Part shown: in pieces, positions 1 to 36,634 of the stretch
How the letters are laid out: each line of letters starts with the position of its first letter
Position numbering within the stretch: the first letter of the stretch is position 1
DNA from: an uncultured delta proteobacterium
GTDB lineage: Bacteria > Desulfobacterota > WTBG01 > CAIYCZ01 > CAIRTM01
DNA length: 36,634 nucleotides
Reading direction: 5' to 3'
Assembly: GCA_963804955.1 (NCBI GenBank)
Contig: CAWDSQ010000021.1
Coordinates: forward strand, 1 to 36,634
Notes under the pieces: model-generated
Told to the model about the DNA's origin: nothing
What the model saw: only the letters and a program-made list of their open reading frames with translations
Databases searched by the model: none
Program-made: the position numbers and the translations under genes

Positions 1-1
1 T

Positions 2-187
2 GCACTGGCAGAGCTGGAAAAAAAATGCGCCGTCTACGGGGCAGGCTGCATCAAGCGCGGCAAGACCGATGAAGGCAAAGCCTGTCTTGCGCTGCCGGAG
101 AAATATGCCTCCTCGCTGAAATCTATGGGGGGGATAAAGAAGAAGTCAGAATCCAGCAGTCAGGATCCAGCAAGAATCAGAAATTAA
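2..187 (+). CDS. 3' end of a gene running in from the left edge; probable family-2 glycosyltransferase C-terminus
   Basis: Frame 2 reads ALAELEKKCAVYGAGCIKRGKTDEGKACLALPEKY..., resembling from memory the C-terminal tail of deltaproteobacterial GT2 proteins. Stop TAA at 185-187; removing one G from the run at 127-133 would give TAA at 135-137. Confidence 0.5.
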   Translation, partial: ALAELEKKCAVYGAGCIKRGKTDEGKACLALPEKYASSLKSMGGIKKKSESSSQDPARIRN

Positions 188-259
188 GAACATTCGCCTG
201 TAAATTATATCTTTTTCCCATTCTGTATTCTGGCTACTGAATTCTGACTCCTGGCTGCT
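144..259. repeat. Inverted pair of degenerate heptamer tandem arrays (AGTCAGA/ATCCAGC ... TTCTGGC/TTCTGAC)
   Basis: agtcaga-atccagc-agtcagg-atccagc at 144-171, mirrored by ttctggc-tactgaa-ttctgac-tcctggc at about 228-255. Confidence 0.6.
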
Positions 260-312
260 TTTTTAAAGACCATAAACAGTATTAACTACTATCTACGGGA
301 CAGGGTGCTTCC

Positions 313-1117
313 ATGCCGCTCATCAGAAACAAGCTTTACTACTCTGTAAAAAAACTCACCGGCCAAGCCATCGGTGACTTCAATCTTGTAAGCGACGGCG
401 ACAGGATTGCCATTGGCATTTCAGGCGGCAAGGACTCCTACAGCCTTCTGCACATGCTTGATACGCTGCGGCGGCGTGCTCCGGTAAAGTACAGCCTTGT
501 GGCCGTCAACATTGACGCGGGCTATCCCGGCTATCGCACCGACGTGATAGAGGAGCACCTGAAGTCCTGCGGGTTTGAATACCGGATGGTGAAAACAGAC
601 ATCTACCGGATTGTTGAGGCCAAGCGCAATCCCGGGTACGTCATACTGCTCCTTCTGCGCGCGGCTGCGGCGCGGATGTCTCTACACGGCAGCTCAGGAG
701 CTTGGCTGCAACAAGCTTGCCCTCGGCCATCATCTCGACGACTTCATAGAAACGCTGCTTTTAAACCAGTTCTTCGTGGGCACGCTTGCGGCCATGAGCC
801 CCCGCATGCTTGCCGACAACGGCGTGCAGACGGTCATCCGGCCCTTTGTGTATGTTGAGGAAACGGCCATCGCACAGTTTGCCGCTGAGAACCGCTTCCC
901 CACGGTCTCATGCGCCTGCCCCGAGAGCGGCAGCTTTGATATGAACCGCAAGCGGATGAAAAACCTCATAGCATCTCTCGCCCGCGAAATTCCCAATATC
1001 CGCTCAAGCATGATAAAGGCTCTTGCCAACGTGCAGCCCCGTTATCTCATGGACGGGCGCTTCACTCCGTTTGCCGATTCTGAAACCGCTGCAATCCCGG
1101 ACGTTGAAGAGATTTGA
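313..1117 (+). CDS. ttcA: tRNA 2-thiocytidine(32) synthetase TtcA (one frameshift near 635)
   Basis: PP-loop SGGKDS in ORF 313..858; CSFC, LALGHHLDD, IRP and CACP in ORF 611..1117. Joined by removing one G in cccgggtacg. Confidence 0.92.
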
Positions 1118-1179
1118 ACCGGTGCGCCGCTAAGAATTTTGGCTTGTGCATCGCAAAAGAGACCCCATTTTCTTGTAAG

Positions 1180-1358
1180 TAATTCAACTATTTCAACAAC
1201 TAGTCCTACGACACTGGCAAATCGGCAATATATTGTTCGATGCAATGCTGGCGTCGAAACTTCAGGCCGCTCATGTTGCGACTGCGCAGGTTTCGCCAGA
1301 GCAGTTGTTCGGCATCGGTCATACGCTTTCGAAGCGCTCGTGCATTATTGACTGTCAA
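1180..1358 (-). pseudogene. Truncated DUF559 (Vsr-like) endonuclease remnant
   Basis: ARALRKRMTDAEQLLWRNLRSRNMSGLKFRRQHCIEQYIAD, then a frameshift into (F)ASVVGLVVEI; the C-terminal half is missing. Confidence 0.8.
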
Positions 1359-1359
1359 A

Positions 1360-1606
1360 GCCCCCTCATCCTGCCCTTCTCCCCCTGAGACTGTGTTGCA
1401 ATTAACTTTGCTGTCATCTCGACCCCTTCGGCTTTGCTCAGGGCAGGCTCCGGGAGAGATCTTTGTAGTAAGTAAAATCAAGGGCTTAAGATTGATGCGC
1501 AGTGGCGCAACTTGCGGACTCACCGCCTGCGGCGGATTCGAAATGACATTAATAAATCAATTGCGACACAGGCTCGCATGGGGGAGAGGGTCGGGGTGAG
1601 GTGGCA
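1360..1606. repeat. CCCCTCAYCC...CCCTCTCCC / GGGAGAGGG...GGGGTGAGG palindromic repeat interrupted by a MITE; related copy at 1709-1775
   Basis: cccctcatcctgcccttctccccc (about 1361-1385) is complementary to ggggagagggtcggggtgagg (1581-1601); ggggtgaggtggcat recurs at 1761-1775. Confidence 0.65.
1387..1575. mobile_element. Non-autonomous MITE-like element with 17-bp terminal inverted repeats and nested internal repeats
   Basis: gagactgtgttgcaatt (1387-1403) / aattgcgacacaggctc (1559-1575), 15/17 match; no transposase ORF. Confidence 0.7.
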
Positions 1607-1610
1607 TTAA

Positions 1611-1689
1611 AGGCTGGGCAAAATTAAGTGTGCCCAGCTTTCATTTAATTGATTGCAATATTGTTGGGCACGCTACGTTTTGCCTAACC
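1611..1689. repeat. Degenerate REP-like doublet (GGCTGGGCA...TGCCCA ... TGGGCACGCTACG...TTGCCTAACC)
   Basis: Two inverted palindromic units separated by an AT-rich spacer. Confidence 0.5.
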
Positions 1690-1782
1690 GGCTGTTACCA
1701 TTGTCTTTCCCCCTCTCCGCCCATGTCCCCGGTCTATACACTTTATGGGGGAAAGGGCTGGGGGTGAGGTGGCATAAAAACA

Positions 1783-4449
1783 TCAATGCGCTTCGCGCCA
1801 GTTATTGCCCCAGTTCACATCGACCTTCAGGGGCACGGACAGCTCCACAACGCCTTCCATGACGGTGCGCACAAGGGCGGCAAGCTTTTCCATCTCCGCC
1901 TCGGGCGCTTCAAACACCAGCTCGTCATGCACCTGCATGATCATGCGCGCCTGCAGGCTGCTCCCTCTCAAGGGCCGGGCCCATATGCAGCATGGCCATT
2001 TTTATAAGGTCTGCGGCCGTGCCCTGAATGGGGGCATTTATGGCTGTGCGCTCGGCAAACTTGCGCACGGCGCCATTGGTTGCGGTTATCTCGGGCAGGT
2101 AGCGCCGCCGGTTCATAAGCGTTGTCACATAGCCGTCTTTGCGGGCAGCCTCCAGCACGCCGTCGAGATAGTCGCGCACGCCGCGGTACTTGCGGAAATA
2201 ATCGTCGATATAGGCCTGAGCCGTGCGGCCGTCGATGCCCAGGGCCTTGCTCAGGCCAAATGAGCTCATGCCGTAGATGATGCCGAAGTTTATCACCTTT
2301 GCGTCGCGGCGCATGGTGGGGGTGACCAGTTCGGGCGTGACGCCCAGAATCTCCGAGGCCGTGCGGGTATGAATATCCTCATCCTTGCGGAAGGACTCGC
2401 ACAGGGTCTTGTCACCGGACATGTGCGCCAGTATCCGAAGCTCTATCTGTGAGTAGTCGGCAGACAGTATCTTCCAGCCCGGATCGCTGACAAAAGCCTC
2501 GCGTATGCGGCAGCCTTCATCGGTGCGAATGGGTATGTTCTGCAGATTCGGCTCGGAGCTGCTCAGCCGGCCCGTGGCTGTGACGGTCTGGTTATAGGAG
2601 GTGTGGATGCGGCCCGGTGGCCGGGTTTACCAGATCGGGCATATTGTCTATATAGGTTGATTTCAGCTTTGCAATGCTGCGGTATGCCAGCACCTGCTCG
2701 GGCAGCGGATGCAGATGGCCCAGCTCGTTTAAGGTCTCGACATCGGTGGCGTAGCCGGTCTTGGTTTTTTTCTGTACGGGAAGCCCGAGCTTTTCAAACA
2801 GCACCTCGCCGAGCTGCTTCGGGGAATTGATATTGAACTCGCAGCCCGCGATTTCGTAAATATTTTTCTCGATGCCGGCGATTTTTAAGCCGAATTCATC
2901 GGAGAGGCCGCGCAAATGCTCCATATCAACTTTCACGCCTACCATCTCCATCTGCGCAAGCACGGTGACCAGCGGCATTTCCAGATCATAAAAAAGTTTT
3001 TCAGCCTCTGCGGTTTTCAGCTGCGGCAGCAGCTTAGCCGCAAGCATGAGCGTGATATCGGAATCCTCGCAGGCATACTCAACAGCCTTGTCGATCGGCA
3101 CCTGGTCAAAGGTGATCATGCTTTTGCCCGAGCCTGCCACATCCTTAAACGAGATCATGCGGTGGTCGAGCTGATCAAGGGCCACGTCGTCAAGATTGTG
3201 CCGGTATTTTGACGGATTGATCACATAGGAGGCCACCATGGTGTCGCAGGCTATGCCCCGCAGCTCTATGCCGTAGCGCTTGAAAATGATGTATTCATAT
3301 TTAATATTGTGCCCGACTTTTTTTGGCGCCCCGTCCTCAAGCAGGGGCCGCAGCTTAGCTAGCAGCCGGCCCAGGTCCGGCTGGCCGGCAAGCCCCTGAT
3401 GGCCGACCGGTATATAGTAGGCTTCATGGTCCTGCACGGAAAAAGAAATGCCCACTATGTCTGCGCGCATGGCATCTATGGAGTTTGTCTCAAAATCAAG
3501 GGCAAAGGACGGGCAGCTGCGCAGCCGCGCAATGAGGGCGTCGATATCGGCAGCGCTGGTGAGCATGTGGTAGTTCTTGGTTGACAGGGGGGCAGCGGCA
3601 ACGCGATTCAAGCAGCTTTTTAAATTCAAATTTTTTATACAGGCCCCGCAGGGCCTCCTCATCGGGCTGCGGCAACTGGCAGTCGCTCCATGAAATGTCA
3701 AGGGGCACGGCCGTGTCTATGGTCACCAGCTGGCGGCTCAAATAGGCTTTCTCGCGGTTGGCAGCAAGGGCCTCTTTTGCTTTTTTCTTGGTGATGGCAT
3801 CAAGGTTTGCATATACGCCGTCAAGTGTGCCATAGGCTTTGATAAGCTCTGCTGCGGTCTTCTCGCCGATGCCGGGCACGCCGGGCACATTGTCGCTCTT
3901 GTCGCCCATGAGGCTGAATATCTCGATTATTTTTTCAGGCGGCACGCCGTATTTCTCCTGCACCTTCTCCGCGCCGGTCACGGTGCCGCGCATGGTGTCA
4001 AGCAGCGTGATGCGGTCGCTCACGAGCTGGCACATGTCCTTGTCGCCGGAAATGATCACCACGTCCAGGCCGGCGGCTTCTGCCTGCCGCGCCATGGTGC
4101 CGATCACGTCGTCGGCCTCAAAGCCCGGCTTCGCAACCGATGCGATGCTGAAGGCCGCAATGACATCCTTCATGTGGGGAATCTGTGCTGAAAGCTCATC
4201 GGGCATTTTCGGGCGGTGGGCCTTGTAGTCCTGATAGACCTCGTGCCGGAATGTGGGCTCGGGGCAGTCGAGCACCGCCGCCAGATAGTCGGGCTTCTGC
4301 TCCTTGAGCAGCTTCTGCAGCATGGTCGTAAAGCCGTAGATGGCATTGGTGGGCAGGCCCTCGGAGGTCGACAGCGGGGGCAGGGCAAAAAAAGCCCGGT
4401 AATAATATCCGCTCACGTCAATAAGATAGAGTTTTTTTCGCTCGGTCAT
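1783..4449 (-). CDS. polA: DNA polymerase I (three frameshifts near 3605, 2612 and 1975)
   Basis: 5'-3' exonuclease (LYLIDVSG, EADDVIGT, GDKSDNVPGVPGIGEKTA), 3'-5' exonuclease (DFET, GHNIKYE, DTMVASY), polymerase motifs (AKVINFGIIYG, QGTAADLIK, QVHDELVFE); ends WREAH. Confidence 0.97.
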
Positions 4450-4843
4450 GGCAGGCCCTTCAGGATGCAGGCCGGCATGCGAGCAGGCCCTGCAGTATTG
4501 TTTATAGTGAGGTTTTTGTTGATTCGGATTATGAGATTGAAAGTATACCAATTGCATGTTTCAGTCAAAGAAAAAGGGGCGGAGCATGATCCGGGCAGCC
4601 ATTCTGTTAAAATCACTGGGGCTTTATCATGTTCAGAATGACGATTCATTGCCATTGTTGCCGTAAACTGGAGCAATATCCTGCCGCGGCTGATTCTTTC
4701 GGCCTGCATGCTGTTGTTTTGTATTAGAAAATATGTTTGCAAAGCAAAAACCAGCGTGTATTATGAGATCGAGCATGACGAATTTTTATCTTTTGTTAAA
4801 AAATAGAAACTGTTTCACAGCGACATTTTTGAGGGCTTAAACA

Positions 4844-5071
4844 ATGCAGGCTATAAAAAAAATCATGGAAGTTGAAAAAGACAAAAGCATCAGCCTGAAA
4901 TCTCTTCCGTTCAAGCCGGGCAGCAGGGTTGAGGTCATCGTGATTCCCGCAACAGACCAGGCGAAGGACATTTTCAGTTTTATGGATACAGTGGTAAAAA
5001 ACAAAAAGATTGCTCCCCTCAGCACGAAACAGATTGAAAAGATAGTGCATGAAGTCAGAGCACGCAGATAA
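4844..5071 (+). CDS. Putative antitoxin (75 aa) paired with the downstream PIN toxin
   Basis: Small ORF overlapping the start of the PIN gene; N-terminal beta-type 'LPFKPGSRVEVIVIP' segment. Confidence 0.65.
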   Translation: MQAIKKIMEVEKDKSISLKSLPFKPGSRVEVIVIPATDQAKDIFSFMDTVVKNKKIAPLSTKQIEKIVHEVRARR

Positions 5072-5465
5072 AATAACAGTTGTCTTTGACACTACTGTGT
5101 TTATTTCCGGGTATCTCTGGAACGGCAAGGCCCGTGATGCCCTCCGCCAGGTAAGAAACAAAAAACACAGATTGCTTTATTGCCGGGAATTACTTGATGA
5201 ACTCATTAGGGTGCTTTCTTTAAAATTTCAGCTTGAAGTCTTTGTGGTTCATAACATAGTTCAGGATATCCATAATATCGGACACAGCATACCTATCATA
5301 TCTCGCGACGCACCGATCACTGCCGACCCAACCGATAATCTATTCATCAACCTTGCCCTCGACGGTAAAGCAGCCTGCATTGTCAGCGGTGATTCGCACC
5401 TCCTCAAATTAAAAAAGCACAAGGGCATTTCTATTGTTACGGTCGCTGATTTTTTGAAAATGTAA
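5049..5465 (+). CDS. PIN-domain (VapC-like, PIN_3 type) putative toxin
   Basis: VVFDTTVFISG, ELLDEL, DPTDNLFINLALDG and IVSGDSHLL acidic motifs. Confidence 0.88.
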   Translation: MKSEHADKITVVFDTTVFISGYLWNGKARDALRQVRNKKHRLLYCRELLDELIRVLSLKFQLEVFVVHNIVQDIHNIGHSIPIISRDAPITADPTDNLFINLALDGKAACIVSGDSHLLKLKKHKGISIVTVADFLKM

Positions 5466-5757
5466 GCTTTTCAGTCATTCCATCCGGACAAATTGGTTTT
5501 GCAGACTGCCCTTTAAAAGCAAACCAGAAATAAATAAGCAGTCCGGTCATAAGCAGCGAACAGCTGTTGCCGATGATGAAAATCAAATCCCCCACATGCA
5601 GGCAATATGCTTGCAGGAGCGCCAGCCCAATCATGAGCGTCATAAGGTAGGCAATGCTCAAATCCTGAGCCTGCCGTGTTCTGTAGGTCTTTATCACCTG
5701 CGGAATGGCGCTGGCGCAGATGATGATAGAACCTACCACGCCGATTGTCTCGATCAT
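5437..5757 (-). CDS. SemiSWEET / PQ-loop three-helix membrane transporter
   Basis: IPQVIKTYRTRQAQDLS PQ-loop, three hydrophobic helices, conserved Asn in IIGN. Confidence 0.85.
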   Translation of the reverse strand: MIETIGVVGSIIICASAIPQVIKTYRTRQAQDLSIAYLMTLMIGLALLQAYCLHVGDLIFIIGNSCSLLMTGLLIYFWFAFKGQSAKPICPDGMTEKLTFSKNQRP

Positions 5758-5868
5758 GTCATCTTCTTTCCATAAAGGTTTTCATTTAACTATTTAAGAG
5801 TATAATCGACTTCGATGACAACCGTTGGCATATTGACGTTGTATACTGTTAATCAGTTTGCTTTTTAT

Positions 5869-5952
5869 TTCCCCCTTTGGAAAAGGGGGATACAGGGGGA
5901 TTTATTTAACGCCGTGAACAAATCCCCCCAACCCCCTTTGCTAAAGGGGGAA
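5869..5952. repeat. CCCCCTTT-n-AAAGGGGG-n-GGGGGATTT inverted doublet repeat
   Basis: tccccctttggaaaagggggatacagggggattt ... aaatccccccaaccccctttgctaaaggggga; second copy at 19457-19536. Confidence 0.75.
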
Positions 5953-6171
5953 TTGTTGCGCCATCCCTTTTGATGGGCGGAGCGCTAAATAGACGCATGG
6001 CCGTACAAGGAGGATTTTATGGAACGAAGACAGGCAACCTTTTGACCAGATTTTTGACTTTCTTTTCCCTGATATAAAAATTCAGGGCAAAGAAGGTGAT
6101 GGCTGATGGTGTATAAAGATGCCCTGTATCAGGTGAAGGAGAAATAAGCGACCCCCGGGTGGCCGCCTTTG

Positions 6172-6621
6172 TCATTCAACAAAGACTGTCTTGAACCCCT
6201 GCCCGTGGGCTGTTTCAAGCTGCCTGCGGTCGGAGGTGACAAAGGGGAGGGAAATCCGCATAGCTTCCTGAAATATCAGCGCCGAGGCAATATGCAGGGC
6301 ATCAAGCGATCTGATGGGAGAGCCTGCGACGCTCTGCTCAACCTTAAAATAAAAAGGAGGACCTATTTTTCTTTTATAGATTTCTTTGCGGTGCCCCACG
6401 CGAAGAACGACAATATCATTGCCCTCCATGTCAAAAATCACGCGATAATCACCGATGCGGAAACGGTAGCCGCCAAGTTCCGAATTAGTCAACCGTTCGG
6501 CGTATTGGAGTAGGTTGTCTGTAAAACGAAGGAGGGTTGCGCCAAGACGCTTTTTCACAGCGGCATCAAACCGGGCAATGTCTCTGACGGCTTTCTGCGT
6601 ATAGACCAGCCGATAGCTCAA
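6172..6621 (-). CDS. RelE/ParE-family toxin (first ~85 aa) read in frame into the C-terminal half of a VapC/PIN protein
   Basis: YRLVYTQKAVRD...YRFRIGDYRVIF...VGHRKEIYK is RelE-like; RSLDALHIASAL...FVTSDRRQ is a PIN C-terminus. Confidence 0.85.
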   Translation of the reverse strand: MSYRLVYTQKAVRDIARFDAAVKKRLGATLLRFTDNLLQYAERLTNSELGGYRFRIGDYRVIFDMEGNDIVVLRVGHRKEIYKRKIGPPFYFKVEQSVAGSPIRSLDALHIASALIFQEAMRISLPFVTSDRRQLETAHGQGFKTVFVE

Positions 6622-6818
6622 TGCCCGAACACCTCATCATGCGTTGTAACACGGCCCGCCTTATAATCCGCCCGGGCCTCCTTGATGCTTTTCAAGTACT
6701 CGGGGGAGGTTGCGGCGAGCAGTTCTTCCAGAAAATCATCCCTGTCTTTTTTGTTCATTGACTTTACGGCGCCAATAATTTCTTGTCGGGATAAAGTAAC
6801 TTTAATCTCGTTGAGCAC
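6618..6818 (-). CDS. Putative antitoxin of the RelE toxin (66 aa)
   Basis: ATGA overlap with the toxin start; C-terminal SIKEARADYKAGRVTTHDEVF typical of RelE antitoxins. Confidence 0.75.
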   Translation of the reverse strand: MLNEIKVTLSRQEIIGAVKSMNKKDRDDFLEELLAATSPEYLKSIKEARADYKAGRVTTHDEVFGH

Positions 6819-7052
6819 GGGAAACCCCTTTCACTATTCTTGTTTAAGTGTAATCACTCATTTTAATATTTTATCATTTTTGACAACTGCCTGCAACCAT
6901 ACTCAGCGATACTGTATGCCATGCATAGGTTCAGCGAAGATATGGGTGGACACATGGGGACGCTGTAGACAAATCACACAAACCATGAACCCTGCGCCAA
7001 GCGTATCAAACCGCTACCTGTTGACTCCGGCTTCCGGTCGGGGGCTTTACTT

Positions 7053-7430
7053 CTACTTATCCAGGGCTTCAATAATGTTGGCTGTAACTGTTTCAAGAAT
7101 TTCAATGAGGGTAACTTCTCTTGATTCGGCAACACCGGCAGACGTGTGGATGTGGTGAGGAAAAGTTTTTAGCTCCCGATGATGGGGCGCAGAATCCCAC
7201 CGGCGGATGAGCTTATGATGCCGATCCATGAAATGGAAGCGATACTCTCTCTGGCTGGCAAAAAACATCTCTTTAAAGTGCAGTGCTGAGCCATCCTTAA
7301 ACTGAAGGGTGCCGCCGATCATACCGACATCAGCATCTTCATCATATTCGATTTCAACTGCTTCCCGCTCAATGAGCCATTTGAGACTTGCTATCCGCTT
7401 TTGTACTTTAGCAAAATATTTTTGGATCAT
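7053..7430 (-). CDS. DUF6516 / TumE-family toxin
   Basis: YRFHF...RRWDSAPHH.ELKTFPHHIH signature. Confidence 0.85.
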   Translation of the reverse strand: MIQKYFAKVQKRIASLKWLIEREAVEIEYDEDADVGMIGGTLQFKDGSALHFKEMFFASQREYRFHFMDRHHKLIRRWDSAPHHRELKTFPHHIHTSAGVAESREVTLIEILETVTANIIEALDK

Positions 7431-7699
7431 AGCGAGAGGCTTTTAAGAATCTTTTTTTGTCCGTTTATCTTAGTATAGGCCTCATAAACAAAAAGCCAGT
7501 CGAACCATTCCTCTGCATCACCCAATTTCCCATTCCTGAATTTAAGTATAAAATCCCTGCTTTTCATTCCATGCTTTTTCTCAAATGCCTTGAGCCTGCC
7601 TGCATAATTTTCAGCTTTTGCAGCAAGGATTTTTTCTTTCAGGGCAACTCCTGATTTCAGCAACGACACTGCTTCATCTTTTACAAGAAGTTTTTGCAT
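7427..7699 (-). CDS. TumA-like antitoxin (90 aa)
   Basis: 4-bp overlap with the DUF6516 gene; LKAFEKKHGMKSRDF...GKLGDAEEWFDW motif. Confidence 0.7.
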   Translation of the reverse strand: MQKLLVKDEAVSLLKSGVALKEKILAAKAENYAGRLKAFEKKHGMKSRDFILKFRNGKLGDAEEWFDWLFVYEAYTKINGQKKILKSLSL

Positions 7700-7798
7700 G
7701 ATTCTCTTCTCCAAAGATTTCTTTTTATACATCAAACTATAGCAGAAGAACAACAAGCATGTCAAACAGGGCCGGCAGGCCGTAAGGGAACAAACCAA

Positions 7799-7860
7799 GG
7801 GGGCGCATTGCGCACCATTTCAATGGCTCTATTAAAATCGGTGCGCGGTGCGGCCCCTGC
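7799..7860. repeat. REP-like inverted doublet
   Basis: ggggcgcattgcgcacc ... ggtgcgcggtgcggcccc; a relic half (tgcgcatcgcgcaccat) lies near 32274-32290. Confidence 0.5.
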
Positions 7861-7881
7861 GATTGAAACAGGCACTTCTGA

Positions 7882-9526
<1,645 letters not shown>

Positions 9527-9669
9527 ACATTTACCTTTCCTTAAAGGATGAAAACCTGTTATAGTTCATTCTGCCAAAGCGGCTCAAACAAAGCAATTGC
9601 TTTTTGCTTGCACCTTTCCGCTTTGTTTTAATTTAAAATTTAATAAAAATATTAAAATAAATATTTTTC

Positions 9670-11400
9670 ATGGCTGAAACCAGCAAAACACCGGAAAAAC
9701 GATGGGACATGCGTGAACTGCGGCATGATCTGGGCCTGGCCCTGTCCAGCTGCCTCAATATCTCACCGCTTGTCGCGCAGGTGCTGATCAACCGCGGCAT
9801 TGAAACGCCCGAAGCGGCTCAATCCTTTCTTTCTGCGCGCCTGACAGACCTGCACTCCCCCCTGCTCATGAAAGATATGGACCGGGCAACAGAGCGCATT
9901 GCCGCTGCTCTGGCCAAAAAAGAAAAAATCTGCATCTGCGGTGACTATGATGTCGACGGCATAACCGCCACAACCGTTATGCTGCTTTTTCTGGAAAGCG
10001 CCGGGGCGCAGGTAGCATTTCATATCCCGAGCCGTCTGACGGAAGGCTATGGCATGAGCATAGCCACGGTAAAAAAACTGCATGCAGACGGCGTGTCGCT
10101 TATCATCACGGTCGACTGCGGCGTTTCAGCCTTTGATGAGGTGGCTTGCGCCCGGGCCCATGGCATTGATGTTATCGTCACCGACCACCATGAGCCCCCC
10201 GACCGGCTGCCCGAGGCCTATGCCATCATAAACCCGAAACAGAGCGGCTGCCCGTTTCCCTTCAAGGGACTCGCGGGCGTGGGCGTGGCGTTCAACCTGG
10301 TGATGGCCCTGCGCGCCAAGCTTCGCGATCGGGGATTCTGGCAAAACGGCCTGGAGCCCAATCTCAAGAACTATCTTGATCTTGTGGCCTTGGGAACCAT
10401 TGCCGATATGGTGCCCATGCTTGACGAAAACCGTATTTTCGTCCGCAACGGGCTTGAAATACTGGGGCAGGGATGCCGGCCCGGCATAAAGGCTCTTAAA
10501 AGCGTGTGCGGAATGCCCGACGGGCCTGTTGCAGCAAATATGATCGGCTTCCGTCTTGCACCCCGTCTCAATGCCGCAGGCCGCATGGCTGAGGCTGAAC
10601 TGTCCGTGCAGCTGCTGCGTACCGATAATGACGATGAAGCCATGGCCATGGCCCGCAAAATCGATGAAGAGAATACGAGGCGCCAGCAGCGCGAGCGCAG
10701 CATACTTTCCGAAGCCAGAAATATGGTCAAAAAAAATGCTGAGCTTCCCGATTCGCTCATCCTGTCCTCTCCGGGCTGGCATCCCGGCGTCATCGGCCTG
10801 TGCGCTTCGCGCCTGAGCGAAGAATTCAGCCGCCCTGCCATCCTCTTCGCCATTGATGAAAAAAGCGGCGAAGGCAAAGGATCGGCCCGCACGGTCAAAG
10901 GCTTTGACCTCTATGGCGCCATAAAAAAATGCTCCTCATTGCTCAAGGCATTCGGAGGCCACCGCGACGCGGCCGGCCTGACGGTTCATATGGACAACAT
11001 GTACCCGTTCATGCAGGCATTCAATGCCATTGTGCGCGAGCAGTTCGCATCCGGCGACTTCCAACCCATGCTGGCCATCGACGCCGAGATCCCTCTGGGT
11101 GAGCTTTCCCCCGCTCTGCTCGAACAGATAGAATCGCTTGCGCCGTTCGGCCCCGGCAATGCCGAGCCCGTTTTTTCCACCCGCGAAATACAATCCTACA
11201 GCTCCATGGTTGTGGGCAATGGCCACCTGAAGCTGAAAATAAAGGAGGACGGCCAGTTCTTCGACGCTATCGGCTTCAATATGGGGACACGCTACAGTCT
11301 GAGCAATGCGGCAATCCGCCTGGCCTTTGTACCGCAATTCAACAGCTACAATGGCCAGAAGCTCGTTCAGCTCAATCTTCGGGATATTAAAAGCCTGTAA
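9670..11400 (+). CDS. recJ: ssDNA-specific exonuclease RecJ
   Basis: GDYDVDG, TVDCG, TDHH, LGTIAD, PRLNAAGR, GGH and APFGPGN motifs. Confidence 0.97.
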   Translation: MAETSKTPEKRWDMRELRHDLGLALSSCLNISPLVAQVLINRGIETPEAAQSFLSARLTDLHSPLLMKDMDRATERIAAALAKKEKICICGDYDVDGITATTVMLLFLESAGAQVAFHIPSRLTEGYGMSIATVKKLHADGVSLIITVDCGVSAFDEVACARAHGIDVIVTDHHEPPDRLPEAYAIINPKQSGCPFPFKGLAGVGVAFNLVMALRAKLRDRGFWQNGLEPNLKNYLDLVALGTIADMVPMLDENRIFVRNGLEILGQGCRPGIKALKSVCGMPDGPVAANMIGFRLAPRLNAAGRMAEAELSVQLLRTDNDDEAMAMARKIDEENTRRQQRERSILSEARNMVKKNAELPDSLILSSPGWHPGVIGLCASRLSEEFSRPAILFAIDEKSGEGKGSARTVKGFDLYGAIKKCSSLLKAFGGHRDAAGLTVHMDNMYPFMQAFNAIVREQFASGDFQPMLAIDAEIPLGELSPALLEQIESLAPFGPGNAEPVFSTREIQSYSSMVVGNGHLKLKIKEDGQFFDAIGFNMGTRYSLSNAAIRLAFVPQFNSYNGQKLVQLNLRDIKSL

Positions 11401-11626
11401 TGCCCTTCCGTCTGCACGGCAGGCTTCCGGGACAACCGTGATACGCATGGATGCCCGGCAAAAAAACGCCCCTTACAACTTCTGCTATCCGCTCAGCCTG
11501 CACAGTATCAACTCTCACAAGCATTCATAACCGTATGGGAAAATATCGAAACACCGAAAAAAAAGTGCGGGATTTTTTAAAAAACTCTGAACCACGCACC
11601 CCGGTTCAAACCGTCGTCTGTGTGTA

Positions 11627-11778
11627 TAGAGCATTTATCTAAAACATGTAGCCGTTTTTAGTTGTCTGTCATCTCGACCGAAGGGAGAGATCTTAGGCAT
11701 TGCCGCAGCATAAAAGGCTAAGATTTCTCGCTACGCCCGAAATGGCAAAAAGGGTACAGTATTTTGTTAAATGCTCTA
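11627..11778. mobile_element. MITE-like element with TAGAGCATTTA termini enclosing a GTCATCTCGAC repeat
   Basis: tagagcattta (11627-11637) / taaatgctcta (11768-11778), with imperfect complementarity extending about 30 bp; internal tgtcatctcgaccgaagggagagatct...agatttctcgctacgcccgaaatggca (11667-11747). Confidence 0.72.
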
Positions 11779-11818
11779 GTATGGAATTTGCTGGAGAGCC
11801 CCAAAGGGGACTGGCTGC

Positions 11819-12955
11819 CTACATTTTATTCAGGTGCAGTATGCGCGCGCCGTCAAATCCGTTAAATTTCGTCGACGAGGCTATGCTGTAGGCGCCGATA
11901 TTGAGGGTGTAGAGATAGTCGCCTATTTTCAGGTCGCCGGGCAGCTCTTCGGCCAGGCTTATTTTGTCGAAGCTGTCGCAGGTGGGCCCCACCACGGCGC
12001 AGATTTCGGGTTTGCCTTTTTTGAACGCGTGGAAGTTGGGTATCCAGTGGTCATACACCACGCCGGAGAAGGTGTGGTAGACGCCGTCATTTATATGGTA
12101 GAAAACCTTGCCGTCGCGCTTTGCCTTGCCGATGATCTCCGACACAAGCGTTGCGGCATTGGCCACCATGAACCGGCCCGGCTCGGCTATCAGCTCGACA
12201 TCAGATGGAAAATGCCGTGAGCATTCGGCATTGATGATGCGGGCGAGCCTCTCCAGCTTTGGCACGTCTGCGTCATACGCCACGGGAAATCCGCCGCCTA
12301 TATCGACGATCTTCAAGGGATAACCCAGTTTCCTTGCATCATTAAATATGGCCGCGGCAATTTCAAGCGCCGCCGTATAATTGTCGAAATTGGTGCACTG
12401 GCTGCCCACGTGAAAGCTTAATCCCTCCACCACGAGCCCCGCGTCGAAGGACTGCTTGATCAGGCTTATTGCCTCGCCCGGCTCGATGCCGAATTTCGAG
12501 CTCATCTCGACCTGTGAGCCTATGTCGGGCACTTTCAGCCGCAGCACAAGGCCGGCCGTGGGGCAATGCTCCCGGATCTTTTTCAGCTCTTCTTTGTTGT
12601 CGTAGGTAACCAGGGGCCGGTATTTTTTTATTTTCTGCAGGGTCTGCCGGTCCTTGATGGTGTTGGAAAAAATAATCTTGTCCCAGATGTAAAAATCCTT
12701 GGCCTTGGGATCGAAGTGCCTGATGTACTTATAGACCTGCATGAACTCGTTATACGATGCCACGTCGAAGCTGGCGCCCTCGTCAAACAGGGTCTTGATG
12801 ATCTCCTGGTTCGAATTGGCCTTGACCGCATAATAGGCCTGCACCCGCGGCAGATGCTTTTTGAACAGGCGGTAGTTCTTCCGTATCGTATCGTGATCGA
12901 TGATGAACAGGGGAGTGCCGTGCTCGTCAGCCAGTTTTCGCAAATTTTTTTTCAT
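11819..12955 (-). CDS. Alanine-racemase-fold (group IV) PLP decarboxylase, probable ornithine (lysine/ornithine) decarboxylase
   Basis: YYAVKAN PLP lysine, SKFG, SFHVGSQC, DIGGGF, AEPGRF, DGVY, GPTCDSFD, GAY and FNGF. Confidence 0.9.
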   Translation of the reverse strand: MKKNLRKLADEHGTPLFIIDHDTIRKNYRLFKKHLPRVQAYYAVKANSNQEIIKTLFDEGASFDVASYNEFMQVYKYIRHFDPKAKDFYIWDKIIFSNTIKDRQTLQKIKKYRPLVTYDNKEELKKIREHCPTAGLVLRLKVPDIGSQVEMSSKFGIEPGEAISLIKQSFDAGLVVEGLSFHVGSQCTNFDNYTAALEIAAAIFNDARKLGYPLKIVDIGGGFPVAYDADVPKLERLARIINAECSRHFPSDVELIAEPGRFMVANAATLVSEIIGKAKRDGKVFYHINDGVYHTFSGVVYDHWIPNFHAFKKGKPEICAVVGPTCDSFDKISLAEELPGDLKIGDYLYTLNIGAYSIASSTKFNGFDGARILHLNKM

Positions 12956-12997
12956 AGTAGTTTTACAAATACAGCTTTTACCACAATAGCAAACACC

Positions 12998-13023
12998 GGG
13001 CAGACACGCGGGTCTGCCCCTAC
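12998..13023. repeat. GTAG-type REP hairpin (GGGCAGAC-n6-GTCTGCCC-CTAC)
   Basis: Perfect 8-bp stem followed by CTAC. Confidence 0.65.
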
Positions 13024-13044
13024 GTGTACAACCTGTTTTTAGCC

Positions 13045-13107
13045 TTGAACCTTAAACTTTGAACTTTTTACTCCAAACTCCGAACTCATAACTCTGAACT
13101 TTTTAAC
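13045..13107. repeat. Degenerate heptamer tandem array (TTGAACY / CTCNRAA)
   Basis: ttgaacc-ttaaact-ttgaact ... ctccaaa-ctccgaa-ctcataa-ctctgaa. Confidence 0.6.
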
Positions 13108-13118
13108 GCTATTATCCC

Positions 13119-14306
13119 TTATGCCTCCAGCTTCGCAATAAGGCCCTTGAGCTTTTTAATCTCCTTGTTGTTTGCCAGATACGACTCGGTGAGCTTGCGC
13201 CGCAGCTCCGGGCCGCGGTCATACAGCCGCCGGAGCTTTTTCGGCTTTGTCGTCTGTATGGTATAGGCCGTCATAAGCGGCAGGGCCATTGTTACGTCCA
13301 GATAGGCCGTGACCGTTTCATCCAGCTTGGTCGGGTCGATTTTACCCCAGCTTGCCGCTTCCGAGGGCGGCGCGCCGGACAGGCCGCCCGTGTCGGGCCG
13401 CGCGTCGGTTATATTGATATCGTAGTCCTGCCCGACTTCCGGTATCATGAGCACTTCCTGTATCTGCGGCTCGGTCTGGAGCATGAAGTTTTTCGGGCTG
13501 CCGCCGCCGATAAGGATAACGCCGGTCTTGCCCTTTTCATAATTTTTGGCATTGAGCACGATGGCTGTCGAGTCATTGACATCGATACTGGGGTTGATTT
13601 TGAGCTTGAACTTGTCCAGCATGCCCATGGCCTCTGCCAGCAGCTCGACACCGGCCACATTCATGCCGATGGTGGAGTCACCCGGCGACGAGGTAAAAAC
13701 CGGTATGCCGTTGCGGTAGGCCGCGGCCAGAATGCTCACAGGCCCGAGCCTGTTGGCTTTTTCGTACTGGTCGAGCATTTTGCCGAGCAGGTGATAAAAT
13801 TCACGGGTGCCCATTTCTTTCTGAAATTCAGGGCGGACCAGAATTTCCCGCAGCTTGCGGTCGGTTTCCATGAGCACATCTTCATAGTCAAACAGAATAT
13901 CGTAGATGCGCGTAACGCCCTTGTGCCGCAGGTCGGCATCATCCACCGTGTGGCTGCCCCGGAACATGGGCAGATTGAGGGCAAAATGCATATCGTGATA
14001 CATATTCGCGCCCGTGGCCGTTATCCAGTCGACAAAGCCGTGGTTCATGAGGGGTATGATGGCTGAAGGGCCCAGGCCCGCGGGCGTCAGGGCGCCGGCA
14101 AGGCTCAGGCCGATGGTGACATCTTTTTTTGAGTAGCGGTCTCGCAACAGATGGCAGGCCGCCCGGAGGCGGCCGCCGTTATAGGCATCCAGGTTATCGA
14201 TAAGGGAGACTATGCTCGTATCTTTTGAAATAGCCTTGGGCATGATGCGCTTGCCAGACAGATACCGCGCCTTGCCCGGGCAACAGGGTGATTTTTGTTT
14301 TTTCAT
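13119..14306 (-). CDS. Deoxyhypusine-synthase-like protein, probable homospermidine biosynthesis protein (SpeY-like)
   Basis: LAGALTPAGL, TGANMYHD, SPGDSTIG, GGGSPKNF, DTGGLSGA and catalytic Lys in SWGK. Confidence 0.88.
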   Translation of the reverse strand: MKKQKSPCCPGKARYLSGKRIMPKAISKDTSIVSLIDNLDAYNGGRLRAACHLLRDRYSKKDVTIGLSLAGALTPAGLGPSAIIPLMNHGFVDWITATGANMYHDMHFALNLPMFRGSHTVDDADLRHKGVTRIYDILFDYEDVLMETDRKLREILVRPEFQKEMGTREFYHLLGKMLDQYEKANRLGPVSILAAAYRNGIPVFTSSPGDSTIGMNVAGVELLAEAMGMLDKFKLKINPSIDVNDSTAIVLNAKNYEKGKTGVILIGGGSPKNFMLQTEPQIQEVLMIPEVGQDYDINITDARPDTGGLSGAPPSEAASWGKIDPTKLDETVTAYLDVTMALPLMTAYTIQTTKPKKLRRLYDRGPELRRKLTESYLANNKEIKKLKGLIAKLEA

Positions 14307-14367
14307 AATGCTCTGCTTTCTATGAAGTTTGGCTTTACAGCTTGTTTAAGCTCTTTGAGAAAAGAAG

Positions 14368-14500
14368 CCTGAATTCAGTAGTAGAATTCAGAATAGAAGA
14401 CAAAGAAGTTGCAAGGAGTTTAATTGTTTCTTCCAGACAATCAGCTATTGAAACGCTTATGCTGTTTTTTTATGCTGACTTCTGGATTCTGACTTCTAGT
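14368..14500. repeat. Inverted pair of degenerate heptamer arrays, similar to 144-259
   Basis: ctgaattcagtagtagaattcagaa ... gctgacttctggattctgacttctag. Confidence 0.5.
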
Positions 14501-14701
14501 TTTTATGCTTCTGCTAATGGCATATTACAGCATAGGGGCCAGTGGGAAGTCAAGCAAAGACATATACCGGCGGGCAGCGCCGGTTTCAAGGCGAAGCTTT
14601 CGTGCAAACAGGAGCTTGTTTTTAACCGTTTTTTTTATTACCATAGCTCCTGTCAGCTCCACGCCCACAGCCGTTTTACAACCAGACAGGGAGGTACTGC
14701 C

Positions 14702-15199
14702 ATGAAGGAGCATCTTGTCGGCATCATAGCAGACACGCATGACAACAGGCCCGCTATTCGTAAGGCGGTTGATGTGTTCAACCGGCGCGGTGTTGGCCTG
14801 GTTGTGCATGCCGGCGATATGATATCGCCGTTTACCATCCTTGATTTCAAAAAGCTGCGCTGCCCCATGGAAATCGTTTTCGGCAATAATGACGGCGAGC
14901 GCGTGGGCCTGGCTGCCGCCTTCAGGGAAAACGCAAAACTGCTGCCGGGCCCGCGAGAGTTCACGTTCGGGGGAAGGCGCTTTCTGCTCATGCATGAAGA
15001 CGGCTGCGTTGCAGCTGCGGCCCAGTCGGATGCGGTGGATATCATCGTATACGGCCATACCCATGACATTGATGTGCGCCAGGGGCCGCCTCTTGTCATA
15101 AACCCGGGCGAGGCCGGCGGATGGCTGCGGGACAGATCGACGGTTGCAATTGTGGATCTGCTATCGCTTGAGGTGGAAATTATCGATCTGGCCGAGTGA
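14702..15199 (+). CDS. Metallophosphoesterase, MJ0936/YfcE family
   Basis: ADTHDN, HAGD, GNND, MH, YGHTH and NPG motifs; GGAGG RBS before ATG 14702. Confidence 0.9.
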   Translation: MKEHLVGIIADTHDNRPAIRKAVDVFNRRGVGLVVHAGDMISPFTILDFKKLRCPMEIVFGNNDGERVGLAAAFRENAKLLPGPREFTFGGRRFLLMHEDGCVAAAAQSDAVDIIVYGHTHDIDVRQGPPLVINPGEAGGWLRDRSTVAIVDLLSLEVEIIDLAE

Positions 15200-15269
15200 A
15201 GCTCTGCGCGCGTTACAGGATGTTTTTATAGCGGACCACACCGCCTGTGCGGGCACATCTGCAGCAGGT

Positions 15270-15827
15270 TTATAAACCTGCTTTTTCAAGCCATACAAAA
15301 AGTCCCAGCACCAGCACTTCAATGACAATAATAACTCTCCACGGGCACACATTGAATAGTTCCGGAAGAGTTTTGTCGCCAAAGGAGCCTTTGTTTAAAA
15401 TGGATTTTTCGAGCCGCGGATACCAGGCGGCAAAAAGACCTGATCCCGCAAGCATGCCCAGTATGCCGCCAAAAAGAGCATCGAGCCTTCCATGCGCAGC
15501 GGCAGCCACCACCGTGCCGGGGCAGTAGCCAAGCAGCGCAAACCCAACACCGAAAATAAGGCCGCCGACAAGGGTCGAACCAACAGAGCCGGGCTTGGGA
15601 TGCAGCTGCGCAAGGCCGTACTGCCGCAACAGATGCACGCCAATCATGCCGGTGAGCATGGCAGAGAGCATGATTTTCACCACGGTGAAATCCTTAAAGA
15701 GCAGCTGGTTCACGATTACGTCAAAGTTCGTCACCCCGCCGCGCTGCAGGGCAAAGCCGAAGCCAATGCCGATGGCAAAGCCAATGACGAGCTGGATACT
15801 TTTATTTGAGTGGACAGCAATAAACAT
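15270..15827 (-). CDS. YeeE/YedE family sulfur-compound transporter subunit
   Basis: GIGFGFALQRGG, GGLIFGVGFALLGYCPGT. Confidence 0.88.
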   Translation of the reverse strand: MFIAVHSNKSIQLVIGFAIGIGFGFALQRGGVTNFDVIVNQLLFKDFTVVKIMLSAMLTGMIGVHLLRQYGLAQLHPKPGSVGSTLVGGLIFGVGFALLGYCPGTVVAAAAHGRLDALFGGILGMLAGSGLFAAWYPRLEKSILNKGSFGDKTLPELFNVCPWRVIIVIEVLVLGLFVWLEKAGL

Positions 15828-15913
15828 TTAGTCCATTCATGAAATCATTGCAGGAGCGGCTTTCAGCCACGAAAAAACTCGAGCGTAAAGTCGGTCCGAC
15901 AGCACCCCGACCA

Positions 15914-16420
15914 TCAATACAACAGCATCGCCGTTGCGATCCCGCCCGCAAAGAAGCAGGCTGCGGCAAGCCAGCTGCTTGCGGCAAGCTGCATGGTACC
16001 GCTGATGCCGTGACCGCTGGTGCAGCCGCCGGCCCACCGCGCGCCAAGGCCAACGAGTATGCCGCCGGCGCAGGCGGCTAAAAAGCGCAGCACGGCGCTG
16101 CTGCCGAAGGTCTTTGCCCACAGATCAGGAACAAATACCGCCTGGAGGCTCCCCGACAGCCATGCCGCTGCAAATGCCCCAACGGCCACGCCTGCCACAA
16201 GCATCCACTCCCAGTCGATTTCGGGCGTGAATTTTTTATAATAGGGTTTTTGAGTTACCGGTTTGCCGCGCACCAGTTTTTCAAGCATGCCGCTTGAGCG
16301 GGAAAATGCGGTGGAACAGCCGATAAATTTGTCGGATACGACAATGGCGATACAGTTAAGCACCCCGATGATTATGCCAACGGCATAGGGCGACCAGGTT
16401 TGTTCGGTTAAGAAGTCCAT
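15914..16420 (-). CDS. YeeE/YedE family sulfur-compound transporter subunit
   Basis: WSPYAVG, IGCSTAF, GARWAGGCTSGHGISG. Confidence 0.88.
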   Translation of the reverse strand: MDFLTEQTWSPYAVGIIIGVLNCIAIVVSDKFIGCSTAFSRSSGMLEKLVRGKPVTQKPYYKKFTPEIDWEWMLVAGVAVGAFAAAWLSGSLQAVFVPDLWAKTFGSSAVLRFLAACAGGILVGLGARWAGGCTSGHGISGTMQLAASSWLAAACFFAGGIATAMLLY

Positions 16421-16514
16421 GAATGGCTTTCATGATGATATGCATGATGTCCGCCGTGAGGAATTCCCCTGCCTTGGCCACGACGATCTAACACGCGCAG
16501 TTTTAAGGTAATGT

Positions 16515-17924
16515 TTACACCCGCGGGCCGTGCAGCTGAGTGCACACTGCGCAGGCGCCGGCAAACCCTGCTGCGCTGTAGGCGGTCATGCCGCCTGCCG
16601 CATTGAGCACATATTTGAAGCCCCGCTGTTTCAGCAGGCTCGTCCCCATGCTTGACCTGTGGCCCGTATTACACATGACCACGGCCGGGAGAGACGTTTC
16701 AATCTCCCTGAACCGCGCCCTGAGATCGGGCATGGGAATATTGACAGCACCGTCGATATGGCCGGCTTCAAACTCGCGGGGCGTGCGCACATCCACAAGC
16801 GTAAACCGCTCGCTGCGCTGCATCTGAGAGTGCAGCTGCTGCACAGACAGCTGCGGCACCGTGTCGAAGGCAAGCCCCGTTTTGGACCATTCATAGATAC
16901 CGCCGTCAAGAAAGCCGGTTATGCGGTCATGGCCCACACGGCGCAGAAGCACAACGGCATCTGCTGCCTGTTGCGGGTTTTCGGTTACGAGCAGCAGCTG
17001 CATGCCGGGCGGCAGAATCCAGCCGGCAAAGGTCGAAAAATTGCTGCCAAAGTCGATGTGATAGGAGCCCGGAACATGCCCGCCGCCGAAGGCAGCCGTG
17101 GGGCGGCAGTCAAGCACGATGGTGTTTTTCTGCTGCATGCGTTTTTTGAACTCAGCAGGCTCAAGGGCTTTGAGAAGCGGCAGTTTATCAACAGGGACCG
17201 GGCCCTTGCCGTTTACGGCACTGCAGCGGCTGAAGTGATCTGGCGCAGGCGGCATATTGGTGGTAAGAGTTTCGACGAATTTCTTTTTGTCTTTTATCTT
17301 CAGAGCCCCGTTGTATTTCTTTTCATACCCGATAGTGGAAGTGCGCATGGCGCCCATGGCCCTGCCGCACAGCGAACCCGCTCCATGGGCCGGGTAGACT
17401 GCGCAAAATGACGGCAGGATGAGAAGCTTTTTGTGCAGGCTGTCATAGAGCTTGGCAGCAAGGCTTTCGGCAATGCCGGGAAATAGATCAGGCCTTCCCA
17501 CATCGCCGACAAAAAGCGTATCGCCGCAGAAAACCGCTGCCGGGTCGCTGCCCCGCGAGCGGTCAATGACCACATAGGAAACATGCTCAGGCGTATGGCC
17601 GGGCGTTTCAAGCACCCCGATTGTCATATCCTCAATGTCGAAGGTGTCACCCTCGGCCACGGCAACATGCTTGAACGCGCACTTGCCGGCCTTGGGCGCA
17701 TAAATGACCGCGCCGGTTTGCGCCGCAAGATCAATATGACCCGAAATAAAATCGGCATGCAGATGGGTTTCAAGAATATGGGTTATTTTCATCCCCATGG
17801 CGCGGGCAGCGTGGATATACACGTCGATATCGCGCCGCGGGTCGATAATGGCACAGGTTGTTGTGCCGCCCAGAAGATAGGAGCTGTGTGCGAGGCCTTT
17901 GACGAAAAATTGATGCACAAACAT
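16515..17924 (-). CDS. MBL-fold persulfide-dioxygenase-like domain fused to two rhodanese domains (CstB-like architecture)
   Basis: ETHLHADFISG, TPGHTPEH, GDTLFVGDVGRPDL, PAHGAGSLCG; first rhodanese repeat lacks the active Cys, second has CNTGHR. Confidence 0.88.
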   Translation of the reverse strand: MFVHQFFVKGLAHSSYLLGGTTTCAIIDPRRDIDVYIHAARAMGMKITHILETHLHADFISGHIDLAAQTGAVIYAPKAGKCAFKHVAVAEGDTFDIEDMTIGVLETPGHTPEHVSYVVIDRSRGSDPAAVFCGDTLFVGDVGRPDLFPGIAESLAAKLYDSLHKKLLILPSFCAVYPAHGAGSLCGRAMGAMRTSTIGYEKKYNGALKIKDKKKFVETLTTNMPPAPDHFSRCSAVNGKGPVPVDKLPLLKALEPAEFKKRMQQKNTIVLDCRPTAAFGGGHVPGSYHIDFGSNFSTFAGWILPPGMQLLLVTENPQQAADAVVLLRRVGHDRITGFLDGGIYEWSKTGLAFDTVPQLSVQQLHSQMQRSERFTLVDVRTPREFEAGHIDGAVNIPMPDLRARFREIETSLPAVVMCNTGHRSSMGTSLLKQRGFKYVLNAAGGMTAYSAAGFAGACAVCTQLHGPRV

Positions 17925-18075
17925 GGCTTATCCCTCCCTTATATAACCATAGTATAGCACTTTTAGCACTTAGCTATTCTTTTTTAAAGGGTTTTTCCTC
18001 GCCATCATGTGGTGGATTTGTCCGCCTTTTGACATGTCATTCACCCTGCGGCAGCCTGACGATTTGTAACGGTAT

Positions 18076-18108
18076 AAAAAAACGGGCTTTCGCACCATGC
18101 GAAAGCCC
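18076..18108 (-). terminator. Rho-independent terminator after the purO-purH pair
   Basis: gggctttcgca-cca-tgcgaaagccc stem preceded by an A run (U tract on the minus strand). Confidence 0.7.
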
Positions 18109-18130
18109 TCCGGTTATTCAAAAAATTTTT

Positions 18131-18255
18131 GAGGTTGTTCAAAAATGCTCAGATGCAAGGCGCGCAAGACCGAAGGAATGAGGCGTACTGTTTTGTACGC
18201 CGCAGTGACTGAGGTTGCAGCGCAACGCAGCAAATGGGCGTTTTTCAACAACCTC
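18131..18255. mobile_element. 125-bp MITE with GAGGTTGTTSAAAAA termini
   Basis: gaggttgttcaaaaa / tttttcaacaacctc (14/15); internal ggcgtac-n-gtacgcc hairpin; right end overlaps the purH stop codon. Confidence 0.78.
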
Positions 18256-19409
18256 TAAATATGCAGAAAGCACCTCTCCAGGGTCGCCATCAGGGCAATA
18301 CTGTGATCATTGGCCGCCTGAATGACCGCGGCATCGTTCATGGAGCCTGCGGGCCACACCACGGCTGTGACGCCCTGGGCCGCAATCGTATCGATTGAGT
18401 CGCGCTGCGGGAAAAAAGCATCGGAAGACATGACCGAGCCTTTGAGCGAGTGGCCTTTTTTGAGGGCCTTGTCAATGGCCTGCTCCACAGCGCCCACGCG
18501 CTCCTGCTCGCCCGTGCCTACGGCGATTGCAGCGCCGTCTTTCACAAAAACGATGCCGTTTGAGCGAACATTGATATTAAGATACCAGGCCGTCAGGCAG
18601 TCATCCAGCTCAGCTGCCGTGGGCTGGCGCTGCACGCTGTAGTTCTGTCCATTGTTCTTTGCCGGATCGGTGTTGGGAATCATGGGATCGGAGATGAAAT
18701 CGGCAGCCGAACGAATGCGCGTGAGATAGGGAATCTCGAAGGTAATGGTGCCGTCGGCGAGGTTGCGGATATTGAAATAGCCGGCCACATCGTCACCGAT
18801 ATATTTGGGAACGCTGCCCATGTTGGCGGCCTTTGCAACGCGGATGGCATTATTGAGCTTCTTGGTGCCTTCAGTGCGCCGCAGCACGGCAAGGGCATCC
18901 TCGTCATAATCAGGGGCGATGACGCCCTCGATAAAACTTTCCATGATGGCCTCTGCGGTTGCCGCGTCGACTTTTACGTTAAAACCGATGATGCCCCCGA
19001 AAGCGCTGCGCTCATCGCAGCTGCGGGCGATGCGGTAAATTTCGGCAAGGGACTCGCCTTTGGTCTGCACCTTGAACCCGCAGGGGTTGATATGCTTCAT
19101 AATGGTGCAGGCAGGACGGTCAAAGTATTTCAGGATATTGACAGCCTGACTCATGTCCTGCAGGTTGGTGAGCGACAGACCTGCCTTGCCGCCCTTGAGC
19201 ATGTCGAGGTTCCCCACCGACAGGGGCTGTGCGCCAGCAGGTGCAAAAGCAGCAAAGGGCTGATGCGGGTTGGTGCCGTAGCGAAGCGCAATGTCAAGGG
19301 CTTTCAGTTTAATGGTCTTGTCACCAAGTATGATCGTTGCCTCCTGCGGGAAATCGCTGGCAATGGCTGTTTTGTATACGTTTTTGAAATCTGATACATC
19401 GGTTGCCAT
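18255..19409 (-). CDS. purH: PurH-family AICAR transformylase lacking the N-terminal IMP-cyclohydrolase (MGS-like) domain
   Basis: LRYGTNPHQ begins at residue ~42; MKHINPCG, SAFGG, RSNGIV, SSDAFFP, ERCFLH; only 384 aa. Confidence 0.85.
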   Translation of the reverse strand: MATDVSDFKNVYKTAIASDFPQEATIILGDKTIKLKALDIALRYGTNPHQPFAAFAPAGAQPLSVGNLDMLKGGKAGLSLTNLQDMSQAVNILKYFDRPACTIMKHINPCGFKVQTKGESLAEIYRIARSCDERSAFGGIIGFNVKVDAATAEAIMESFIEGVIAPDYDEDALAVLRRTEGTKKLNNAIRVAKAANMGSVPKYIGDDVAGYFNIRNLADGTITFEIPYLTRIRSAADFISDPMIPNTDPAKNNGQNYSVQRQPTAAELDDCLTAWYLNINVRSNGIVFVKDGAAIAVGTGEQERVGAVEQAIDKALKKGHSLKGSVMSSDAFFPQRDSIDTIAAQGVTAVVWPAGSMNDAAVIQAANDHSIALMATLERCFLHI

Positions 19410-19456
19410 GGTGGTGCTCCTTATAACGGTAGTTGAAATATCCTGTTATCTACAGG

Positions 19457-19536
19457 TCCCCCTTTGGGAAAAAGAAATACAGGGAAATTTAAGACACATA
19501 AAATCCCTCCCGACCTCCCTTTTTAAAAGGGAGGAA
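19457..19536. repeat. Second copy of the CCCCCTTT/AAAGGG doublet repeat
   Basis: tccccctttgggaaaaagaaatacagggaaattt ... aaatccctcccgacctccctttttaaaagggagga. Confidence 0.7.
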
Positions 19537-19551
19537 CATATTTTTACAATG

Positions 19552-20262
19552 TTACTTATGCCGGTTCTTCACGCTCATGGTCACGGTGCCGTCTGCCGCC
19601 ATATAGACAGCGGCTGCTGTCACGCGGTAGTCATCGCCGCCGGCTTTGGGGCCCAGAGCCGCATACAGTCCTTCAGCCGCCTCATCTGCCGTTGCCCACG
19701 CAATATCGACCTCTTTAGGCTCGCCGGTAAATGACGGCAGGGGGTTTGCGTTTTCACCCGTATAGGTGGCAATAAGGCTGCCTTTGCCCGCAATGGCCGG
19801 CACAGTGAAGAAATTGCGGATAACCGAGCCGTCTGCCGCGCGCTTGAGAACGCTCAGGGCCGCACCTTTTGTCACACAGCCGCTGATGCGCGGCGTGAAG
19901 TTAGGGTCATCAGGCTCATATTCCCATGGGGCAAGGGACTTTAAAAGCACATCTACCGGCTCGGCCGTGGCGGCAATAAGCTTTGCCACATCACCTGTCT
20001 GCTTGCCATTGCTCACGGCAATGGCCCCTGCTTTGCAGATGACGGCAGGATACACCAGCAGATCGGGATTGCCGGTTTTGAGGGTTTCTTCATCCGTGGG
20101 CTTCACGAAGATGCCGCCTGCCTGCGTATCGATTTCAAGCCTGCGGGCCTGACTCGACGGGCTGCGGCCCGTGATGCTGTAGAGCACCACGCGCTGGCCG
20201 GCAGGGGCTGTGCCGATAATGATAATGCGTCCGGGATAGACCATGCTTTTTACGGTGTCCAT
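19552..20262 (-). CDS. PurO-type (Ntn-fold, archaeal-type) IMP cyclohydrolase-like protein
   Basis: YPGRIIIIG, YSITGRSPSSQAR, LLVY, VSNGKQT, YEPDDPNFTPRISG, TY...PLPSF.GEP. Confidence 0.85.
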   Translation of the reverse strand: MDTVKSMVYPGRIIIIGTAPAGQRVVLYSITGRSPSSQARRLEIDTQAGGIFVKPTDEETLKTGNPDLLVYPAVICKAGAIAVSNGKQTGDVAKLIAATAEPVDVLLKSLAPWEYEPDDPNFTPRISGCVTKGAALSVLKRAADGSVIRNFFTVPAIAGKGSLIATYTGENANPLPSFTGEPKEVDIAWATADEAAEGLYAALGPKAGGDDYRVTAAAVYMAADGTVTMSVKNRHK

Positions 20263-20483
20263 AGGTTGCTCCAGAGATTTTTATATGTTTTAATGAGGAG
20301 TTGCTGAGGGCTTCGCGGCCGTGACGGTCGAGCACTGCTTCGGCTTTTTTTATAAGATAAAATTATATGATTTTTGCCCGGTTGGCAATAGTTTTCTCCC
20401 GGACGGTCTCCCGTCACGAAACGGGAAAGGGCCCCATGCCGCGCATAAGGCCCTTGATTAATTACATCCCTGCGCTGATATTT

Positions 20484-22507
20484 TTACAGCGCTTTCACCT
20501 CTATCGTGCCCACACAGTTGCCAACCGTCACGTCAACCTCGCCCGGCTCCAGAGTAAACGGATTGACAAATACGATGGAAAGGATGATCCGTTGCCCGAC
20601 CTTCAGCTTGAGCAACTGCTTTATCGCTGTGCTGTCCCAGACTGGCTTATCTGCTTTAGCAAACTCTGTATCATTATCTCCGATCAGCACAAACCCCTTG
20701 ATCGGCTCAAGCAGGCTCAGCAGTTTATGCAGCTTTTTCGGGATGACCTTCAGCGGACAGGTTTCATTGTCAGTGCCATTGTCAGCGGTTGCCTGGTTTG
20801 CCGGGTTGCCGGTTGCAGCGTCTATATTATAGAGCTCTTCGCCGGACGCTCCCGTATATTCGCACGCCATGACCCGGTAGGCGGTTTCAGCGGTAAGGCC
20901 CGTCACCGTCACACCGGTGCCCGTGCCGTTGTAGATACTGTACCAGCCGGTTGAGCCGATCTGCGCTCCTGCGCCGAACGAGGCATCTGCTGCGTAGGTG
21001 GCATTGTCCGAGGGGCTGGCGGTGCCGTTGTCGGCCTGCTTCATGAAAACCGCGCACTGTCTCTCCGCTGCCGCGGGTCCAGGAAATATCCATCTGTGCC
21101 TGCTGCACGTTTGCAAAAACAATACTGCCTGCCTGTATTGCCGGCGGCAATACGATTTTTGCTGCAAAGACGTCATCAGCACCTGTATATGCCCGCACAG
21201 GATCACCCCAGGTGGCTGCGCTGTAGCCGGTCAGATACACATCGCCGTTGCTGCGAAGGGCGAACCCGTAGGCATAATCGGTCTCGCTGCCGCCGAAAAA
21301 AGTGTTCCAGACAAGCGCGCCGTCGCCGGCAAGCCGGGCCAGAAAACCATCCTGGTTAAGGCCGGCTGTATGCGGCCACGCTGGCGCGCCCCAGGTTGCG
21401 CCGCTGCCGCCGGACACAAAAACATTGCCGCCGGCGTCAACAGCAACGGCATCGCCTTCCTCATACTCGCTGCTGCCAAGAAAGGTGTACCAGGAAAGAG
21501 CGCCGCTTGCGTCAACCTTTGCCACAAAGGCGTCGTCGCCGCCGCTGTAGGGCCGCACCGGCGTTTCGCTCCAGGCGCCGCCGGCAGTAGCCGGTCACAT
21601 AGGAAGTGCCGCTTGCGTCGACGGCGAGGCCGTAGGAATCTTCATAGCTGGCGCCGCCAAGAAAGGTATGCCAGGCAAGGGCGCCGCTGCTGTTCAAGTT
21701 TTGCAACAAAAACGTCTTCTCCTGCGCTGTATGCCCGCACCGGTGTGCCCCAGTCGGCAGTGCTGGCTCCGGACACATAGACGTAGTGCCGGCGGCGTCA
21801 ACGGCAAGATCAGGCTGCAGTCACTGCACTGCCGCCAAGAAAGGTATGCCACGTGCAGCGCGCCGCTGCTATCGAGCTTTGCCACAAAAGTGTCACTGCC
21901 TGCGGTATATGCCCGCACGCGGCGTGCCCCAGTCGGCGCTGCTTGATTCCCGACACATAAACATTGCCGCTGCCGTCTACGGCAATGACCATACCCAGTG
22001 ATCAGCTTCCGCTGCCACCCATAAAGGTGTTCCAGAGAAGCGCGCCATCATCGCTGCGGAGCCTGGCCGCAAAAGCATCGGTGCCTGCCGCTGATACGGA
22101 TTCACCGGTGTCGTATCCCAGGTCGGCAGGGCTGGCTTCCAGCCACATAGACATTGCCGTCGCCGTCTACGGCTATTCTGATGCCACTATCTCTGGATTT
22201 TCCGCCAAGAAAAGTGTTCCAGACAAGCGTGCCATTGTCGGAAATTTTTGCCACAAAAGCATCGGACGAACCTGTGCCGGTAAATGCCCGCACCGGCGAA
22301 CCCCAGGCGGCATCGCTGGTGCCCGACAACATAGACATAGCCCGCTGTCGTCTACGGCTATACCCCAGCTTTGATCAGCGATGCTGCTGGCCCAGAAAGG
22401 TGTTCCAGGCAAGGCGGCGCAGCGCCTGCGCTGCCGACTGTGCTGAAAAGAAAAACAACATGAAAATAAACGCTGCTGTGTATTGTGGGTGCTTTCCTGC
22501 GGTGCAT
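20484..22507 (-). CDS. Secreted seven-repeat (SBBP-type) beta-propeller + FN3-like domain + unknown C-terminal domain; many frameshifts (pseudogene or poor consensus)
   Basis: Seven 'W(N/H/Y)TF(L/F)G...IAVD.SGNVYV.G.S.A.WG.PVRAY...DAFVAK' units about 180-190 bp apart (anchors near 22400, 22215, 22025, 21843, 21665, 21485, 21302). Hydrophobic N-terminus from ATG 22507; start approximate. Confidence 0.75.
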
Positions 22508-22784
22508 GTGGTCCGCTCACGAATGGATTAATAAAACAGAGCTATGTAAAATGTCTTCTCAAAGTTTTGTCTTATTGTCAAACTAAATGGCGGCCATGAC
22601 GGCACTTGACCCGGTTCGGCATATAGATTACGTATAGGCTGTGCACCTCCGATTTATATGGCAGGCACAGCCCATTCTAGGTGCTTGACCGTTAACGTAT
22701 ATATATGGTATAGTTAGTGAACTATTGACGTTACGGCCCTTGTTAATCTGTATCCAGGCTGCATTTAATACGGAAAAAACTTCT

Positions 22785-23925
22785 ATGGATTTTGAACTGA
22801 CGCGACAGCAGAAGCTTAGCCGCAAGATCGCCCGCGAATTTGCCGAGCGCGAGCTTGCCCCGTATGCCCAGCAGTGGGATGAGGAGATGGCCTTCCCTGC
22901 CGAGGCCATCAAAAAGATGGGCCCCCTGGGGTTCATGGGCATCAGCATACCAAAAGAGTATGAAGGTGCGGGTCTTGACGGCATCAGCTACTGCCTCATC
23001 ATCGAAGAACTGGCCCGCTGCTGCGCCTCCACCGCTATTATCGTCTCCGTGCACAATTCCGTGGGCGCCTATCCCATCTATGCTCTTGGCAATGAACAGC
23101 CAAAAACAGAAATACCTGCCCGACCTCTGCTCGGGCCGCAAGCTCGGGGCATTTGCCCTGACCGAGCCCAATGCAGGCTCAGACCCGGCCTCCCTTGAAA
23201 CCATGGCCGAGCCGCAAGGTGACCATTTCCTTCTAAACGGCGTGAAGACCTTCATCACCAGCGGCGGCACCTGCGATACCGTCATCGTCATGGCCGCCAC
23301 CAGACGGGAAAAAAAAAGCCGCGGCATTACGGCTTTTATTGTTGAAAAGGGAACCCCCGGCTTCAGTGTGGGCGCAAAGGAAAACAAGCTCGGCATACGG
23401 GCATCCGACACCTGCGAGCTTATCTTTGAAAACTGCCGCGTGCCCGCGGAAAACGTGCTGGGCGAAGTAGGCGCTGGACTGACTGCGGCACTTGGCGCCC
23501 TCACCTTCGGCCGCGTAGGCGTAGGTGCGCAGGCCCTGGGCGTTGCGCGCTGCGCCATGGAAGAATGCATTCGCTACAGCCAGGAGCGTAAGCAGTTCGG
23601 CAGGCCCATAGCAAGTTTTCAGGCCCTGCAGTGGATGATTGCCGACATGGCCACGCAGATCGAAGCTAGCCGCATGCTCATCTGCAAGGCGGCCTGGCTG
23701 AAAGACAACGGCAAGCCCTTTGCCACCGAGGCTTCCATGGCAAAGCTGTATGCATCAGAAGTGGCTATGCATGCGGCCACCAAGGCCATACAGATACACG
23801 GCGGCTACGGCTGCATGAAAGACTATAAGGTGGAGCGCTGCTTCCGCGATGCCAAGGTGATTGAAATTTATGAAGGCACCTCGGAAATCCAGCGCCTGAT
23901 TATTGCGAGAAATACGATAAAATAA
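22785..23925 (+). CDS. Acyl-CoA (butyryl-CoA-type) dehydrogenase (one frameshift near 23100)
   Basis: GAFALTEPNAGSD, NGVKTFIT, KLGIRASDT, RKQFG, QIHGGYG, IYEGTSEIQR. Confidence 0.93.
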
Positions 23926-23945
23926 CCGGCAAGCATTTGCGTAAA

Positions 23946-24019
23946 CAGGGCGGGTTAAACCCACCATTTATGCAAGCCAATGAATTCGGTGGGTTCCACT
24001 TCGTTGCACCGCACCCTAC
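23946..24019. repeat. REP doublet (REPIN-like), same family as 33633-33704
   Basis: agggcgggttaaacccacc ... ggtgggttccacttcgttgcaccgcaccctac. Confidence 0.7.
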
Positions 24020-24037
24020 GGAATGCCAAAGATAAAA

Positions 24038-24836
24038 ATGAGCGCCCTAAATATCATCGTCACCATCAAGCAGGTCCCCGACACCGCCGAGGTGCGCATC
24101 GACCCCAAAACCAATTCGCTCATGCGCGAAGGCGTGCCGAGCATCATCAATCCCGAAGACCGCAATGCCCTGGAAGCAGCGCTTGTGCTGCGTGAGGCCC
24201 ACGGCGGCACGGTCACGGCACTTTCCATGGGGCCGCCGCAGGCGCGTGATGCTTTGGAAGAAGCACTCTGCATGGGCGCGGACCGGGCGATACTTTTATC
24301 CGACCGGGCCTTTGCCGGCGCCGATACCCTCATCACCGCGTTCACGCTCTCGCGGGCAATCATGAAAATCGGCAAAGTATGATCTTATACTCGCCGGCCG
24401 CCAGGCCATCGACGGCGACACAGCCCAGGTCGGGCCCCAGATTGCCGGTTTTCTTGACCTGCCGCAGGTCACCTACGCGGAAGGCCTTGAGATTCAAAAG
24501 GGTGGGACGCTTGTCGTGCAGCGCGGACTAGAGGACAGCACGCAGTGGGTTCAGGTCAAACTGCCGGCTCTTGTCACCGTCACGGGCCGCATCAATCACC
24601 CTCGCTACCCGAGCCTGTACCATGTTGCAGACTCCTGCGATGATGCAAAGATAAAAACCTGGACAGCCAAAGACCTGCAATTGCCGCAGGCCATGCTCGG
24701 CCTTGGCGCCTCGCCTACAACGGTGAAAAAGATTTTCGAGCCCGACCGCAAGATGAAGGGCGAAATGATTCCGGGCGATGAACGGGAGATGGCGACGGCG
24801 CTGATTGGAAAACTGAAAGAGATGCATGTAATCTAG
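24038..24836 (+). CDS. etfB: Electron transfer flavoprotein beta subunit (one frameshift near 24375)
   Basis: KQVPDT, INPEDRNALE, LSMGPPQA, SDRAFAGADT; after removing one A, YDLILAGRQAIDGDTAQVGPQ. Confidence 0.93.
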
Positions 24837-24864
24837 TAGGGGCGGTTACGCGAACCGCCCCTAC
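24836..24864. repeat. GTAG-type REP palindrome
   Basis: gtaggggcggtt-acgcg-aaccgcccctac, perfect 12-bp arms, overlapping the etfB TAG stop. Confidence 0.8.
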
Positions 24865-24892
24865 GGCAGAACTCACATAAAGACCAAAACCC

Positions 24893-26075
24893 ATGATCCA
24901 ACTTGTTCCTGAAAAATGTATCGGCTGCAAACTGTGCGTGAAGGCATGCCTGTTCGGCGGGATTGCTGTTGACGGCAAAGTGCCGCGGCTCACTGATTCG
25001 TGCACGGGCTGCGGCGCCTGCGTCGATGTCTGCCGCGTGGAGGCCATTATCGCCAGCGGTGAAAAAACCGGCCCGGTATGCGATCTTGCCGCCTATAAAG
25101 GGGTCTGGGTGTTTGCCGAGCAGCATGCAGGCAGACTGAACAGCGTGACGCTTGAGTTGCTTGGGAAAGCACGCGAGCTTGCCGATGCCAGAGGCGCTGA
25201 AGTGACAGCCGTGCTGCTGGGCAGCGGCGTTGCGGCACTGGATGGCGAACTTTTCCGGCATGGCGCCGACCGCGTGCTGCTGGCCGAAGCCCCGTTTCTT
25301 GCAGACTACCGCACCGCGCCCTATGAGCGCATCGTGGCCCACCTCATAGTGGAGCATAAGCCCGAAATCATCCTTATCGGCGCAACAACCACGGGCCGCG
25401 ACCTTGCACCCCGGCTTGCCAACCGCCTTCGAACGGGCCTTACCGCCGACTGCACCGGTCTTGAGATAGGCCCGGACGGAGGGCTTGCTGCAGACGCGCC
25501 CGGCTTTCGGCGGCAATATCATGGCAACCATTGCTACGCCCAATCACCGGCCGCAAATGGCAACTGTGCGGCCCGGCGTGATGCAGGCAAAAACATGTGA
25601 CGGCAGAACAGGCACAACCACAGCTATAGCGGTTTCGGAAGAGCCCGGCGATAGCCTCGTTCAAATCCTTAAGGCTCTTGCGCGAGAGAAAAGCGCCGTA
25701 TCTCTTGAAAAGGCCGAAGTGATTGTTTCGGGCGGCCGCGGCATGGGCGACCCGAAAAACTTCAAGCTTCTGGCAGAGCTGGCGGGGCTGCTGTCGGGCG
25801 AGGTGGGCGCATCGCGCGCAGCAGTGGATCTTGGCTGGATGCCGCATGACCATCAGGTGGGCCAGACCGGCAAAACCGTCAAGCCCCGCATCTACATCGC
25901 CTGCGGTATATCAGGCGCTGTTCAGCACTTGGCAGGAATGCAATCTTCTGATATCATCATCGCCATCAACCGCGATCCGGCGGCCCCGATTTTTCAGGCT
26001 GCCACCTTCGGCATGGTGGGAGATGCTTTAAAAATAATTCCGGAACTTATCAGCCAACTCAATGTTCATAGTTAA
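24893..26075 (+). CDS. etfA: Electron transfer flavoprotein alpha subunit with N-terminal 2x[4Fe-4S] ferredoxin domain (one frameshift near 25485)
   Basis: CIGCKLCVKAC and CTGCGACVDVC; GLTADCT, TRPAFGGN, SGGRG, QVGQTGK, GISGAVQH. Confidence 0.93.
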
Positions 26076-26089
26076 AGAAGGAGGTCGCC

Positions 26090-26728
26090 ATGAAAAAACA
26101 GTTTTCAGTTCTGTGTCTGATGCTTGCACTTGGGGTATTTTTCCTCTCTGCCTCACCCGGCTATTGCTACCGCGAAAAGCCTGATGCCGTTATCGAAGAC
26201 AGCTGCACCGCGGGCGTCAAAAAAATTCTTGTTACCTATGACACAAAGCATGGTGCAACATCAGTCGTTGCCAAAAAGGTTTTTGACACGCTCTGCGACA
26301 ATGCCTCTGTTGATCTGGTTTTTGTGGAAAATCTTGATCCTGCAGAAATACCTAATTATGACGCCATCGTGATCGGCAGCCCCATTTATATCGGCAAATG
26401 GCTGCCCGGCATAAAAAAGCTTTTGAAAAGGCACCATGAAGCTATCGAGACGCTCCCCTTTGCTTTTTTCATAACCTGTACCTATATCGGTGAAGACACC
26501 CCCGAGCGGCAGGCGTATGCGAAAGAAACGTATGTTGAAAAAAATCTGGCAAAATATACCGATGTGCAGCCGCTGGATATAGGCATATTGGGAGGACAAT
26601 TTACATTTGACGAACTGTACCCCGTAGAGCTTTTTCTTATGAAGCTTGCAAAATTTGAAGAAGGCGATTTTATCGATAATGCTACAATCGAGACCTGGGC
26701 AAAGGGGGCAGCTGAGCAGCTGCTTTAG
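26090..26728 (+). CDS. Flavodoxin-fold (HemG/Flavodoxin_5-like) protein with signal-peptide-like N-terminus
   Basis: ILVTYDTKHGAT, YDAIVIGSPIY, GDF....I..WA; MKKQ + hydrophobic stretch; AGGAGG RBS. Confidence 0.8.
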   Translation: MKKQFSVLCLMLALGVFFLSASPGYCYREKPDAVIEDSCTAGVKKILVTYDTKHGATSVVAKKVFDTLCDNASVDLVFVENLDPAEIPNYDAIVIGSPIYIGKWLPGIKKLLKRHHEAIETLPFAFFITCTYIGEDTPERQAYAKETYVEKNLAKYTDVQPLDIGILGGQFTFDELYPVELFLMKLAKFEEGDFIDNATIETWAKGAAEQLL

Positions 26729-26741
26729 AACTTTAGATGGT

Positions 26742-26790
26742 AAAAAATAAAAAAGGCCCGGCAGCAGTTGCCGGGCCTTTTTTATTTTTT
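26742..26790. terminator. Bidirectional rho-independent terminator between convergent operons
   Basis: aaaaaataaaaaaggcccggca-gcagt-tgccgggccttttttatttttt, perfect inverted repeat. Confidence 0.9.
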
Positions 26791-26846
26791 TTCTACCTGA
26801 AGCAACAATTTTAAAGCATTTTTTTTACTGTAGACCTCTCTTTTTC

Positions 26847-26891
26847 TGTCATCTCGACCAAAGGGAAAAATCTTTAAAATTTCTCGCTGCG
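26847..26891. repeat. Short copy of the GTCATCTCGAC repeat overlapping the acyltransferase 3' end
   Basis: tgtcatctcgaccaaagggaaaaatct...aaatttctcgctgcg aligns with 11667-11736. Confidence 0.7.
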
Positions 26892-27665
26892 TTTTGTACT
26901 ACGGCCTGCTCCGTCTCAAAAAAAGCCCTCGCTTGCTTTATTAAATCCGCATTTGAAAAATCATCACTTTCATAATCCGGCTGCAGTCTGCCTGCAAGGC
27001 TTATTCTGATTTCAACGGTTTCTCCTGTGTTGAAAAAAAAACTGTCGGGCGGATATACCCTGTGCGTATTTTCGATGCGCAGCACGCTGATAGGAGCGCG
27101 GCAGAGCCTGGCAATGGTAAATGCCCCTTTTTCAAATGGTCCTATGGCGCCGGTTCGGCTGCGGGTGCCTTCAGGAAATATAAAAAGATTACCGCCCGCG
27201 GCAAGATAAGAACGCATGGCCTTGACCTGCTCCATGAGGTCGGGAGCATCCGGGTTTTGCGCAAGGGCAGGAGCGAGATAGCCTGCGGACTTCAGCACCC
27301 AGCCAAAGATCGGCACTTTAAAAAAGTCGCTTCTAACGATGGTCTTATGCTGCCTGAAAAGCGATACAAGCAGTATGGGATCAAGAAATGACAGGTGATT
27401 GGCAATAACAACCGATGAGCGAACAGCGTACACTTCCGGCGCGATGCTGATTGTCACCTGCGGCATGAGCAGCTTCAGATACGCAAAAAAGCAGCGGTAG
27501 AAAATGCAGTTGAGGTTCTGGAATGCAGCCTCGCGGTCGGTCGCAAACAGGGCTGCGGCGCAATAGGCAGGAAAAAAGAAAAAAATAAATGCTGCGAAGT
27601 AGTATGCCCACAGCAGCAGCGTAATGATAACTATCTGCCGCCGGCCTGAAAGTTTTAGTGAGCAT
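26849..27665 (-). CDS. Lysophospholipid (PlsC-family) acyltransferase with N-terminal membrane segment (frameshift near 27632)
   Basis: NHLSFLDP (HX4D), FPEGTRS, FEKGAF; in-frame upstream hydrophobic VIITLLLWAYYFAAFIFFFFPAY. Confidence 0.88.
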
Positions 27666-27677
27666 GGGGCTGCCTGC

Positions 27678-28910
27678 TTAAGGCTTTTTGAGGAGTATAT
27701 TTGTGTTCACGCCGCCGAAGGCAAAATTCTGAATGGAGGCGATGCTCATTTTCTGCTCCCGCAGCTTCATCACGTGGTTGATCATGGCGCAGCGCTCATC
27801 GACCGTTTCAAGATTGAGCGTGGGTGCTATGCAGCCTTCGGCCATAAGGTGCAGCGTGATGATGGTTTCGATGACACCGCAGGTGGCCATGGTATGGCCC
27901 ATATATCCCTTAAAGCCCGTTACCAGAGGCCGGTTGCCGTACACATCATAGATCGCCTGCGCCTCGATGATATCGCCCATCTTGGTGCCGGTGGCATGGG
28001 CGCTCACAAAATCGACATCACCTGCGTTGAGGGAGGCATCTTTCAGCCCGAGCTGAATAGTCTGCGTGATGCCTGCCAGATTGGGCAGAATCAGGTCGCC
28101 GCCATTATTGTTGCAGGCGAAGCCTATAACCTCGCCCAGTATGGTTGCCCCGCGTTTTTTTGCGCATTCGTATTCCTCAAGCAGCACAGCACCCGCGCCC
28201 TCGCCCACCACAAGGCCGTCGCGAGCTTCGTCAAAGGGCCGCGGCGTGCGGCTGGGCGAATCGTTGAAGGCTGTGGAGCAGGCAAGCAAATTATCGAAAA
28301 CTGCCACCGTCGTCGTATCGTATTCATCGGCGCCACCGCAGATCATGGCGTCCTGCATGCCAAACTTGATCGATTCATAGCCGTAACCGATAGACTGGCT
28401 GCTCGTGGTGCAGGCCGTGGAGGATGAAATAACGCGGCCTGTAATGCCGAACATCTTGGTAATATTGACCGCCGTTGTGTGCACCATAGAGCGCAGATAA
28501 TCTACTGCGCCGATATTGGCGAATTTATCTGATTCCTTGCTGAAAAATATCCGGTAGATATCGCGCTGCACCGTGGGGCTGCCATGCGTGGAGCCGAAGG
28601 CTACCCCCAGCCTGCCCGAGGTTATAAACTCCTGCGTCAGACCGGATGCCTCAAGCACCTCTTTTGCAACCTGGCAGGCATAATAGGCAACCGGGCCCAT
28701 GGTTTTACGGAACTGACGGGAAAAGCCGTACTCCACCGGATAATCGACAGTGCCGTACACCTTTGAATGAATATATTTGGTGAGCAGGCCGTCATCGCGC
28801 AGGGACTTAACTCCGGAGATGCCGCTGGTGAGGCTGTGCATCAGCTCATCTTTGGTGCGGCCGATGGGCGTAATGGCGGAGCAGGCAGTTATGACGACGC
28901 GTCGTGGCAT
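27678..28910 (-). CDS. Beta-ketoacyl-ACP synthase (FabF/FabB-type KS 3)
   Basis: STACTTS, SAHATGT, KGYMGHT, NFAFGGVN; Cys-His-His triad intact. Confidence 0.92.
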   Translation of the reverse strand: MPRRVVITACSAITPIGRTKDELMHSLTSGISGVKSLRDDGLLTKYIHSKVYGTVDYPVEYGFSRQFRKTMGPVAYYACQVAKEVLEASGLTQEFITSGRLGVAFGSTHGSPTVQRDIYRIFFSKESDKFANIGAVDYLRSMVHTTAVNITKMFGITGRVISSSTACTTSSQSIGYGYESIKFGMQDAMICGGADEYDTTTVAVFDNLLACSTAFNDSPSRTPRPFDEARDGLVVGEGAGAVLLEEYECAKKRGATILGEVIGFACNNNGGDLILPNLAGITQTIQLGLKDASLNAGDVDFVSAHATGTKMGDIIEAQAIYDVYGNRPLVTGFKGYMGHTMATCGVIETIITLHLMAEGCIAPTLNLETVDERCAMINHVMKLREQKMSIASIQNFAFGGVNTNILLKKP

Positions 28911-28987
28911 AGTGTTTTCGGCTCGTTTATTGGTTTTCAATTTTTTTCAATATTCAGACGTGCAGGCTGTGTCACATATCAAATTCT

Positions 28988-29072
28988 TGTCATTGCGACC
29001 GCAGGGAGAAACCATAGCGTCATTGCTTAACTCGCAGTGCTACAGGATCTCTACCTGCGGATCGAGATGTCA
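28988..29072. repeat. Degenerate GTCAT-family repeat
   Basis: tgtcattgcgaccgcagggagaaac ... gatctctacctgcggatcgagatgtca. Confidence 0.6.
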
Positions 29073-29087
29073 GCAAGGAGACATGCT

Positions 29088-29345
29088 CTAACCTTCCCGT
29101 GCTTTCATGATATTCTCTATATAATCGCACACCTGATTGATTGTGCGGATATTGAGCGACTGCTTCTTCTCTTCCTGCGTAAGCTCGGTTTGCAGCATCT
29201 TTTCTATCTGGATTAAAAGCTCGATGCCGTCGATGCTGTCAAACCCGTACTTTTCCCGCAGGTCATCGTCAGGGTCGGGGTTCTCCATCTCGAATTCGCG
29301 ACTGCAGATCGCAATAATTTCAGAACGCAGTTCTTCTCGTGTCAT
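29088..29345 (-). CDS. Acyl carrier protein 2
   Basis: 85 aa, acidic, GFDSID phosphopantetheine serine motif. Confidence 0.9.
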   Translation of the reverse strand: MTREELRSEIIAICSREFEMENPDPDDDLREKYGFDSIDGIELLIQIEKMLQTELTQEEKKQSLNIRTINQVCDYIENIMKAREG

Positions 29346-29361
29346 ATCACCATATCCTTAT

Positions 29362-29654
29362 TTCACCGCCCGCTTCGCTCGAGGCGCAGAGAACGCTGAG
29401 AATGTCCGTTTTATCCTTTCTATTGAGAGGATAGAAAGGATAAAGGCTCGCCTTATTTAAAAATGCTGGTGTTTATTTTGACTTCAGAAGCCATGTTAAT
29501 GGTAATGGCTTCCGAAGAAGGCACCTGAAACACTGCGTGTTTTTGATTCCGCCCTTCCAGAGCGAAATCAAGCCACCAGCTTGTGCTGGTGATGGTTGGC
29601 TACGCCATCTTCGGCGAAAAATAAAATCTTCTACCTCTGTGACTCTGTGGTGAA
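29362..29654. repeat. Element bounded by inverted CACCGC/CAGAG-type ends with an internal hairpin
   Basis: ttcaccgc...cgcagagaacgctgag at left, ctctgtgactctgtggtgaa at right; internal tttatcctttctat / atagaaaggataaa stem (about 29410-29444). Confidence 0.5.
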
Positions 29655-29668
29655 TCCGCCTCTTTGCC

Positions 29669-30148
29669 TTATTTCGGAAACATTCCCCAGAGCCGAACCG
29701 TGCCGTCGTCCACTGCCACCACCTGGCCTGTGGCATTCAATGCGCAGTGCTGTGTGAAACCAGTGCATACAATGCTTCCGGTTTCGCCATGCGTGATACT
29801 ATAATCAAAGCGCACTTTCACCCGCTCGATCTCCGCCGGCCGGGTGTACACCCACATGGGATCATCATAATACAGGGGCTCATAAAATTTTATGCCAAGG
29901 TCGACGATGGGATACACATACCCTTTTGCCTCTATTTCTTTGTACGGATAGTCGGCCTCGCGCATGAGCGAGGTACGGCCGAATTCAAAATAGCGCAGAT
30001 AATTGGCATGGTACACAACGCTTGACCTGTCCGTATCGGCATAGAGCGTACGCTGCCAGCAGCGGTGCCAGACAAGGCCGGTCTCCAAGTCGCGCTGATA
30101 GATGCCGGAATCTGCAAGCGCTTCAGGTCTGAATGGTTTTGGTTTCAT
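29669..30148 (-). CDS. Hotdog-fold acyl-CoA/ACP thioesterase (YbgC/4HBT family)
   Basis: YADTDRSSVVYHANYLRYFEFGR motif. Confidence 0.88.
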   Translation of the reverse strand: MKPKPFRPEALADSGIYQRDLETGLVWHRCWQRTLYADTDRSSVVYHANYLRYFEFGRTSLMREADYPYKEIEAKGYVYPIVDLGIKFYEPLYYDDPMWVYTRPAEIERVKVRFDYSITHGETGSIVCTGFTQHCALNATGQVVAVDDGTVRLWGMFPK

Positions 30149-30149
30149 A

Positions 30150-31415
30150 TTACATGCCCCTGAATACGATGCAGCAGTTCGTGCCGCCAAAGCCGAATGC
30201 GTTTGAGAGCGCTATTTCATAGTTCTGTTTTCGTGCAGCGTTGGGCACGAAGTCAAGGCCGTCATACTGGGGATCATGCAGATAATTTATTGTCGGCAGA
30301 AGCATCCCCTGCCGCATGGCTTCGATGGTCAGCGCCGCTTCAATGGCAGCCGTCGCGCCAAGGCTGTGGCCGAGCTGCGATTTGTTTGAAGATATGGGGA
30401 TATGTGCAAGCCCCTTCCCGAACACCGTTCGCAAGCACTCAATCTCAGCTGCGTCACCCGTGGGCGTTGATGTGCCATGGGCATTGATATACTGGACATC
30501 CGCCGCTGTCAAGCCGGCATCGTCAATGGCATCGACAATCGCCCGGATCACGGTCTCTTTGTTTGGCCGGATGAAATGGTGGGCATCCGATGTCCAGCCC
30601 ACGCCAAGAACCTCGGCCTTTGAGTTAAGGCCATAGGCCGCAAGCATTTCCTCTGCCGCAAGAACCAGCACGCCGCCGCCCTCGGAAAGCACAAACCCCT
30701 TGCTGTCGATGCTGAAAGGCCGCGAGGCCTGACCGGGGTCGGCAAAAGCCCGGTCACGCTCATTTATTTTTATAGTGGCGTTCATGTTGGCAAAGCCCTG
30801 TATGATCTCGGGCATGAGCGGCATCTCCACCCCGCCTGCCAGCACAAAGTCGCAGTCGCCATCGCGGATCATACGCGCCCCCAGGCCGATGGCATGGTTG
30901 CCCGAGGCACATGCCCCCTGCGGCGAAAATATGGGGCCGGTGAATCCAAGCAGCATCCCCGCCTTGCCCGCAGGCACATTGGCGCAAAGGTTTGGCAGCA
31001 GATAGGGGCTCACCTTCAGGGGGCCCCGCTCTTTCAGGTTATCCACAGCCACGCGCATGGCATCAGAGCCGTTGATGGCTGATCCGATGAGGCATGCCGT
31101 GCGCGGGCCGGTATCTTTGTTCATCTCAAGTCCGGCGCTTGCAAGCGCCTCCTTGCATACGGCCATAGTGAGCATCACAAACGCGGCATTCCAATTATAG
31201 ACTTCCTTTTTGGTGGTAAAATCAAAACCTTCCGGGTTCCAGTCCGGTATCTCGCCCACCACATCGGCAGGGGTCTTTACCTCGCAGCGGCTGACTTTAC
31301 GGAACCCGGCCTCGCCGTGCACCGCGCGCTGCCAGGTCCGGGCAAAGTCCAGCCCCAGCGGCGTCGCCGCTCCGTAGCCGATCACAAACACGCGTCTGTT
31401 CTTTGGTGCTTTCAT
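30150..31415 (-). CDS. Beta-ketoacyl-ACP synthase (FabF-type KS 2)
   Basis: GACASG, NAHGTST, KSQLGHS, NAFGFGGTN. Confidence 0.92.
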   Translation of the reverse strand: MKAPKNRRVFVIGYGAATPLGLDFARTWQRAVHGEAGFRKVSRCEVKTPADVVGEIPDWNPEGFDFTTKKEVYNWNAAFVMLTMAVCKEALASAGLEMNKDTGPRTACLIGSAINGSDAMRVAVDNLKERGPLKVSPYLLPNLCANVPAGKAGMLLGFTGPIFSPQGACASGNHAIGLGARMIRDGDCDFVLAGGVEMPLMPEIIQGFANMNATIKINERDRAFADPGQASRPFSIDSKGFVLSEGGGVLVLAAEEMLAAYGLNSKAEVLGVGWTSDAHHFIRPNKETVIRAIVDAIDDAGLTAADVQYINAHGTSTPTGDAAEIECLRTVFGKGLAHIPISSNKSQLGHSLGATAAIEAALTIEAMRQGMLLPTINYLHDPQYDGLDFVPNAARKQNYEIALSNAFGFGGTNCCIVFRGM

Positions 31416-31552
31416 GAAATCTTATTTATACCCATGTTCTAAATCCAAAATATATTCAATGTAGGCTGGGCAGAGTCCGCCAACCCGGATGAGGTTATTG
31501 CCTGTGTAAAAAGCTTTTTGGCCTTCAGCAGCCTTATAACATCGTGCCGGTT

Positions 31553-32239
31553 TTACTCTTTCAACAGCATGCACTGGTATTTTGTTGTTATTATAGGGAC
31601 CTCTTTCTTGCCGGCAAGAAATTCATCAATAGCTTTTTTTACCCCCGGACAGCCCCTCCACTCATAATCATCAAACACCATAACTCCGCCGGATACCATC
31701 CTCGGATAGAAAAATTCCATGCAGTTCTTTACGGATTGGTAAATATCCACATCAACATAGACAAAGCAAAATTTTTTATCTTTGACCGTCTCTGCCGTTT
31801 CAGGAAAAAATCCAGGGTGAAACACAACATTGCTGCAGTCGCTGAGAAAACTTTTTACTGCTTCTATGGAAGTATCCAAAAAATCACCTTTGCTGTGAAC
31901 ATCTATTCCGCACACCACATCAGGCATCCCTGCAAAGGTATCAAAAATATGGACCTTTTTTTGGGGACAGGTTTTAGAAATTATTTTCGCTGTCCCGCCT
32001 TTGTAGACACCGACCTCCGCCATGTCTCCATCTTTGCCAGCGGCGTATTTGGCCATTTGATACAGCATAAAACACCGGTCCTGTGAGACCAAAGTGCGAG
32101 TTTCCATTTCTTTGAATACCTGCTGAAAAAAACCACTGTTGCTCCACGGTTCAGGCAACATCCGATCATATGTTTTTACCTGCAAACCAGCAAATTGAAA
32201 AATCTTTTTTACCGCCTTCTCAATTTTTGAATGGTTCAT
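31553..32239 (-). CDS. TylF/MycF/NovP-family SAM-dependent O-methyltransferase
   Basis: GDMAEVGVYKGG, FDTFAGMP, GFFPET, VDVDIY, GGVMVFDDY, GVKKAIDEF. Confidence 0.88.
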   Translation of the reverse strand: MNHSKIEKAVKKIFQFAGLQVKTYDRMLPEPWSNSGFFQQVFKEMETRTLVSQDRCFMLYQMAKYAAGKDGDMAEVGVYKGGTAKIISKTCPQKKVHIFDTFAGMPDVVCGIDVHSKGDFLDTSIEAVKSFLSDCSNVVFHPGFFPETAETVKDKKFCFVYVDVDIYQSVKNCMEFFYPRMVSGGVMVFDDYEWRGCPGVKKAIDEFLAGKKEVPIITTKYQCMLLKE

Positions 32240-32333
32240 TGCTTTCAACCTTTTGATTCAAGAGTTTGCAGCATGCGCATCGCGCACCATTTTGCTGCAG
32301 CAGATTTATCGTTATTGCATTCACAGCATCATA

Positions 32334-33587
32334 CTATGCCACGCGCCGCAGGACAATACAGGAATTGCATCCGCCGAAGCCGAAGGCGTTTTTCAACACA
32401 TGCTCCTGCTGTAGTTTCCGAGCGCCTTCGGCTACGCAGTCAATTTCAATTTCCGGATCGGGAGTGTAATTGATGGTGGGCAGCAGCGTGTCGGCCAGCA
32501 TGCCCTCCATGGCAAATATTGTTTCAATGGCGCTTGAAGCGCCCATGGCATGGCCGGTCTGCGACTTGTTGGCGCTCACCGGCGGTATACGGCCGCCAAA
32601 TATCTCTTTAAGTGCATCGGCCTCGACTTTATCACCGACCTTTGTCGATGTGCCGTGGGCATTGACTGCGGCAATGTCAGCAGGGGCAAGGCCTGCATGC
32701 TCGATGCTCTGGCTGATGCAGCGCTTAACGGTTTCAAAATTCGGTGCAACGAAATGGTGGGCATCGGAGGTCATGGCCCAGCCTGCCATCTCGATTTTAG
32801 GCATTAGGCCGTGAGCTTGGGCAAAAGCTTTTGTGGCGATAATCATGCAGCCCGCACCTTCGGCAACCACAAACCCCCGGCGGTTTATTGAAAACGGACG
32901 GCTTGCCTTTTCCGGCGGCTCATGTTCCTGCCCCTCTTTGGGATGGTAGGCGCCGTTCATGGTGGCAAACCCGCCGACGATCGGCTCGACAAGGGCAAAA
33001 TCAACAGCGCCGCAGATGACCACATCGGCCATGCCCTGCTGCAGCATCATGGCGCCTGCTATCATGGAGGTTGCGCCCGTGGCGCAGGCGGTAATGGTTG
33101 CCATGATGGGGCCGGTGGCGCCGGTCATGATGGATACTTTGCCGCCGACCATATTGATGCATGAGTTGGGATTGGTGAAGGGATGGGGCAGTTTATTCTT
33201 ATCATTTAAAAGCCTGTCGGCGCTGATGACCGCGTCGAGGCCGCCGACAGCTGAGCTGAACGTGATGCCCACGCGGGGAGCAAGGTCAGGCGAAATAACG
33301 ATGCCGCTTTTTTCAAGGGCCCGGTGTACGGTGAGAAGGCCGTATTTAAAAATGGGTGAGGTAAAGAGCGCCATGTCGCGCGAGGTGAGATAGGGATAGG
33401 GCGTCAGATCAATATCCGCCACCTGCCCTGCGATGCGAACGGGAAAATTTTCGCGAAGGGGAAAGCGCGTGAGCGGCCCGATGCCGCTTTCGCCAGCGCA
33501 GGCCCGCTGCCACTGGCCGGCAAGATCAGTACCGAGGGCTGATACGGCATCGTAGCCGAGTATGACCGGGAGGGAATCATTGCGCAT
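32334..33587 (-). CDS. Beta-ketoacyl-ACP synthase (FabF-type KS 1)
   Basis: TACATG, NAHGTST, KSQTGHA, NAFGFGGCN. Confidence 0.92.
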   Translation of the reverse strand: MRNDSLPVILGYDAVSALGTDLAGQWQRACAGESGIGPLTRFPLRENFPVRIAGQVADIDLTPYPYLTSRDMALFTSPIFKYGLLTVHRALEKSGIVISPDLAPRVGITFSSAVGGLDAVISADRLLNDKNKLPHPFTNPNSCINMVGGKVSIMTGATGPIMATITACATGATSMIAGAMMLQQGMADVVICGAVDFALVEPIVGGFATMNGAYHPKEGQEHEPPEKASRPFSINRRGFVVAEGAGCMIIATKAFAQAHGLMPKIEMAGWAMTSDAHHFVAPNFETVKRCISQSIEHAGLAPADIAAVNAHGTSTKVGDKVEADALKEIFGGRIPPVSANKSQTGHAMGASSAIETIFAMEGMLADTLLPTINYTPDPEIEIDCVAEGARKLQQEHVLKNAFGFGGCNSCIVLRRVA

Positions 33588-33632
33588 ACAGGAACCGCAA
33601 AATCATGGATTCACCTCTTTGTGTTCTGTCCC

Positions 33633-33704
33633 GCAGGGTGGGTGAACCCCACCACTATTGCGAATGACAAAAAACGGTGGGTTCCGCTTCGCTGCACCCA
33701 CCCT
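33633..33704. repeat. REP doublet (REPIN-like), same family as 23946-24019
   Basis: gcagggtgggtgaaccccacc ... ggtgggttccgcttcgctgcacccaccct. Confidence 0.72.
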
Positions 33705-33755
33705 TCTCCCAGCTACAGCCTACAGGCTCTGATAGCCTAACAGCCTGTTTGCCGC

Positions 33756-34756
33756 TCACCAGGGAATAAAGCGGTAGAGCTTGGCAAACATCTCGTACAC
33801 CTCTATCCAGCTCTTAAGATCATCGGCTGTTTTGAGATGCTCTTTCTTATTGACCATGACCCAGCTCATATGCGCCGCGCCGTCTTTGCAGGTGGAGCAG
33901 TCGCGCGTGGCAGAGGTGCAGCAACGGTGCATGGTCTGCAAGATCAGCGGCCCAGCGGATGAAGCGAATAAGGCGCTTGGGCTGAGGGTTGCGCGTGTCC
34001 ATGGGCTCGGTCACCGAGGGGCATTCAAGCCACCCGAAACGGCTGCCCATCATCATGCCCGTGGTGATGATTTCGTGATAGTATTTGCAGGAGATAAGCG
34101 TTTCCGGGTAGGCATCAAGAAGGGCATCCATCTCGGCGCGCACATCTTTGAGCTGCTGCTCATTCCACGAGAACCCGTCGACCTCTTCGTCATTTGACAG
34201 AAGTTGCAGATGCACTTTCAGCCCGACGTCTTGTATCTTCTTGACCATGCGGTCGATGCGGCCGAGTTGTTTCGGGGTGATGGTGTAGAGATAGTAGGTA
34301 TAGGGGTCGCCGGCATAGTTACGGCTTGAAACGGCAAAGGTATCTTTGCCGCGCAGCAGCTTTTCATCCTCCTCATCGCCCCAGAGCGATATGCCAACCA
34401 TCAGATCGGGAAAACGGTCGCGCGGCACCTTGATCTGGCCATTGCTGGCACAGAAGGTGGGCAGGCGCTTGTAGAAGGCGTCTATCCGGTCAAGACAGAG
34501 CGTGGGCTCGCCGCCGATGAGAATGGCAAGGTTGACGCCGCGCTCTTTTTCCCGCTCCACAAAGGCTTCCCAGGCGGCAATGCTCATCTCCTCGGGCGCG
34601 GCCTGATCTTCATCGGATGAAAAAAAGAAGCAGCCCTTGCACCGCAGGTTGCAGCGGTTTGTAACATCGTAGATGGAGCTTCGGATATTGAGGCTTGCTA
34701 TGCGCTTGTAGCGCGCATACCAGTCCTTGATCGAGCATTGAGCTTATGAGTTGCAT
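33756..34756 (-). CDS. Radical SAM enzyme B (frameshifts near 34727 and 33941)
   Basis: Reconstructed MQLISSMLD/DWYARYKRIASLNIRSSIYDVTNRCNLRCKGCFFF (CX3CX2C, missed by the ORF track), IGGEPTL, ASNG, and C-terminal CP...CCTSATRDCSTCK. Confidence 0.88.
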
Positions 34757-34855
34757 AATTATAATCTGTAGCTGTGCGCATAGACTGTAGGAGTGTGCAT
34801 TCAGCCGCGAAACCATCGCGCTTAATTGCGCTCTAAAACAAATTGAAAGTGCGCC

Positions 34856-35942
34856 CTACGCACATCTGCAAACACTCACACTCTGCGGCGGCTCAACAGG
34901 CCCGCGGCAGAGGTTCTCTCCTTTTTCATACCCCGTGACCCAGACGGCAAGATAGGTATCCACATAATCAAGCCATGCTTTGAAGGTATCAGGATCGGTT
35001 GCATGGCGGTAGAGCTTTGAGGTTACCACGGCGCTGCCTGCGGCATAATGCCTGCAATCGGCGCAGTCCGTATCAGGCACGCAGCAGGACGCGCTGCGGT
35101 CCCAGGTCAGATCCGAGCGGTACTGCCGGAATGAACGCCCCAGGCCGATATCGGCTGACTGGTTCATGCGCGGATACGGGCAGCCGTAGAGCCTGTGCAG
35201 CCCCAGCCGGTGCGAGTGGGCAACAGCGCTGTAGGGCGAAAAAAACATCTGCCGCGGATATGCGGCCAGCAGCTCAAGCATGGCCCTTCGCATCCGGGCA
35301 AGCGACGTCTTGCGTGTGCCGCAATGCTCCGGTGTAGCCGACCGGCGCAGAGAACACATTGAAGGTGACCTTGCAGTCATGTGCTGCAAGAAGGTCGATC
35401 ACCGGGCCTGCTTCATCGATATTGTCATGCGTAAAGGTATACACAAACACGGTCCGGCTGTCGCCCCGGTAATTATCCAGCTGCTTCTCAAGCATATCCT
35501 TCTGTTTGCGCACCCGCAGGCTTGTGGCGTCATTTCCCCAGACCGACACGTGAATCTTGTGCCCCACCGATTGTTCGATACGCTTCACCCCGTTGGTGGC
35601 AATGCAGCCAAGCGGAATCTCGTCATAACAGGCCTGCAGAAGCTCGGGAACAAGGGCAGGCTCGGCACCGGCCAGCACCACGAAGGTGATGCCGCGTGCC
35701 TTCTCGTCGCGCATAAGCTTGCGCCAGGCTTGAGGGTCGCCCTTGTCGGCTGTAAACTGCTTGTCGCCGGCATAGTAGTAGCAACCGTCGCACCGGATAT
35801 TGCAACGGTGGGTCATGTCATAGGTTGATTCGCGCAGGAAGAAATACGTGCGCACCCGCTCCCAGCGTTCGCGCACGGCAGGCTCTGCAAGCAGGTCGGC
35901 AAATCTGTATTTCGGGGTCGAGGAGGGCTGTTCTGCGCTCAT
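34856..35942 (-). CDS. Radical SAM enzyme A (frameshift near 35310)
   Basis: YDMTHRCNIRCDGCYYY (CX3CX2C), AGAEPAL, ATNG, and C-terminal CP...CCVPDTDCADCR. Confidence 0.88.
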
Positions 35943-35957
35943 AATGCGATGGGCGTA

Positions 35958-36230
35958 TCAGGCTTTTGCCTGAAGCCGCTCCTGAATATAGCCCGCTATA
36001 AGGCGTATGGCGCGCAGTTTGGGATAGTCGTCCTCATCGATCTTGACGGCGTACTCATCCTGCAGCACCAGCACGATGGTGGCAAGGTCCATGCTGTCGA
36101 TACCGATTTCATCCACAAGATCAAGATCAGGATCAAACGTTTCCGCCGTGATATCCTGCAGCTTCAGTTCGCTGATTATGATTTGCGCGACACGCAGCTG
36201 AAGCTCTTTTTCATTAATACCAGCAGACAT
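35958..36230 (-). CDS. Acyl carrier protein 1
   Basis: 90 aa, acidic, GIDSMDL motif; GGAGG RBS. Confidence 0.9.
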   Translation of the reverse strand: MSAGINEKELQLRVAQIIISELKLQDITAETFDPDLDLVDEIGIDSMDLATIVLVLQDEYAVKIDEDDYPKLRAIRLIAGYIQERLQAKA

Positions 36231-36243
36231 TCAACCTCCTTCA

Positions 36244-36633
36244 TTAACAGACAGTTGTTTTATTATCAGAGTATCCGGCAAGCGGCTCAAGATGTATGAT
36301 GCCGGTGCAGGCCGCCTCGCCGGCCAGCAGAATCGTGAAAGCATATAAGACCCCGCTTTCCTTCTGTTCGCGCTTGAGCGCCAGCGTAAAGGGCTCATCA
36401 GGCCGGACCGGCTTTTTAAACCGTACCCTTTTTACAGCTTTCAGCCGTATGCGATGCCCCCCGCCCGCCTCTTTTTCCCTCGCAGCGTCAAAGGCCATGG
36501 CAATCATGGCGATGCCGGGCAGTATCGGCTGGCCGGGGAAGTGCCCGTCAAACCATGGGGACCCGGCAGGCGCTGCCGCGCGGGCTTCCAGGCTGTCTTC
36601 ATGTATACTGCCAATTTCAAGTTTTTGCCAGAC
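36244..36633 (-). CDS. Hotdog-fold 3-hydroxyacyl-ACP dehydratase (FabZ/ApeI-like), 5' end outside the window
   Basis: Frame is open to the window edge: ...SPWFDGHFPGQPILPGIAMI...VRFKKPVRP. Confidence 0.8.
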   Translation of the reverse strand, partial: VWQKLEIGSIHEDSLEARAAAPAGSPWFDGHFPGQPILPGIAMIAMAFDAAREKEAGGGHRIRLKAVKRVRFKKPVRPDEPFTLALKREQKESGVLYAFTILLAGEAACTGIIHLEPLAGYSDNKTTVC

Positions 36634-36634
36634 T

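Follow-up and report, generated by a model that had tools for sequence, protein, structure and literature searches.

Two unstudied radical SAM enzymes, encoded beside their own acyl carrier protein and chain-extending enzymes, form a real module that is widely conserved in oxygen-avoiding bacteria. We describe it from the genome of an uncultured delta proteobacterium, in a window (the whole stretch of DNA analysed) of 36,634 nucleotides, where it lies within a block of eleven genes.

Operon Structure

All eleven genes are on the minus strand, in the order DH1-ACP1-rSAM A-rSAM B-KS1-TylF-KS2-thioesterase-ACP2-KS3-PlsC (Table 1), and the ACP1 stop codon is separated from the rSAM A ATG by 15 bp. 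Common orientation, gene order and this short gap had been reported in a first-pass annotation of the window, and each was found again at its coordinates. The operon ends, as also proposed there, at a terminator-like hairpin of 20 pairs with A/T tracts on both flanks. Since the region holds 21 terminator-like sites against 12.1 ± 3.9 in shuffled sequences, only the size and position of this hairpin are notable.

Table 1. Features of the operon in the window.
Feature	Position	Strand	Evidence and occurrence
DH1, FabA/ApeI-like single hot-dog dehydratase, core	36244..36634	-	PF07977 and PF22818 above cut-off; 64/69 related loci
ACP1, dedicated acyl carrier protein, core, GIDSMD phosphopantetheine site	35958..36230	-	PF00550
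rSAM A, non-B12 radical SAM enzyme, core	34856..35942	-	CxxxCxGC and C-terminal C...CC-x5-C-x2-C
rSAM B, rSAM A paralogue, core	33756..34756	-	CxxxCxGC and ECPS...CC-x6-C-x2-C
KS1, FabF-like ketosynthase, Cys-His-His triad, core	32334..33587	-	56/60 loci
TylF-family O-methyltransferase	31553..32248	-	PF05711
KS2, FabF-like ketosynthase, Cys-His-His triad, core	30150..31415	-	44/50 loci
YbgC/FadM-family (4HBT) thioesterase, core	29669..30148	-	TIGR00051, 81.3 bits, cut-off 68.7; 41/47 loci
ACP2, accessory aryl-polyene-type sub-module	29088..29345	-	PF00550; 12/45 loci
KS3, ApeR-like ketosynthase, accessory sub-module	27678..28910	-	Best PDB match 7F27; 11/45 loci
PlsC-type acyltransferase, accessory sub-module	26849..27665	-	PF01553; 11/45 loci
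Bidirectional terminator-like hairpin	26744..26788		Between operon and convergent flavodoxin-domain gene

The natural end of rSAM A is probably near 34877; its orthologue in genome G004 is intact, with 354 aa. The structure matched best by KS3, 7F27, is named AbApeR in PMC8358021.

Conserved Core and Accessory Genes

Linkage was tallied in the best 80 genome loci, which are the closest matches and are related by descent; each denominator counts the loci with enough flanking sequence. Of the 73 related loci whose upstream flank is 400 bp or longer, 72 carry ACP1 (median identity 68%); rSAM B was present in 68 of 69, and a PKS-type double hot-dog dehydratase, DH2, in 42 of 45; in this genome DH2 lies on contig C5. 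The conserved core is DH1-ACP1-rSAM A-rSAM B-KS1-KS2-thioesterase together with DH2, and ACP2-KS3-PlsC is an accessory aryl-polyene-type piece found in 11-12 of 45 loci. Of the order named in the first-pass annotation (rSAM-rSAM-KS-KS-TE-ACP-KS-AT), the part through the thioesterase belongs to the core and the last three genes are accessory. The core has no ketoreductase, and FabG is found in another part of the cluster.

The linkage of the radical SAM pair to ACP1, KS1, KS2 and the thioesterase is tight. In a sample of 400 other genomes of the phylum, 30 carried an rSAM A orthologue (65-84% identity), and all 30 had a second, B-like match, directly checked as B in four. Five of five genomes with a scattered locus retain rSAM B and a tandem KS pair at other sites, and scattering leaves ACP1 directly upstream of rSAM A (L063, L077, L082, L086). 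The catalytic triad is intact in all tallied rows of 59 KS1 orthologues and in 51 of 51 for KS2, and the phosphopantetheine serine of ACP1 is normal in 60 of 61.

The TylF gene is real, being present in near relatives (contigs from public runs). Its GC content is 0.415, whereas the three KS genes range from 0.55 to 0.59; it occurs in none of 52 related loci, and the same site in G002, G003, G004 and G018 holds other inserts or none. It is a lineage-specific low-GC insert, probably lying outside the pathway. With this insert and the accessory piece set apart, the eleven genes do not make one pathway unit, contrary to what had been supposed at first.

Database records titled Spirochaetota and Myxococcota also contain the module. 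One carrier, Desulfobacter vibrioformis DSM 8776, is in culture, which makes enzyme assays and lipidomics feasible. A product of the module might be useful as a biomarker of anoxic sediments.

The Radical SAM Pair

rSAM A and rSAM B share 30% identity and a common CC-x5/6-C-x2-C tail. The CxxxCxGC motif and the auxiliary-cysteine motifs are present in all 75 full-length rSAM A and all 63 full-length rSAM B orthologues. Both proteins have five conserved C-terminal cysteines, with low confidence of the predicted model at residues 267-289, and neither has a B12 domain. They show the CxxxCxxC motif and partial TIM-barrel fold that define the radical SAM superfamily, and all top matches of the predicted fold (Foldseek, VIA-align) are radical SAM enzymes. 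In these model comparisons the closest folds are the auxiliary-cluster enzymes SkfB (Z 14.3, rmsd 4.3, 219 aligned), BlsE (Z 14.1, rmsd 3.8, 244 aligned) and anSME (Z 12.9, rmsd 4.2, 244 aligned).

The best fold matches belong to the SPASM/twitch group (SkfB 6EFN, BlsE 7VOB, anSME 4K36, SuiB 5V1Q, Tes/GDGT-MAS 7TOM), whose members likewise combine a partial barrel and CxxxCxxC with a cysteine-rich C-terminal extension. However, identity to them is at most about 20%, and the pair differs in its CxxxCxGC core motif, its C-terminal helical extension and its occurrence as paired paralogues beside an ACP. The tail differs too: CC-x5/6-C-x2-C replaces the canonical SPASM Cx2Cx5Cx3C, and PF13186 (SPASM) gave no match on the two rSAM A pieces of the window or on the scanned middle piece of rSAM B. 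Precomputed Pfam assignments for 120 homologues contain PF04055 only.

The curated NCBIfam radical SAM families reached 28-33 bits at best, against cut-offs of 180-650, and the pair has no close solved relative. In the literature we found neither a product nor a characterised enzyme for the pair or the module. This is in line with the initial statement that the cluster could not be assigned to a characterised pathway.

Proposed Function

We tentatively favour a reading, drawn from gene content, conservation, intact catalytic motifs and the joint retention of the genes, in which the module oxidatively tailors an ACP1-bound chain destined for a membrane lipid; we give it slightly less than an even chance. 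The core with DH2 would then be a self-contained module for acyl-chain assembly and tailoring in a larger flexirubin/aryl-polyene-like "ladderane-type" FAS II cluster. KS1 and KS2 would elongate the chain on ACP1, and the dehydratases would presumably dehydrate it. Each radical SAM enzyme would cleave SAM, remove a hydrogen from the chain on ACP1 and send an electron on to a single auxiliary Fe-S cluster, bound by the enzyme's C-terminal cysteines. The outcome would be a non-methylating, O2-independent oxidation. It could introduce a C=C bond or, with about the same likelihood, create a C-C ring or cross-link; decarboxylation or sulfur insertion is less likely. The thioesterase would free the acid, a FakA/FakB-like kinase would activate it, and PlsY (or PlsC) would transfer it to glycerol-3-phosphate; the result would be an unusual membrane lipid, with TylF a passenger. 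The closest solved folds are those of enzymes acting on peptides or nucleosides, which counts against an acyl-chain substrate.

A Dak2-DegV fusion was found in this genome, in G018 and G052, and in 4 of the 80 loci. Among loci of at least 19 kb, PlsY was present in 26 of 38, PlsC in 8 and either of them in 28; PlsY stands directly after DH2 in 17 of 44. The usual acyltransferase companion is thus PlsY, and the earlier proposal that PlsC loads the chain onto a glycerolipid is not supported in that form. PlsY may be a housekeeping neighbour; 12 of the 38 long loci lack it, and in this genome it does not adjoin the cluster.

In a bolder and unlikely version, A and B would be the first radical SAM enzymes of the non-B12 kind to introduce C-C rings or cross-links while a fatty chain grows on its ACP, with each enzyme serving a separate stage of elongation alongside KS1 and KS2. 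An undescribed class of membrane lipids would then exist in about 7% of this phylum's genomes, and the ring-forming route by which ladderanes are proposed to be built step by step would gain a culturable model. As part of this version, a PaaA/C-type diiron enzyme may stand in for one partner in aerobes.

Alternative Readings

It is possible, if rather doubtful, that the chain modified on ACP1 does not become an ordinary phospholipid acyl chain. It would instead serve as the acceptor half of a flexirubin-like pigment ester, replacing the DarA/DarB dialkylresorcinol module, or enter an aryl-polyene lipid that is exported to the outer membrane. Elsewhere in the cluster, this genome and G018 encode an aromatic ammonia-lyase, an AMP ligase, an ApeP-like dehydratase, FabG, a LolA-like protein, GT2, an MMPL exporter, an LpxL-like acyltransferase, a polysaccharide deacetylase and a fused KS-CLF, and PMC3992019 gives a matching set for flexirubin. 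A PRK09184-type ACP scored above its cut-off, and KS3 is ApeR-like. Homologues of KS-CLF, ApeR-like KS, ApeI/P dehydratases, KR, starter ligase and export genes are present here on three contigs. The wider cluster shares with aryl-polyene and flexirubin clusters (ApeO/C, ApeR, ApeI/P; FlxA-Y with DarA/B), as far as the available parts of PMC8358021 and PMC3992019 describe them, ApeR-like KS3, ApeI/ApeP-like dehydratases, KS-CLF and FabG, along with ligase, ammonia-lyase, LolA, GT2, exporter, deacetylase and acyltransferases. On top of that set, the module brings a dedicated ACP, a pair of FabF-like KS and the radical SAM pair; those same parts describe no radical SAM enzyme in such clusters.

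Against a pigment, an ammonia-lyase lies within 10 kb in only 2 of 80 loci, the ApeR-like sub-module is present in 11 of 45 and the fused KS-CLF in 31 of 80, while PlsY follows the core in many loci. Flexirubin-specific models were not passed: FlxB gave 303.6 bits with the G018 FabG (cut-off 340) and LolA2_flexi 71.1 with its LolA-like protein (cut-off 125). No DarA/DarB was seen among the recurring neighbours of the loci.

Quite unlikely, in our judgement, is a non-acyl target, either ACP1 or another protein, as for SPASM/twitch maturases, or the sugar or head group of a glycolipid. The best structural matches are indeed peptide maturases and nucleoside/sugar enzymes, and the cluster includes a polysaccharide deacetylase and GT2. 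A distant single-copy clade, sister to rSAM A in a quick tree, lies beside MBOAT, TPR, sulfotransferase, glycosyltransferase and surface-protein genes. In 35 metagenome loci of this clade no ACP or KS was found within 4.5 kb (blastp of all ORFs against the reference set), and none of 89 chosen neighbours carried a carrier or KS Pfam domain. These loci, with an orphan homologue in G073, count against our favoured reading: belonging to the family is not enough by itself to infer an acyl-ACP substrate. Linkage to ACP/KS genes applies to the A/B pair and mostly not to distant single-copy homologues. However, the pair itself sits between ACP1 and two ketosynthases, outside the glycosyl/export part; the constant position of ACP1, even in scattered loci, and its normal serine also speak against a non-acyl target.

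In favour of our preferred reading, some distant homologues adjoin thioester enzymes: P0231 is a thioesterase fusion, another lies in an ACP-TauD-rSAM-NRPS context, and in three genera homologues occur with PaaA/C and hot-dog proteins.

Relation to Kuenenia and Desulfotalea Clusters

The C4 copy of the operon encodes a TIGR04072 B12 radical SAM enzyme (C4:3741-5105; 406.5, cut-off 360), and a 90% identical copy of this gene lies on C35, upstream of the window. Judged by such gene content, the wider cluster therefore belongs to the kind described in 2009 from Kuenenia and Desulfotalea, and it contains flexirubin-like genes. Such extended FAS II or "ladderane-type" clusters are known from Kuenenia stuttgartiensis (kuste3335-3352, kuste3603-3608) and Desulfotalea psychrophila (Rattray 2009, PMC2649909; Javidpour 2016, PMC4790861). 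Shared with them, besides TIGR04072, are several FabF paralogues and ACPs, a phytoene-dehydrogenase-like flavoprotein, an acyl-CoA ligase, a polysaccharide deacetylase, an MMPL-like protein and a methyltransferase. The wider cluster is contiguous in G018 and mostly so in G003; here it is split over C35/C21, C1 and C5. The view of the cluster as undescribed can be kept for its unsolved product and its family-less pair, but not for its kind. The type has been known since 2009, and this copy adds little to it beyond the passenger methyltransferase.

That the pair forms ladderanes (cyclobutane ladders), as shared machinery with anammox bacteria, is very improbable. The TIGR04072 enzyme resembles Kuste3342 by eye, and the cluster type is syntenic with the Kuenenia clusters (PMC2649909), but Kuste3342 is of B12 type, kuste2803 and kuste3608 are described as B12-dependent (PMC4790861 Table S2), and no ladderane was detected in D. 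psychrophila (PMC2649909). The fourth, Kuste3343, is of the classical SPASM kind; by eye, the gene resembling it in L077 and L082 is a different one. The A/B pair is unlike all four Kuenenia radical SAM genes, a comparison made by eye and from published descriptions (PMC4790861 Tables S2 and S6). KS1 and KS2 both have the full triad, in contrast to the anammox FabF2/FabFmut pair (10.64898/2026.05.19.726425); an anammox-style tandem KS with an inactive CLF-like partner was not found here, and a separate fused KS-CLF lies upstream.

Contig Edge and Frameshifts

Contig C21 ends at the right edge of the window and cuts the DH1 gene there. The first codons of DH1 are on C35, whose end joins in frame within DH1, and C4 spans the junction (96% identical over 2.4 kb); the rightward extension thus confirms that the operon continues past the edge.

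The reading frame of rSAM A is interrupted by one single-base insertion (about 35307-35311), that of rSAM B by two (about 34728-34730 and 33939-33941) and that of PlsC by one (about 27632). Near relatives (contigs from public runs) lack the base at 33941, 34726 and 34730, and breaks of the same kind occur in many other genes of the assembly, so these frameshifts are, on sequence comparison, most likely assembly errors. A decaying copy that no longer works is hardly credible: although the block has four frameshifts and, unlike G003, G004 and G018, carries no DH2 and downstream genes after PlsC, all four are single-base insertions of a sort frequent throughout the assembly, the extra bases are absent from near relatives at three sites, and the genes missing after PlsC were found on C1 and C5.

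Conservation of the radical SAM module

The module of two paired paralogous radical SAM enzymes, rSAM A and rSAM B, is real, conserved and uncharacterised, and it sits within a known but unsolved kind of cluster. A scan of species genomes with rSAM A gave at least 592 pattern matches, 588 of them confirmed. The best 80 of these 588 loci were retained; they show 68-100% identity to rSAM A, and their record titles include Desulfobacterota groups, Spirochaetota, Myxococcota and others. Neighbours were counted among those of the best 80 loci with enough flank, and since the genomes are related, these counts overstate independence. A general linkage of the pair to ACP and KS genes, on which the first-pass annotation had staked its proposal beforehand, was found: ACP1 is present in 72 of 73 loci, rSAM B in 68 of 69 (directly downstream of A in 64), and KS1 in 56 of 60. 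The FabA/ApeI-like dehydratase DH1 (64/69), KS2 (44/50), the thioesterase (41/47) and the PKS-type dehydratase DH2 (42/45) are similarly frequent, and from these tallies the core is DH1-ACP1-A-B-KS1-KS2-thioesterase-DH2.

Another 400 genomes of the phylum were sampled; 31 of them had a match and 30 carried an rSAM A orthologue. All 30 have a second match at about 30% identity, which was checked as rSAM B in G018, G052, G233 and G360; genome G073 has only a distant orphan homologue. In five genomes with scattered loci, rSAM B and a tandem KS pair are retained elsewhere in every case. Only 4 of 40 near relatives have an rSAM A orthologue, so the module is patchy. In G360 a second locus holds ACP1 with rSAM B alone directly after it, adjoining an aryl-polyene-type sub-module.

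The annotation had also named a conserved rSAM-rSAM-KS-KS-TE-ACP-KS-AT order as a point in favour of novelty. Its A-B-KS1-KS2-thioesterase part is widespread, but the accessory aryl-polyene-type piece occurs in few loci (ACP2 in 12/45, KS3 and PlsC in 11/45 each); KS3 is ApeR-like and travels with ACP2 and PlsC. The role of PlsC as dedicated acyltransferase is thus rejected as a general feature. Of the 38 loci spanning 19 kb or more, 26 contain PlsY, 8 contain PlsC and 28 contain one or the other, and in 17 of 44 loci DH2 is directly followed by PlsY. The TylF methyltransferase gene, taken earlier for a pathway member, is in none of 52 related loci and has low GC (0.415), and its place in the pathway was rejected on these grounds. 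Its site holds other inserts in G002 and G004 and none in G003 and G018; across related genomes the small genes inserted between KS1 and KS2 differ.

The operon beyond the window

The expected continuation to the right was recovered. The window is contig C21 in full, and its right edge is met in frame, inside the dehydratase gene, by the end of contig C35 of the same genome; the two contigs are directly contiguous, and contig C4 spans the junction. C4 is a second strain-level copy of the upstream operon, with 96% identity to the window over 2.4 kb and 90-95% to C35. Its B12 radical SAM copy scored 406.5 with TIGR04072, above the cut-off of 360. The counterparts of the post-PlsC genes of other genomes lie here on contigs C1 and C5, the latter carrying DH2. 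Gene content is listed in the table, where ApeI, ApeP and CLF are labels taken from Pfam and NCBIfam names and general background. The top PDB match of one fused KS-CLF is 9S5H chain B (206 bits), above FabF and ApeO.

Location and content of features of the cluster and of its homologues
Feature	Source	Position	Content
Upstream part of operon			B12 radical SAM, methyltransferase, U32-like protein, membrane protein, ACP3, KS-CLF fusion, polysaccharide deacetylase, lipoprotein
After PlsC	G003, G004, G018		DH2, phytoene-dehydrogenase-like protein, B12 radical SAM, AMP ligase
Next	G003, G018		ApeP-like dehydratase, FabG, LolA-like protein, lipoprotein
Further on	G018		B12 radical SAM, ammonia-lyase, thioesterase, Dak2-DegV fusion, GT2, MMPL exporter, LpxL-like acyltransferase
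Fused KS-CLF	L021	3140-5320	
ACP1 end; rSAM A start	window	35958; 35942	
Bases absent from public-run contigs	window	33941, 34726, 34730	
Intergenic repeats	window	33636-33710; 29400-29600	
Convergent operon	window	22725-26728	
Second locus of G360	L102	8769-10040	
Kuste3343-like SPASM radical SAM	L077	16328-17392	
Kuste3343-like SPASM radical SAM	L082	16331-17401	
Kuste3343-like SPASM radical SAM	L028		
Plasmid trio	L097	19180-21535	
Plasmid trio	L098	19210-21607	
Plasmid trio	L100	9319-15960	
Distant homologues beside MBOAT	L108, L109, L110, L120, L130, L133, L136, L137, L141		MBOAT, unnamed partner
Distant homologues with sulfotransferase	L113, L115, L116, L139		Sulfotransferase, large surface protein

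The radical SAM pair and its possible chemistry

The two enzymes are 30% identical and have in common CxxxCxGC, G(A/G)EP and, in the C-terminal part, five conserved cysteines, the last of them arranged as CC-x5/6-C-x2-C; these motifs are kept in 75/75 A and 63/63 B orthologues. Neither passes any NCBIfam cut-off. The AlphaFold model of rSAM A (pLDDT 79.6, low at residues 267-289) gave weak, family-level matches to SkfB (Z 14.3), BlsE (Z 14.1) and anSME (Z 12.9). The best PDB sequence match of rSAM A had E 9e-5, and the ESM Atlas search returned unnamed radical SAM clusters only. An A-B heterodimer prediction from paired 59-row alignments, run without controls, scored 0.00 against a mark of 0.32 and carries no weight for or against a complex. 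KS1 and KS2 are FabF-like with Cys-His-His kept in both, and with both triads intact their assignment as a KS-CLF pair was ruled out.

A and B have no B12 domain, and thus, from what is generally known of radical SAM classes, methylation is unlikely. From the observed gene content and motifs we infer, for all the chemical steps, a route that we favour tentatively: A and B would oxidise the ACP1-bound chain by radical chemistry without methylation, the thioesterase would free the chain, a fatty-acid-kinase-like fusion would activate it, and the activated chain would be passed to glycerol-3-phosphate. It is possible, if doubtful, that the product is instead the acceptor half of a flexirubin-like ester; the accessible parts of PMC3992019, PMC8358021 and PMC9821293 supplied the flexirubin, aryl-polyene and anammox gene sets.

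The wider family of homologues

A profile search yielded 118 representatives with E values of 1e-30 or lower. In a quick tree a large set of single-copy homologues shares a clade with A, outside which lie B and several proteobacterial types. Scanning metagenomes for one distant A-like clade turned up 55 loci; 35 of them were examined, the other 20 being short or partial. Within 4.5 kb of these 35 there was neither ACP nor KS. Nearby genes encode MBOAT (9 loci) and TPR proteins (8), and also sulfotransferases, surface proteins and autoinducer synthases. This counts against the acyl-ACP reading, and the ACP link is thus a property of the A/B pair and not of the whole family. A substrate of the pair other than an acyl chain is, in our view, unlikely. 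Recurrence of the MBOAT pair, TPR proteins or sulfotransferase/autotransporter-like operons suggests a separate cell-surface role for the distant single-copy clade.

Plasmid homologues (16 records) fall into four contexts, among them ACP-TauD-rSAM-NRPS in Methylomagnum. On aerobic proteobacterial plasmids of Alteromonas, Burkholderia and Tistrella, a B-side homologue forms a trio with a PaaA/C-like diiron protein and a hot-dog thioesterase/MaoC protein; the diiron enzyme may substitute for one partner of the A/B pair. The Burkholderia trio adjoins an AHL synthase, a halogenase and carrier proteins. A bleomycin-type link suggested by the Alteromonas match was discarded, as the gene there lies outside any NRPS/PKS cluster, and a literature search on this link gave nothing relevant. 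In one homologue, P0231 (724 aa), a radical SAM domain of the A/B family is fused to a TubC-type docking domain and a thioesterase.

Comparison with described clusters

Our literature searches, with subscription papers mostly outside their coverage, found no study of the A/B pair, and the part covered of a review of lipid radical SAM enzymes (PMC13459092) names none like it. 'Ladderane' clusters of Desulfobacterota are expressed, with function unknown, according to the portion available of PMC9902471. D. psychrophila, Geobacter and Pelobacter are described in the available text of PMC2649909 as carriers of FAS II clusters that resemble those of Kuenenia and include radical SAM genes; the paper reports no ladderanes for D. 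psychrophila. The Kuenenia sequences came from Tables S2-S7, the supplementary part of PMC4790861. By eye, Kuste3342 resembles the B12 radical SAM on C4, and the classical SPASM protein Kuste3343 resembles a separate gene found in L077 and L082. That the pair itself performs ladderane chemistry is very improbable. The surroundings of the module include such a Kuste3343-like gene, judged by eye, in three loci; two of these are from Desulfobacter. In the anammox KS pair one partner is inactive, as stated in the accessible part of preprint 10.64898/2026.05.19.726425.

The gene block in the window

Pfam agrees with the gene set first described on the minus strand, its broken genes being sorted out by three-frame translation, and the 15-bp gap between ACP1 and rSAM A was reproduced. 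Compared with relatives, rSAM A and PlsC each have one surplus base and rSAM B has one at each of two sites. Decay of this copy would explain such breakage, yet it is scarcely credible: contigs from public runs lack a base at 33941, 34726 and 34730, and many further genes of the assembly are broken in the same way, so we treat the frameshifts as assembly errors. None of the runs listed by the sequencing-run search was an RNA holder. The queries were the intact G004 orthologues of rSAM A and rSAM B, 354 and 332 aa long.

Two repeats between genes have 8 and 37 more blastn matches in the genome and look REP-like by eye. A convergent operon, also frameshifted, codes for an acyl-CoA dehydrogenase, ETF-like subunits and a flavodoxin-domain protein; its membership in the cluster is not indicated, the Pfam scan covering the flavodoxin-domain protein only.

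Follow-up and report, generated by a model that had tools for sequence, protein, structure and literature searches.

A conserved pair of paralogous radical SAM genes beside an acyl carrier protein in an uncultured delta proteobacterium, with a possible role in anaerobic lipid biosynthesis

According to excerpts of a 2026 review (PMC13459092), hardly anything is known of radical SAM chemistry that acts on ketoacyl (fatty-acid-type) lipids. The closest described gene clusters are the ladderane-like ones. Their published excerpts report such clusters with radical SAM genes in Deltaproteobacteria (Rattray 2009; PMC2649909), and further ones in Desulfobacterota and Myxococcota MAGs (preprint 10.1101/2022.12.20.521206). 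The candidate ladderane cluster of Kuenenia is listed, in excerpts of two papers, as FabZ, ACP, FabG, radical SAM, radical SAM, ligase, FabF, methylase, FabF, FabF, ACP and a deacetylase-like gene (PMC4790861; PMC2649909). 'Ladderane' is also the label that antiSMASH applies to clusters of this kind in non-anammox phyla. At the level of the enzymes, the nearest relatives by predicted fold belong to the Twitch/SPASM group. In excerpts of PMC6231123, the auxiliary cluster of SkfB is held by CX33CXC (Cys351, Cys385 and Cys387), while the SPASM motif is given as CX9-15GX4C-gap-CX2CX5CX3C-gap-C, with seven cysteines and two auxiliary clusters.

Here we describe a pair of adjacent radical SAM genes, A and B, that lies in a window of 36,634 nucleotides, the whole stretch of DNA that was analysed. 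Several FabF-like ketosynthases and ACPs and an ApeI/FabZ-like dehydratase are common to this locus and to the 'ladderane-like' and aryl-polyene-like FAS II clusters. A polysaccharide deacetylase, a B12 radical SAM enzyme (TIGR04072) and a phytoene-desaturase-like gene (here at the related locus L002) are also shared with the 'ladderane-like' clusters. However, a paralogous, B12-less pair such as A and B is not described for these clusters in the literature searched, where neither a ladderane nor any other product is tied to such a pair. The features that the following text refers to are, from the contig end inwards:

36244..36633, minus strand: ApeI/FabA-like dehydratase (PF07977 and PF22818), cut by the contig end, complete on contig C4
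35958..36230, minus strand: ACP1, acyl carrier protein (PF00550) and likely substrate carrier, 15 bases upstream of A
34856..35942, minus strand: radical SAM gene A, about 361 residues if unbroken, one extra base at about 35305-35307; pieces 35274-35942 and 34856-35389 in the list of open reading frames
35781..35804, minus strand: CX3CX2C of A (CNIRCDGC), radical SAM [4Fe-4S] site
35658..35669, minus strand: GAEP of A, occupying the site of the SAM-binding motif GGE
35054..35185, minus strand: C-terminal cysteine set of A, candidate auxiliary-cluster ligands (GCPYP at 35171-35185, CCVPDTDCADC at 35054-35086)
33756..34756, minus strand: radical SAM gene B, 332 residues if unbroken, with additional bases near 34728 and near 33939
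34630..34653, minus strand: CX3CX2C of B (CNLRCKGC), in the frame of the open reading frame 33847-34587
34504-34515, minus strand: GGEP of B
33888..34026, minus strand: C-terminal cysteine set of B, candidate auxiliary-cluster ligands (ECPSV at 34012-34026, CCTSATRDCSTC at 33888-33923)
32334..33587, minus strand: KS1, FabF-like ketosynthase (Pfam), downstream of B
30150..31415, minus strand: KS2, FabF-like ketosynthase (Pfam)
29669..30190, minus strand: 4HBT-type thioesterase (Pfam; TIGR00051 above its cut-off), end of the conserved module

A and B are diverged paralogues, as a sequence-only reading of this DNA had proposed, and all the colinear peptide blocks quoted in that reading are present in the minus-strand translation of 33700-36000. 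The similarity is much too close for chance: the pieces found in the window align with 28% identity over 176 residues (E 2e-21), and two intact orthologues, P0128 of the A type and P0001 of the B type, apparently from one contig of 19218 bp, align with 27% identity over 339 columns (E 5e-36). A quick tree of 62 rows, with six broken rows left out, gives the A and B clades an SH-aLRT support of 100 each and groups the two together, at 95, to the exclusion of a third clade of 43 rows. This supports an old duplication within one radical SAM family, which is still unnamed: only the generic Radical_SAM and Fer4_12 models of Pfam and NCBIfam fit A and B, and in the NCBIfam scan of their pieces all scores were far below the cut-offs (best 32.6 bits, against 400). 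The ladderane-associated model TIGR04072 (cut-off 360) was absent from the best 25 of the 27 and of the 50 families that the A and B pieces matched. Nor does any characterised subgroup with a non-lipid substrate in these two collections claim the pair. Biochemical data for members of the family were not found in the literature searched.

Judged by their sequences, both copies look catalytically whole. The three cysteines of CX3CX2C are invariant in 115/115 orthologues of A, which are mutually 59-99% identical, and in 118/118 orthologues of B (74-100% identical). The first of these cysteines is residue 47 of A and residue 35 of the 332-residue form of B, which leaves no room for an N-terminal B12 domain, again in line with the sequence-only reading. 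This sets the pair apart from the class B cobalamin radical SAM enzymes, which carry such a domain, and no match to the B12-binding family PF02310 or to the SPASM family was obtained in either protein among Pfam matches at E <= 0.1. The Pfam radical SAM model PF04055 (gathering cut-off 29.5 bits) gives 26.2 bits with the N-terminal piece of A, 29.9 bits with the intact A orthologue of locus L002 and 34.2 bits with the piece of B. The GAE of A had been noted as standing in place of the usual GGE, but it is the majority form of the family: G-A-E occurs in 41/62 representatives, G-G-E in 19/62. The earlier explanation that B escapes notice as a radical SAM gene because frameshifts separate its CX3CX2C is not correct in its details. 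The motif lies in the frame of the 246-residue open reading frame, 5' of the first ATG of that frame, and the upstream frameshift sits between the true start ATG at 34756 and the peptide 'DWYARYK'.

Both proteins are predicted to contain a partial (beta/alpha)6 barrel radical SAM core. The AF2 models have pLDDT values of 92.8 and 95.5, with confidence lowest in the C-terminal cysteine loops of A, where the means of ten-residue blocks are 75-84. For both predicted folds the best matches are structures of the Twitch/SPASM group. The nearest solved structures are the peptide maturases SkfB, SuiB and CteB, a sulfatase maturase, and the sugar or nucleotide enzymes BlsE, DesII, viperin and MoaA, and identity to any solved chain is 12-20%. 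A Twitch domain is a shortened C-terminal domain of the SPASM kind, in which a helix comes after a beta-hairpin and 3-4 cysteines hold one auxiliary Fe-S cluster. The SkfB and BlsE matches, the best ones, run into the C-terminal region, as far as model residues 294 and 334, the structural alignment of A with SkfB ending at residue 294 of A and residue 387 of SkfB. In this region the models have short strands at 273-274 and 280 in A and at 248-253 and 281-292 in B, with helices after them.

It had been suggested that five extra cysteines shared by A and B bind an auxiliary Fe-S cluster. The cysteines are indeed conserved in homologues, and the predicted folds match structures of the Twitch/SPASM group best, but only four of the five are kept family-wide. 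In the numbering of the 354-residue A orthologue P0122, C286 is present in 61/62 family representatives, C293 in 59/62 and C296 in 60/62. An upstream cysteine precedes them by 18-45 residues in 58/61 representatives, with a clade-specific spacing, and the second cysteine of the 'CC' is found in 42/62. A sixth, partly shared cysteine (LGC-IATNG in A, TYC-ATNG in B) occurs in 118/118 B orthologues and in only 85/115 A orthologues.

The arrangement of these residues departs from that of the described enzymes. The last three cysteines of A and B are more closely set than those of BtrN. SkfB (6efn) has CX33CXC, in the excerpt cited above, where A and B have C-x(31-33)-CC-x(5-6)-C-x2-C, and the seven-cysteine motif of the SPASM enzymes (anSME, SuiB, CteB, PqqE) is missing, with only four to five C-terminal cysteines in its place. 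Since this spacing is unlike BtrN, SkfB and the SPASM motif, an auxiliary cluster in A and B is plausible but unproven. Set beside the Twitch enzymes (SkfB, BtrN, MoaA) and BlsE (7vob), A and B differ further in that they have no RRE domain and in that their context is one of ACP and ketosynthase genes, not of peptide or sugar genes. The scores of A and B are also far below the family cut-off of Tes/GDGT-MAS (7tol, 7tom; 450 bits). Tes acts on isoprenoid lipids that are already in the membrane, and no ACP takes part.

Across related loci the order is dehydratase, ACP, A, B, ketosynthase, ketosynthase, thioesterase. B directly follows A in 80/80 loci. Of the 75 loci with room for an ACP gene, 72 have one no more than 600 bases upstream of A, and the dehydratase is found upstream in 70/74. 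KS1 is within 1.2 kb of B in 61/64 loci, while KS2 and the thioesterase are each found in 50/54. The pair occurs in at least 575 species-level genomes, and the cultivated Desulfosarcina widdelii has a B-type protein, DSCW_27820. Among 401 sampled genomes of the phylum, a B-type match adjoins the A-type match in 28/29 carriers, the genome of the window excluded. The pair is very strongly conserved. In a search of genome contigs all the loci found were close A-type ones, none of them with a Planctomycetota title, and the ESM Atlas gave only clusters labelled 'Thermodesulfobacteriota' and 'Pseudomonadota'.

The cluster of the window ends with a PlsC-type acyltransferase, and that of L002 additionally holds PlsY, a PPTase and the phytoene-desaturase-like gene. 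The context is of the aryl-polyene type (ApeI-like dehydratase PF22818 at 32.1 bits, cut-off 28.5; PF13723, PF13279 and PF01553), a likeness that extends to the dehydratase, the ketosynthase with its Ketoacyl-synt_2 partner, the 4HBT thioesterase and the acyltransferase genes alone. A PDB search with the two methyltransferases and the dehydratase of the cluster gave only generic methyltransferase and dehydratase chains among the top matches. The cluster has a separate B12 enzyme, on contig C4, and this one does carry the B12-binding domain. The link to ACP is no rule for the whole family, and we confine it to the A and B clades, because G038, the only third-clade member among the 401 genomes, has no ACP gene near it and is flanked by a DnaE2-like gene and a dehydrogenase gene.

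We consider it probable that both genes, products of an old duplication within one unnamed radical SAM family and interrupted here by what are most likely assembly errors, are functional, and that A and B work in the following way. In each protein the CX3CX2C cluster, held in the (beta/alpha)6-type core, would generate a 5'-deoxyadenosyl radical by cleaving SAM. The core would be followed in each by a short, Twitch-like extension at the C terminus. Its four conserved cysteines, arranged as C-x(31-33)-C(C)-x(5-6)-C-x2-C, are the most likely ligands of one auxiliary [4Fe-4S] cluster, which would move the extra electron. The substrate is most likely an ACP-bound acyl chain: A and B would abstract hydrogen from the acyl or polyene chain on its carrier, each in a step of its own. 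Candidate reactions are an oxygen-free dehydrogenation or desaturation and the formation of a C-C bond, and the product could pass to a glycerolipid via the PlsC-type acyltransferase.

The alternative that fares best, though we regard it as unlikely, is that A and B form an obligate heterodimer, either one enzyme with two active sites or a catalytic subunit with a scaffolding one. Clusters of this kind offer an analogue in their KS/CLF pairs. The unbroken adjacency, the co-occurrence in 28 of the 29 other sampled A-type genomes and the strong constraint on both copies of an old duplication all speak for it, but strict adjacency is as compatible with two sequential steps as with a heterodimer. 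Against it, every cysteine of the SAM cluster and of the auxiliary set is kept in both copies, so neither looks like a dead partner, and lone members of the family occur elsewhere (P0249 at locus L082, and G038). A prediction of the A and B complex gave no answer, its score of 0.00 against a mark of 0.32 counting neither for nor against binding.

That the pair instead acts on something other than acyl-ACP, such as a sugar, a head group, a peptide or a protein (the ACP or a ketosynthase, for instance), we hold to be quite unlikely. Most SPASM/Twitch enzymes of known function do act on such substrates, and the solved structures closest to the models come from maturases of peptides and of a sulfatase and from enzymes that act on sugars or nucleotides. 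Moreover, the distant A-like relative P0249 sits in a polysaccharide-type locus, the one locus found in a metagenome search with it, and a polysaccharide deacetylase lies within 10 kb in 33/42 loci of the pair. However, A and B lack an RRE-type N-terminal domain, their core starting at about residue 35, and their constant partners are ACP, ketosynthase, dehydratase and thioesterase. Even P0249 is directly followed by an ACP gene.

A third possibility concerns the frameshifts. Compared with the intact orthologue at L001, the nearest one, which is free of all three, each break comes from one inserted base, at about 35305-35307 in A and at about 34728 and 33939 in B. If they were real, A and B would be true pseudogenes in a decaying cluster, which we think very unlikely. 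Three frameshifts within 2.1 kb, the patchy presence of the cluster in the lineage (0/8 other genomes of the same family) and a relative from the same order, G289, in which A is also in two pieces, would fit decay. But the adjoining ketosynthase, thioesterase and ACP genes are intact. The pieces are close to intact orthologues, with no in-frame premature stops (87% identity between the first piece of A and P0122; 92% and 88% between B and P0001 and P0002). Contig C4 of the same assembly, which overlaps the end of the window at 96.2% identity, is without the insertions at 35307 and 34728 and bears two others of its own in different places; the insertion at about 33939 falls beyond the overlap. 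Contigs from other sequencing runs, which come from relatives and not from the source (the best run shares 0.17 of the window's words), have one base fewer at 33941 and at 34726/34730. They cover 35305-35307 thinly, with one 169-base contig of X4 across this region that has one gap somewhere. Because other genes of the window, among them unrelated housekeeping genes such as polA, and also that for ETF-alpha, are likewise split, the three insertions are most likely noise of this assembly, and in this window A and B are ordinary copies of family members.

Finally, it is highly improbable that A and B correspond to kuste3342 and kuste3343, the neighbouring 'SAM radical' genes in the ladderane-candidate cluster of anammox bacteria (in Desulfotalea, DP1853/DP1855), a comparison made by published gene lists alone: the excerpted Kuenenia list resembles the order here and the B12-type radical SAM protein of the cluster (L081:3756-5105) passes TIGR04072, 'rSAM_ladder_B12', at 406.6 bits against a cut-off of 360, but the A/B module stands without a TIGR04072-like gene within 10 kb in 19/42 loci.

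Returning to two functional enzymes that act in turn on an acyl chain, we put forward a wider and more tentative reading, to which we give somewhat less than an even chance. A and B may be the heart of a so far undescribed, oxygen-independent functionalisation of a carrier-bound fatty or polyene chain, in which two successive radical steps, each with a Twitch-like auxiliary cluster, introduce a desaturation or form a ring or C-C bond. The product would be a novel membrane lipid of Syntrophales, Desulfobacterales and some spirochaete and myxococcal lineages. If A and B do act on acyl-ACP, this would be a new class of reaction in anaerobic lipid biosynthesis, and the pair could account for a biomarker lipid of sulfate reducers and syntrophs that is still unassigned.

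The peptide blocks quoted in the sequence-only reading for the two adjacent radical SAM genes, A and B, are all found in the minus-strand translation of positions 33700-36000. This translation also gives the following features, all on the minus strand:

ATG at 35942, stop at 34856: gene A
35781-35804: CX3CX2C motif of A near the N-terminus, CNIRCDGC
C-terminal cysteine group of A: GCPYP and CCVPDTDCADC
ATG at 34756 (MQLISS...), stop at 33756: gene B
34630-34653: CX3CX2C motif of B near the N-terminus, CNLRCKGC
C-terminal cysteine group of B: ECPSV and CCTSATRDCSTC

In both proteins Pfam recognises only the N-terminal part of the radical SAM domain; with a cut-off of 29.5 bits, B scores 34.2 and A 26.2. 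Neither a B12-binding nor a SPASM domain was found in A or B by Pfam, which agrees with the earlier claim that neither has room for an N-terminal B12 domain. The NCBIfam matches are weak and N-terminal only (NirJ, Tes, ScmE and MoaA among them), and every one falls well short of its cut-off.

That A and B are diverged paralogues is borne out by alignments and by phylogeny. Within the window, a piece of A and the B region align over 176 residues with 28% identity (E 2e-21), and the intact orthologues P0128 (A type, 354 residues) and P0001 (B type, 346 residues), each on a contig of 19218 bp, align at 27% identity over 339 columns (E 5e-36). A quick maximum-likelihood tree was computed from 62 rows, made up of 50%-identity representatives and a few A and B orthologues; six rows, apparently truncated or frameshifted, were left out. 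The A clade, including the distant A-like protein P0249, and the B clade, including P0257, P0305 and a 'CCTSGxC' group, each have an SH-aLRT of 100; support for grouping these two clades together, apart from a third clade of 43 rows, is 95. This makes the duplication an old one, with A and B each nearer to other relatives than to one another.

About 2000 database homologues were found for each of the two pieces at E <= 0.001 (1926 and 2007). In orthologue alignments, made from the listed close homologues minus truncated rows and one frameshifted row, every one of the 118 B rows has the three SAM-cluster cysteines and the C-terminal cysteines, and 114-115 of the 115 A rows keep them. The cysteine preceding 'ATNG' is invariant in B, but is present in only 85 of the 115 A rows. 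A search of 1.84 billion representatives with an A-plus-B profile gave 3320 proteins at E <= 0.001, with 421 at 1e-10 and 141 at 1e-30. Conservation was counted in a family alignment of 62 sequences (60 representatives of 320-440 residues and two references), numbered as in the A-type orthologue P0122:

C286: 61 of 62 sequences
C287, the second cysteine of 'CC': 42 of 62
C293: 59 of 62
C296: 60 of 62

An additional cysteine lies 18-45 residues upstream in 58 of the 61 rows that have the C286 equivalent. Its spacing differs by clade: 31-32 residues for A, 33-37 for B and 20-24 for the third clade. Since this upstream cysteine, C286, C293 and C296 are common, the family signature has four cysteines, C-x(20-37)-C-x(5-8)-C-x2-C, a number sufficient for one fully ligated cluster. 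The five extra cysteines first proposed as shared by the pair are thus conserved in homologues, but only four of them family-wide. Likewise, the 'GAE' of A was taken for a departure from the usual GGE, but G-A-E is the family majority (41 of 62, versus 19 for G-G-E).

AlphaFold2 models built from 138-row alignments have a mean pLDDT of 92.8 for P0122 (A) and 95.5 for P0001 (B); the least confident blocks of the A model are those around its C-terminal cysteines (means 75-84). SkfB is the one solved structure that stands out in a sequence-profile search (E 1.9e-17), and it matches over the core alone. Further structural matches of the models are the viperins, SuiB, anSME, DesII, ChlB, CteB, MoaA and GDGT-MAS; none is clear of the others, therefore the fold gives no function. 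The SkfB paper (PMC6231123) characterises SPASM by a motif of seven cysteines and describes Twitch as a truncated version with one cluster, in which a helix comes after a beta-hairpin; the cluster ligands of SkfB follow CX33CXC (Cys351, Cys385 and Cys387). The alignment of the A model with SkfB ends at residue 294 of A and 387 of SkfB, which would place C293 and C296 near the last ligands of SkfB. Of the suggested Twitch/SPASM-like placement we provisionally keep the Twitch-like part, with atypical cysteine spacing; the pair is not filed among the SPASM enzymes.

The reading frames of A and B are broken in the window. Compared with the coding parts of an intact orthologous locus (L001, 84-90% DNA identity), the window has exactly three single-base insertions:

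About 35305-35307: insertion in A
34728: insertion in B, between the start and 'DWYARYK'
33939: insertion in B, before 'QTMHRCC'

These do not, as had been thought, separate the CX3CX2C motif of B from its open reading frame: the motif shares a frame with ORF 33847-34587, upstream of its first ATG. With this detail and the GAE set aside, the initial sequence observation stands and its interpretation stands in part, for the paralogy and the conserved cysteines.

The breaks are most likely artefacts of assembly, not biology, because unrelated genes are split too, contig C4 of the same assembly differs, and contigs from other sequencing runs lack one base near two of the three sites. PolA is divided among three ORFs (1928-4557) and ETF-alpha between two (24893-26072), and the indel rate of the assembly appears to be about one per kilobase. 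The window is an entire contig, C21 of 36, and its right end (34191-36634) overlaps the end of C4 (L081, 12057-14498) for 2.44 kb; the two stretches are 96.2% identical and differ by 79 mismatches and 14 gap columns. Either the overlap was left unmerged with a poor consensus, or the bin contains two strains. C4 is without the insertions at 35307 and 34728, and has two of its own within gene A; the insertion near 33939 lies outside the overlap. In short contigs from public runs of relatives one base is missing: at 33941 in X1, and at 34726 or 34730 in X1, X2 and X3. Cover is thin at 35305-35307 across the runs, where a 169-base contig of X4 (35268-35437) has three differing letters and one gap somewhere within that span. 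A truncated PP-loop protein is also present at 611-1117.

The genes surrounding A and B form a conserved module. A one-genome-per-species scan gave at least 575 loci encoding a relative, of which 80 were retained; by title these are from Syntrophales/Smithella, Desulfobacterales, Spirochaetes/Leptospirales and Myxococcota MAGs. B directly follows A in all 80, an acyl carrier protein (ACP) gene lies within 600 bases upstream of A in 72 of the 75 loci with room, and a dehydratase lies upstream in 70 of 74. The first ketosynthase (KS) is within 1.2 kb of B in 61 of 64 loci, and a second KS and a thioesterase are each found downstream in 50 of 54. Of the 42 loci flanked by about 10 kb on each side, 23 have a TIGR04072-like gene, 33 the deacetylase and 30 a KS-CLF gene, so the module is often, not always, joined to a larger cluster. 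The cluster is complete at one related locus, L002, which in addition has a phytoene-desaturase-like gene, a PPTase, PlsY and a second B12 radical SAM.

An even sample of 401 genomes from the phylum contained 31 genomes with a match at E <= 1e-20, the window's own among them. The other 30 matching genomes include 29 with an A-type gene, adjoined by a B-type match in 28. Within this sample the module is absent from all 8 further genomes of the family to which the window belongs; it occurs in one of two from a sister family and in five of six from one distant family. This patchy distribution suggests horizontal spread. More distant relatives have other surroundings: P0249 is encoded in a polysaccharide-type locus (L082, 10001-11252; GT61 glycosyltransferase, sulfotransferases and GDP-mannose dehydratase), directly followed by an ACP gene. 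The sole third-clade member found in the 401 genomes (L113, 8898-10022) has no ACP in its surroundings; it adjoins a glucose/sorbosone dehydrogenase and genes of the DnaE2-like and ImuB-like kinds.

In the window the minus-strand order is an ApeI/FabA-like dehydratase (cut by the contig end), ACP, A, B, KS, a TylF-type methyltransferase, KS, a 4HBT thioesterase, ACP, KS and a PlsC-type acyltransferase. The upstream part of the cluster is on C4:

L081 3756-5105, plus strand: B12-binding radical SAM, NCBIfam TIGR04072 'rSAM_ladder_B12', 406.6 bits (cut-off 360)
L081 6049-7239, plus strand: U32-like protein, 397 residues, C-terminal CEETFCDDCRYC group, weak peptidase-U32 match
C4: UbiE-like methyltransferase
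C4: ACP
C4: frameshifted KS with a Ketoacyl-synt_2 partner
C4: polysaccharide deacetylase
C4: 290-residue protein of unknown kind

The TylF-type O-methyltransferase gene of the window, between the two ketosynthases (31553-32248, minus strand), looks like a lineage-specific insertion, because none of the 80 related loci has a counterpart. The TIGR04072 match passes its cut-off and so gives a formal link between the cluster of this genome and the 'ladderane-type' family of lipid clusters. The U32-like protein is found in none of the 42 long loci. Relatives of U32 include oxygen-independent hydroxylases, and by analogy it may be another anaerobic tailoring enzyme. Beside the cluster acyltransferase, on the opposite strand, are an acyl-CoA dehydrogenase, ETF beta and alpha (with a ferredoxin domain) and a Flavodoxin_5 protein (22840-26728); these might supply electrons to the radical SAM enzymes or be unrelated to them. 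Elsewhere, a low-GC stretch (5049-7430) hosts toxin-antitoxin-type genes for a PIN domain protein (5049-5465), a ParE-like toxin (6172-6621) and a TumE-like toxin (7053-7430).

Rattray et al. (2009) describe FAS II-like clusters with 'SAM radical' genes that are common to Kuenenia and some Deltaproteobacteria (PMC2649909), and Javidpour et al. (2016) list the Kuenenia genes and note that the kuste3342 and kuste3343 proteins were not detected in E. coli (PMC4790861). We give low weight to the idea that A and B are the counterparts of kuste3342 and kuste3343. No description of the B12-less paralogous pair or of its cysteine motif was found in the openly accessible literature searched.

All catalytic and auxiliary cysteines are kept in both paralogues, so neither A nor B is a dead partner. 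The genes that constantly accompany them encode an ACP of their own, a dehydratase, two ketosynthases and a thioesterase, and glycerolipid acyltransferases stand at the cluster end. The best-supported reading, from sequence and gene order, is that A and B would each carry out a separate radical hydrogen abstraction on an ACP-bound chain, with the predicted auxiliary cluster handling the second electron. Dehydrogenation (desaturation) or C-C bond formation are candidate reactions, being the classes most in line with Twitch enzymes. The family, an uncharacterised Twitch-like variant among radical SAM enzymes, is tied to a lipid module based on ACP, and the copy in the window is an ordinary member of it.
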